A stretch of DNA of 62,413 nucleotides, filler included, from Asterionella formosa (taxonomy: Eukaryota), in NCBI GenBank assembly GCA_002256025.1. It is 12 parts of 12 records of this genome, joined end to end, with 100 filler letters (N's around TTAATTAATTAA, not from the genome) between each part and the next. Parts side by side here need not be neighbours in the genome. Positions count along the whole stretch, not along the records: positions 26,089 to 31,201 come from NKIB01013216.1; 11 more parts are not named here. One strand, written 5' to 3'. The notes beneath the pieces are model-generated. The model worked only from the letters and a program-made list of their open reading frames with translations. It was not told the origin of the DNA and ran no database searches. Both the position numbers and the translations under genes were made by a program. Positions 1-62,413 of this stretch are shown here, one piece after another. Within the stretch, counting starts at the first letter, position 1. Each line of letters starts with the position of its first letter.

Positions 1-706
1 AAGATACCACCATGGAGGATGAAGATGATGATGAGGGCGATGAATGTGGTCCAAGAAAGGTCAAGAAAGGAGAAAGTGAAAAGAGGGAAGCCACAAATAA
101 ACGGCAACGAGTTGATGAACAGTTTGCCAATCAGCTTTGAAATAGGATTTTCATCTGATGGTCTTGTGATAGTGGTAGATGATGGTAGTGCTAACTATAT
201 TATCCACTCAAATAACAATGCTTGCAATTTGCTATATGTTATGCAATGAGAAGGAGATATGTTGTGATCTTAAGAACTAAGCTGAACAAGCTTGTGGACC
301 TGTGTACTAGAATTATAGCTATTGCTCATAGTAAATATTTCTTATGATTGAACCCTTTTTTTTTAAAGAATCATAATTGTAATACGTATGTAGGGTACGT
401 AATGGTTTACATGGTGCTTATTCTAAATAAACAAAACCATCGGGAATTGGAGGATCACATTTAAAATAATGATAGTACCCTGGGGGTAATAGAGGAGTGA
501 TGCTGTTCCTGTACGAATACCGTAGTACCTTGTACCACCTGTACAGTCAGTCCGTCCATCGAACGTCTACCCGTTAGAAGAATACCGGTATATTTACCAA
601 TAATTAAGTGTACGGGTAGGTCTACGTAGTATAACCGTACATGGTACAATTGTGCGTATATCAAACATTCATAAACTTCTGCGAGGATTAGTACCAAGCA
701 AGTTAG

Positions 707-865
707 GGTAATTGTGCTGAAACTAAAAGCTTTGCTTATTACCCCATATTTAATTAATTGACCGCAACGCTGGCACCTTTAAGTTTCGGTAATTGTGCTG
801 AAAATAAAACATTTAGCTTTCTTTATCCAATATTATATATTTTATTTAAGCAAAATGACCGCAAC
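707..865 (+). repeat. Imperfect tandem duplication (two ~60-80 bp units)
   Basis: GGTAATTGTGCTGAAA.TAAAA...TGACCGCAAC at 707-768 and again at 788-865. Confidence 0.7.
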
Positions 866-1075
866 TTTTGCTGGTACCAGGTACTCCGGAGCACCTGGCA
901 GTCTAAATTTACTATACATTATCCTCACATACGCATGTCAATTTATGTGAAGGTATTACCGGTAGTAAGCCCATCAATTTTAGTCTCATCTAATAAAATA
1001 TGAACGAGCTTGGTAGTTATACCGGTGGAGTATACGTATTTTAATTCAAAGGAACGAAAATCATAAATCGTATCC

Positions 1076-1190
1076 CATCATCATCATCATCATCATCATC
1101 ATCATTGCTCAGACTACATACATATTAGCATTGCACAAGCTTAGGACAAGAAAGTAAATTATTAGTAGCAGCAGCAGCAGCAGCAGCAGC
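1076..1190 (+). repeat. Microsatellites (CAT)10 at 1076-1105 and (AGC)8 at 1167-1190
   Basis: Read directly from the sequence, just upstream of the ORF at 1220. Confidence 0.9.
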
Positions 1191-1219
1191 AGAAGTAGTA
1201 GTAGTAATATTACAGAACC

Positions 1220-2416
1220 ATGTTGCTTCCGTATCAGTTCTCCTTGAACAGCAATGTCAATATTGTTCCTTCCGTCGGACCTTTTTCACTCTATTCCTCC
1301 TCCTCCAACGATATCAACAATAACAACAACTCGCCGCTTCGTAATTTGTCATTTGACTACTGCACTGACTTGGATGAGAGTGATTACCGGCAAGTGCTCT
1401 TTTGCGAAGATATTCCCTGTGCGACAAGGATTCGTCAATCGATGGATGACACCTTGTTTGGCGATCCCCGACAACCATCATCGGCTCGCTTTGTGTGGGA
1501 CAATTGGTTCGTCACGTCAGGTCAGGGAATCAGAGGTCAAACCGCACCATTGCCACACCATGAGGACAGTGTTCCTGGAGAGCAACAAGCGGCAGCAAAT
1601 CAAGTGCAATATAGTTTGACGAGAGCGCAATGTAGTAACATTCTGTCTGACGAGGACATGACCGTGTTGATGGAGGATCTGATGCAACTTGCACAGTCCA
1701 TTGGGTGTACAGAAGTAACGCCACCCTGGTTGTCCATCTATACAGACGGCAATATGCAGAACTTTCACACAGATGCACCACAGGGTCCCATGGCATGGAC
1801 GCTTTCCTTGTCCAAGGGATATGGGACTACATTTACTGGGGGCGAGACAATGCTACTCTCTCCAAAGATTTTGGATTATTGGAGAGATTTTGATCCTACA
1901 GTTGGACTGGAAGCACCTTCCATCATTAGATATTTACCTCCCACCTTTGGCCGATTCGTAGCATTTGATCCTCGTGTTCCCCACAGTGTCCAACAAGTCC
2001 GAGGAACAACCAACCCACAGGCAGGTCGAATCATGATTCATGGATGGATGGCACTTCCACAAATCATTTATGTAGGAGACATGACAGAGGAACTGTGTGG
2101 CTCAATTTTGAATGATGCTCTGGAGCATGTGACAGCAGCATTACAAGGAGAGTTGGGACGTGTTATTGGATTTTTGGTAGTGCGACTTCAAATTAGTGTT
2201 GATGGGACAGTCGAGTCTGTGGTGGCAGTGTGTGATACAATACAGGCAGATCCGGCAGACTTTCGAGGAGTGGTTGGATATGATGATGATGAACGAGAAG
2301 TTTTGGAGGATGCACCAACTGATGTAAAATTAAACATTCGAGAAGCTCTGGCAGCATTATACTTCAATGAAACTGCCAATGGTGGAGCCATTGTTGTTCC
2401 CTTTGACTTTGTATAA
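1220..2416 (+). CDS. 2-oxoglutarate/Fe(II)-dependent oxygenase family protein
   Basis: 398-aa ORF with the HxD motif (FHTD), FTGGET, distal His (VPHSV) and Arg (GRIMIHGW) typical of the 2OG-Fe(II) double-stranded beta-helix fold. Confidence 0.7.
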   Translation: MLLPYQFSLNSNVNIVPSVGPFSLYSSSSNDINNNNNSPLRNLSFDYCTDLDESDYRQVLFCEDIPCATRIRQSMDDTLFGDPRQPSSARFVWDNWFVTSGQGIRGQTAPLPHHEDSVPGEQQAAANQVQYSLTRAQCSNILSDEDMTVLMEDLMQLAQSIGCTEVTPPWLSIYTDGNMQNFHTDAPQGPMAWTLSLSKGYGTTFTGGETMLLSPKILDYWRDFDPTVGLEAPSIIRYLPPTFGRFVAFDPRVPHSVQQVRGTTNPQAGRIMIHGWMALPQIIYVGDMTEELCGSILNDALEHVTAALQGELGRVIGFLVVRLQISVDGTVESVVAVCDTIQADPADFRGVVGYDDDEREVLEDAPTDVKLNIREALAALYFNETANGGAIVVPFDFV

Positions 2417-2927
2417 GAAATGGGACAAGAGCAGCACTGCTCATTGACAAGACCACAAAATTCAAATGACTTTGATTTAAGCTAAGAAAACTTTTGTCAT
2501 TCCAAGTTTTATTATTTATGTCTGTTGAGCTCATAAATTATGGCGTGAAAAATGATGGTCTTCTGCCTTTATTCATCGCAAAGAATTTTGATGACTTCAA
2601 AATATGGTTTTGGTGATGTTTTGCTGATTGTAATGGTGTACTTTATTGTGTTGGATGACATTAGTATTAGTAATTCTACTGCTAGAACCGTTTTTATTGC
2701 TACTTCTGTTAGGGTTCTGAAAGGAAAGGGCGTTGTGTCATGTGCATGCCTTTGCAAAAGTCATGCAATGTTTTCAGTGGACCCCATTAATTGTTCATTT
2801 AGTAATGTCAACATCATCAGCCATGTAGATATGTATTTGAAAAAAAGATAAATGACACCATAAAATATCAAAGACCAATGCATCTAGTCTTGCCACAACA
2901 CTCGACTCATCATCTCGAGCGACCACA

Positions 2928-4318
2928 ATGACACGGTGCTCCACTACTATAATGCTTTTACTTGAAGCCACGATCATGTTGGTTCACGCTGTTGTTGGCA
3001 CAATGGCTAGTAGTCATTCCGGTACAGGTACTGCTCATACTACAACGACCTTCAATTCCAGCAACAGCAGCAATTCGTACTCCTACACTCCCTCCAAATT
3101 GGTTGCTAATTTTGAGGCATTTTATTCTACATCACAAGCAGGAACAAATACATCATTCGTTGACACATCGAGTTGCTGGGCACCCAATGTCGGAAGCACA
3201 CGACGACAACATCAACAACAACAGCAACATCAACATCAACAACGAGGCACTACCAATGGTAAAACTCAACCATTGAAAGTGGCAGCTATTCAGTTGACAG
3301 CGATAGAATCAATCGACAATGACATTGTTGGCTTTATGGAACGAGCTGTAGCGGCTGTCCGAAAGGCAGCCAAGGAAGGTGCTACCTTGATTGTCTTACC
3401 AGAGCTCGTCATGGGACCCTACTTTTGTCAATCTCAAGATGCGATATTAATGAACTTGGCAACCCAAGTCAACAGCGATAACGTGATCCTTTCCACATTC
3501 CAAAAACTTGCTATAGAGCTTCATGTCGTCCTGCCGATAAGTATTTTTGAATCTTCCATCAACCATGTAGTGTTGTACAATTCGGTTGTTATGATCAATT
3601 CCGATGGTCGCATCTTGGGGACCTACCGAAAGTCACATATTCCGGATGGGACTGGCTATCAAGAAAAGTTTTATTTTTCTCCTGGTGATTCGGGATTCCA
3701 AGTCTTTGATACATCTGTTGGTAAAGTGGGGGTTGGTATATGTTGGGATCAATGGTTTCCAGAAGTAGCACGAAGTATGGCATTGTTGGGGGCTACTGTT
3801 TTGTTGTACCCCACTGCTATTGGGAGTGAGCCTCAAGATCCAACTCTGCACTCCATGAGACATTGGCAACGTACTATGCAAGGACATGCTGCAGCAAATG
3901 TTAAGTATTTTTTGTTTCTTGTTGTTATTGTGTTTTTTGCTCCATGATAATCACACTTTTTCGTATTTATCTGAGTTTTATTTGGACTTTTTTAAAAATC
4001 TATACTCATGTTCTCACACACCTAAAAAATAATTTCTAATTAAAGATGATTCCTGTTGTGGCGTCCAATCGATATGGGACAGAAATATTACTCCATCCTG
4101 ATGGAACAGAACAACAACGTATCCATTTCTATGGAAAGTCTTTCATTACTGACATTACTGGTGAGATCATACAAGAAGCCATGGATGGAGCAGATATTTT
4201 ATACAGTGACATTGATATCATTCAAAATAAAGCTCAACGACAAGCCTTTGGCTTCTTTCGAGATCGACGTCCTGACTTGTATGAACTATTACTGACCAAA
4301 GATGGTTCAGTGCATTAG
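2928..4318 (+). CDS. aguB: N-carbamoylputrescine amidase (nitrilase/CN-hydrolase family); exons 2928-3899 and 4046-4318
   Basis: Catalytic E-K-C motifs LPELVMGPYFCQ, YRKSHIPDG.GYQEKFYFSPGD and GICWDQWFPE, plus YPTAIGSEP, MQGHAAAN and FFRDRRPDLY. GT-AG intron 3900-4045 restores AAN|MIPVVASNR. Confidence 0.9.
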
Positions 4319-4364
4319 TCAAAACTACATGCTCTACTTTTAATTATCCATGATTGTGCTCTAG

Positions 4365-4887
4365 TTAAAAGAATTTGATCCCATCCTCAGAGCTTGTTTC
4401 ACCTTGAAAGATGGTACATTTCCCTTGATTTTCCAAAATCAAAAGTGCTCGTCGTAATAAATCTTCATCTGCCCCTTGGAAGGACATGCCATTCACATCT
4501 TCACCTGAATGTAATTCATAGACAGTACAAACAGCCCCAACATATCCATTTGACTGTGCCCATTGGTACACATCAACTGCCAATTGTTCTGGCTTTCTCC
4601 ATAAAATCCGACAAACTTCATGTTCACCACCATTACTGCTTAGCCACTCTCCATGACCTGAATGTAACACAAAGTCCATCATGACTGTCTTAATTTCATC
4701 CTTGGACAAGGATCGTCCAATTGTAGCATTGGTCCACAATGGACAATCTTGAATGACCAATGTTTTAATTTTCTGAAATGTGTGATAATCTAAAATCAGT
4801 TGTCTCCATAAGGCAAGTTGCTTTTCTCTTGTCTCTAACACTGGTTGGATTGTAAAGAAGGGAGGGAAGTTGTAGAATTCGGGAAAC
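4365..4887 (-). CDS. VPS25: ESCRT-II subunit VPS25 (first exon not resolved)
   Basis: The minus-strand frame extends upstream of the listed ORF as FPEFYNFPPFFTIQPVLETREKQLALW. Also ILWRKPE, VCTVYEL and C-terminal GIKFF, all VPS25 hallmarks. Confidence 0.9.
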
Positions 4888-5120
4888 TTTTTATATAAAT
4901 ACAGTATAATATATATATATCCATAAAAGTATGTAATGTCTAGATGCGTGAGTCAACAGAATTTGATGGTTTTGTGCTGAGTGATGAGAACAACAAGAGT
5001 CAAAAGTGATTGTTGTGATCGTACCTCAAAACTACCAGTACCTGTACTCATCTTCTAATAAATTATGTACCGGTGTGTACCTTTTCGTTGTTCCTCGAGA
5101 ACGAAGGGGTCTAACGGTAT

Positions 5121-5220
5121 NNNNNNNNNNNNNNNNNNNNNNNNNNNNNNNNNNNNNNNNNNNNTTAATTAATTAANNNNNNNNNNNNNNNNNNNNNNNN
5201 NNNNNNNNNNNNNNNNNNNN
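5121..5220. other. Artificial contig-joining spacer (N44-TTAATTAATTAA-N44); recurs at 10345-10444, 15563-15662, 20776-20875, 25989-26088, 31202-31301, 36414-36513, 41618-41717, 46821-46920, 52023-52122, 57220-57319
   Basis: Identical 100-nt spacer carrying stops in all six frames. Intervening contig lengths fall monotonically (5124, 5118, 5113, 5113, 5113, 5112, 5104, 5103, 5102, 5097). Confidence 0.98.
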
Positions 5221-5456
5221 ACACATTTAAAGGGGAAATGTTATTGAAGGAGCTAGCTGAGCGAAGAAAATTCTACATAAATTAAATTCAATCTATATAG
5301 CACATTGAAGCTATCCAATAAGCAATTGCACTCGTACCCACTTGAATGGAACCAATGAGCACCGGTTTTATGCGTCCGTATGGTAGTACAACGGGACCTG
5401 TCTCTTCGTCAGCCTCACCCCACGGAACTCTAGGGACTACACAAGAGAAAGACAGG

Positions 5457-5519
5457 TGGAGAATGCAGGAATCGAACCCGCAACCTCATGAGGTGTGCTA
5501 ACCAATTAAGCCATCCCCC
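5457..5519 (-). pseudogene. tRNA-derived sequence (tRNA pseudogene or SINE head) with shortened anticodon arm
   Basis: Minus strand GGGGGAT-GGCTTAATTGGTTAGC-ACACCTCATGAGGTT-GCGGG TTCGATT CCTGC-ATTCTCC-A. A-box, B-box, T-arm and a 7-bp acceptor stem are present, but the whole is only 63 nt. Confidence 0.75.
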
Positions 5520-7889
5520 CACTTGGTTCATTGAGTTAGGAACTGGTGATGGCATTTGGGGTAACCTATTCCTGGCCTTAATGAGATTTCCCTTATGATG
5601 TGGCAAAATAAGCCTTACAGGATGGCATTTTCAAAAAATATTTATTAATATGATAACCTTTTCTGTAAAGTGAAAACTGAGAAAGGTGTCACCTTGCAAG
5701 AACAATTTGACAGCACAAGCGATGCTGCAGGCGACTTCAATTTTCGTTGTCAATATTAGTGTTATTAAAAAATAATTCTTTTGAAATTGAATTTTCCATT
5801 TCGTTCTTTATATATGTACTAAATAGCAAATCATTGTTCTCAGTTCTCATGGCGAGATCCATTTTTTTGTCATGGTCAAGGCAGAGACGACATGATGCAG
5901 GATTCTCCAGATGCTCACAACCACAACCGGACACAGAAATATACATTAGCCGGCTTTTTAACGACAGGATTTGGTCCGTGAGGCCAGGGAAGATGTAGAC
6001 TTGTTGATCAAGGCTGATACTGTGGCATATCAAGTATTTTGTCGAAGGAAGTTGAATACGGTTTGTCAACATCGATCACATCTAGGACATCAATTGGTTC
6101 CTTTTTGACAATGATGTCAAGAAAGGAAAAGCTTGTTGCCACTCCAAATATATGTTTGCTCTTGGATATCAACCACAGAGAACTTCAAGAAATTTTCCAA
6201 TAACTCTTGCACCTCAGCATTCCTCCCAATTCAAATGGAGGAATTTGCAATTAAACTCCTGCCAATAGAATCAACACGACAACAAGCCTTGCCATCCTCC
6301 TTTGTTCTTCCATTGACCCCTTTCTACTTCCTGGCACAACATTACGAACAGAGATATGCTTAATATCATAAGAATGTCCATTGTTGTTGGCCTTGAGGCT
6401 GAAGATGTGTCCATCGTTTTGCATTTCCCTAAATGATCCCCATGTATCTTTATATATTTTAACGTTATGCGCGCCTAAATATAGTAATTTATCCAACGTA
6501 CCCATCGCCTTCATTGTCTCACATCAAAAATGCATATTGCTTCTACAGAGATTTTTTCTTCAAAGGACGTGGATTGGGCTGGGTTAGTCGCTGAGCATGT
6601 CGAAACTAAACCAGAACAGAGGGATACATATGTTTATACTTAGAGTCAGAATTAACTGTGAATGGCTGCCATCACGACAAGAGTGCGGGAAAGAACGTTT
6701 CCAACAATAAGGAAAACAAAGCTAATTTTGTTTGTTTGCTCAATGACTTTCCACATGTGGTATACAACGTTTTGCAAAAACACATTATGTCACAAAGTTG
6801 TTTAAACAAGGGTACTCCTAAATAACAGCAAGTTGCGATAATTTGCATCGTCATGTTTTTCATTGCCTGAGCCGACAGACACTTCCCAAGTCGGCAGCTG
6901 TTCAGAAATTTCAAAATTTCTTTCCATCGCACTTTATTTCTTAAAATTTGTAATACAGTGTGCCTTTGTGCTTGGATCATGCATATGCAAATTCTTCTGA
7001 TGCAACAGATATTTGAATGCGCAACATCTAAGCCGCAATACGCCACTTTTTCGAAATTTCATTTACGTAGGAGTGTTAATGATGGGGTACTTGACATGAA
7101 TTAATGCCACTCTTCCCGTAAAAAAGGTTACTTTTAACGGTTTCATGTGAAGTTCTCACAATGAACTTTGAACTCGAGACTGAATTAGTTGATGTTTCAA
7201 ATAATTCATTTCAAAGTTCAACTAATATCCTGCTCTCGTGGCTAATTCATTTACTACACGCATCTTTTTTTGTGAAATAGTAAGGATATATGTAGTGTCT
7301 TATTTCATGCATGGACAATCTACAGTTTATAGTTGTGCACTTCACGTAAATAATATGAGCTATTATAGTGAACAAGACTTCTCTTGGAGGTTTTCATGCG
7401 ATGATTCAGAATCATACAGTGATTTCCAAGACAAAACTAGTTGATGTTACAACTACATATTTTAAAAGTTCAAGATAAAATTGTTTTAGAGGATAAATCA
7501 TTGCGAAATGCAACTCAAGTAACGTATGGTACATATGCCGAGAAGGTATGAATCGACCAAGAAATGACAGTGAAAAGAGTTTTCGCCATCCTTATGCACC
7601 AAATTGACGCAACCATAAACATCCCCGCTGTAGGCTGAAGTAAGTGCGCATTGCCAATGTAAAATTGGCAAATTGGCTGAACTCGCACTACACCAAAGCA
7701 ACGCCGACTCGAGAGAGTTTCCTTCAGTGCTTGTTATCAGAAGCAATCATGCGATGATAGCTAACCAAGTTAAGTACTGGTGGTACAAGCACCCCAAGTG
7801 CGTGTTGTTGTCTTGCGCTGTGTCGTGGCTCAGTTGTTCTAATCCCTTGGCGCTTTTTCCCCTCAAATACTCCATCCATACTCACAATT

Positions 7890-8425
7890 GGTAGATTGAT
7901 TATCACAGCGAGAATTGCAGTCATCGGACGCACGCTTAGTCAAAGTGGCCCTGCTGCAGAATTCAAATCTTTCCATTCTCAAACCAGGTTACAACAACTT
8001 GGGCAACAAAGGTATGTTTTATTAATACGTTGGCTGTCGGGATTTCAGCACACCGCGCTTTGGGATCATTGGATCTTGGATTCAACCAAGTCGGCGATGA
8101 TGGGATTAGATCATAGGCACGTGCTTTGTTTGGATCTGCCTTGCATACACTCTACTTGGCAAGGAATCAAATGCGAGAAAAAGGAGCCATGGCATTGGCT
8201 GATGGGATCAGGAGAGGGTGCGCTGTGACCAAACTGTATTTGACTGGAAACCGATTAGGGCCAGATGGAGTGATTTCAGTAACAGAAGCCATTCTAGAAG
8301 ATGAACTGAGAAGGAGAAAACGTCATATGGAGTCAATGACACTCGAGGGAGCGATCCAAGAGCTCTTTTTAGGCGGAACAAGCATGGGACCGATGGGTTG
8401 CCACGTAGTTGCTACAATGCTCTGA
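7890..8425 (+). pseudogene. Degenerate RI-like leucine-rich-repeat gene fragment inside the TIR element
   Basis: LSILKPGYNNLGNKG, frameshift, then LGSLDLGFNQVGDDGIRS*ARAL..LHTLYLARNQMREKGAMALADGI..VTKLYLTGNRLGPDGV..IQELFLGGTSMG. This is ~28-aa RI-type LRR periodicity with a stop and a frameshift. Confidence 0.8.
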
Positions 8426-9777
8426 ATGTACAAATCACACAGAATTGAGGAAGACACAACAGATTAAAATTTCATCATGCGAGTGAATTGGTTAACTCAT
8501 CAGTTGATTGTTTTCATTATAAAATCAAGGCGTATTTTTTTACTATAGTAGGACGAGGCTAATGGTACATCATTCAGTGCATGTGCAATTAGGAGTAGTA
8601 ACTATTGGCTGTGTCCTCTTCCTCTTGTCATATTTGTTCAAGTCACACTTTTAGCCTCAGAAATTTGTACCGACGAAATTGTTCTTAGCAAGACTGCGCC
8701 AGATTTTTTCGTGTAGATTGTAGGTTCTGTTGGTATAAAGAGGAAGTCATGGCTGCGCCAGGATTTTTGACCATCTGAATTCATAAAAACACCAACATTC
8801 AACACCACTGTGAAAAATTTATTTTCAACATGGGGACGACCCTTACAACTAGCATCCCCCTTCCAGATTTCAGCTGCTTTACTACAAACAAATCTTTTAT
8901 CAGCTCACATATGGTTTGTTGCACCAACAACAAAAGGTGGAATGATGCAAGATTGAGATGGTCCGCAATGGATGCTTTTAAGGTAAGATTTATTTGCTTG
9001 CTATTTTTGCTATCATAGTATCACCAAGCAAGTGATAATTCATAATGATATGCTGCTGTTCTCAACATTCATTTTACATTTGAACAGGCCTTTTCAGAAA
9101 ATAGGTTTTATTTTGAAAGCAGGAGTGATAGAAGTTGAAATGATGCAATATGGAGACCCGCAATGGAAGATTTTTCTAAGGTAAGCTTAATCCTCAGTTT
9201 TTGTCATCCCATCAGCAAAGCGAGCGATAAATCACGTGGTTCTATTATTGTTCTCTACATTTATTTTACATTTTAGCCGTCCATTTCACAACAGGAGCAT
9301 TATTTTTAATGCATCAGTGAGTTGCGGTGCTGCCTGGTGGCTAGCTAATGCCGGTGTCTTGCTGTCAATTTGACTGCTCCGTGAAACAGTTGAATAGCAC
9401 ATGTGTGTGTTGCTTTCTACTGTTGCTAGTTCTATTAAATGAATTACTGACACACTGTTCTTTTGTAAATCTTTGCAGGTCAATGAAGAAGCAAGTCATT
9501 TCAAGGACAAGGAGGAAGTTAGTGTGATACATTCCTGTTGCGATTTCGCACCACGATGCCTTTTTTCAAGAATGAATAATTTTTTCATTCAGAATGAACG
9601 GTTTCTGTTTGTCTTGCATTGTCATTACAGACGTCTCATGATGCCTGCCTTATCAAGACTGAAGATGCTATTCTGAAAGAACTGCTTTGTTTGATTGCAT
9701 ATCGAGATTTGTTTCCCATGTAATGTGAAATACCGGCAGTTGAATTAGAAATCAACATATTTGATTGTACTTTTAAA

Positions 9778-9909
9778 TTACGTAAACAAATTTAATACAT
9801 TACGTGAACTATATTATAGAATTACGTGAGCTAAATTATAAGGCAATGTGAACTAAATTACAGAATTAATTGAAGTATTTCAAATAATTACGTGAAGGTG
9901 ATCACGTAG
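9778..9909 (+). repeat. Six tandem 22-bp degenerate repeats (consensus ~TTACGTGAACTAAATTATAGAA)
   Basis: Units start at 9778, 9800, 9822, 9844, 9866 and 9888. Confidence 0.85.
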
Positions 9910-11397
9910 TATAGTGATGATCAGGAATTCATGCATGATACTCTGATCAAATAATTAACGTGATGTATTCAGATAATATATAGATATATTCAAGTAAGCA
10001 TTTTGATGTATTCAACTAATTCATGTGATCCATTCAAAATCAACTAGGCTTATTTACGTTATGGTCACTTCACGTAATACGTGGCTTAGATGAATGATGT
10101 CATCTCGGTCCCTATTTAATTATACTAAATTTATTCTATAAAAAGAATTTTATTTTTCTTGAATACATATAGAAAAGTCGATGCCAGCTTGATAGAGAGT
10201 GAAAGTGAAAGCATCTCTTTTCACAATTCATGTGGACAACAACTTTTGGGCTGTAATAAGCAATTAATAAGCTACACAATGCAACAATTCAAGTTTTGAT
10301 TCATTTACCAACTCTTTGGGAGCGAACAATAATTAGTGTATGTTNNNNNNNNNNNNNNNNNNNNNNNNNNNNNNNNNNNNNNNNNNNNTTAATTAATTAA
10401 NNNNNNNNNNNNNNNNNNNNNNNNNNNNNNNNNNNNNNNNNNNNGACTGTGGCGGAAATACTGCTACTGGTGTCAGGCTACTACAGCGATGCGCATGGTT
10501 GCAGAAACCAGACCATTTACGCTACATAACGATGTAGGTCAAGATTGGGTTCAGCTTTTCCCTTCTTATTTCGGTCTTTGATTGTGTGGTGATGGAAAGT
10601 CAATGTTGCCTGGTGTGTAAGTACTACAATGATTCACAATGCATACGTCTCCATTGGAACTCTTATTTTTTATTTCATTTCTAACCCAAAACAATTTTTT
10701 CTATTTCTCATTTGATGCTACTTATTACATCGCATTTCATACTTTGGTTGCTCCAAACAGCATGTTCAATTTTCGTTGATGTTGCATGTTACAATCATTC
10801 TCGTGTGTTTTACGCTTGTTGTACCATCTCTATGCATATTACCGATATTCTGGTTGTCATATTAAAATCGGCAATTTTATTGCCGAAAAATTCGATGTGT
10901 CCCATATTGCCCTTAAAAAAATTTCTTAAGAAATGACTTAGAGCCTAAAAATTACTTAGAAGTACCCGAATGGCAAGACGATAGCTGGAGCGGGAATTGC
11001 TAGTGCACTACCTGTCAGTACGGGTATAATTGTCTGTCCAACAATAAAATGTAACAGTACCAGGTACCTATAGCCATATACTCCACATACTTACATAACA
11101 TACCTATAATAATACATCATAAATGCACATGATAGAAAAGAGAGGTGAGGGTTGGTTATTTTAACACGTCCAGACTTGCCACACAAAATGAAGTCTGACG
11201 CGTGGTTTGAATATAATAATACCCTCTAGTAGTTATTTATACCAAGTCTGGACTTACTTAGAAAAGTCTGACCCTACCAAGTCAGACTTCACGACAAAAA
11301 ACAAAGTTTACACTGGGCGTGCTCTGATAATAAAAAATTATTACATCATGTGTGTATTATAACACAAATCATTTTGGCGATTTGATGCAAAATTACG

Positions 11398-11625
11398 TCA
11401 TCACGCTCTGCCTAATAATCAAGATACTTTAGATTAGTCATCTGACATGTTATATAAATTTAACTTTAATTTTTAACAGTTATAGTTTCATAGCGATGCA
11501 TCCTCTTGCGTGTTATGCGGCCTCTTGTTCATTGTCCACATGAGTTCCATAATTTCACCAGTATCAGTCACTGACCAGCATGTCGGCTTACCTCTGCCTC
11601 CTCAAATCCTGACAAGGATGATGCC
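11398..11625 (+). repeat. Diverged second copy of the 5' region of the Harbinger-like element at ~13541-13554 + 14791-15000
   Basis: ATCTGACA..AAATTTAACT.TAATTT...GCATCCTCT..GTG..ATGC..CCTCTTGT.CA.TGT...TTTCACCAGT.TC.GTCA.TGACCA..ATGTCGGCT is shared with 14818-14960. Confidence 0.75.
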
Positions 11626-13554
11626 ATAAGTGAACTTAAAACATGAGATCACAGAGACATAGAAATTTCAGCTTTTCTCAAGAAGCAAGCCTTTGATTGT
11701 CGAAACAGGCCAACAGAACTTTCACAACAAGGTATTGCTTTCCAAGAGCGACTTTTCACTCCAAAATGAAGACATTCAGAGAAACATGCATCGTTTGTTT
11801 GCCCATGCTATGGACTGAGCCCAACCCATTCCCGCTTTTCAGCGACAAGTTCTTATCAATCCCCATAGGAATGGAGGTTAAATCAATCAAGTTTTCGATG
11901 AAATTAAAAATCAATTTCATCAAAGGCAAGAGCGATTGACAGCAAGCCCAACTTATTCCCGACTTTCAACGACAAGATCGTATCAATTCTTCCCATGGGG
12001 ACGGAGGTGAATTCAATTCAGTTTTTGATGACAGTGAAATCAATTTCAACAGCTGCGAGAGAAATTGGCAGCAAATCCAAATGTATTGCAGCTTGTAGAT
12101 GGAGACGATCACGAGGGACCAGCAAAGAAATTCAGTGGACTGCATTTTGTCTGGAAAATAAGTTCCATGCTGCAGACGCCATTGTTCAAAGTATGCTACA
12201 GTAACAAAGCTCTGTGGTGACCACAATATCTTCATTTACAAGCACAGCAAATGTATTTTAGTTTATGGCAGTGTTGACGATAAAGTGACATTAAAGCTAA
12301 CAAACAAATGTATAGAATGATATAATGTGCTCAGTTTCTTCATTTCGCCTTATAGTCATAAATCATTGCAGACATTGCACATGAATTGATAGTGGCTGCG
12401 ATCACTAAGATTGTATTGCAGGTGGAGTGTGAACAAGAAGACATGATCACAACAAAACTGGAAGCAGATAAGAGGATTGATAATATCTTTAGGATGAATT
12501 ATGTGTATATGTATATGCATGCTGATATCATTTTTGGTAAGAGCAAGCCATTTCGGGTATGAGCAAGCAAGTCTTAAAATATTATGGGAAATTATATGTA
12601 TTAAAACTCTAAAAAATTTGGTCAACACAAACACAAATTTTGGGGTTATGGATACAATGATTTGTGTTATAATACACATGATATAATATATTTTTAATAT
12701 CAGACCGCGCCCAATATCATACCGTCGTACTTTGTACGTATGTTGAGAATATATGGTTCAAAGAAAAATGGGTCGTAATGCATCTGCATTCTGGTCGAGA
12801 TAGCTACAAGTGAAAATCGAAAAATATCAAAAATGTTTTTTCAAATGTAGTTGCCAATTGTAATCTTTCTATATATTATATATGCATGATTCTGTAGCTA
12901 AGCGCAAGCCGCACAATGGTGTAATTGAGGCAGATAAAATCATAGGAGTCAAAATGGCCCTGGAAAAATTTGAATTATCCATGCAATTTTTATTGGACAG
13001 AGGAAGTACCTGGTACCGGGTAAACTCACCGGTCAGGAGGCAATTATTTAATTTTATTCATACAGTAGTCTACGTAAATACCCGTAAAACCTGGTGTCTC
13101 GTACCCCTCAATGTATACAGCCACGACTGATTTTACAGAGAGGAGAGTGCAAGACATTGGACCTTTTTCGATAATCCAACACTGCGAGCAAATAAACTTC
13201 ACCACCGGTTTCGCCGTAGTCTAAAACGTAAATAGCAGTTACTTTTGAAATATTTCCGCAAAGCCAAGGCTAATCGCTCTCCTGCTACAAAGAATTCACA
13301 ATGACGAATGATACAGGGCGTGAATTTTTGCATTGGGGGGCTGCAATTTCTGGTGGTAATAGCAGTCAAGCATGAACACAATCACGATGATGACGATTTT
13401 AATGGAAGATACTAGGACTACTACAATATTGAATTTAACTTGCCAGTACTGGTAGTGGGCACACTTCGAAATACCAAAATATTTTTTGCCAAAATTATTA
13501 TATCAGAAATATTCTTTGCTGATATAATATATAATATCCCCATTGCGCTCTTAA

Positions 13555-14790
13555 GGTTGTTGCATTTGAACCCCTAGCTCGAGGTAGGGTTAATAAAATA
13601 ATATTGAGTCAGACTAATCAAACACGTACTTTACACATTCAAATTAAATATGTATAACGCTCAACGGAGCTTTCACCAATACACACCCTTTCCATATGCT
13701 TAAATACAGTCTTCGGACAAAGTAGGGGTGTAGGTTCACTCAATATATCGTCAGTATATAGGATCTGGTCAGAAACTGCAGAAAGGAACTTCGGTTTTTT
13801 AGCTATGCTAAAAAGACTCGAAATTTCGGGGGAAATCTGTTTATTTGGCATAGTAAAAAAACCGAAGTTCCTTTCTGCAGTTTCTCGCCAGAAGTTATGT
13901 ACTGGTGCTATTTGAAAGTTACCTATGTATCTAAATCGCCGTCAGACCCAGCCAACGTTCAGCTATCGTCGTCCAAAAACTCGACAAAATCGGCCTTTTC
14001 TACGGTCGCCAAAATATCGGAATCAGAATTATTAAGTGCCGAAACGTCATCATTGGAATGGCAGTCGTGTGCCGGAATTTTTAGTCCTAAAATCTCCTGT
14101 CCGAAAAATTCCATTGTTAGTACCCGCTTCCACATACATAATATGATTGGTGAGCATGAAGTACATTCCTCTGTTTGATTGGCCTGGTTTGCGAGGTCGT
14201 GCAAACCCACGCTGGCCAAATTGGATTACCGTAACATGTAACATTTTCTTGGGTGTACTGACAGTCCGGTGCTATATTCACGACGGGTACCAGTAGATGA
14301 TCATCATTGAACATACCGGTACGCGTACCGCTCCTTGGGTGCACTTTCAAATATTTGCCGAGCCGCCGCGTTGTATACATGACCCATATTCGTCGATAGG
14401 AGTATACATTGTAGTACTGGTGTATGCAGATGAAGCGATGTAGAACCTAAATATATATATATTTATATATGTGTATATTAAACGATTTGAATATGTCAAA
14501 CGGATTCAATGCATAGCATATAAAATCGTTAATCGGAGTATAGAGTGTCCATGCATACATGTTGATCGTATTTTTAGCATATATATACATTCAGCGACTT
14601 AAAGTGTCAATATATATATTTAGCGATTTTGACAAGGAATCTTTTACGTATTCGCAAATTTCCACTGATTCAAATATTTCAAATGGAATCACGTCATTCA
14701 AAAATAGCTAATTAAATTCTTAATTCCAGGGAATTTTCGCAACCCTAAGCAATATTTTAATTTTTGCCTAGGGGTTCAAATGCAGCAACC
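13555..14790. mobile_element. Non-autonomous TIR element with TTAA target duplication (Kolobok-like)
   Basis: TTAA|GGTTGTTGCATTTGAACCCCTAG ... CTAGGGGTTCAAATGCAGCAACC|TTAA. The TIR is 23 bp with 1 mismatch. GG..CC termini with a TTAA TSD fit Kolobok rather than piggyBac (CC..GG). Confidence 0.8.
13771..13885. repeat. Long internal inverted repeat (~42-bp arms, ~30-bp loop)
   Basis: AGAAACTGCAGAAAGGAACTTCGGTTTTTT.. (13771) is the reverse complement of ..AAAAAACCGAAGTTCCTTTCTGCAGTTTCT (ends 13885). Confidence 0.9.
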
Positions 14791-14952
14791 TTAAACTCGA
14801 ATTTTTTTAGATAACTTATCTGACAGTAAAAAAATTTAACTATAATTTCTAGTAGATAAATTTTCAAAGCAACGCATCCTCTGGTGTGTAATGCCTCCTC
14901 TTGTACACTGTATACATGTTTTCCATATTTTCACCAGTGTCGGTCAGTGACC

Positions 14953-14980
14953 ATGTCGGCTGAACTGCTCTCATCTCCTA

Positions 14981-15024
<44 letters not shown>

Positions 15025-15562
15025 ATGATAATCACATACATACTGCTAGCAGCTTGTCATCTAGCAATAAACAAGACAGCATTGTTTCATGAAAATTTGA
15101 CTGTTGATGAGATCAGAAGAAGAAGTGGCGAAATCCGGTGTGACGCACTACAGTATCCATTGTCAAGTCCATTCTGGCCTTTGTTCAATAGCAAGCATGA
15201 TGATTCCCTCATCACATTGTGTGGGTTCGATCATGCTTCCTTCGAGCTCCTACACCAGCTACTATTCAAGCCTTATTTTGATTCCTTTACTCCCTGTAAA
15301 AAACGGAATTCATTGTCAAGAATTCAACAACAAAATCTGGTCGACCCAAAATGCTGTGTTCCATCAGTTTTCTGGCATGGACTAAAACTTGTGGATCCTA
15401 TATGATTTTTCAGATCATTTTCGGCTTAGCTCATCGTTGAAGTGCTTCGGACTAATGAAAATGCCATTGTTCGACTACCTACTACAGCTGAAAACATTTT
15501 ATTTGCATCCATAGTTTATAAGAAGTACCCTTTGATAAAAAATTATTGGGGAGCAATGGATG
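14953..15562 (+). pseudogene. PIF/Harbinger-like (DDE_Tnp_4-type) transposase, frameshifted and truncated by the contig end; includes (GAT)14 at 14983-15024
   Basis: DDSLITLCGFDHASF..L...F..YF, then after frameshifts GSYMIFQIIFGL and VRLPT...KKYPLIKNYWGAMD. The last motif leads to the first catalytic Asp (typical GAxDG). Confidence 0.6.
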
Positions 15563-15813
15563 NNNNNNNNNNNNNNNNNNNNNNNNNNNNNNNNNNNNNN
15601 NNNNNNTTAATTAATTAANNNNNNNNNNNNNNNNNNNNNNNNNNNNNNNNNNNNNNNNNNNNGTACCAGGTACCAGGTACCCTTGTACCTGGTATCATAC
15701 CAGCACAGTTCCTCGTACTACATCGGTATCAAATTCATTACGTTCTTTGGTTTGCATACCCTCCCTGACAATACTTGTGACAAAAATTGCTGCATGCTGT
15801 GCTGCTATTTACA

Positions 15814-16581
15814 ATGGACGTCGAATCAGCTGACCTTCTCGAGGCCGCTTATTCGTCATCATGGATGGCGCAAAATGACAATTTCAAACTTGACTCCGAG
15901 GATCGTCTCGAAAGGCTGCGAACACATTGGGTTCAGGCGACTGCTTGCTTCCAGAGAGCATCATCGGAAATCAGTGAGTCATGGTGGAATCGAATAAAAG
16001 ACCTGTATGGACAAAAATATCGAGCCTATCACACCTTGGTCCATTTGGAGGAACTTTTTGGGTTTCTAGACATCCTAGACATCGACTCCAAGCACATGGA
16101 CTACAACGTCATGGCTCTCGCCATATTATTCCACGATGCTATCTATGACGTCCAATCAGGAGAAAATGAAGACGATAGTGCCAAAATATTTCAGGAATTT
16201 TGTAGCGATGTTGGAGACTCCAGTCTAGCGAATCTCCAGTCGCGAGTCGTTGAATTCATTTTAGCCACAAAACACCACAAAGCGCCGAAGAATGGAGACG
16301 AAGCCTTGGCAATATTTCTGGATATTGATATGGCAGTTTTGAGTAAAGATGCATCTGCATATGCTGCCTATGCAGGTTTGATTCGACAAGAATACATCCA
16401 TGTGGATCGAGCAATGTATTGCGAAAAACGTGTAGATGTGTTGCAGAAATTTCTGGAGGAACCCAGTATATTTTCTAGTCGTCTACTTAACTCTGTCCTT
16501 GAGGCAAGGGCTAGAGCGAATCTGCAGGATGAAATCGACATGTTGAAGCAGGGAATAATCCCAAGAGAAATGAATGTTTAA
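15814..16581 (+). CDS. HD-superfamily metal-dependent phosphohydrolase (bacterial COG4339-like)
   Basis: RAYHTLVHL, LAILFHDAIYD, ENEDDSA, ILATKHH, FLDIDMAVL, IRQEY, R..VL..FL and EARARANL motifs. Single exon; ATG at 15814. Confidence 0.8.
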   Translation: MDVESADLLEAAYSSSWMAQNDNFKLDSEDRLERLRTHWVQATACFQRASSEISESWWNRIKDLYGQKYRAYHTLVHLEELFGFLDILDIDSKHMDYNVMALAILFHDAIYDVQSGENEDDSAKIFQEFCSDVGDSSLANLQSRVVEFILATKHHKAPKNGDEALAIFLDIDMAVLSKDASAYAAYAGLIRQEYIHVDRAMYCEKRVDVLQKFLEEPSIFSSRLLNSVLEARARANLQDEIDMLKQGIIPREMNV

Positions 16582-18405
16582 ATGTAAACATCAGCCATGT
16601 CGGGATGTTGCATTAGTTAATCAAGTGCTATGGTATGCATTCATGGTATTTGCCTGGGTCATTCACATTACAGGACAATGATGATCAAAATTGTGTGATT
16701 CATGCAATATGATTTAGCCACAATTTTGGGCTGTATGGGGCCTGTTAAGGTCACCACCATTTGTGAAATCATTTCAGTTGTATTCTGACAAAAAAATTCA
16801 ATTCAAGGGTGAGGTCATGGAAAGGTATTGAACAACAAGAAGCAATCATCCATATACATGTACTCCCTCTGTGTTTGTATAGTTAGGAGAAATGAGATGT
16901 GCCCTTTCATGAAGCAAAACTTTGATAATTATCCAGAAAGTCACCCTTCCTATATAGAAATTATTTTGAATTGAGGTTCATTACCTTAAGGCTGATAAAA
17001 TAAACCTTTCTGATAACAAACCCAGTGATATGACATCAAAAAGTGACTGAAGATCTCTTCTCTGATAAACAAACCCAGAAAAGAGGCAATTTTTTAATCA
17101 GCAAAATCAAGACTAGTGCATCACAAAGCTCAAGGCTTTCACATAACCAAGCACCTCCTGAAGTCACAATGAACACTGATGAATCTGGTGCAAGGCGCCT
17201 CCTCCTTCCCGTGCACATCGAAGAAAATGAGTTTTGAAATGGATCTTGTGCTTCTGTAACAGATACAGACGCGGTCCATTCCCGCCTTCTGGCTCTCGGA
17301 CACCCTCCCATTAGACTTCCATGACCATGCTCTTTTAAAGGATGTATCATTGTTATGGACTCTACCAAACACCAGGCAGATCTTGTCAATTGCCAAAATC
17401 CAAAACTTGGTTACAGAGCAAGTACTACCCATGGTCAAGTCTCTATGGTATAACACTTCAAAACGCAAGGCAACCAAATGAAGAAAAGGATGTCAAGTTC
17501 TGGTTCAAAAGTTTCAATTCCAAAATGGTTGGGTACATGGTTTCATATGAGATACATGCAAGACCAAGAGAAAGTGAATGGCATCCGCCCTATTTCGGTA
17601 GTATCATCCCATAACTGGAGCAGTGCAGGAACTGCCTGGCTTATAGAAATTGTGATTGATCCTAAGATTCAACTGAGGATTGATTTACTCCACCAACCTG
17701 CTGTCCAAGGAGAGATTGATGGGGCTCCAGCCAGGTGGGTCCATCAATGATACCACATGTAGTGGTGTAATTTCATCATGTTTCAAAGATTTCACATGAT
17801 ACAAGCCTCCATATAGGTTCCCAGATGATGATGTCCAATTAGAGGAATGTGATCCCAACTCTGATCAACTTCCCAAGCAAGGGGCAGACTCCTGTAAATT
17901 GCAATGAGTGACCATGAGGTCGGAATTTTCTTTTTGAGATATTCATGAAAAAATTGGTGACAACAGGAATGATGATAGTAGTGAAAGTGATCATGATAGT
18001 AATTAAAGATTAGCAGTGAATTATATATCGGTAATTGATTCCACTACCACCATAACCCATTAAAAGATAAGATCCCCCCCCCGTATGCACATAAATATAT
18101 GGGTGAAAGAATTCGATGCATGAATGAGAGCAAATGCGCGCTGCGCCTGATGTGTGGTTGTGGCTTTATACGGACGAAGGAACTGGGGTCGCCAGAGCCA
18201 GGGGAGTGGCTTTACGATGGAAATGGTGCTGCTCGGTTCGGTTGGTCTTGAAGCTAAAAAGTATCCCTCACCCGAACAGATTTTTGCCGATCTTTCGAGT
18301 TCAAGCAAGCGCGAAACATCTCGTAAAATCTGGCTTGATATCTGTCGTACGTGTTCCCATGCGTTAGTTTGACTCCGTATTGCTTTATTATCTTACCTCT
18401 TGACC

Positions 18406-19259
18406 ATGAAGATCGCCACTCTTTTCGCTCTTTTCGGCTCAGCGTAAGTAGTTGTGATTGCTTGGTTTACTACGTTTTCATGGAACTGATGCATGGGAAG
18501 CGAGGAGGAGTAAATGGAACAAAACGAAAGTGATGCTTGGATCCATTGGTCTGGCTGTTGATGTTTCAAAAAATCTGGAAGAGCTGGTAAACCTTGATTC
18601 AAAATGGTTGCGTTAGAAGGATAATTTTGAGGCATATCATCGACAAATGTATAAAGTGATTTGATCGGGAACCTTCTCGTATCGAACTCCTCTAATCTCC
18701 ATTTTCTTGCCCTTGTAGCGCTGCCTTCGCACCAGCCACACAAATCCGTTCGGGATCTGCGCTTTCGGCATGGAAGGATGAGACCGTTGTTGGGATCACT
18801 GCACCCATGGGGTTCTTCGATCCTTTGGGATTCGCTACTGGTAAGACTGACGCCACCATGGCGGTTTACCGCGAGGCCGAGCTCAAGCACGGACGTGTTG
18901 CCATGGCTGCTTGCTTGGGTTGGTACATTACTGCTGCCGGTGTTCACCCCGCTTTCAACAGCCAGCTCTCCAGCGACCCTCTTGCGGCCGCCAAAGAGCT
19001 TTCCCCTGTTGGATGGATCCAATTCGTGCTTGGATGTGGTGCCATTGAATGGCTTGCTCAGCAGATCTCCAAGCGTCCTGGATACGTTGCCGGAGACCTC
19101 CTTGGTGCTGCTTACTGGGTTGACGATAGTGATGAGGGCTGGCTCGATTACCAAAACAAGGAAATTAACAACGGACGCCTTGCTATGGTTGCTTTCATGG
19201 GAATCTTCGTTCAGGACTTGTACTATGGCAACTATGGTGACCAGATTTTCAAGCAGTAA
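18406..19259 (+). CDS. Fucoxanthin-chlorophyll a/c light-harvesting protein; exons 18406-18443 and 18719-19259
   Basis: Spliced N-terminus MKIATLFALFGSAAAFAP (signal peptide + ASAFAP-like plastid motif). Also GFFDPLG, REAELKHGRVAMAA and KEINNGRLAM. Confidence 0.95.
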
Positions 19260-19456
19260 GCAATACTATCGCAATACGATATTAGTCTTGTAAAGAGAAT
19301 GTCTTGCCTAGGTTGCTCAGCAAGTGCTGCTGACAACCTTTAACAATCAAGGATGGGTGTCAAATGCAGTTGAAGTGATCACCCAACAGTCAGGATTATC
19401 TAGCTATGTTATCCTATTCTAGAGCGCAAATCTTTCTGCCCTCTTTCACCTTACTG

Positions 19457-20339
19457 CTATAAATCGTCTGGGAAATATGCACATCCCCTCGTCGTGTCTA
19501 TTAAGCGCTCTCGTAGTTCACCTAGGCAAGTGGTCTTGCAAGTAATCCTAACCGTCAAGTTCCCATTTGTATCATACTCCTCGTCGGCAAACGATCCTCC
19601 AGCTTTTGACACTGATTCGTACAATGCTCCGGCATTTGAAGATACCACGGAAACTCGAAAGGATGATTGTGGGATCATGATTTCCTTTGGCGCAGCGCGA
19701 AGCACGGTCCTTGCTCCTCCGCCATACGCCCGAATTAAACCACCAGCTCCAAGCTTGACGCCTCCGAAATAGCGAACTACCACGCAGACTATATCCGACA
19801 ATCCTTCACCCTTAATTGCACCTACCGGTATGCAATTTGTTAGTTTCAGTTTCCTATTTGCACAGGGACACAACACAACATTCAAAACTTACTGAGAATA
19901 GGAAGACCAGCAGTACCAGATGGTTCTCCATCATCCGAACAGCGCTCTTGAACTGGGTTAATCCCTGCAACAAATCCAAAGCAAACATGCCGCGCTTTGG
20001 GATGTTCGGAACGCACCAATGCCACATAATCTTGGGCTTCTTTCCAGTTTAGAGCTCGTTGTGCATATCCAAGGAACCTACTCTTCTTGATCTCTATCTC
20101 AGCCGAATAAGATCCCGGTTGTAAAGTAATCGGCGCATCGTCTTTAGTCATTGCACATCTAATGGAGAAATTAAGGTCAGCATTCGAGAGATCATGACTC
20201 TACTAGTGTTCATGGTTTCAACATACATGGAATATCCGAAATGTATGGATCTAACTTGGCGTGATGGTACTCTTACAAAAGCAGCGATCATTGTTGCCGT
20301 CAGAAAAAGGGACCAACTCAATATTAGCGGAACAGCCAT
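19457..20339 (-). CDS. IMPACT/YigZ (UPF0029) family protein, three exons, probable plastid presequence
   Basis: EIKKSRFLG, HPKARHVC, SDDGEPSGTAGLPIL and VVVRYFGGVKLGAGGLIRAY. Two GT-AG introns join MAVPLILSWSLFLTATMIAAF.. in frame. Confidence 0.9.
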
Positions 20340-20875
20340 TACATTGAGATGGCAGTTTAGCCTCTGATGACCACGAAGTTCAAAGTTCCAGCAAGTGAGG
20401 GGGTGACAATCAAGAAAAAGGCACCTACAATCGCACAAAGCAAGGGCTTCATGTGTTGGAGAAATTATTTTAGGAAAGAAAATCCCGCTATAAATTACCT
20501 ACTACATATTAAATCGAAAATGGTACCAGAGAATTCGAAAACAATCTACGCAAACAGTAAAACCCATAATTCTATTAAAACTCTTAGGATCGATTACAAT
20601 CGATTACGGAGACATCATTGTTCATATCTACAGCCTATTTGGTCCCTGACGTGTCCTTACAGGATACAAGAAAGCATAGAGTGCTTCAGGACGCAATTTC
20701 AACAGTTTTAATAGAATTAGCCGGCCAGGAAGAGCCGTGATATCACAATCAACAACAGGTAGACCATTGAGAGTCNNNNNNNNNNNNNNNNNNNNNNNNN
20801 NNNNNNNNNNNNNNNNNNNTTAATTAATTAANNNNNNNNNNNNNNNNNNNNNNNNNNNNNNNNNNNNNNNNNNNN

Positions 20876-21670
20876 TCGCAACAGGCAACTGGTCTGGTCA
20901 GAAAGGGCAAGGAAATCGCCAATGGACTCTTTGAATTCGGTCTTGCATTCAATTTGTTGGGTCAGAGTGAAGCTGATGCGTTGGGCGATGCCCTGGGAAA
21001 AATGGGCGAGACAGCTGATCAACTTTCCGTTCTTAGCGGTGAACACGCCGAGAAGGAAATGCAGCAGTTTGAAGAACCTCTTCAGGATTACATCAAGATG
21101 ATTCATGCTGTCAAGCTTGCCTTGCAGCGCCGACACGAAAAACGACTGACCTATTCAACATGCATGGCCGAGGTGGAATCGAAGAACACGACACTGATGA
21201 AGCTTCGGGCTACTCCCGGTCAAGAAGCCAAGGCTTATGCATCCGAAATGTCACTGCGAAGAGCGCAAGAAGCGTGCGAGGTGGCCCGGGAAGACTTTGC
21301 GGCTGTGTCTCAACGTGTCCTTCGCGAAGTGGATCGGTTCAAGCGAGAAAAAGCGGAAGATATGCGTTTAACTGTCTTGGACTACATCAATTTGCAAGTT
21401 GAGTACAACAAGAAAATGGAGGAGATTTGGGGTAGTTTGATTCCTCAATTGGAGCGTGTTCAGCTTGATAGGAATAGCAACGCTGTCCCTGTTCCGGTTC
21501 CTTTGTTGCAACATCAACAGTCGCAGCAGCAACAACAGGAGTTTGCGGCCAACCCATCGTTTCCTCCGATTCCCCAACCTGTTCCCACAAATACCTATGC
21601 GGATTCCTCCATGTTTTCGGTTCAATACAGAAATCCTTTGCCTGGCAGCCACCCCATGGCCGGAATGTAA
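20876..21670 (+). CDS. Sorting nexin (Vps5/SNX1-type) C-terminal BAR domain, 5' truncated
   Basis: Helical pattern LVRKGKEIANGLFEFG.AF..LG.SE, EPLQDYIKMIHAVKLAL..R, F..VS.RV.REVDRFKREK and EIW..LIP. Confidence 0.8.
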   Translation, partial: SQQATGLVRKGKEIANGLFEFGLAFNLLGQSEADALGDALGKMGETADQLSVLSGEHAEKEMQQFEEPLQDYIKMIHAVKLALQRRHEKRLTYSTCMAEVESKNTTLMKLRATPGQEAKAYASEMSLRRAQEACEVAREDFAAVSQRVLREVDRFKREKAEDMRLTVLDYINLQVEYNKKMEEIWGSLIPQLERVQLDRNSNAVPVPVPLLQHQQSQQQQQEFAANPSFPPIPQPVPTNTYADSSMFSVQYRNPLPGSHPMAGM

Positions 21671-22017
21671 TTGGTAGTTTGTGAAGTCGACAGATGTCGA
21701 TAGGTAGAGTTCAAACCAAAGATTTTATTATATTTGGACTACCGTTTTTATGAATTATTTGTAATTACATGACCATTTCACTCCTCTGGATTTGTCTTGT
21801 ACCGAAGCAAAAAACGAAGCCGGAACCTAAATCGGACAGCATTGCCCGCATCGCAGCTCTCTGCCCTCAGTAGATTTGAATCCTGGTAGCTTGTGATGGA
21901 TGTTGAGTAGTCTTCCGACCGACTACCATTACCTATGGAATCATGTCGACACTAACATTTGTGACAAATATGCACCCCAGTTAAAGGTTGGGGATGTACG
22001 GGATAGCAGAGTATTTA

Positions 22018-22988
22018 NNNNNNNNNNNNNNNNNNNNNNNNNNNNNNNNNNNNNNNNNNNNNNNNNNNNNNNNNNNNNNNNNNNNNNNNNNNNNNNNNNN
22101 NNNNNNNNNNNNNNNNNNNNNNNNNNNNNNNNNNNNNNNNNNNNNNNNNNNNNNNNNNNNNNNNNNNNNNNNNNNNNNNNNNNNNNNNNNNNNNNNNNNN
22201 NNNNNNNNNNNNNNNNNNNNNNNNNNNNNNNNNNNNNNNNNNNNNNNNNNNNNNNNNNNNNNNNNNNNNNNNNNNNNNNNNNNNNNNNNNNNNNNNNNNN
22301 NNNNNNNNNNNNNNNNNNNNNNNNNNNNNNNNNNNNNNNNNNNNNNNNNNNNNNNNNNNNNNNNNNNNNNNNNNNNNNNNNNNNNNNNNNNNNNNNNNNN
22401 NNNNNNNNNNNNNNNNNNNNNNNNNNNNNNNNNNNNNNNNNNNNNNNNNNNNNNNNNNNNNNNNNNNNNNNNNNNNNNNNNNNNNNNNNNNNNNNNNNNN
22501 NNNNNNNNNNNNNNNNNNNNNNNNNNNNNNNNNNNNNNNNNNNNNNNNNNNNNNNNNNNNNNNNNNNNNNNNNNNNNNNNNNNNNNNNNNNNNNNNNNNN
22601 NNNNNNNNNNNNNNNNNNNNNNNNNNNNNNNNNNNNNNNNNNNNNNNNNNNNNNNNNNNNNNNNNNNNNNNNNNNNNNNNNNNNNNNNNNNNNNNNNNNN
22701 NNNNNNNNNNNNNNNNNNNNNNNNNNNNNNNNNNNNNNNNNNNNNNNNNNNNNNNNNNNNNNNNNNNNNNNNNNNNNNNNNNNNNNNNNNNNNNNNNNNN
22801 NNNNNNNNNNNNNNNNNNNNNNNNNNNNNNNNNNNNNNNNNNNNNNNNNNNNNNNNNNNNNNNNNNNNNNNNNNNNNNNNNNNNNNNNNNNNNNNNNNNN
22901 NNNNNNNNNNNNNNNNNNNNNNNNNNNNNNNNNNNNNNNNNNNNNNNNNNNNNNNNNNNNNNNNNNNNNNNNNNNNNNNNNNNNNNNC
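22018..22988. other. Assembly gap (N run, intra-scaffold)
   Basis: Run of N without the stop-linker. Confidence 0.95.
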
Positions 22989-24304
22989 CTTGATGAATAG
23001 AGCCGCTCGCGTTACTCCAGCGGCAGCTGGATCCGCCTTGTTCAAGGCGGCTTCATCTACCCCTAGCACATTAACGGCGCTAAGAGCATCTAGTTCATTT
23101 ACACAAGCAGAACTCCCTGAAAAACTTTATTTCACGAAGGAAAAAGAAGTCCCAAAGGTACTTGGGGGACTTCAAATCGGTTTGCGAAAGCTCGTCGTGA
23201 TTACAGGAGCATCCTCCGGTCTCGGACTAAACTGTGCCTCCACTCTCGCTAAGACTGGTAATTATTTCGTTATCATGGCTGTTCGTGACGTTGAGAAGGG
23301 CAAGCAGGGTAAGAGCGACATTTTTGACAAGGACTAATTATTGCAGGAATTGAAGGAACAGGAGCTAACCATTCCCCTGTTTTTACCGTTTAACAGTCGC
23401 CAAGAAGATGGGTTTCCCAGATGGATCCTTTACCACCATGAAGCTTGAGCTTGGAAGTCTCCAGAGCGTGCGCGACTTTGTTGCGAACCTCAAGGCATTC
23501 AAGTCCGCTCGACCTCTGACTCATCTCATTTGCAACGCTGCTGTCTACAGACCCACAGACCCCAAACCAGCTTGGACTGACGACGGCTTCGAGATGAGCA
23601 TGGGCGTAAACCACTTTGGCCACTTCCTCCTCGTCAACCTTCTACTCGATGATATGAGTAAGGCCAAGGGAGCTCGTGTCTGCATTGTGGGATCTATCAC
23701 AGGAAACAGTAACACTGTCGGTGGAGGACTTGTCTACCCGCGTGCTGACTTGGGCAAGCTTCAGGGTTTCGAGAAAGGCGCCAAGAAGCCTGTCGAAATG
23801 GCAGATGGCAAGCCTTTTTTTGGCGCCAAGGCGTACAAGGACTCCAAGGTTTGTAACATGATGACTGTTTCCGAACTTCACAGACGTTACCACGAGAGCA
23901 CCGGAATCAACTTTGTCAGTATGTACCCAGGATGTATTGCCGAGACCGCCCTGTTCCGCGAGAAGAGACCATGGTTCCGTAAGGCGTTTCCATGGTTCAT
24001 GAAGTATGTTACTGGCGGGTACGTTGGGGAAGAAGAAGCTGGCCAGCGTCTTGCTCAGGTGATTGATGATCCGCTTTGCGACAAGTCCAACGTGTACTGG
24101 AGCTGGAACGGAGGCGCCCAAACAGTTGGACGATTTGATATTGACGGAAAGCCTAAGGGTGCTGGCGGATCTGGAGGAGAGATTTTCGAGAATACCCAGT
24201 CTGATGCTGTGCGAGACAAGGAGATGGCCGCCAGGATGTGGGATTTGAGTGTTGAGGCTGTCGGGCTCTCACCAAAGGAGATGTTCAAGGGCCGAAAACC
24301 GTGA
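22989..24304 (+). CDS. por: Light-dependent protochlorophyllide oxidoreductase; 5' end in gap, intron 23309-23396
   Basis: ITGASSGLG Rossmann motif, LICNAAVY, GVNHFGHFLL, IVGSITGNSNT, catalytic AYKDSK, MYPGCIAETALFRE, GGYVGEEEAGQRLAQV and YWSWN. Confidence 0.95.
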
Positions 24305-24488
24305 GGGTTGAGCTATTCGACAAAAGGTAAGACTGTGGCCGGAAGCTGTCATAGCAATTCGCTTTTGAAAGTTATGAAGTCTTAGTACACTACAGGCCCA
24401 GGAACTAGGTGAATAAACATACATCCCAGGAAAGAATAAATGTATTGTATAACATTCTTAACATTAGTTACAGGTTAGTTCCCCCTCG

Positions 24489-25411
24489 TCAATTTGCCCC
24501 AGCCGCTTGGTCATCACCAGCTGCTTGGCTTGCCCCATTTCCTTGGCTAACGCGACATCCAGTTAGGCGCCAACCACAGGACATTGCGAACATCACATAA
24601 ATCAAACATACGACGACAATCGAAAGGATCAGACACGACGACGTATTCATCCACCAAAGCTTCCTGTGTAATTGGTTTGCTTTCTTCTTGAATACCATGC
24701 TATTCTTCTTTGCTACTTCTGACTTTTGCGCCATCTTCTCCAAGTTTTCAGTTTGTCTCAGAACAAGTTGAATATTTTGTCCGAGAGACTCCTTCAAGTT
24801 TTCAATTTCAGTCAGCGTCTTTTGAACCTTCTGTTCCCGCGTAAGCTTCTGATGATTGGTGTTGTAGTAATGCATCGATGTGCGAATGTTCGGAGCAAAT
24901 TGCTTGTCCATGCCGTACGCGTTCGCCCGTGCAATGCGTCCTGCACGAAAAGAGTTTGTAAAGTCACTGTGCAAACTAGTCAAAAAGTCAAAGTTTCTGA
25001 AACATTTTTCAAGACATCAACAGAAGTGAGAAATAAGCTTCGGTCAAACCCGAATGATTCAAAACCACGTCGAACTTACACACTTTGTTGCCTTTGGTCG
25101 TCGTCATCCGAAAGGCAGGAGTATATCACCCCGTTCTTCTTGAACGTATGGAAGTAGTGTTCCGTACCGTCCAAAGTGTCATATCCTCCGGCACAAGCCT
25201 CGATCATGCCGCTGAAAAAGTCTTTAGTTCCTTCATTCTTTTGCAACCAAGTTTTGCGTGCACCCTCTTCCAATGATTTTGGATGATCTCGAATGTATTC
25301 CATCAAGGCAAGCGAAATCTGTGGGGCATTCCCACCAAGCTCTGGGGCGGTGGATTCCACAAGAATAGTCGCATCTTTTGCTCTGGCAATGCATGCATAG
25401 ATGATAGGCAT
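24489..25411 (-). CDS. Longin-domain R-SNARE (VAMP7/VAMP72-like); intron 24997-25079
   Basis: MPIIYACIAR longin start and HYFH...GVIYSCLSD. Synaptobrevin coiled coil ending FKKKANQLHRKLWW, followed by a C-terminal TM helix. Confidence 0.8.
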
Positions 25412-26263
25412 GGTTTGGCTTCGTTTTACACTAGTAAGGTGATGTTGGAACAAACTACTATATGGCACGGTGCCCGGTATTACAGCCAAGCAACAAACAA
25501 CAGCAGAATTGATTCTTTAAGTTATGTTCTTGTTGTAAGGCAAAGTCGGCCTGCTGCATCATCCGTACGTACTGTTTCATACAAAATGGAATTTAAACAA
25601 CCACACGCTGGAGTAAACACCAGGTAGACTTCACGGGCACAATTCATGTAGTACCAGGTACCTGGTATCAAACTGGCACCACCAGGTAGTATCCTTCGAG
25701 AATGGAATGAAGGCATATCATACGTAAATATATACTGAAATGGTTACCTCGTAATACCCCGACAAACGAGCACTGCACTTCTACAGTTCATACCAAATTT
25801 GGGGCATGGCTGGCTACTACTATAGGTTGCACATTCGTCGTGCTCGAAGTAGTCTACACAAAAATAACGGTGCTATAATCATAACACGCTTGGTCAATAT
25901 GTGTGTGTGATGGCGTACGTTGCTGGGAGTCCCATCAACGTTTTTGTACCGTTATTTCGGCTTGTCCCTTCGCTGACCATTTTCTTAGNNNNNNNNNNNN
26001 NNNNNNNNNNNNNNNNNNNNNNNNNNNNNNNNTTAATTAATTAANNNNNNNNNNNNNNNNNNNNNNNNNNNNNNNNNNNNNNNNNNNNTCGGCAGCTAAG
26101 ACAAGGGAAGACAAGAGCAACCACGCGAGGTTAAACAAGTGAATTAGTGCAAGGGTGAAGCACACAATTCTTTGAATAACGATTCAGAGAAGCAGTCTAA
26201 AGCATCGCCAAGCCTTTCGCAATTTATAGTCTAAAATCAATAAACAACATCTCTAGCAACAAC

Positions 26264-28363
26264 ATGATTCTCGCAAACGCCTGGAAGAACTATTTTACGG
26301 ATACTCTCGCCGCTCGAAACGATCTATTGACCGAGTTCCACCACTTTGCAACCTCGCTTGAGCACGCAACCACGCCAGAAACCCGTCAAACCCTCCTCAC
26401 TAACACCCTCTATAAATTCCATGCCATGATTGGCCCTCTCGACCATAAAGTCCATTTTTGCCACAATCTGAGCGTCCTCACAGGCAACAATTGGGGTAAA
26501 TCGGAGCCGGCCTACGTAGCTCTCCTTGGATTGGGATCCATCGCCCAACCAGTGGTTTTCGAAGCCAGACACGCTCTCGCAGCCATCACAACCACCATTC
26601 CCAACTACGACGCCTTACATGATCATGCCACCACTCCGGAACAACTCAGCACCTTGCACCTCACGGCGACTACCGTGATGAACACCAACATCAACCATCT
26701 TGTCCAAGTCCCGCCTTTCCTGTTTAATGTCCTCACCTCCAGTTCCACCGATGACCCAGCTGAACTCTTTTTCCTCGCTCGCCTTGCAGCCAAAACATTC
26801 GCGGAAAACCAGGCGAATCTTAGCACCACCCAAACCGACGACGAAAAGGCAGCGATCCGCAAACAAGTGTACGCATCTGCAGAGTATTTTTTGAGCTTCC
26901 TATACACCGCCAAGATGGTACCAAACCAAATCTCCCTTCCCATCTCTTATGCGACGACGCATGAAATAATGGATTGGAGTGCCACGCTACATCGCATGCA
27001 CATCAACTCGCCCAAGATTCGACAGACGGACGGCGCGCAGATCACACCCACAAAAACTGACATCAGAAACTCACGTGACGAAAGTATGGCGCAGGTAGCC
27101 GCAGCACTAGTGAGCGCTGCTTCGAACCTAGCTACAAACACAGACAGGTTAGTGGAAGCTAGGTCTTCTAACACTCCATCTTCTTCTAGGGCCTGGGAAA
27201 AAAACCCTAAATTCCTCCAAGATCAGATCCTTCGTTTAATGGCAGCTCATGATGACGACATCATTACGGAGCCCATTCAATCCCTTGCTACATTCCTCTC
27301 GCTCAGCTCGAATACATCCGCAGCACAGCAATTTATGGCAGAGTATCTACAATCCATTCTAAGCTGTCAAGATCTATGTTTAGATCCATTTACAACTCTG
27401 TGCATTAGCCAATTACAGTTTAACTACGACCCGACCGAGGGACCTTCGCGCATCAGCCTTTTCAAACTGCTATCGGAGTCGAATAACATGGTGTCCTCGT
27501 CAGATATAGAGATCATATCCAATGCCACCATTGATGCAGCAGGAGACAGCGACCGCTACAATCAGATCATGAAACGTTTGAGCGACAAGAAACTGTTGAT
27601 TGTTGCAAAGACGGTTGCAGATTTTGAAACAACCATTAAGAATATGATCGCAATTGTCCTTTTTGTTCTAGGAAATTGCTTCACCGCTGACTGATTGTGC
27701 ACGTGGCTAACCCATATCGAGGCAAATCGCGCCACCTATCGGCATTGCTCCGATCTCGATTTTCGCTTTTTCGCGCACCAACTTACAATCATGGACAACA
27801 TGATACAGGCGTTCTGGTGCAACTCAAAGTATGCAAGATCAGTCCAAGAAATGGATTTTCAGCTCCTCGATTTCTCGCAACAACAACGCCAGATCGCTGT
27901 CGGAAACCCCATGACCTCACCACTTCATCCACGGGTTGCCGCACTTTTTCTACATTCCAAACGTACTCGGGACGACCAATTCGACAAAACCAATCGCAGA
28001 CACCAGCAACAAGGAAACAGACATCAACAGCAGGAAAACAACCACCAACAAAACACAACAAAATTCATCCGAGGCAGAGCAGTCACCAACCCGCGAGCCG
28101 ACATCCTTTTTCGACTTCCGACAGGCATCTTCTATCGCGACGCTTTTCCGCCCTCAGTTCTGCGAAAGGCATCCAGAGTAAATGGGGCAACAAATTGTTG
28201 CCGTTGGCAGATATCAGGGATCTGCATAGACAACTGTGATAGAAAAGACGCACACGTTCAGTTAACAGGTGACAACAAAAAAGCATTTGCAACATTTTTC
28301 ACCGAGGCCATTCGTGATGTGACATCGACCACACCACGCAGTTTGAACACATCAACAAATTGA
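26264..28363 (+). pseudogene. Gag-like ORF1 with C-terminal Cys/His knuckle; one internal in-frame stop at 27692-27694
   Basis: ORFs 26264-27694 and 27695-28363 are in one frame separated by a single TGA. CCRWQISGICIDNCDRKDAH lies near the C-terminus. Confidence 0.7.
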
Positions 28364-31201
28364 CTAGGGCACACCCGGGTAGTCCCTGTAACGCATTCAG
28401 TAATGAGGCATTTAACAGTCTATCGCGGCTCATCGTCAATAGTAGCGCACAAGATCGAGACGACGACAATTCCAAAACTTACCATCACCAAGTCGGGAAA
28501 GATTCGTCCATCCGATATCTCAAAATTATTAACCACATCACGCACGAAGTTTTTCGCACGTATACGAGATCAGAATACGGAATCAGCACGTTGTATCAGG
28601 ATAACGGCCTTACCGCCACTACCGATATCGCCACTACCGCACCCACCACCGTACCTGGCACAACCCACACATCTGCTACACTCCGGCACGCGGATGCCAC
28701 AACCCAACAATGAAACTATCCTGGGTAAGTCAAGCTATCATACCGGTGGTAGCGATTCCGACTGTACAGATCACGACACAATACTAGCTACAGATGTTTG
28801 GGTACCAGACAGCACAGACACAAACTCGCCCGACCGCCACCACAACACTCCGCGGCAATTTGCACGAATAGCCCCACTCCCCGCCAGCCCCACCATCGAA
28901 CAACACACCTCACGCCATTCTTTGGAAAACGAGTTGCTCCGACACATCAATTGCATTCTAGATACCCCATCACCGCATATGAACACACCGACATTTCGTT
29001 TCGAATGGAGTACTGAGGCGGCAAACCACAACTGGGCGATCCTAGTACAGTTCAACCTAGACATTACCAAGGCAATTGCAAGCCAGGTCAACTCCCCGCT
29101 CAGTATAGGTTCGGAATTCCGAGCACTAAACCTACTGCGTCCTCTACTATCCTACCATCCGCTGTGGGGACGTTTCGTCACTCTCATCACGACTGGTGTA
29201 GAATTCCCGCTCAAACCTCTACCAGACGAGCAGAGGCTACACGACTTGGAGCTCGCCGTCGTCTCAGGCAACCACAGATTGGCGAAACTTAAACATGAAA
29301 TAGTTACGAAACTTCTAATCAAAGAAGTCGACAGAGGCTGGCAACTCCCACTCCCACCGGAAAATATCCGCCTACTACCACACGCTGTTGTAGCGCCGAT
29401 CGGTCTAGTGACGCAAGCCACAATCAACGCACACTGGGAAATAATAACCAAAGACCGGCTGACCCACGACCAATCATTCGAGTTCTCCCCAGGGACTTCC
29501 GTCAACGCACGTGTCATATTTGACTTGCTGACACCGTGTAGATACGGCACCGCACTGCGACGCTTTATTCACTACATAGTGGATCTAAGAAGAATCTATC
29601 CGGACACTCGAATTCTAATGACTAAATTAGATTTTAAAGCCGCGTATCGCCGCCTACATACATCGAGTCTCACAGCGTCACAGGCCATAGTCATTATCGA
29701 TGATATAGCGCTTCTCGCTTTACGGATGACTTTCGGGGGGGCACCAAACCCAAGCATGTGGAGCGATGTCTCTGAACTAGCATGCGACACGTGCAATTTG
29801 TTATCACGTTGCGACCGATGGAACTCGGAGTCCACGCCCACACTGGAATCCCCGCACCAACAAAAATACGTCACCATGCCAAAGTACCTCAACACTAGGT
29901 CAACTTGTGAACCAGCACAACCCACGACGGTAGCGATCGACGCTGATCTAGCACCGTTCACTGAATGTTATCTAGACGATCTATTTACGTGTTTCTTGGA
30001 TAATCCGACAGCTATATGGAAAGGTTCACGAATTACACTGCTTATGCTACATCTGTTGGGCAGACCTATAGCTGACTCTGAACCCCTACAACGTGAAGAT
30101 CTACTCGCGTTCGAAAAAATGACAGCAGAAGGCTCCCCAGAAGAATCCAAGATAATGTTAGGATGGGAGGTGAACACACGCACTCTTCGACTACGCCTCC
30201 CCCATGATAAACTCATGTCCTGGAATGCAGAAATTGACCGCATACTACAGTTGCCCATGGTTGATTGTGAAGTATTAGCGACCACGATCGGTCGACTGAA
30301 CCATGCCTCGTATGTGATCCCAACCGCTCGTGCCTTTCTATGCCATCTCCGACGTGCCGAACGGCGAGCAAGGGTCAGCGGAAAAAGAATTCCATTATCG
30401 GAATTACAAAAGGAAGAATTGCGGCAATGGCTCACCTTCTTACGTACCGCAAGCCAAGGAATCAGCCTAAACCGACTAACACTATGTGTTCCCACCATTC
30501 TCCTGTGTGCCAACGCCTGCCAACACGGAATCGGAGGGTTCTCGCTCACATCGGGCCGAGCCTGGCGATTCGAAATTCCAACAGGATGTCGGGGACATCT
30601 GTCGCTGAACCTACTGGAGTACCTTGCATCAATCACCACCATCGCAACTGAAGCCACAGTCGGTAACATTAGACCCGACGACTGCATTCTCTCCCAACTG
30701 GACAGCTCGACGGCGGATTATTGGCTTCACCGCGGTGGCGCACGGTTTCAAGGTCAAGAAAAATCGACCCATTTAGCAATCTCTCGCTGGCTCGCCGCAA
30801 TCCTCGAGCAAACCCAGGCGTGTAGCTACAGCCAATGGATCCCAGGAGATGACAACGTGATAGCCGATGCCCTCTCTCGTGACCATCATCTATCAAATGC
30901 ACAACTAACACACCTCATCCATCACTCGGCCACCCACCAGATGCCCCCGAATTTCTCCATCTCGCCGCTCCCCACCGACATCGCCTCCAAGCTTACCTTA
31001 TGGATGCAGATCGGGCGCGCTCCCAAGGACTTCAAGCTAACACCACAGCGAAGCTCAATCGCGTCTTCCGAATCTGGACCGAATTCCTTGCGTCCATTGG
31101 ATTTTGTGATGTCACCGATCCATTCCTCGCCAACCTCTCCCCAGAACAACGCATTCGACTCATCGGAGCGTTCGCGCATGCCGTCCGGCAGGCCGAGTTC
31201 A
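28364..31201 (+). CDS. Pol: reverse transcriptase + RNase H of a DIRS/Ngaro-like element
   Basis: RT motifs RLTHDQS, KLDFKAAYRRL, LRMTFGG.PNP, YLDD and LGWEVNT. RNase H motifs (D/N)AC.HGIGG, NLLEYLA, DSSTA and WIPGDDNVIADALSR. The frame is open from 28364; first ATG at 28403. Confidence 0.9.
31000..31201 (+). CDS. Probable start of the tyrosine recombinase ORF overlapping the pol 3' end (truncated)
   Basis: Alternate-frame ORF ..TTAKLNRVFRIWTEFLASIG...DPFL..LSPEQRIRLIGAFAHAVR. Position and composition match YR N-termini of such elements. The catalytic domain lies beyond the contig. Confidence 0.6.
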
Positions 31202-31301
31202 NNNNNNNNNNNNNNNNNNNNNNNNNNNNNNNNNNNNNNNNNNNNTTAATTAATTAANNNNNNNNNNNNNNNNNNNNNNNNNNNNNNNNNNNNNNNNNNN
31301 N

Positions 31302-32300
31302 CAGCATCTTCAAACTGGAGCACCATGTGTGCGTAGTTTCAGTATCCCGCTTGGTTTTCTCCATATCCGAATTCAACAACAAATTGAGTTTGTTCTGTTG
31401 TCAATGGTTTCTTTTGTCATCCACCACGATCCACTTCAATTGCAGCTTCCTTGTCTGCATAGTTCTTCCCAAGAAAGCAATGGAAGTTTATTTCAGCAAG
31501 GATATTTATCGGTATCTGGTGTTGGAGTAGCCCATGCTCATGACATACAAATGCAGAAATGATTGAGCCTGTACCTTTGTCATCCTTTGGGAGTAGTGGC
31601 CGCTCTCCATTAGGACCAACCCGATCTTGAAAAATAATAGAAACTGTTTATACATAGCCTCATCTTGTCCAATCAACATTACAGGTCTAGATTCTGAATC
31701 TTTCCTCTCACTTATGTGGTCTCCAAATGGGAGCTCATCCATCCACCTTGTACTCAAGAACCATCTAAAATCCATCATCAGTGTTATAGTAAAAGCCACA
31801 ATGTCATTGCAATATCACAATAGCATTCTAATAGATTAGAGTCTACCTTTTTAATTGGAATCCATCTGTTTGTGCACAACCCAAGCAAAGGAAAGGTATT
31901 TGTTTGTAAAGATAGGCCTGTATGCTAGTTTTCAGCTCTCTCATGACCACCCACAAAGTTATGATTCTCATGTTTTTGTATCTAAATCCAACAGCATGCA
32001 TCCATCTAGATATAGCAGTAATGCTACAAGTTGTTAGACCATATGATGATTAAAAAGCAGCTACACCTTCATTTGTCAAAGTTGTAGTTACTCCATCATC
32101 AACTTCAATTTTAAGCCTTGAACCTGATTCTGGGACAAGTTGATCCACAACCAACTCATGCATTAATTCAACCTGCAAATCTTTGAATATTCTGGGTGCC
32201 ATGTGACTGCATCTGGGTTGTCAATAAAGAAATGACACAGCCTAGCCTCCTTTGTTGGCTCTGGTGGCTTGCAGAATTTTTTTTATTCAATGCAAATTTA
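31302..32300 (-). pseudogene. Degraded DDE transposase (IS630/Tc1-mariner-related family)
   Basis: Minus-strand remnants across several frames: FVGGHERAE, RPVMLIGQDEAMYKQ, RPLLPKDDKGTG and EFGYGENQAGY*NYAHMVLQFEDA. These resemble the YxDGHE / (H/Q)DE / GYW motifs of this family. Confidence 0.55.
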
Positions 32301-33272
32301 CAATGCCATCAGGACAAAGTCTCAGAGTTAGAGTAAATCTCAATTCCCATGTCATTCATGTGTTATATTGCATTTATCAGTGACTGCTTCCATGTTGACT
32401 GAATTTCAATGTGGCCTGTAACATTTTCCACAAAATTCTTCATTGCATGTGCAAAATAGATACCGGTACTTCAAAAGCAAATTGTGCAAGTGTAATGATA
32501 TGATAGGATCTGCATCCAACTGAAAGCTAAAAAAATAAAACACCAGCTTTATTATGGCTGCCCAAACTTTAGTCTTCGTGCACCCGGTCATATTTCGAGA
32601 AACTTCTTAAAATCAGAAAGTTTGGTTTCTGCATTTGACATTGGTGGGACTTTGTTTTTCTGCACCCATCAAACAGGCGCAAATTCAGGTACCGGTACAG
32701 GTATACCGATACGCACATGTGCGTGTGAGCGATACTCCGAATATTCCCGGGGTACCTGTTATAGTACCGTTAAATAAATTTCATCGTTTGCTGCGCCCTA
32801 TGCCGTTATCGGTACCTGGTACTGTATTTTCCGGGATGCTGGTTAGTGGTGCAGCTGGCCAGCGAATTCCAGCGATTTGAAAATAACGAAACGCTCAACG
32901 GGCCGGAATTTTCTTTCTTTGTACTCAGTAATAATTTGCTGGAGTACCGGTAAGTAAGTCCTGGGATATGCCCGGATGTCGTTCTGAATGGCAATCCATT
33001 CCTACATACGGTACTTGGTAGTCTACCTGGTACCAGCAAGGTACCACCAGGTAGTCTACTGGTAGTCATGCGCGATGAACATCGCTGCTTCCCTACCGGT
33101 ATACTGTACGAGAATCATTTGGAATGATATCAGCCGTGGATGATAAATTAATTCTGAATTTTTACATATAAAAAAGTAGAGTACAACCCTACCAGGTACC
33201 CATGTACTGGGTCGTACATGGTTCATACGGACATGATCACATAAAAATTCTCATATTCATCATAGGCACAGC

Positions 33273-34889
33273 ATGGATCAAACGCATACGAGTAAGCTGC
33301 AACCCCTTCCTCTTGTCGTGTTAGAAGAAGAGGAAGGGAGCAAAACAATAAGGGGAGTCTTCGAGGAGTCTTGGCTGACTATGGCAAATGCCGTACCGCG
33401 AGTAGTATTCCTCCTTTCCCTCCTGAGCCAGCAGCTACGAATAACGCCCAAGAAGATCAGCCCCAAGCGCACCATGTTGCCAAACAGAGACAAGCGCATT
33501 CGCATTCGAATCGCGCCGTGCTCAGTTCTGCTCGTTACCATTGCCTTCTTTGTGCTGCGACAGCTGAGTCTGCTCACGTTGTCCGCTCGGCACCTGTCGG
33601 AGATGGAGCAGCTGCAAGAGCTGCCCATGGAGGCAAAACCCACCAAGACGCTGGTGCTCACGAAAACGATGGGGAGAGACGGACCGGTTATTTCCTACCG
33701 ATCAGAGTACCAATTCAGTGCTGACGATTTGGAGCAAATCGACGGCATGCTGGGGCGACAAAGCCTCTCCAGGAAGTGCTTTGTGTGCATCACGGGGCAG
33801 ATGGAGCGACTGGAGCTGGAGGACAAGGTGCTGCATCTCTTGAATCCGCTTCGACTAGCTGGGTTGATCCCGGAAGTGGCATTGGTCCTGACGGATGCAG
33901 GCGTGCCGAGATTCACCAATGATGGATTCGTCGGAGGACAGATTTATCCATCGTACGCGCACGCAAGCGAATATCTCAAATCCATGGGGTACACGGTACT
34001 CTCCACCTCGGCATTCAAACAATCGGAGGACCCGCCAGTGTCGGAGCTATACACGAATAAAATGGGCAACACATCATTCAATTTTCTCCCGGAGCAAAAG
34101 AAGACACGAGCTCAGAATCATTATCGACAATACGAAAGTCTGCGCCAATGCGGGGTCTTGTATCAAGCAGCGCAAACGAACTACTCATTTGTCCTGAGAG
34201 CAAGAGACGACTTGGGCTTTCGGTTGCCATTGTGGAACGCCACAACCACCAATTTAACCCTCGTATTGGCCGATTTGTACCGCACACCACGGACCATTCT
34301 ATCCACGGACTGCCGCACTTATGATGGTATCAATGACCGCTTTGCCTGGGTGTCGCCAGGAGCAGCGAGGGATTACTTTACAACACCCCTCGCCTCCATG
34401 ACATCCAACCTTGTCCCGAAAGAGACTCGAAACCCGGAAACTTTCTTGATGCACTCTTATTTAAATAGAAACATCACTGTCATTCTGTCGGCACGGCTGA
34501 GAGGATTGTTGAAGCTACAGATATTGGCCAATAATATTACCAAACCTGCCAACGATCGAGAGTGGAAAGGCATGTTCTGTCCCGAAGACTACCGGGGAGG
34601 ATACGCATTGACATATCGAGATCCAACCAAGCAAAATCCTCCAACAGGGGGAAAAAGAAGAAAAGCACCGCCTATTATGCACGGTAAATGGCGAAAGTCA
34701 TGGCTGAACATTCATAGTTTACTTCAACACAACGCTACAGTAACTGATGCAACACAACCAATAGCTCGCCCTGTTCTTCAATATGTGCCACATCATGCCA
34801 CGAAGAGGAGAAAAGGTAATCATCACAAAAAGAGAATGAAAAAGGAACGGATTGCACATAAGTCTTTGCAGAATGCAAGCCATACATAA
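33273..34889 (+). CDS. Uncharacterised type II membrane protein, possibly glycosyltransferase-like
   Basis: 538-aa ORF with one N-proximal TM helix. VCITGQMERL, LRARDD and DGINDRFA resemble motifs of algal Golgi-type proteins. Lys/Arg-rich tail. Confidence 0.55.
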   Translation: MDQTHTSKLQPLPLVVLEEEEGSKTIRGVFEESWLTMANAVPRVVFLLSLLSQQLRITPKKISPKRTMLPNRDKRIRIRIAPCSVLLVTIAFFVLRQLSLLTLSARHLSEMEQLQELPMEAKPTKTLVLTKTMGRDGPVISYRSEYQFSADDLEQIDGMLGRQSLSRKCFVCITGQMERLELEDKVLHLLNPLRLAGLIPEVALVLTDAGVPRFTNDGFVGGQIYPSYAHASEYLKSMGYTVLSTSAFKQSEDPPVSELYTNKMGNTSFNFLPEQKKTRAQNHYRQYESLRQCGVLYQAAQTNYSFVLRARDDLGFRLPLWNATTTNLTLVLADLYRTPRTILSTDCRTYDGINDRFAWVSPGAARDYFTTPLASMTSNLVPKETRNPETFLMHSYLNRNITVILSARLRGLLKLQILANNITKPANDREWKGMFCPEDYRGGYALTYRDPTKQNPPTGGKRRKAPPIMHGKWRKSWLNIHSLLQHNATVTDATQPIARPVLQYVPHHATKRRKGNHHKKRMKKERIAHKSLQNASHT

Positions 34890-35465
34890 GCCACTTTCTT
34901 ATGGGTCCAATCGATGGACCGTTGAATCCTTTGACACTCACCGCCTTGATCTACCAAGGCTGTGCAAGCGCAGTATGATTGATGCCTAAGTTATGAGGCT
35001 ACTTTAGTTGCTCACATGGAATGACTGGGATTTCTATCTCAATTGGACAGATTACTGTTTTCCTGCTGCTGCAGGAGTGTCTGTATCATTACACACAAGC
35101 CAATGCTACTTTGAGTCCGTGGCAGGACGTTGATTTGTTGTCAAAACTGGTCAAACACTCATTTTCTCTGTTCACACGGATTCTTTTGGAACACTACAAG
35201 ACATGCACGTTCCGCCTGTTTACAAGTATTGATACATTGCATCCGGTTGCAGTTGCTGCCAAGACCAATTTTGGTTAAGTGAACAGGAATAGATACTCAT
35301 CTAAAGCCCCCATTATATTCGCCCAGAGCGAGTGAGTTACAACGTTTAACATTTGAACAGTACTTTACACACGTCAATACTATGCTATTACAAAAGGCAA
35401 GGGACCATTGCCACTGCTGTTCTCCACATTATGTTACATTGATTCAATATCAATGCAAATGCTCG

Positions 35466-36377
35466 TTATTTTTCAATTGGAAAACAATCATTTTTCTTCT
35501 GTATATTTGCTTCCTTGCTTTGTACATAACAGCTAGCCAATCTCTCACGACAAACATCTAATCCTTGTGCAATCATTCTTGCCTTGTTCCGACTTGGTAA
35601 TGTTTCTAAATTTGGATATCCACTTGTCACAGCTTTCAACACATCTTGTTGTCGTAACAAATGTATGGTTGGATATGGTGATCGAATGGTGTAGTTACCA
35701 GGATTATCATTATCACCATTATCATCATTGGCGTCCATCCCATAGGTTTGATGAGTTGCTTGTGGATGAAATAAAACAATTTGCAATTTGTGCAAGTATT
35801 TAGTACGAACAATGGCTTCGTCTTGAAGAATCCAAGAAAACCGAACAAAGTCTCTAAAATCTTTGAGGAATGGATAGTCTAAAATCACCAATGTCGTTTC
35901 ATGAGCACTTGCCTGATTCCCCGTTGTTGTTGTTGTTGTTATCTGCTCACTTGTTTGTTGAACCAAGAGTTGTACTTCTTGTGCCACCAATTGGAGTACA
36001 TGGTCTTCGTCTGGTTTGGTAGTGTCAATACTACCATTATTATTACTATTATTTTTGTCTACTGATGCAACTAATGAAAATGTTGGAGCAGCAACAACCA
36101 TTCGTAACAAATGGGAATGTAGCAAAAAGGGAGGAGCAAATGGACATTGCTTTTCACCAATAACGATGCGCTCTAACCAACGTCTCGTGGACGTTATTCG
36201 ATGGTCCTCGGTCGCGACAGTAGTAGTCGAAGTAGTTGTATGGATCCTGCAGTTGGAGTTGCTCTTGTTGCTAAATTGATATGGACCATGGCGAATGTTT
36301 CTCAAAGGAGTACAATCATGGAAGCATCCAAGCAGACGAGAGAGTACTACCGGTAGTGAGACGACTCTTGGCAGCAT
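35466..36377 (-). CDS. DUF1415-family protein
   Basis: TRRWLERIVIG...CPFA, LQIVLFHP and NYTIRSPYPTIHLLRQ.DV. Confidence 0.8.
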   Translation of the reverse strand: MLPRVVSLPVVLSRLLGCFHDCTPLRNIRHGPYQFSNKSNSNCRIHTTTSTTTVATEDHRITSTRRWLERIVIGEKQCPFAPPFLLHSHLLRMVVAAPTFSLVASVDKNNSNNNGSIDTTKPDEDHVLQLVAQEVQLLVQQTSEQITTTTTTGNQASAHETTLVILDYPFLKDFRDFVRFSWILQDEAIVRTKYLHKLQIVLFHPQATHQTYGMDANDDNGDNDNPGNYTIRSPYPTIHLLRQQDVLKAVTSGYPNLETLPSRNKARMIAQGLDVCRERLASCYVQSKEANIQKKNDCFPIEK

Positions 36378-36619
36378 GCTAGGATCTGTAGTATCCTGTA
36401 TGCATTGTAGAATNNNNNNNNNNNNNNNNNNNNNNNNNNNNNNNNNNNNNNNNNNNNTTAATTAATTAANNNNNNNNNNNNNNNNNNNNNNNNNNNNNNN
36501 NNNNNNNNNNNNNTAACACCTTTTTGTGAGCAATAAGCATTTTCTTTTGTGCCTGATGGAAGATAGATTTGTCTTCTTAATCCGTTAGAGTGACATTTGA
36601 ATTTTTCGACGAAGGATTC

Positions 36620-38760
36620 ATGTCGACGACAGTCAACGGAACAAGCGAGAGAGCTTCAATCTATCTGCTAGAACTGCTGCAAGGTGATTCGAAAAAGGAC
36701 TTTTTCCAAAATGCCAGTGGCTGGGTACTTGCTAGTCCTACGTGTGAGTGGGAAGGCATTTCTTGCATTGCTGGGGACGTGACAGAGATTGATCTGTCCG
36801 GAAGAAATCTTGAGGGAACTCTACCAAAGGGTATTGGACAGATTAAATCCCTTACCTCCATTAGTTTGGCATCGAATAGGTATGGTGGTACCGTCCCAAC
36901 TACTTGGGCTTCACTCCCTCTATTGAAGACTCTAGATCTATCCGAAAATGTGCTGGAAGGAACGCTTCCAGTGATTGCATCAGAAAGCGTCAAATATTAT
37001 CTTCTAGGATACAACAGGTTTTCTGGCATGCTACCAAAAGACTTCGCAAAGAACGGAGCCAATATGATTATTTACGATGTCGGATTCAACGAATTGACGG
37101 GAACAATCCCCAATCTCGACAATAAGTTTCCGTTGTTAGAAGAATTGGATCTTTCAAACAACATGATCAATGGTACGTTCATTATATGGGCGAGAATTTT
37201 GTTTTGCATGGTCGTTGCTGGGAAGAATCTCACCTCCTTTTCCTTCACTACAGGCAAACTTGAAACTTCAATCAGTCGACTCACTTCGCTTCAACGCCTC
37301 TTTCTATCCAATAATCGTCTCTCGGGTACCATTCCGAATTCGTTAGGAGATCATATTCTGGCACTGAAAGAAATTTACTTGCACGGAAATATTTTGACTG
37401 GTACTTTGCCGGCATCATTGGATGATTTGCCAGACCTCAGAATCCTATTCATAGATGGTAAGTTTCTGGTCGTCTCATTACTCCTTATGTCCAAGTCGAA
37501 GAGCTAGAACTCACTGACCATCGCACGTCAATAAAATCTCTATTAGACAACAAGCTGACAGGAGTGGTGCCACAGGAGCTCTGCACTTTGAATTTGAATG
37601 AAATCTTTTTCTACGATGGCGCCGGTGGTGTAAATTCATCAGATATTGACACAAACTATTTAGAATTACTGAATGGAAACCGAACAAAAAGTGGTAACGA
37701 TTCAGGCACGAATCCAATTCGACAAAACGACCCAACCATAGAGCGAGATGGCTGCACTTCCATCGCTTGTCCCGCGGGTTACAAGTCACTCTCATCGAAC
37801 AACAAGGATGGTGTCTATCCATGCACACCGTGTGAAAACAAATCATTGAACCCTTACCTTGGGTCCAACTTCTGCTTTGATATCCAAGAGGATCATGTCT
37901 TAATAGCATTGTATAACGCTACAAATGGAGCATCGTGGACTGCTGCAAAGAATTGGGGCGATGCCAGCATATCAACATGTGAGAAGGAAGGGGTGACATG
38001 CAATGCCAATGGTGAAGTTACAGCAATCAATCTACATGACAAGGGGCTTACTGGAACTATTCCAGCCGAAGTCGGTTTCCTTTCCAAGCTCACGTCGTTG
38101 GACCTTTCGAACAATCAAATCGGGGGTCCGCTCCCAGGAGATCTTCACTTTGCTCCCTTGGTGCTGTTGAATGTTGCAGAGAACTTCTTAACAGGCTATG
38201 TTCCACTAAGTCTTTGTCAAGCAGAGGGTATAAATGGCAATGGTCAAGATGGAATCTTTACATGTGACACCATTGCTTGTCAAGCGGGTTTCTATTCCCT
38301 TACTGGCCGCGCAGCACCAGGGCTTAGCGGTGTAAAATGTGCGCAATGTACTGGTGATGATGTTTATTTGGCCATTATCGACTGCAAAAACGTTGTAGCA
38401 GTACAGAATGGCATCACCCCATTTGGTTTGGTTGGTGAAATTGCCATTGTCATTTTCGGTCTTGGTATTATGTTTGGTCTTTTCTGGGTCTGGAGGCGAT
38501 CAAAGGTCTCAACCGAGTACATCAACAACAGAGCGTACGATCTGCACGGTCCCGGTAAGGATCGTCTTGCACTCGGTGCTTCTGATGGCTTCTCACATCC
38601 AGAGTCCGACCTCGACCTTGACGAAACCGACCCTTTGGGTGGCATAGACGGGTTGGGCCATGGAAGCTTAACAAGAATGGAGGTGAAGGTCAAGGATGAG
38701 TGGAGCTCGGGAAAGGAAACGCAGAAAGACGTTTGGCTGGATGTTCCCAAGATTTCGTAG
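36620..38760 (+). CDS. LRR receptor-like membrane protein 1; introns 37173-37253 and 37458-37546
   Basis: CEWEGISC cap and plant-type LxLxxNxLxGxIP repeats in two blocks. Cys-rich IACPAG..CxxC modules, a TM helix ending WVWRR and a short cytoplasmic tail. Confidence 0.85.
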
Positions 38761-38958
38761 TCGAGCGAGTATCGATTACATGGTATTTCTCCCAAAAGGG
38801 CTCCTGATGGTTTGCGCTTGACGGCAATAGGATGGCATCCACTCAACTTCATTGTGATCGTCGTCGCTTGGCCTCGTTTAGGCTACCTATGCAGCATGCT
38901 ACTTTAGCTTTTAGTGACATTTGAGCTATGGAGAAAGTACCGGTATGTGTATGTTCAA

Positions 38959-39351
38959 NNNNNNNNNNNNNNNNNNNNNNNNNNNNNNNNNNNNNNNNNN
39001 NNNNNNNNNNNNNNNNNNNNNNNNNNNNNNNNNNNNNNNNNNNNNNNNNNNNNNNNNNNNNNNNNNNNNNNNNNNNNNNNNNNNNNNNNNNNNNNNNNNN
39101 NNNNNNNNNNNNNNNNNNNNNNNNNNNNNNNNNNNNNNNNNNNNNNNNNNNNNNNNNNNNNNNNNNNNNNNNNNNNNNNNNNNNNNNNNNNNNNNNNNNN
39201 NNNNNNNNNNNNNNNNNNNNNNNNNNNNNNNNNNNNNNNNNNNNNNNNNNNNNNNNNNNNNNNNNNNNNNNNNNNNNNNNNNNNNNNNNNNNNNNNNNNN
39301 NNNNNNNNNNNNNNNNNNNNNNNNNNNNNNNNNNNNNNNNNNNNNNNNNNN
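38959..39351. other. Assembly gap (N run, intra-scaffold)
   Basis: Run of N without the stop-linker. Confidence 0.95.
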
Positions 39352-39589
39352 GATACCGGTTCTACAAATATAGAGTGGCAGATACCTGGTACCCTGGTAC
39401 CAGGGTACCTGGTTACCAAACTAAAATATTTTGCCCTGGCTGGATGATGGTCCCGTCCGGAAAGAAAGGTGTTTGTTAATTTATAATTATGCCCGACTGA
39501 TGTTGTGGGTGTAACCGGTATACCGGTAATGACTTAATATTATTCTGAAGTCGGCTTCACTCTATACCTTGCATAACTTTCCCTGCAAA

Positions 39590-41617
39590 ATGGCGGCCGA
39601 CGAACAACGCAATATCCTTTTGAATCTTGTGCAAGGGGAGGAAGGTCAGGATTGGGCTGACGAGAGAACTGGATGGAAATATGACCAGACTTCCGGTAAG
39701 TAAATCTTCGAACCATTCGTGTTCAGTAATGACTGAGTTTTGCTGCTTCTTCCTTGCTTCTATTCTACTGACTGACCCCTACATGTACCCATGATTCTCC
39801 TTATAGTGTGCGAGTGGAGTGGGATTACCTGTAATATAGAAAGAAATGTCACGGAGATACGGCTACCTGCAGCTGATCTCCTTGCAACAATTCCAAGTGA
39901 ACTTGGTTTGCTTTCCTCTTTAGAGTTGATTGACCTTAAGAAAAACCTCTTGCGAGGAACGATACCCGCAGAGTTTGCATCACTGCCCAATCTTGCCTTT
40001 TGCAATTTGGCCGGGAATCAACTCAAAGGCGCCATTCCTGCCTTTGGATCTGCTCACCTCAACACTTTAGACCTTAGTAGGAACGGCTTTCAAGGACATG
40101 TACCTCCAGATTTTGGGGCCAGGAATGTTGCTCTGACATTTGTCGATTTGCAGTATAACTTCCTGTCGGGATATATACCGTACGGTTTGGAAGGGCTTCG
40201 CTTTTTGAGCACAATTTCGTTGAGCCACAATCTATTAAGTGGGACTCTACCGAATTACGTGGGTTCGCTTGCGGCCTTGGAGTACCTCTATCTCAACCAC
40301 AATACTATTGTCGGAACGATACCAGTAGTATGGGGCGACAACAGTTCCTCCCTGAAAGAACTATGGCTTCAAGATAATTTGCTCAGTGGACATGTTCCGG
40401 AAAAAATTGCGCTGAATCCTGCCCTTCGCGATCTTTATTTGGACGGGAACAAACTCACTGGAGAAATTCCTGTGTCCTTGTGTCGCAAACGATTGAATTT
40501 AGATTTCTTGGAGCAGATCAACAAAACAGCAGTCACCGACATAAATTGCGATTCCATCGCATGTCCAAGCAATTATGTCTCCAGAGATGGTCTATATCCG
40601 TGTCATGACTGTTCGCTGCAAGGTACACTAAAAAATCCATACATTGGGCAATCGGGGGAGTGTCGCTCACTGACAGAGAGTCTGATTATATCCAATTTCT
40701 TTACGGTACAAGCTGGTGACTCTCAACGAGATAGTGCATGCTTGTACAATGGAGTGACTTGTGATACCCAAGGACGAGTTATCAAAATTATTGCCCCCAA
40801 TCGAAAGCTTGTTGGGTCAATTCCTGACTCTTTTGGCTTTTTGCAAAATCTGCAAGAATTAGATGTGAGCGACAACGAATTGACTGGATTTCTACCTTCG
40901 GGCTTGCGTTTCGCGCCATTGAATGTTTTGGACGTGTCGGGAAATCAACTGCGAGGTATTGTTCCACCCCTATTGTGCAATATGGACAAAGTAAATGGTA
41001 ATGGACAAAACGGCGACTTTGTGTGCAATAACATTGCATGTCCTATTGGTACCTATAGTCAAACGGGACGGGGTATTTGCAGAATTTGTGATGAAGGCGG
41101 GGCGGCTTTCTTAGGGAGCAAAACTTGTGGAATTGTAATCAATGGTTCATCGATCGCTTCCACAAATTATAATCAAACCCACGGACTGCACGGGATTGGA
41201 TTCATATTATTTCTTGCCTTCCTTGCAGTAGCAATAATTGGAGCATTATTGACGGCGCACATTTTTGTTGCGAGATACGTGAAAGGACGCGAACAACCGA
41301 AAGAAGTTGAGAAAGAGTGGACAATTGATGAAGATAGAACGAGTTTTCCTCACACGGAAGAACTAAAAGCTCGCTTACAACGTCTTCGACGACGAAGTTC
41401 CCCTGGGCAGTGGCTCAGTCAGCACTTGCAACGAGCTCAGTCGTACATTGTTTCATTTCCCAAAGCAGGGGACGTGGACGAAGATCTACCAGTTGCTAAC
41501 AAGATACAGACTCATGAAGACGAAGTCTACGATTATGGATGGAGAGAACGGGAATCAATCCTCAAACATCGTGAGATCGAGAGGGCTGTGGCAACCCAGA
41601 AAGAAACTTCATCCTTG
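39590..41617 (+). CDS. LRR receptor-like membrane protein 2 (tandem paralog); intron 39696-39806; 3' truncated
   Basis: Same architecture as 36620-38760 (CEWSGITC, SIACP, NPYIG, L.FAPL, NGNGQ.G.F.C..IAC, TM helix). First exon MAADEQRNILL.. splices in frame. Confidence 0.85.
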
Positions 41618-41772
41618 NNNNNNNNNNNNNNNNNNNNNNNNNNNNNNNNNNNNNNNNNNNNTTAATTAATTAANNNNNNNNNNNNNNNNNNNNNNNNNNN
41701 NNNNNNNNNNNNNNNNNTATACCCGTACCGGGCACTGGTAGTTATTATCTCGAAGTATCATCCCCATCAACC

Positions 41773-44700
41773 ATGCCGCTATCCAAGAAAGAAGCCTTAA
41801 CTTGGTGCTCTGATGCCCTTCATGATCTCCTGGGATTTACTGATTCTGCATTGGCCTCCTTTTTGGTAGCATTGGCACGGAAATCATCCAGCACGCCGCA
41901 ATCGATTCTGCAAGAGTTGTGCGACGTGAATGCACCACAGGATAAGCTTCAGAGCTTTGCCAGGCAACTGCATGACCAGTGCAAACCATTTCCAAATAAG
42001 GGTGAGACATCATTGTTCAACAAAAGGAAAACAAACGCCGACTGGGTCCAACAAGCTCAAAAATACAAACTGTTGGACGACGACGTGGACGATAACGCTC
42101 CAACTAAAGTCAAACCTTTTTCCAAAAAAAGAGAACGCAAGGAAATGAAGCAACGTAGTCGAGTGCGAGACGATGAAGGTAGCGATGATAGCGTCACTGA
42201 AATCAAGCGAACTTCGCATGAAGAACGACGACGCAAGCGTAAAGAGGGGAATGAGTCTCGACTCACAGAAGAAGAAAGAAACGCTCTCGATCGAGAAAAA
42301 GACTTGCAAGAAAGGGATGAGTTTGTACAGCGCATGCTGGCAAAAGATGACACTAAAACAAAGCAAAAAGTTGTATCACCAGAATCGCGGAAGCAGTTTG
42401 ACGCAGAGCAACGGCTTGCACGTGGCGAAACGGTTGTCGACGAAACAGGCGAAGAAATGACACTGGATCGGCTACGCGAGCAATCAAGGCGAGCATACTT
42501 GAAGAAACGAGAGGAGCAGCAAGTCAATCTCCTAGAGCTGGAGTTGCAGGAAGAGGAAGAACTATTTCGGGGACAAAAACTGACAAAAGCAGAGAGGAAA
42601 CGGATTGAATTGGGCAAACAAATTTTGACCATGGTAAAGGGACGAGATGATGATATAAATCAAGGGACTGATGGGTTATATCGACTGCCCGATGAATATA
42701 ATGAAAAGCATACCAAGTCAGATCAAGACAAGGCATTGTTAAAGAATAGATACCATGATAGCAAAGGAGAAAAGACAGAGCAAGAGGCGTGGGAAGAGTC
42801 TCAAACGCAAAAAGCGGTTGGCGGCAGGAGTAAGAAAAGGGATACAAATGAAAAAGAATACGACCTTGTATTTGACGATCAGATCGCGTTTGTCATGCAA
42901 GATACAAAAAAGGGTTACGATCGTCGCCGAAAGAAAGAAGCACCTATGGTCAAAGACGAGAGGCCCGATCCTTTGGAACCTCGATTGACAGAGCACCAAA
43001 ACATATTAGTAGGCCGTAAGAAGCTTCCCGTGTTTCCTTATAGAGAAGAATTTCTGGCTGCAGTTAAGGACCATCAAGTATTGGTATTGGTGGGTGAGAC
43101 CGGTTCTGGTAAGACTACTCAGATACCTCAATATCTCCATGAGATTGGGTACAGTGAGTTGGGAAAAATTGGGTGCACACAACCTCGTCGTGTTGCAGCA
43201 ATGAGTGTGGCTGCGCGTGTTGCAATCGAGATGAACGTAAAACTGGGTCATGAAGTGGGCTATTCCATTCGCTTTGAAAATTGTACTAGCCCCAAAACTA
43301 TTATTCAATATATGACAGATGGTATGCTGCTTAGAGAGATTTTGACAGAACCAGATTTGGCAGGCTACTCTTGTCTCGTTATAGATGAGGTGAGTGTGCA
43401 TACACTACTGCTTCTGAATTTTATTATTGTCTCACTCCATTCTACAATATAGGCACACGAGCGAACACTTCACACAGATATTCTATTTGGATTGGTGAAA
43501 GACATAGTACGATTCCGCAGCGATTTGAAGGTGATTATCAGTAGCGCTACCCTTGATGCAGAGAAATTCTCCAAGTATTTCGATGATTGCTCTATCTTTA
43601 TGATTCCTGGTCGAATGTTTCCTGTAGATATCTATTACACCAAGTCGCCCGAAGCTGACTATGTGGATGCTGCTGTCGTGACAGTCCTTCAAATTCATGT
43701 CTCGCAACCTCTAAATGGTGACGTACTTGTGTTCTTAACCGGCCAGGAAGAAATTGAAACGGCTGCTGAGGTGCTGGCTCTTCGAACGAAAAACCTGGGA
43801 TCGCGCATTAAAGAATTGATCATTTGCCCAATTTATGCAAATCTTCCACCAGAGCAACAGGCCAAGATTTTTGAACCTACTCCGGCGGGGGCCAGAAAAG
43901 TTGTTTTGGCTACGAATATAGCTGAGACAAGTTTGACCATCAACGGAATATGTTATGTCATCGATGCAGGCTTCGCCAAGCAAAAATCGTTCAATGCCAA
44001 ATCTGGAATGGAGTCTCTCATTGTTACCCCCATTTCCCAGGCTGCGGCCAACCAAAGGGCGGGACGTGCTGGTCGTACACAGCCGGTAAGTAACATGTTG
44101 CATGAGGTGAATGAATGAGATCTAGCCATTGGTTATTGACACATTTGTCTACTTGTTCAAAGGGGAAATGCTTTCGCCTCTACACTGCTTATTCGTTTCA
44201 GCACGAAATGGATCCCAATACTGTACCGGAGATTCTGCGAACCAATATGGGGAACGTAGTTCTAATGTTGAAGAGTTTAGGAATCAACGATTTGATGAAT
44301 TTTGATTTTATGGATCGACCACCGGCCCAGACTTTGATTGTGGCCTTGGAACAACTCTATGCACTTGGAGCCCTAAATGATAAAGGGGAACTGACCAAGT
44401 TGGGTAGACGAATGGCAGAGTTTCCACTGGATCCAATGCTAAGCAAGAGTCTGCTTGCTTCGGAGAAATACAAATGTACGTCGGAGATCTTGTCGATGGT
44501 TGCAATGCTTTCTCTTGGCGCTTCTGTTTTTTATCGACCAAAAGATAAGGCGGTCCACGCTGACACTGCTCGATTGAACTTTGCTCGAGGTGGAGGTGGT
44601 GATCATATGGCGTTGATGCGCTGTTACGTAGAATGGGCTGCAATGGACTACAGTACACAGTATTGCCAAGAGAATTACATTCAGATTCGAAGTATGAGGA

Positions 44701-45092
44701 AAGCTCGTGATATTCGAGAACAATTGGAAGGTCTATGTGATCGTGTGGAGATTGATAAGAACGTGTCGAATCCAGATGATATGGATGCTATTCTGAAAGC
44801 AATCACATCTGGTTTCTTTTACAATATCGCTAAGTTGGCGAGATCTGGTGAATATCAAACAATAAAGCAACCTAAAACTGTCTACATTCATCCGAGCTCC
44901 GTCTTGTCGAAAGAGGAAGAACCGCCTGCATGGCTTTGCTTTTTCGAGCTTGCCTTCACAACAAAAGAGTACATGCGATCAGTCTGCCCGATCAAGCCTG
45001 AATGGCTGCTCGAGTGCGCCCCTCATTACTACAACAGCGAAGAGGTAGAAGAGGCCCGATCCAGGAAGATGCCAAAGAATAGGCATAAATAA
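41773..45092 (+). CDS. DHX16: Pre-mRNA-splicing DEAH-box helicase DHX16/Prp2; introns 43390-43452 and 44086-44162
   Basis: [31 protein letters not shown] split by intron 1, SAT, IYANLP and QRAGRAGR. N-terminal W.SD.LH.LLG and LR..SR..YL.KRE fit DHX16. Confidence 0.93.
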
Positions 45093-45178
45093 TTCGATTT
45101 GTGTCGTTAACTTTAAACTTGGACCCATTGGTTCGCACTCATTTTGGCGAGGCCGTGGAAACATATTATACATCGTCA

Positions 45179-46706
45179 TTATTTCTTGATTTCCAGTTCG
45201 AGAACAACCGGGCAGTGGTCGCTACCAATGATTGCAGGCAGTGTGTAGCTATCACGAACAAAAACGTTGTTCGCGTTGTTGTCATCAAAGAAGGAAGGAG
45301 AACAAATGAAATAGTCCAACCGAAGCCCCTTATTTGGTTCGCGATTTCCAGCTCGTTGACTCCAATAGGTGTAATGACCTTTCGCCTCTGGATGAAGTTT
45401 ACGGAAGGCGTCGACAAACCCAGAATCAAGTTGAGCCTGAAAGGAGTCCCGTTCCTGTTGAGTGACACCAGCTTGTGTCGCCAAATGTTTTGCGCCATCG
45501 TTCCATACTTCGAGGTTGGTATGTGCCACGTTCAAGTCTCCAGCCCAAATAACAGGAAGGTTTTTCTTTTGGTGATATGCAAGAAAGTCCTTGTCCCATT
45601 GTTTCGTGCGGTAATCAAGACGTTCTAGTTTCTGTCCAGAGTTGGGAACATAGACATTTGTCAAGCTAAAACGTGGAAATTCCAGAGTAATTACGCGCCC
45701 TTCCTTGTCATGTTCGTCCTTCCCTATATCGAAAGTCACTTGTTTTGGAACCAAATTGGCAACATCAATAGGAGCTTCTACAGACGCTGTCGATGAAGCA
45801 GTGTCACCTTTCTTAACAGTAAAGAATCCGTCCAACTTGCTTTGATGCCTTTTGACTCCCTTGACACCACTCCGCCGCCTAACAAATACTGCAGTACCCG
45901 AATACCCCTTTTTCGAGGTTGAGCAAGAATAGTGTGCATCATAGCCTTCATTTTCCAATAAATGTCCCCGAATCTTGAGCTTTGGATCATCCACGTGGAT
46001 GTCTTGTAGTTTGGTTTCTTGTAGCATCAAGACGTCGAGATTGTGATCTTGGACCAAGTTGGAAAGAGCATGGGGATGGTTCTTCAATACGGCACGAAGA
46101 CCAGCGACGTTCCAGGATGCGATCTTGAAGGCTGCAAAACGTGTCAGATTAGGAGCAAATCAGAACACCTACACAAACACATCAAAGTGAACAATTTGTT
46201 TTCCATCACTCACTGTACGAATCCTTGTGGTCATTTGCATTCCACAGTTTGGGGAGGTCATCGCGCTGCGTCAAGACTTGATGTTTGGGCGCAGCAGCTT
46301 TCTTTGATTTTTGTTTGCTGTCGACCTCGTCATTGGTGGAATCATTATTCTCGATTTTTACGTGGGCAATACTAATGTCCGAAGCGCCTGCTGTGTCAAC
46401 AACAGCTTCCGCATTAGCCGCACTTCGGTCTTTCTTGCTTCGAGTCTTGCCATTTTTCATTTTCTTGGGAGGAGATTCGCCGTCTGTTGAGGCGCTCATC
46501 TCCCGTTTGGTCCTGGAAGCATGACGGGCACTTTCCAATCGTGGCATAATGGAGTACCGGTAGGTGATGTGAACTCTCGGACAATGACTAGAAAACAGTC
46601 TAGTTGGAACTGCAATAAACAACGAATTCACAAACTGTTGCCGACGTGCAGTCCACAAAAGAATAAGAGCTTGGGAGGCGAATTGGTGACCGAATAGTAG
46701 TCTCAT
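45179..46706 (-). CDS. AP endonuclease / exodeoxyribonuclease III (APE1/ARP-like); intron 46132-46213
   Basis: Spliced FKIASWNVAGLRA, LQETKL, KKGYSGTA, EGRVIT, YVPNSG, GDLNVAH, YTYWS, GLRLDYF and GSDHCP. Confidence 0.93.
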
Positions 46707-46920
46707 GCAAGCAACGAGCGATGTTCCGATGATAAGAAATGGTGGCGATTCATCGGCAGAATGGATTTCAGTGGCGTGATGGTGAGTTCATGAATCCGGT
46801 ACCAGTACCAGTACCAGTACNNNNNNNNNNNNNNNNNNNNNNNNNNNNNNNNNNNNNNNNNNNNTTAATTAATTAANNNNNNNNNNNNNNNNNNNNNNNN
46901 NNNNNNNNNNNNNNNNNNNN

Positions 46921-47045
46921 ACATGAAACCGTTAAAAGTAATCTTTTTTACGTGAAGAGTGGCATTAATGCATGTGAAGTACCACATAATTAACACTCAT
47001 ACGTAGACGAAATTTCGAAAAGTGGCGTATTTCGCGGCTTAGATG
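46921..47045 (-). mobile_element. Terminus of a second copy of the 7025-10092 TIR element family
   Basis: Reverse complement aligns with 7025-7148 (CATCTAAGCCGC..ATACGCCACTTTT.CGAAATTTC..TACGTA.GAGTGTTAAT...TTAATGCCACTCTTC.CGTAAAAAAG.TTACTTTTAACGGTTTCATGT). Confidence 0.85.
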
Positions 47046-49735
47046 TACTACATACCTCAAACATTTTCTGGTCGTAGTCTACCTGGTACTGTGCAAAATA
47101 TCAAATACCAATATTCACATTGGCTTAAGAATACATAAAATAAATGGGATACCAGTCACAATCTTCATCAAGCAAATTGTGAGAATGAACCGCTGCTTGT
47201 GCCAGCATTAACAGAATTTGGATACTAGTAGTTGCATGGATCCTGTCATGTTGTTATTCATCCAGATCTTTCCAAATCTTGAAGTATGGCTGCACATATG
47301 TATTGTCTTGCTCGCCTTGAAAAGTGTCTTGTCCTTTTTGTTGTTAACACTTTGTCTGTTGACATGCTCTCTTGCACCACAGACCACCTGAAGTTCTCTT
47401 TACCCTTTTCCCTCTTCGTCAGAGAAACCCGACGGTAAAAATTCTTGGCACAACCCCAAGATTACTCGATTCCCTCTCCTGCAACTTGAACCCCTTTGTT
47501 ACCTAACCCTTCTCTTCCATGAAAGCTGCTTCGCTCCTCGGCTGGTATCTGCATCCATCTGTGGTGCATCCTTTGTTCATAGCCCAGATATAATCATTTG
47601 CAGAAATCCCATCGGTATTGATTTGTTGCAGGTTTTTCATGTCCATCAACATAGTATCCTTTCTTCCTTGGTGCATATCGGAATCCCAGCCGAGTCATCC
47701 AGCAATAGACGTTAGAGGGCGGGCTAATGCAGGTAAGTACATGTGAGATTAGAATTTTTTCAACTTTGACTTGTACTCCTCAGAGTCCAAGTCAAGTGCT
47801 ACACTAACACTCTGCTCCTCGTCTTTGTCAACAGGTTCATTGAATGTCGAATGGACCAGTGCTGGTAGGACCTTGTCATGTTATATTCCGAAAGCATTTC
47901 GATGGAAAGGGTATCCAAGTTTTCTTTGCCATATCGTTGAAGCAATGTTCATGCAGATGTTGGGGTTGGCATGCAAGCAGATCCATCAGTTGGAATTTGC
48001 GGTGTTTTCGGAAATTGTGGTACCACTTGGATACGATGGCTTCAGGGGAGTCCCAATATGTTGTGGTTGTTTGTTTCTGGATGTCGTTCTTTTCGCTGCT
48101 AGCTAGGAGCAGACAATTGCAGGGAAGATGATGACTCAAGTAGCTGGATGTCGTTTCTCAGTAATTGGGACAATGAAGCAGTAGCTGGTTCTGATGAAAC
48201 ATCAGTCCCCGCCCCTATAGCATTATAAATTTACTAGTACTAGTAGTAGTTGCTTCTTTCCCTTCTCCTTTGTCTTGAATTCAACAATTCTTCTCCTACT
48301 AGACTAGCCATAATAGCTTTACTATTGGAATCAAAGCTAGTACATAGGGAAACTTCTTTCTCCAATATAGTTGAGGTAAATTACTACTGCCACTAGATGA
48401 TATCACATGACAATCACAAAATTTTCGACCATCATGACCCCGATTTCCAATTCTTATCAGCCTCTTTTATTTATCTTCCCATTCAGATAATATACATATG
48501 TAGTAAGCTTAGGAACCGCTAATGCGTCTTTCCTGTAATATCAACAAGTAATTGCCTACTTTTTCCTTTGTTTGATACTCATTTCGAAATATCATCACCT
48601 TCCTGCCTGTAGAAATCTCGACCTCATTTGCTTCCAAGGATAGATTTGGAAACACCTTATTGAGATACCTTATCAATCTATTAGTATTAAGGTTTATATT
48701 ATCGCCAAGGGAGTGCTATCATGACGATATTCCCTGAATTGATTGACTGGCAACTAAATACCACGAATGGCAGGGTCGCTGATGGCAGCCATAACTGATA
48801 TTGTTTCAACATTTTGAATATTATGTGAAAAGTGATTCCCCAAAAGCGTTCCACTCATGACTAGAAGAATGCACCATCTAAAAGCCTTCGGGGAATCACT
48901 TTTGCGCAAGTAATGGCGGCAATATTCAGCAATATGGTGAGGTGATCAAAGTGAACAAATTGGCATGATATTCCTTAAACCTACAGAGATAAGGATAATA
49001 TTTTGAACCAGTTCTACGTGGGCTACTACCGGTATCATTATTTTTTTGATGCAACCAGCCTTACATCCTCAGGATTGGGGTCGAAGTTTTAAAATTAGCA
49101 AATCCGCACATGGAGGGGTCAAACCGTGTTTTTCTCCTGTTCAGTGGGTCAAAGCGGTTCCAATTTTTGTGTGGGTAAGAGCAGAGTTTTGCTAGCACCA
49201 GTAGCTGGTAACTACCAGTGTACCAGGTACCAGGGTTTTTACCCTTTTAGATTGAAAGCACATCATGTTGGATGTGATGAATTTTGAAAAGTACGGTTAC
49301 CAGGTACCGTACCGAGCAGGTACTGAGTCACATCAAAGAATCACGAATCAAAGCAAATTATTGCTTTCGTGAAAAGGAGATAGTTTCTCTAAGTAATGTT
49401 CAAATATACGCAAGGAAAGCTAATTAATTCAATCCGTGAACCTGACCGAAGCGACACGACTCAATAGGTTTGTCAATATATTATGAGTGAAAATTCAGGT
49501 ACCGGTATTTTGCTTTATTGTTGCTTGCACGAACGAATGAATGAAGATATTTTCTCCTCCGCCTCCTTTCTTTACTTATATCGGCATTCTGGTTTATATC
49601 CCTTACTTCAATCCATCGTAGGTTCGCTTTGGTGGTCGTTTCAAAAATCATTTCGGGACCTCACGATTTTTGACCTTGAAAGTTTTCTATTAGTCCAAGC
49701 GTGCATCTGCTATCGTGTCGGTGTCCTTGTCGTGT

Positions 49736-50123
49736 ATGGTTGAGTCGTGGGCTTCCTTACTTGAAGGAGCGACCAATGATCCTTCCATTCAAAGATCGTC
49801 TGTGGGATACAACGGTATGTTTGTATCGTCCATGTATATTTTAATAACGAATATATCGGTTCTTGGTGTGTACCGGTATTGTGGCGCTCGTGCACTCTTC
49901 ACTGGTAGTTGGGTGCACTTTCAAATCTGTGCATACTGTGCATGACAAGGATGTAAGGTCGAAATACTTCCAACGATCGATCCTTGCTGCTCTCGATACA
50001 GCAATCCGAGAAATGTATGTAGGATTACAACCAGGTAAAACGACAACGGTACACCGTACCACAAGGTACAATCCCGGTTGTGAATTTATGTATGTGAAGT
50101 CCTGGTATGTGTATGACATATGA
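49736..50123 (+). CDS. Possible small spliced gene or gene fragment (~97 aa); intron 49815-49908
   Basis: GTATGT donor and TAG acceptor join MVESWASLLEG..GYN to VGCTFKSV..YVKSWYVYDI* in frame. No family recognised. Confidence 0.35.
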
Positions 50124-50240
50124 GTACGTCGTCATCCGAGCCGTAATAAATTTCTGATGAAAACACTTGTACCATAAAATCCGATCCGTTGTCCATTCGA
50201 TTTCTATTTTCATCAGCTCGTCACTTTCTATTGAGTCATC

Positions 50241-51381
50241 ATGAACAGATTCAACTTCTTGTCCGCTCTCTTGTTGACTGCGGCATCTTGGACGCCTGCG
50301 CCAGTGTCTGCTGCTCCGGTATGTTTCAGCAATCAGCAATAGCTCGAGGCAGAGGTGCACTTGTATTCGATCCAACGCTCCCTTGAAGCTATGTACTAAC
50401 AGATTCCGCCATGTGTCGTTGATTTATTCACAGGATACCTTCGGCATTCTCACCAACAACTTCTTCATTTCGGGCCCTGCCACGACTGCTCAGCTGAAGA
50501 GTCCGTCCTCTATTGCAGCACAGACCGTGTTGAAAGGCTACACGACTGTGGCCAAACGCCAATTGGGTTCGTACAGCGGCTTTAGTGGCAAGTCGGTCCA
50601 ATACGGAAACTACATGATATCCAACGTCGTGCAACAGAGTTGCCCTGCTGGCACTCCCGCGCTCCCTTCCGGCTACAGCTGCCATTACATCTCCTGTACG
50701 GTGAAGCTCAATTACACGGCATCCCAGTTTTCTTCCCCACCAGGATCGGGGGCGGTCAATTACATTCAGTCTGCCATCAATACGGGCGGCAATCTCGACT
50801 GTGCCTTCAAAGCTGCCACTCCATCAACTCTCATTACTAGCAGAACCGGCGGCACCTGTCCCGGAACAACACCTGCACCAACTCCTCGTGCTCCTACCAA
50901 AGCACCCGCTCCAAGCAGCCCCGTCAGGTCACCCACCCCCTCCCCCGTGTCCACACCAATGACAGTTGCCACGCTTACCAACAACTGGGTCGTTGCTAAC
51001 AATGCTGGCATCCAAACGTCCACCTTCAACACTCCGACCTCTCAAGCCAGCAAACAACTTGTTGCAGCCTTCGAATCTCTCTTCAAGAAAACTTTGGCAA
51101 GCTATAATCCAAGTGGTTCTATTAAGTATTTGACACCCTCCACCTTGGGAACCGTCACAACCGCCAGCTGCTTCAGTGTTGACTCCACCTATAAGTGCAA
51201 TGCTGTCCCTGGCATATCCAAACTTAGTTACAATGCTGCATCCTTTTCTACTCCACCTGGAAATGCTATTGTGAATCTTGTCCAGGCCAAGATTAACAAC
51301 GGAGATCTCCAATGTGAATTGAAACGTCTCTACTCGGGATCACCATTACGCGTCATTACTGGTGGAGGCTGCAAACAGTAA
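50241..51381 (+). CDS. Secreted protein with two homologous Cys-containing domains and a Pro/Thr-rich linker; intron 50319-50433
   Basis: Signal exon MNRFNFLSALLLTAASWTPAPVSAAP. Internal repeat LTNN...SC...Y.C....KL.Y.A..FS.PPG...VN..Q..IN.G.L.C...TGG.C occurs twice. Confidence 0.8.
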
Positions 51382-52122
51382 TGGATCATGACAAAACATC
51401 CCATCTCCAAATATGAAATTTACAAAGGAAACAAATAGACTCTTAGAACCCTAAATCTAAGTATACACGTCGACACAATAGTAGTCTGCCATTACCGGTA
51501 ATATGTACCAAGTCCGTAGTATTCTCCCTACATGTTCTCGTAGCAGTCCCAATATTTAACGTTATTTACTCCGGTACTTGAGTGAGGTGATATGTGGACT
51601 ACAGCTATCATTCCTGGTTTTATCAACCGGAACGTTGGCCTTTTCAAGAAGTTCTTTTGTATTTAATAATCAAGAGTAAAAATTTGTGATGCGCACACAA
51701 AATTGACGCAATATTTATTTGTTCTACATCATTTGTAAACATATTATATATATTTATATACATTTGTATATATTACAATAATAAAATGTTCCCTCTTCTC
51801 ATTTCCCTGCCAAAAGGTATGCAACAAACATTGGTCTGTTGTTGTCGTGCAATCTTGTCGATTTTGTTGCTTGCTTTGCTGGTGTTTTATTCACTATGTT
51901 AGATCATAGACATATTTTGCTTTCCTGAAATTTGTGTCGAAAATGAGGGCACAGAGATTTGTTTTGAATGGTTTGACAAGCTTGTTCTCAATGCTGATGG
52001 GGTCCACATCATGTGTTGTGTTNNNNNNNNNNNNNNNNNNNNNNNNNNNNNNNNNNNNNNNNNNNNTTAATTAATTAANNNNNNNNNNNNNNNNNNNNNN
52101 NNNNNNNNNNNNNNNNNNNNNN

Positions 52123-53679
52123 AACTACTCCGAATGGGACAAGAAAACTGCCTCTCTCGTCAACGATCACTCGCAAGAAGAAGAAGAAGAAAAGCTGGCC
52201 GCCCAAAAGGCTCTGGGACTCGATGGCAAGTATGCCCATTCAGAATCGGAAGCACAAGAACGGAAGAAGGCTGTCGAAGTGAAGCGAGCGAAAAAGGTCC
52301 TCGATGGATACAAGAAGCGAGAAGGAAAAGTCATGCAGACGTTGACAGGGTTGCTGGACGACGTCCATGGAACCGTCCGAGTGACCCGTGACAACGTGGA
52401 AGCCGGGAAACGCGTGATGCATCTCTGCGACACCACGGGGTCATCTCCAACCGATACCATTGTCTTCACACAGGATTTGAGCCTCCTTGAATCTATGATG
52501 AACAACCAACCTCATTTGATCCCGAAATCTTATCCTGGCGACGTGGACAACGGTGTGCCCGAAGCTCCAATGACGCAACGAACTGTATATGGACTTATCA
52601 AAGTGTTCCTTTCCAATGTTCACAATTGCACTGTGATCATCCGATGCAAAATCATATCGGGGACTATAGAACTTGCGAATTGCTCGGACCTTACCCTCAA
52701 AATCGAATCTGAAGCTACAGTGGCCACGGTGCAAGTGGATCTTTGTCAATCGATCAACATTCAATTTCACGATGCTCCCTCGGGCAAAGATATCCCAGGA
52801 CAATCCAAGAAACTTTATTGGGGGGATGATCCAAATGACCGCGTCTTTTCTGCAGGTGTCTCGAACATGACCGTTGAAATATTTCGTGATGGGTATTGCG
52901 AAGCCACCACCACGGCCGATTATTTGACTAATGGGGCTGTGGCTGTAGGAAATGCAACACCAGAAGAGACTCAATTTGTCACTTCTGTTTTGGAAGGTGA
53001 ACTGGTCACAGAAAAGGTCATTCGTCATGGAGCCACGACTGGAACCAATGCCAGGGCCATGACGCAACGCGAGCTGGAGCAAGAAGCCAAACGGCGCGAA
53101 CAAGTTGCCCATGAGATGGAAATGAATTCCACTATCAAGTTTATTGAAAAGTACCCCATTCAGAAAAATCCCGTGGTTATTGATACAGAAGATGTCGTTG
53201 AAGAAGTCTACACTATGGACAAGCATGAAATGGAAATGATTATTAGGGAATGCGAACAAAACAAGGCACGTGGCAATGAAGCCTTTGGAGCAGGTGAATA
53301 TGCACAAGCTGTCTTGTTGTATTCCTTGGCCCTTGACAAGGCGACAGAACTCCCCGACAATGACACAAGTGCTGTTGGCAAGCAACAATTATTTCCACGC
53401 CATGTGGTTCTTGCCAATCGATCTGCGGCATTTTTGAAGTTAGGCAATCACGAAAAGGCCCTAGCAGACGGGATTCGTGCACAGGAGTTAGATCCAACAT
53501 ACATCAAGGGAGTTTTTCGACGGGGGCTCGCTTTGCATGCCATGCGGCAGTATGAAGAAGCAATTTCGGTGCTGGCTGAAGCGCACAAAATGGAACCCCA
53601 AAATAAACAAATCAAACAGGCGTTGCAGTTTGCCGAAGTGAGAATGACCCAGGAAATGAGAAAGAGGATGGAGCAGTAA
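52123..53679 (+). CDS. C-CAP/cofactor-C-like beta-helix domain + C-terminal TPR protein, 5' truncated
   Basis: The frame is open from the contig start (NYSEWD..). Beta-helix VFLSNVHNCTVII..TIELANCSDLTL..TVQVDLC. TPRs NKARGNEAF.AGEY..A...YS.AL, LANRSAAFLKLG and YIKGVFRRG.AL. Confidence 0.8.
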   Translation, partial: NYSEWDKKTASLVNDHSQEEEEEKLAAQKALGLDGKYAHSESEAQERKKAVEVKRAKKVLDGYKKREGKVMQTLTGLLDDVHGTVRVTRDNVEAGKRVMHLCDTTGSSPTDTIVFTQDLSLLESMMNNQPHLIPKSYPGDVDNGVPEAPMTQRTVYGLIKVFLSNVHNCTVIIRCKIISGTIELANCSDLTLKIESEATVATVQVDLCQSINIQFHDAPSGKDIPGQSKKLYWGDDPNDRVFSAGVSNMTVEIFRDGYCEATTTADYLTNGAVAVGNATPEETQFVTSVLEGELVTEKVIRHGATTGTNARAMTQRELEQEAKRREQVAHEMEMNSTIKFIEKYPIQKNPVVIDTEDVVEEVYTMDKHEMEMIIRECEQNKARGNEAFGAGEYAQAVLLYSLALDKATELPDNDTSAVGKQQLFPRHVVLANRSAAFLKLGNHEKALADGIRAQELDPTYIKGVFRRGLALHAMRQYEEAISVLAEAHKMEPQNKQIKQALQFAEVRMTQEMRKRMEQ

Positions 53680-54167
53680 AAATAGAAATACTTGTGAAGC
53701 ATAATTGACACATCTGTTTTTGGATATCAATGTTTTTCAATGTCTCCTCATTGTTTTGTGTAGTTAGGGACGACACGGTTCCTCAACTGGCAAAAGAGAG
53801 AAAAAAATTTCGGGAGGTCGAGCACATAAAGGTATATTGTTCTACCGGTAATTCACGCGAATCACACTATCATTTTGATCTCTCAGGACAGCTTCATTTT
53901 CTTATTTAGTTACTTTCCAAATCCAGTATCATATCGGTAATTGCATTTTTGTTCTTTGCTGTACAATACACATGCAAAGGTATAGTGGTTAATCCCTTAG
54001 GGTTCCTGGGGGTAAGAGTTGGTGGTGTGGTCGAAACAACGTTTTGAGGATGCATTGACAAGGTCTAGAGCTTGATGAAGGATCAAATATAATGAGCAAA
54101 AACGTGAAAGAGAATATGAACTAAAATAAATGCAAATATTGAATATTTCATTTTTCCATTCCCCCTT

Positions 54168-55925
54168 CTATGCTAGTATCTTGCCATGTTTCAAATTCTT
54201 CCACGCCTCCGGCATCATATCATCTGGAATCTTCATATCATGTCGAAATGACCATGTCATTTGATGATCTCTTGTGTATGGAACATCATCAAAGACAAAG
54301 GCATCCCTAGGTAAGGCAAACAAAATGCCCCCAACATATTCAATGGTAGTCTGCCTTTCAATGTCCTTGGTGGTAAACACAGCCACGGTATAGAGTGTTT
54401 CGCCATGACAGGTAAACCGATCCAACACAAACACTCGGTAATAATCTGACGCATCCTCTTGAGGCATATAGAATCCTCGGATCCAGAGTAAAAGAGAATC
54501 TGAGTATGGTCCTTCGTGTATAGTTTTTATGACCAAATCCTCCTGACGATTAAGTTCATAGGCAGCCTGGTACATATCAGCTCCTTTAGGTGGGACCCAA
54601 CTCTTCACATGATTGTCCCATGTATCTTGCCAGTCGCTACCGTAATCAATGGTTATCTCTTCGTCTTTGACAATATCCCGGAGTGCAATAAAGTCGAAAC
54701 TCAATCCAGAATGCCACTCATCATCTAAAGTGAGTGGATCTTGCTTTAACCATTCAGGGTGTCTCATAGTTTTGGACCACTGGATGCGAGTATTGGGAGT
54801 GGGCGAGTGATTGATTAAGGACGTGAGAGAACCGTACGGGGACAATAGTAACGAGGATTCTGGATGACCAAAACAATAATTGATCATTAATTGAGCATGA
54901 TTTGGAGACGACACATTTCTCTCTAGCATTCCATTATCGCTGACTGGCAGCGAGTCGTACATGATCAAGACGCTTCGATTAGGAATATGAATCAATGGAG
55001 CGGGTGCCACGAGTGCACCTTTTCCAATACTTCTGGACGCAAAGACCCCACGGCCTGCTTGATTAATACCAGATATTGCTGGCTTGATGTTATCCATACA
55101 CTGGCCATGTTCGTTGAGCCATTCCAAGGTTCGTCGCGATCGGGCTTTGTATTGCATGCCTGTTCCAATCTCAGCCAATTCGTCGACTAGTTCTTGAGAA
55201 GAAGGCAATGCATTGATGACTCTTGATTCCATGCCAAAGTTGGTTATTATTTTCCACAAGTCAGTTTGTAGTTGGAGGGAAGCCTCTGCTAGTGTCGCGT
55301 CACGAAGACGTTGGTATTTTCTCAAAAGTTTGTCTGCCTTCGGAAAATCTCCAGTCAGTGGCAGTAAGCCATAAGTGTCTTTCCTGGAAGAAAAGTAATT
55401 GTCCCCATAATCAATAAATAATTCTTCTCCTTCCAAAATATCCTTTATTGACATGGCCTTTCTATCGTAATAGGGAGTAAATGCCCCACTTCCTGGATCT
55501 GCCAAGCGGTGCAAGTCGGCATTGTCGCACTTGGACGAACTGTCCTCCACATTAACCAAAGGCAGCATACAATTAATGGCAGCACCAATGCCTGTCGATG
55601 CTGCATACAAATCTCCTCCTTCAGTTTCGTATTCCATGTCTCCGGCAACCGAATGTGACCAGGTGTATTCGTCCCACAGAAACGCCAGCGACTCGTGGCC
55701 GTTGTGCCAGGCGAGTTCTACAATGGGAATAATGATATCGCCCGCCATGACCATTTCTCTTTTCTTGAAATTCCTTCCGGCAAACATGCCGAGACCAGCT
55801 CCGGGGATTGTGGAAGGAGCCAGGTATACACCACATTGGTCCGTGTAGTGCGTAGGGTCCGTATAGCAGTGTGTTGAACAGACGGCAAGGAAGAAGGTTA
55901 TCGCAGCATATTGGAAACTCGACAT
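54168..55925 (-). CDS. Signal-peptide-bearing tandem SET-domain protein (putative lysine methyltransferase)
   Basis: N-terminal signal. SET1: CGVYLAPSTIPGAGLGMFAG..AINC..GEELFIDYG. SET2: AGRGVFAS..LINHS.TPN..ALRDI..EEITIDYG. Confidence 0.85.
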   Translation of the reverse strand: MSSFQYAAITFFLAVCSTHCYTDPTHYTDQCGVYLAPSTIPGAGLGMFAGRNFKKREMVMAGDIIIPIVELAWHNGHESLAFLWDEYTWSHSVAGDMEYETEGGDLYAASTGIGAAINCMLPLVNVEDSSSKCDNADLHRLADPGSGAFTPYYDRKAMSIKDILEGEELFIDYGDNYFSSRKDTYGLLPLTGDFPKADKLLRKYQRLRDATLAEASLQLQTDLWKIITNFGMESRVINALPSSQELVDELAEIGTGMQYKARSRRTLEWLNEHGQCMDNIKPAISGINQAGRGVFASRSIGKGALVAPAPLIHIPNRSVLIMYDSLPVSDNGMLERNVSSPNHAQLMINYCFGHPESSLLLSPYGSLTSLINHSPTPNTRIQWSKTMRHPEWLKQDPLTLDDEWHSGLSFDFIALRDIVKDEEITIDYGSDWQDTWDNHVKSWVPPKGADMYQAAYELNRQEDLVIKTIHEGPYSDSLLLWIRGFYMPQEDASDYYRVFVLDRFTCHGETLYTVAVFTTKDIERQTTIEYVGGILFALPRDAFVFDDVPYTRDHQMTWSFRHDMKIPDDMMPEAWKNLKHGKILA

Positions 55926-56659
55926 TGCGAACTAATTCTGGAGCCTTCTTGTCAACAGGGAGTCACAGCAATCAGTAACAACGACACTTTCAGAAGCGTT
56001 GAATTATAGATATAAAGTGCTTTATATATTACTGGTGAAAGTCGTCAACAGGATACCGGGTATAGCATCAATGGCTTATGCACTGTACCAGGTACCAGGT
56101 ACTTTACCGGTAGCTAAATTGGGTTCCAATGACAACAACTACCAGTAGCATGGCTATATGATATGTGCGATGTGTTTATGTGATATTCTATACCCTACTG
56201 TGTGCGGCATAACGGTTGTAACTTCAACATAAGGACAAAGAACAACAACCATGCATGTATGAATGACGAGAACGTCATTGATGGACTCAGTACAAAAGGG
56301 ACGATTGATGTGATTTCAATGACTGCACTACCTGTCCTGCTAGTACTCGGAGTACGGTACCCTGGTACCAGGTACTTGGTAACTTGGTTTCCAATTTTTA
56401 CTATGGAACCTGGTACCAATTGTACATACAGGTAATGGAATTAAAAAAGATGATAGGAGGCCCGCAGCAACGTGCAACATGGCGCGCCAAAAAATGGTTT
56501 TAATGCATACCGGTCCTTCTTTCCAGATTTACGCATCATGAACAGGGAAATGATGAACAAGAACAACAATTATCGTACCATAGTATATTTTTGTGTTGAT
56601 CTAGAAGTTCCTTGCCTAAACGTACCACTCTAATCACCCATCTATTTCCAGAATTCAGA

Positions 56660-57184
56660 ATGGCAGACTTGTACAATTTGCTGGGAGATATCGATCAGAT
56701 CGAACCGCATGATGATCAGCAACAAGACGATGCAATTATCGAAAGCACCGACGACATGGCATATGGGCAACCAGAAGTCCCTGCTGCTTTGAAGGAAGCG
56801 AAACGTCTCAAGTTTTCATATACTAGTGAAACGACGCAACCGGACGTCAGCATTGAGAATCAAAAGGAAGATGCCGATTACGTCACACTCAAGAGCCTGT
56901 GGTTTCAAGAAATCAACTGCCCCGAACTATTACCTCACGACAAGGACAACATGTCACTTTTTATGGAACTCATTGAAAGCCAAGAAGAATCGATTGACAA
57001 GTTACAAGCAGCTACTTCGACGAGCAGTGATTCAAATATGGACAACTTGGTGGCTTCCATTTATAGCATGGATGCCGCCAGAGTCAGATTTATGTTGACG
57101 GATTTGGCGCGAACAAGGTTGTCTAAAATTGAACAGTTTGCATTTTACATGAGAGATCATTTGGACTTGATGAGCGCAGAAGAG
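56660..57184 (+). CDS. GINS4: GINS complex subunit 4 (Sld5), first exon; remainder truncated
   Basis: LKSLWFQEINCPELLP and IYSMDAARVRFML....RTRLSKIEQF..LMSAEE, followed by a GT donor. Confidence 0.8.
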
Positions 57185-58305
57185 GTGATTGTATCACATG
57201 TCATGTATTGTTAAGTATTNNNNNNNNNNNNNNNNNNNNNNNNNNNNNNNNNNNNNNNNNNNNTTAATTAATTAANNNNNNNNNNNNNNNNNNNNNNNNN
57301 NNNNNNNNNNNNNNNNNNNCAAAAAAAACCACGGAAGCAATCAAATCGGAAGGTCGATAAATACGATCTACAATCCACATTCAGTGTTTCACTGTTGTAC
57401 TTGCCGATCCGCTTCAACTAGCATAACAAGCAGCAGACGATGGGATAAAAGAAAGACGAACGTTGCCTATTGCAAGCCCGAATAGAGCAAAGGCAGGCAA
57501 GATAGAGTGAGAACTATATTTGTGAGGACGAAATCGGGCATATGGTACGTAAAATCAATGAATATGTTAACGATATAATTCAACATTTCAGGTCTCGTAA
57601 AAATAATACCGAGTCTACAGAGATAATATTATAACGTGTTCAAAGTAAGCGTTAAAGCATAGCTTAAACCATGCATGGTTGTTTTTAGTACCACGTACGT
57701 ATGTAGACTAGATGACTGCCAGTACCGGTTGAATATCCATTTAGCATCATTACATACATGACCGGAGCAAAAACTTGCCACCAACATCAGATGTTTCGAT
57801 ATCACCGTTTGTCCAACGAAATATGGACGATGCGACTACATGAATACCTCGAGAAGACAAGCAATCCAACAATCAACCGCATCAGTTAGGCAAAGAATCG
57901 CTACTGGCGTCATCACGGAACTGATTTCGCTTCAAATCGGTCATGATGGACAACGATTGGCATGGTGAAAGGTGAATTGCCGGAGTCCACTTTTCAGGAG
58001 ACAAACAAAAACGAAGTGAATTCTAGATATAAATTATTAAAAACAGTATATAAAATGGTTTCCTTAAGTAGACCCCTTGCCGATTTCGGCAATCCCGGGG
58101 CTGGAAAACCGAGGGGCAATTGGCGTCTGTTGTCTTGCCAAAATGAGAACATATGAAATAAACAAAATATATTTTAATGATGGGCAATATCGGACCTTTG
58201 GCAATTTTCGAGGTGAAGATAGGAAGTATACAAAATACATTTTATATGATGGGCAATAGTAGGCTAAAATTGACATTTATGCTAAATTTGTGGGCAGTGG
58301 GTAAG

Positions 58306-58339
58306 CGAATGACGTGACGATAGCTAGAGCGGGAATTGC
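58306..58339 (+). repeat. Short dispersed repeat also present at 10967-11000
   Basis: CGAATG....GACGATAGCT(A/G)GAGCGGGAATTGC on two unrelated contigs. Confidence 0.7.
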
Positions 58340-58682
58340 CTCAACAATACCCTTCTCGGCGGCTACTTGCCTTCTCGTATACATGTGTACTCGCAGGCAA
58401 GAGACCACCTCGGGCGTGTATTGCCTTCAGCAATATTGAAAGCTCACCTTTTCCACGAAAAGGTTTGTAGGTTTCCCTCAACAGCCTGCCCCGGTTTATA
58501 TATACTCATTTATGAATAAAATATTCATCCTGCTGTGACGATGATGGAGACATAGGAATATATACTTTATCTGTATTTTTATATACTCAATGCGACCGGT
58601 ACTCGAGTGATTCTATACATTTGTTTGGAGTATTAATTTTAGGCATTCACAACGGTACTTTTTCCCGAATCCACGAGCCACC

Positions 58683-60598
58683 ATGGCGGCGCCTCGAAGT
58701 AATAATCTCGGCATGAATGGCTTTCGGCCCACTCGGTCAAATCGAATCTCAGCTTGGTCTCTAATAGCCTGTACTCTCACAGGATGCATCTGTTTCTACG
58801 CTGGTGTCTTATGGGGTATGCAAGCTGGCGCCATTGAAAATCTAAAACACTCAAACCGTGAATTTGACCTGATCGATGCAGCGATGGAGCCGAAGGGGCG
58901 AAAGGGACGATTCGCCAAAGGTACGGTTAGATGATTCATTTAAAAAAATTAATTTCCACGGTTCTAGACTCACATACACCACACTCAAACAAAAAGAGCG
59001 AGGGAGAAAAACAGGACGAGGAAACGATGGTTGGGATTCATTCTTATCGAGTCGCTTTCCAAAATCCGTCCAAACAATAGCTTCCGGCCTTGCGTTAGTG
59101 GACAGAAATGAGTTCGCAGAGGCATTTGACACAGGCGTTCCTCTGGATCCTTCAATTCCAGGCAATGACCAAGTGCTGCTGATTTATTCTCGACCAACGG
59201 CGCTGCCTAGTGATGATGCGTCGGCGAATGAAGCGAGGTCGTTGGGGCAGGTGCCTGTATTGTCAGTAGAGGACGCCACCGAGAATTGTGACTTTCTAAA
59301 TATTATACTATCAGAGTCAAAGTCTAATCGAGCTCAGTGTATTGCTGTCATGGGGCAGTATGAATCCTTTCATATTCAGAAATTTATGCGCCTCGATGAA
59401 ACCGTCAAGAAACCAATAAATCGTAAGATTCCACTTCGCCGCGTCAATCGAGGTTCACAAGCCCATGGTGGAAAGAGTATATTTCCTCCTTCGAAGGCCG
59501 TATCATTGAAGTATTGGGACATTTTGCAGGGGTATTTGCAACGGCTCCCTGCCAAATTGATTGAGCTCTACCCTATCGCCCAAAAGGTGGCCAAGGAAAA
59601 CACTGTCATTGTATTAGTCTGCAACTTTGGACAATCAGAACTGTTGATGAATTTTGTGTGTGCTGCGAAGGCAAGGTGGTTCAGTTTGTCACACATACTA
59701 CTCTTTGCTACCGATGAAGAAACCAAAGACCTTGGTGAAAGTTTGGGACTAACGACGTGGTTCGATATCGAGGTACGAAGCTATCACTGTGTGAAGGATT
59801 TTACCATGCATGTGCGGGCTATCTAACAGTGTATGGATCGTTGCCTGATAGACATTTGGTATCATGCCAAAAAAGGCAGCATCCCATTATGCTGATGCGG
59901 CATTTACTACTATGATGATGGCGAAGGTATGGTGTGTTCAAATGATCATGATGTTGGGATTCGATGTACTGTTCCAAGACGTTGATGTTGTATGGTATCG
60001 AGATCCTTTGGAATTTTTCCACAACAGCAGCCACAATTGGCATGATTTCGATATATACTTTCAGGATGATGGCAACCATGCACTATATTATGCTCCTTAC
60101 TCGGCAAACACAGGTTTCTATTACGTGAGACATAATGAGCGAACCGAGTATTTCTTCAACGCCTTCCTTCTTGCAGGAGACTTGGTTCTTTCAACTCACT
60201 CTCACCAAGTTGCGCTGATTACTTTGCTTAACGAACATTCTAGTATGTATGGTCTCAAAGTCAAGATTCTCCCAAGAGATGGCGACGAATTCCCCGGCGG
60301 CTATCACTTTCACAATCGAAAAGAATACATGCATGACTTCTTTGCGGGGAAGGTTGAGCCATATATTTTTCACATGAGTTGGACGATCAGTAAAGGTAAC
60401 AAGCTCAAATATTTTCAGCAGATGGGAGAATGGTTCCTTGACGACAAGTGTGCAGGCAAAAGAAAGGCTGAGATCGGAAATGTCCCCAGCTGCTGCCTGC
60501 AGGAACCTGCAGTTACATGTCATTTCCGAGACAAGCCGTCCAAGATTCCTTGTAAAGATATGCCAAATATTGACAAAGGGAAGTCCTCTTTTTGGTAA
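58683..60598 (+). CDS. Nucleotide-diphospho-sugar transferase (GT77-like) type II membrane protein; introns 58921-58996 and 59773-59851
   Basis: N-terminal TM helix, LLMNFVC, LFATD, LGFDVLFQDVDVVW.RDP (DxD), ANTGFYYVR, HQ and FHMSWT..K. Confidence 0.8.
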
Positions 60599-60605
60599 TA
60601 CGGAA

Positions 60606-61910
60606 TTAATCGTTGACAAATTTCTTTAAAATGGCTTCCACACGGTCAACTCTAATGTTGTAGACAGGATGAGTCGCGTGTACCCGTGACTTGGAAGGAT
60701 GGCCAAAGACAAGCCCACCCCAATTCTGTGAAACAGAGAGCCCAGATAGATTGTAACATGAATGATAGAAATCCCTTGGTTTTGACGGCTTATCTCGAAG
60801 GCCCCCATTAACGTCTTGTGCGCAAAGCAAGATGTAGCGTTGCAGCAGGCGTTCGTCGAAAAGCAAAGTACAAGGGGGTTCGGCTGACAACCAGATATCG
60901 TTGTTTCCAGTGTTTTTATCTTGATGCAAGGCACTCAAAATCGCCAATGCCCCTCCTTGCCAAAATGAGTAGCAACCATCAACAAGCTTATTTGAACGAC
61001 CTTGAAAGCCCCCTTCGAACGCCATTTGACGCCTTGCCAACCAGCCCCTCAGCGCTGGTACATCGACGTTTTGCAGCTTGCCAATAATTTCCAAAGCAGC
61101 AACTGCGCAAAATGTGTAGCCGCCGTGCGCTTCAGTACTTGGTTCGCCTCCAAAGCCTCCTTCATAAGTTTGGCAATTTTGAATGTATCGCAACGTCAGT
61201 GGCGAGTTTAGGTCGTGTGTCAGTACGTTTAGCAGTTTGGCGCAACAGAGTATACAGTAGGTTGCTCGGACATCGATTTCCCCGTCAAAGTGCATTCGAA
61301 AGCCTCCGTTGCTATCTTGTAATTGTACCCACCACTTCAAGAGGGGATCCTTGATTCTCAGTAGTAAATTCAAAGCCAACTGCGACGCTTCAGCACACGT
61401 GGATGCGGTTCCAATAATACACAGGGTTAATACTGCCGCATAGGATGGGGCACAGTGTGCCATTTGTCCTGGTCCGCCTCCAAAGCCCCCTGATCGACCA
61501 TCTTCCAGAGACTGCCAGCATGCTTCAAGTGTATGTACGATTCCAGAAAGCACCGTGTCCGAGGGACAGTGTCCCAGTAAATCGCAGGAGTGCAAACACC
61601 AATATATCATCCAAGGCCGACTGGCATCCAAACTGATAAAACTTCCAGGAAGAACCCCCCAAACTCGCGAAAGGAACGCAATGTGTTTGTCCGCGACCAA
61701 GCAAATGTCCCGAGTGGCTCCATCGTCTTGGTCCAGCAAACCGACTTGACGCAAGTGATCCAACTGGGGAGCAGGCAACTCGTGAAGATTGATAAAGAAG
61801 GGTTTGCATTCGTATTCCGTTTCCTTCTGGATGTCTGTCGTCTCAGTATCTACGAGATGTTGGCTCAGCAGGGACTCTTCATTGCCCTGGTCTCTCCTGA
61901 CGCGCCCCAT
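60606..61910 (-). CDS. FNTB: Protein farnesyltransferase beta subunit
   Basis: LDASRPWMIYW, GGFGGGPGQ..H.APSYAAV, GEIDVRATY, CQTYEGG, EAHGGYTFC, EGGFQGRSNKLVDGCYSFWQ and GLRDKP.K.RDFYHSCYNLSGLS. Confidence 0.95.
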   Translation of the reverse strand: MGRVRRDQGNEESLLSQHLVDTETTDIQKETEYECKPFFINLHELPAPQLDHLRQVGLLDQDDGATRDICLVADKHIAFLSRVWGVLPGSFISLDASRPWMIYWCLHSCDLLGHCPSDTVLSGIVHTLEACWQSLEDGRSGGFGGGPGQMAHCAPSYAAVLTLCIIGTASTCAEASQLALNLLLRIKDPLLKWWVQLQDSNGGFRMHFDGEIDVRATYCILCCAKLLNVLTHDLNSPLTLRYIQNCQTYEGGFGGEPSTEAHGGYTFCAVAALEIIGKLQNVDVPALRGWLARRQMAFEGGFQGRSNKLVDGCYSFWQGGALAILSALHQDKNTGNNDIWLSAEPPCTLLFDERLLQRYILLCAQDVNGGLRDKPSKPRDFYHSCYNLSGLSVSQNWGGLVFGHPSKSRVHATHPVYNIRVDRVEAILKKFVND

Positions 61911-62413
61911 GATTTCAATGTATGTATTGCTTGGCTGCGGACAGGAATAGCTTGGACAGATTCTATTGACTATTTATTACCCTGCGGCAATGATAAAAAC
62001 AAATAAATGATAAAACTAGAAAAAAAGAGATTTTTCCCCTTGTTTTTGATAAATGGTGTAGGAGTGTTGTAGTAGCTATTTTTTTCATTTTGACAAGTAC
62101 CTGTACGTGAATTGTTTGACAAAAAGCATCCATGCACGCGGGCCGGAATTTTCGTTTGACCAGCCATATTACTGTTGAAAGGTCTCGTACTCCTTCCCGT
62201 CTGACGGGTTCCTCTTACGTAGGACTTACCTGCTATACCACTAGCATTGTTATCTTCTTTCTGCTGCTGGCCTTCGTGCTAGTTTTCGCTATTGACCTTA
62301 CTCTGTCAATTCTCACTGTTTCTTAATTATAAGATTAAACTAAAACTAAGTTTCAATCCCATTCATCACACTTCGAGAACCTGTTCTTCGTGTTCCCTTT
62401 TCGTTGATGTAAA

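What the first reader, a model, noticed from the sequence alone, without database searches (positions are those of the whole stretch)
28351..28405. gag and pol of a tyrosine-recombinase retrotransposon are in frame, separated only by UGA-CUAG: candidate programmed stop-codon readthrough
Seen: gag (frame of 26264) stops at TGA 28361-28363. The same frame continues CTA GGG CAC ACC CGG GTA GTC CCT GTA ACG CAT TCA GTA ATG with no further stop into the RT-RNaseH ORF. The adjacent GACTA-GGGCACACCC-GGG-TAGTC / AGGG..CCCT can form a stem-loop. Established: UGA followed by CUAG/CUA is a known leaky-stop context (alphavirus nsP3/4; mammalian AQP4, MDH1, LDHB), often aided by 3' structure. Some retroviruses make Gag-Pol by readthrough, whereas DIRS-type elements are usually described with separate or overlapping ORFs. 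Inference: this lineage makes a Gag-Pol fusion by UGA readthrough, an expression strategy I do not recall being described for YR retroelements or for diatoms.
Basis: partly seen in the sequence, partly recalled or inferred. Interest (0 to 1): 0.85.

Follow-up and report, generated by a model that had tools for sequence, protein, structure and literature searches.

The report
Leaky stop joins gag and pol
A diatom-type jumping gene that uses a tyrosine recombinase keeps its two main genes in one reading frame, split by a single conserved UGA stop in a known "leaky" context, so it most likely makes its fused Gag-Pol protein by ribosomes reading through that stop.

Summary
TGA 28361-28363 followed by CTAG is real, and the frame stays open into a pol gene. 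Structure models confirm the reverse-transcriptase fold and, in the downstream ORF, the tyrosine-recombinase fold.

- The window is a chain of unrelated ~5.1-kb contigs. Only 26089-31201 belongs to the element.
- This copy has an earlier in-frame TGA at 27692. It is CGA or CGT in sister copies, so it is a private CpG mutation.
- ATG 28403 is ACG in sister copies.

The junction TGA itself is not private. TGA-CTAGGGCA is invariant in five lineages down to about 55% pol identity. Across the family, 30 junctions (26 clusters) have gag and pol in frame, split by one stop: TGA in 25 clusters, TAG in one, never TAA. Among 23 representatives, CTA or CGG follows the stop in 12. It follows 0 of 30 ordinary stops in the same loci.

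Paired stems that keep pairing through compensatory changes lie 7-11 nt downstream. One sister clade uses a conserved G_GAU_UUU -1 shift site instead, and another has gag and pol fused.

Best reading: programmed UGA readthrough, inferred and not measured. This is a new variant of a known mechanism. My literature searches found no report of it for tyrosine-recombinase retroelements.

The parts
26089..31201 (+). One 5113-bp contig lying wholly inside a ~6.5-kb gag / RT-RNaseH / tyrosine-recombinase retroelement. It is bounded on both sides by N44-TTAATTAATTAA-N44 spacers.
   Evidence: Spacers. It is 98% identical over its full length to L002 and L001. L001, L003 and L005 are circularly permuted relative to it, with a unit of about 6520 nt.
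26264..28363 (+). gag-like ORF (named by position only; no family hit), broken in this copy by a private stop.
   Evidence: The intact 719-codon equivalent is in L001 and L002. No Pfam or NCBIfam family matched.
27692..27694 (+). Private nonsense codon, TGA here where other copies have an Arg codon.
   Evidence: It is CGA in L001, L002 and L015 and CGT in L004. T>C at 27692 in RNA runs X15 and X17 and DNA run X13.
28361..28363 (+). gag terminator UGA, the proposed readthrough codon.
   Evidence: Conserved in L001, L002, L015, L004, L008 and in L006, L007, L010. No difference is listed here in 4 runs whose contigs bridge it.
28364..28374 (+). Conserved 3' context CTAGGGCA plus the rest of an 11-nt spacer.
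   Evidence: TGACTAGGGCA is invariant in 5 lineages. Yet CTA makes up only 0.05-0.30 of Leu codons and GGG only 0.04-0.21 of Gly codons in these elements.
28375..28382 (+). 5' arm (CCGGGTAG) of the conserved stem.
   Evidence: 8 pairs, 97.9% of cells paired, 2 pairs changed on both sides, 1 pair on one side.
28420..28428 (+). 3' arm (CTATCGCGG, G28425 bulged) of the conserved stem.
   Evidence: In L004 a synonymous CGG>CGA change in the 5' arm is matched by an Arg>Cys change in the 3' arm (with the translations).
28403..28405 (+). ATG private to this copy. It is not a conserved pol start.
   Evidence: ACG in L001, L002 and L015. T>C at 28404 in all 4 runs. In L001 and L002 the first in-frame ATG lies 110 codons after the stop.
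28364..31201 (+). pol ORF, in frame with gag and cut off by the spacer. It is 1009 codons long in L002.
28961..31063 (+). RT-RNaseH core, equivalent to L002:4118-6220, the stretch that was modelled.
   Evidence: Model mean pLDDT 94.9. Best fold matches are MMLV, XMRV, foamy-virus, Ty3 and CaMV reverse transcriptases, E 1e-8 to 9e-11. This copy differs at nearly invariant residues R301, G358 and D717.
30883..31201 (+). Start of the tyrosine-recombinase ORF. It is in the -1 frame relative to pol, overlaps the pol 3' end, and is cut off by the spacer.
   Evidence: The full 424-codon ORF is in L003. Its model matches Cre, Xer, Tn1549 integrase and Flp. Conserved R, K, HxxR, W and Y are seen in the alignment.

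Best explanation
The element is a member of a large family of gag / RT-RNaseH / tyrosine-recombinase retroelements that Pfam does not detect. Named hits are diatoms. The family is common in freshwater, estuarine and marine metagenomes.

In intact copies, one genomic RNA carries gag (about 700 codons) and pol (about 1000 codons) in the same frame, separated only by UGA. Most ribosomes stop there and make Gag. A fraction decode UGA with a near-cognate tRNA and continue, making Gag-Pol.

In the window's subfamily the signal would be UGA-CUAGGG (the type II UGA-CUA context) plus a stem that starts 11 nt after the stop. Another clade uses UGA, a 7-nt spacer and a 10-bp hairpin.

Shown here: conservation of the stop, the phase, the context and the pairings; the RT and recombinase folds; and the stop's presence in contigs from RNA libraries.

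Inferred: that ribosomes actually read through, and at what rate.

The window's own copy is dead. It has a private nonsense codon in gag and changes at invariant pol residues.
For: (1) TGA-CTAGGGCA and the in-frame phase are kept in L001/L002/L015 (98% nt identity), L004/L008 (77%) and L006, L007, L010 (55-57% pol identity), while the flanks diverge. Synonymous sites between these lineages are near saturation (pS 0.65-0.83 in gag).

(2) Family-wide, 23 of 80 loci have gag and pol in frame with nothing but one stop between them. Seven more such junctions lie at the far ends of permuted contigs. That gives 30 junctions in 26 clusters: TGA in 25, TAG in 1, TAA in 0.

(3) Among 23 representatives, the stop is TGA in 22, against 17 of 30 ordinary long-ORF stops in the same loci (Fisher p = 0.0015). 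The next base is C in 15 of 23, against 9 of 30 (p = 0.014). CTA or CGG follows in 12 of 23, against 0 of 30. These are the type II readthrough contexts described in PMC3159437 (passages read).

(4) The first in-frame ATG of pol lies 36-327 codons after the stop, or is absent before the contig end, yet the frame is open right back to the gag stop.

(5) Stems sit at the expected distance. In the window subgroup: 8 pairs, 97.9% paired, 2 compensatory pairs. In the hairpin subgroup: 10 pairs, 98.9% paired, 4 compensatory pairs, covariation score reached by 0 of 500 shuffles.

(6) Other clades of the same family solve the same problem by other routes to a fusion protein. In 9 of 9 loci classed as -1 overlap in the tree, a G_GAU_UUU site lies in phase inside the gag/pol overlap. 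GGAUUUU is the tested slippery site of pea enation mosaic virus RNA2 (PMC4737148, passages read). L011 and L012 have one fused ORF of 1781 and 1836 codons, and fused proteins exist in the database (P0121, a cluster of 128 members).

(7) On the pol tree, the in-frame-stop type sits in three large clades on both sides of the midpoint root.

(8) Contigs from three RNA libraries bridge the junction with TGA present and no joint.
Against: - No measurement of readthrough, no junction peptide and no ribosome profiling is available.
- Contigs from RNA libraries can contain DNA and drop rare spliced forms (caveats).
- dN/dS over the first 110 codons after the stop is only 0.33-0.78. The coding signal there is weak, and the argument rests on the frame staying open.
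- The window-subgroup stem is supported by only 6 sequences from 5 lineages. Its arms also encode conserved residues (R-V, Y-R), so protein constraint is partly confounded with pairing.
- In the Candida element Tca2, an in-frame UGA with a predicted pseudoknot did not direct readthrough in a yeast reporter, and a cryptic junction promoter was found (PMC2194720, abstract).
- The junctions are not all independent. Several clusters are close relatives.
- Eleven of the 23 representatives lack CTA or CGG after the stop.
Confidence: 0.8

Rival explanations
1. Pol is made separately from Gag, and the shared frame is incidental. The route would be a spliced or internally promoted pol RNA, or internal initiation downstream of the stop. 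The conserved CTAG would then be, for example, a splice acceptor or part of a promoter.
For: Tca2 has a cryptic promoter in its gag-pol junction, and its UGA context failed a reporter test (PMC2194720, abstract). CTAG|G resembles an acceptor, which is my own reading of the sequence. Contigs cannot exclude minor RNA forms.
Against: This model needs neither a shared frame nor an open frame back to the stop. Yet 30 junctions have exactly that, with the first ATG 36-327 codons downstream. No joints appear in the contigs of 3 RNA libraries. Sister clades have a phased G_GAU_UUU shift site or a fused ORF, and both yield fusion proteins.
Confidence: 0.1
2. Termination at UGA is followed by reinitiation on the same RNA at a downstream start codon.
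For: Only the adjacency of the two ORFs.
Against: The first ATG lies 36-327 codons downstream in relatives. No shared frame would be needed. There is no overlapping stop-start motif at the junction.
Confidence: 0.03
3. UGA is a regular sense or selenocysteine codon here, through a variant genetic code or Sec insertion.
For: A single in-frame UGA is the classic look of a Sec codon.
Against: TGA ends 17 of 30 other long ORFs in the same loci, including the recombinase ORF of L003. No other TGA occurs in about 1700 codons of gag plus pol. One lineage uses TAG at the same place (L069). No SECIS-type family reached E <= 1 in 8 loci scanned against Rfam.
Confidence: 0.02
4. The TGA at 28361 is a copy-specific mutation in a decaying pseudogene, like the one at 27692.
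For: This copy does carry private CpG transitions. Of 85 private differences, 32 are CpG transitions, and they include the nonsense codon at 27692.
Against: The TGA at 28361 is present in every relative examined at this position and in 4 of 4 runs laid.
Confidence: 0.01

Closest known systems
Type II readthrough signals: UGA-CUA or UGA-CGG plus an extended 3' stem-loop (alphavirus nsP3/nsP4; tobra-, peclu-, furo- and pomovirus replicases; coltivirus VP9). PMC3159437, passages read.
   Same: The stop is UGA. CUA or CGG follows directly in 12 of 23 junction representatives. A stem starts 7-12 nt after the stop, with a long loop that is itself partly structured, and is supported by compensatory changes.
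   Different: The host RNA is a retroelement of algae, not an RNA virus. The product is Gag-Pol, not a replicase. The stem here is shorter (8 pairs against 10-12 or more). In the window subgroup six bases (CUAGGG) plus CA are invariant. Nothing has been measured.
Gammaretrovirus (MuLV) Gag-Pol readthrough: UAG-G, an 8-nt spacer and a pseudoknot (type III), as summarised in PMC3159437 and in the search listing of PMC4178896.
   Same: gag and pol share a frame, are split by one stop, and yield a Gag-Pol fusion. The hairpin subgroup has a 7-nt spacer and a structured element, and one member (L069) uses TAG-GGA.
   Different: The stop is UGA in 25 of 26 clusters. A pseudoknot was not tested. No protease or DDE integrase family was detected by Pfam or NCBIfam, though these libraries also miss this family's RT. 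Integration would be by a tyrosine recombinase.
Tca2 (pCal) Ty1/copia retrotransposon of Candida albicans. PMC2194720, abstract read.
   Same: A retrotransposon with in-frame gag-UGA-pol and a predicted 3' structure.
   Different: In Tca2 the flanking sequence did not direct readthrough in a yeast reporter. Here the context matches validated leaky motifs and is conserved across deep lineages, but it is untested.
Tyrosine-recombinase retrotransposons (DIRS order: DIRS1-like, PAT, Ngaro, VIPER). PMC3266345 (passages); Cafeteria Ngaros in PMC8547959 (passages).
   Same: A gag-like ORF, RT-RNaseH and a tyrosine recombinase. The gene order gag, pol, YR and the lack of a methyltransferase hit are as described for Ngaro and VIPER. 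Direct repeats lie between YR and gag, and contigs assemble as circles.
   Different: Its RT, RNaseH and YR match no Pfam model above threshold, whereas the Cafeteria Ngaros are reported with PF00078, PF17919 and PF00589. YR always overlaps the pol 3' end in the -1 frame, whereas PMC3266345 states that Ngaro and Viper do not usually harbour ORF overlaps. The passages I read describe no gag/pol readthrough for the order.
Pea enation mosaic virus RNA2 -1 frameshift site G_GAU_UUU. PMC4737148, passages read.
   Same: The identical heptamer, in the same phase, lies in the gag/pol overlap of 9 of 9 loci classed as -1 overlap in the tree, in the sister clade.
   Different: This concerns the sister clade, not the window's element. 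No downstream stimulator was analysed.

Membership tests
Tyrosine-recombinase retrotransposons (DIRS order) | Encodes a reverse transcriptase | tested here: met
   Sequence libraries are blind to it: no Pfam, NCBIfam or PDB-profile hit. The model of L002:4118-6220 (pLDDT 94.9) matches MMLV, XMRV, foamy-virus, Ty3 and CaMV RTs at E 1e-8 to 9e-11 and probability 1.00. A YLDD motif is visible; reading it as RT motif C is from recall.
Tyrosine-recombinase retrotransposons (DIRS order) | RNase H domain after the RT | tested here: inconclusive
   Invariant D518, E553, D581 and D636 in 83 sequences fit a DEDD site, a motif I recall. The fold search was not run on this domain alone.
Tyrosine-recombinase retrotransposons (DIRS order) | Encodes a tyrosine recombinase rather than a DDE integrase | tested here: met
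   Pfam Phage_integrase scores only E = 9.8e-4, below its cut-off. The model of the L003 ORF (pLDDT 76.8) matches Cre at E 7e-8, and also Xer, Tn1549 integrase, an integron integrase and Flp. R203, K254, H-S-x-R-S (341-344) and W366 are invariant and Y374 nearly invariant in 16 sequences. Their catalytic roles are recalled.
Tyrosine-recombinase retrotransposons (DIRS order) | Terminal repeats of DIRS type (inverted plus internal complementary region) or split direct repeats | tested here: inconclusive
   Contigs L001, L007 and L023 close on themselves. L026 has an 879-nt perfect direct repeat between YR and gag, and L037 has several direct repeats. No inverted repeats were found in 5 loci. True element ends were not defined.
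Ngaro group | Gene order gag, RT-RNaseH, YR with no methyltransferase domain | tested here: met
   Order seen in L002 and L003. No methyltransferase family hit. This is weak evidence, because these libraries also miss the RT.
Ngaro group | RT and YR group with Ngaro reference sequences in a tree | not tested
   No reference Ngaro, DIRS1, PAT or VIPER sequences were available from the tools used.
Programmed stop-codon readthrough (type II-like) | Two ORFs in one frame split by a single stop, conserved among diverged relatives | tested here: met
   30 junctions in 26 clusters. They occur on both sides of the midpoint root of the pol tree.
Programmed stop-codon readthrough (type II-like) | UGA followed by CUA or CGG | tested here: met
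   The window has UGA-CUA. In the family, 12 of 23 junction representatives have CTA or CGG after the stop, against 0 of 30 control stops.
Programmed stop-codon readthrough (type II-like) | 3' RNA structure at a short spacer, supported by covariation | tested here: met
   Window subgroup: 11-nt spacer, 8 pairs, 2 compensatory pairs, covariation score reached by 6 of 500 shuffles. Hairpin subgroup: 7-nt spacer, 10 pairs, 4 compensatory pairs, reached by 0 of 500. The sample is small (6 and 9 sequences).
Programmed stop-codon readthrough (type II-like) | A measurable fraction of ribosomes pass the stop | not testable with these tools
   This needs a reporter assay, ribosome profiling or proteomics.

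The most novel reading that the evidence does not exclude
This would be the first programmed stop-codon readthrough described for tyrosine-recombinase retroelements, and for diatoms. It sits in a family where at least four ways of making Gag-Pol replace one another on one tree: UGA-CUA/CGG with an extended stem; UGA with a spacer and a hairpin; a G_GAU_UUU -1 frameshift; and plain fusion. These are signal types known from RNA viruses of plants and animals, a plant virus and retroviruses. That would make the family a natural experiment in how recoding signals evolve and are exchanged.
Probability: 0.55. Interest if true: 0.7.

Novelty: new variant of a known kind. Interest (0 to 1): 0.6.

Why it matters
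Readthrough as a way to set the Gag to Gag-Pol ratio is textbook for gammaretroviruses. It is rare and poorly documented in retrotransposons. My literature searches found no report of it for retroelements that integrate with a tyrosine recombinase.

If confirmed, it would:
- extend a viral recoding signal (UGA-CUA/CGG plus a 3' stem) to algal mobile elements;
- give diatom biology a first natural readthrough cassette, useful as a tool and as a probe of termination in these organisms;
- offer a single family in which readthrough, -1 frameshifting and fusion can be compared on one tree.

It also flags an abundant retroelement family whose RT and recombinase are invisible to Pfam and NCBIfam and so are probably under-annotated in algal genomes.

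Tried and rejected
Not conserved and not more stable than shuffles. Rejected in favour of the 28375-28382 / 28420-28428 stem.
- **Genomic context.** No whole genome is held, and there is no second copy or terminal repeat in the window. Neighbouring genes belong to other contigs, so context was dropped.
- **Sequence-based family searches of gag, pol and YR.** Pfam, NCBIfam and PDB gave nothing above threshold.
- **dN/dS after the stop.** Only weakly below 1, so it is not used as main evidence.
- **Viral-contig scans.** The motif scan gave one chance match, L081, with only 3 open codons before and 8 after it. The protein scan found no relative.
- **Rfam.** No known RNA family at any junction in 8 loci. 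The only hits were a terminal palindrome in L044.
- **Fused L012 against L013.** Alignment across the junction was too poor to say which codon replaced the stop.
- **Earlier notes of this scan.** Nothing on this genome, and nothing on readthrough in such elements.
- **Papers.** Goodwin & Poulter 2004 and Poulter & Butler 2015 are not held, so I could not check whether they mention an in-frame stop. Paper supplements were not consulted.


Full report
**What is in the window**

TGA sits at 28361-28363, followed by CTA GGG CAC ACC CGG GTA GTC CCT GTA ACG CAT TCA GTA ATG. The frame then stays open for 961 codons.

Three things were missed.

- The window is not one stretch of genome. Every ~5.2 kb there is a spacer of 44 N, TTAATTAATTAA and 44 N. 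The pieces between spacers shrink steadily in size. It is therefore a chain of unplaced contigs. The element occupies exactly one of them, 26089-31201, and the neighbouring genes are unrelated. No whole genome is held, and the window has no second copy.
- The frame of 26264 has an earlier in-frame TGA at 27692-27694.
- The contig stops inside the element, so the recombinase gene is represented only by its first ~100 codons (30883-31201).

**What the element is**

Pfam, NCBIfam and PDB sequence searches find nothing above threshold for gag, pol or the third ORF. Relatives are nevertheless abundant.

- 153 proteins scored E <= 0.001 among 8000 candidates. The named ones come from the diatom Fragilaria crotonensis, and in a second search from Fragilariopsis cylindrus.
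- 212 of 345 candidate stretches in metagenome contigs encode a relative. The best 80 were kept as loci.

L001 and L002 are 98% identical to the window contig. L001, L003 and L005 are circularly permuted relative to it, which gives a unit of about 6520 nt. L002 and L003 show the full plan:

- gag-like ORF, 719 codons;
- pol, 1009 codons, in the same frame;
- a 424-codon ORF that overlaps the pol end in the -1 frame.

A model of the pol core (83-sequence alignment, pLDDT 94.9) matches retroviral, Ty3 and caulimovirus reverse transcriptases at E 1e-8 to 9e-11. A model of the third ORF (pLDDT 76.8) matches Cre, Xer, Tn1549 integrase and Flp. Its R, K, HxxR, W and Y positions are conserved in 16 sequences.

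**Is the stop real or a private mutation?**

The two TGAs behave in opposite ways.

- TGA 27692 is CGA in L001, L002 and L015 and CGT in L004. It reads C in two RNA runs and one DNA run.
- ATG 28403 is ACG in the sisters and in all four runs.

Both are C>T changes at CpG. Of 85 differences private to the window copy, 32 are CpG transitions. The copy also differs at nearly invariant pol residues. This copy is dead.

By contrast, TGA 28361 with CTAGGGCA is present in L001, L002, L015, L004 and L008 and in L006, L007 and L010, which share only 55-57% of pol residues with the query. No difference at 28361-28363 is listed in four runs whose contigs bridge the site. That table shows only the best-supported 40 of 132 differences.

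**Family-wide pattern**

Of the 80 loci:

| Class | Loci |
|---|---|
| gag and pol in frame, nothing but one stop between | 23 |
| pol in the -1 frame, overlapping gag | 13 (some are artefacts of permuted or decayed contigs) |
| pol in the -1 frame, with a gap | 4 |
| pol in the +1 frame | 6 |
| in frame, with a gap holding further stops | 5 |
| pol ORF runs off the 5' end of the contig | 18 |
| no upstream ORF of 100 codons nearby | 11 |

Seven permuted contigs carry a further junction at their far end. All seven have TGA and are open to the contig end. The 30 in-frame junctions fall into 26 clusters at 88% nucleotide identity: 25 TGA, 1 TAG and no TAA.

For counts I took one locus per cluster and dropped L014, L056 and L078, whose upstream ORFs are short. 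That leaves 23 representatives:

| Feature | Junction stops | Other long-ORF stops, same loci | Fisher p |
|---|---|---|---|
| Stop is TGA | 22 of 23 | 17 of 30 | 0.0015 |
| Next base is C | 15 of 23 | 9 of 30 | 0.014 |
| Next triplet is CTA or CGG | 7 + 5 = 12 of 23 | 0 of 30 | not computed |

With the three dropped loci included, the figures are 25 TGA of 26 and C in 15 of 26. UGA-CUA and UGA-CGG are the consensus of type II readthrough sites (PMC3159437, passages read).

The first in-frame ATG of pol lies 36-327 codons beyond the stop. An independently started pol would therefore leave the long open stretch unexplained.

**RNA structure**

What is conserved in the window subgroup is pairing of CCGGGUAG (28375-28382) with CUAUCGCGG (28420-28428), 11 nt after the stop. 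It has 8 pairs, 97.9% of cells paired, two pairs changed on both sides and one on one side. Pairing collapses to 25-52% when the partner is slid by 1-3 columns. In L004 a silent CGG>CGA change in the 5' arm is matched by an Arg>Cys change in the 3' arm, which points to selection on pairing rather than on protein.

CTA GGG is invariant even though these codons make up only 5-30% and 4-21% of Leu and Gly codons in these elements.

A different clade (L020, L023, L024, L027, L030, L031, L032, L057, L069) has a 10-bp hairpin 7 nt after the stop. Its loop is mostly GCCUAGCGGYG. Four pairs are compensatory, 98.9% of cells are paired, and the covariation score is reached by 0 of 500 shuffles.

The samples are small, and the tool's own caveats about related sequences apply.

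**Other solutions in the same family**

A pol tree of 47 rows puts the in-frame-stop type in three large clades on both sides of the midpoint root. All rows classed as -1 overlap fall in one clade (support 99) that also holds four gap-type rows.

In 9 of 9 of those -1 loci the heptamer GGATTTT lies inside the overlap. It is phased as G_GAU_UUU in the gag frame, 3-33 nt before the gag stop. Three more members of that clade, with a gap before pol, have it 3 nt before the gag stop. This is the tested slippery site of pea enation mosaic virus RNA2 (PMC4737148, passages).

L011 and L012, nested among readthrough lineages, have one fused ORF of 1781 and 1836 codons. Fused proteins also exist in the database: a cluster of 128 members, one of 10, and a Fragilariopsis gene model.

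Three routes to the same fusion protein in one family argue that Gag-Pol is the product under selection.

**Expression**

The element is held by 20 of the 24 public runs listed, six of them RNA libraries. Contigs of three RNA libraries run across the junction, with TGA present and no joints. This fits an unspliced gag-UGA-pol RNA. It does not prove one, because such libraries can contain DNA and contigs lose rare forms.

**Caveats**

- Nothing here measures readthrough.
- dN/dS just after the stop is only 0.33-0.78.
- Junction clusters are not fully independent.
- The Tca2 element of Candida, which also has gag-UGA-pol and a predicted pseudoknot, failed to show readthrough in a yeast reporter and revealed a cryptic promoter (PMC2194720, abstract).

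**Novelty**

The following searches of the held library found no report of readthrough in these elements:

- 'tyrosine recombinase' + retrotransposon + readthrough;
- DIRS + diatom;
- Ngaro + 'stop codon' + gag;
- DIRS1 + 'stop codon' / read-through;
- DIRS + 'in-frame stop';
- diatom + Ngaro;
- diatom + 'stop codon readthrough'.

The DIRS1-like overview contains no occurrence of 'stop codon' or 'readthrough' (PMC3266345, term search). The large frameshifting review does not mention DIRS or tyrosine recombinase in the first 300,000 of its 449,034 characters (PMC5009743, term search).

The two key Ngaro/DIRS papers are not held, so prior mention cannot be excluded. That is a different mechanism in a different lineage, and I did not test it.

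**Verdict**

This is a known mechanism in a new class of element and host, with unusually rich comparative support but no experiment.

Noticed in passing
window 5121-57319 (11 spacers): The window is a pseudo-molecule. Pieces of about 5.1 kb, in slowly decreasing size, are joined by N44-TTAATTAATTAA-N44 six-frame-stop spacers. Adjacent 'genes' such as the adh_short ORF at 23408-24304 therefore give no context for one another.
   Followed up: yes
L018, L019, L022, L026, L037, L038, L039, L044, L060 (gag/pol overlaps); also L017, L042, L049: A sister clade has pol in the -1 frame. The heptamer G_GAU_UUU lies in phase in every overlap, 3-33 nt before the gag stop. It is the same slippery site as in pea enation mosaic virus RNA2, so this is a likely programmed -1 frameshift. 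L017, L042 and L049 keep the site but have a 420-530 nt gap before pol, which is unexplained.
   Followed up: partly
L011 3-5348, L012 328-5838; proteins P0121, P0122, P0123: One lineage nested among readthrough lineages has gag and pol fused in a single ORF of about 1800 codons with no stop. One of its protein clusters has 128 members.
   Followed up: partly
L020, L023, L024, L027, L030, L031, L032, L057, L069 (first ~45 nt after the gag stop): A 10-bp hairpin lies 7 nt after the stop, with a loop that is mostly GCCUAGCGGYG and a conserved CCA...AAACC tract behind it. Whether the loop pairs downstream to form a pseudoknot was not tested.
   Followed up: partly
window 30883-31201; L002 6040-6550; 21 of 22 loci that show both ORFs: The recombinase ORF always lies in the -1 frame relative to pol and overlaps its 3' end by roughly 200-690 nt. 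How it is translated is open. A second recoding event or a separate RNA are both possible.
   Followed up: no
L002 3521-6547, L003 2120-3391: The RT-RNaseH and recombinase of this abundant family match no Pfam model above its cut-off and give no NCBIfam or PDB sequence hit, although their predicted folds are clear. The family is probably under-annotated in algal genomes.
   Followed up: yes
L026 2540-4315; L037 6-284 and 6109-7340; L001, L007, L023 ends: An 879-nt perfect direct repeat lies between the recombinase gene and gag in L026, and several direct repeats occur in L037. Several contigs close on themselves. This fits split direct repeats or circular or tandem forms. True element ends were not defined.
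   Followed up: partly
window 26089-31201: This copy has 85 private differences from L001 and L002, which have 16 and 10. Thirty-two of the 85 are CpG transitions, as expected of a methylated, decaying copy. The RNaseH Asp717 is Asn here.
   Followed up: yes
window 26089-26259: In the runs laid, word depth is about three to four times higher here than in the body of the element in X15, and about twice in X13. Many contigs break off with differing continuations near 26235-26239. This suggests a repeat or a boundary shared among subfamilies just upstream of gag.
   Followed up: no
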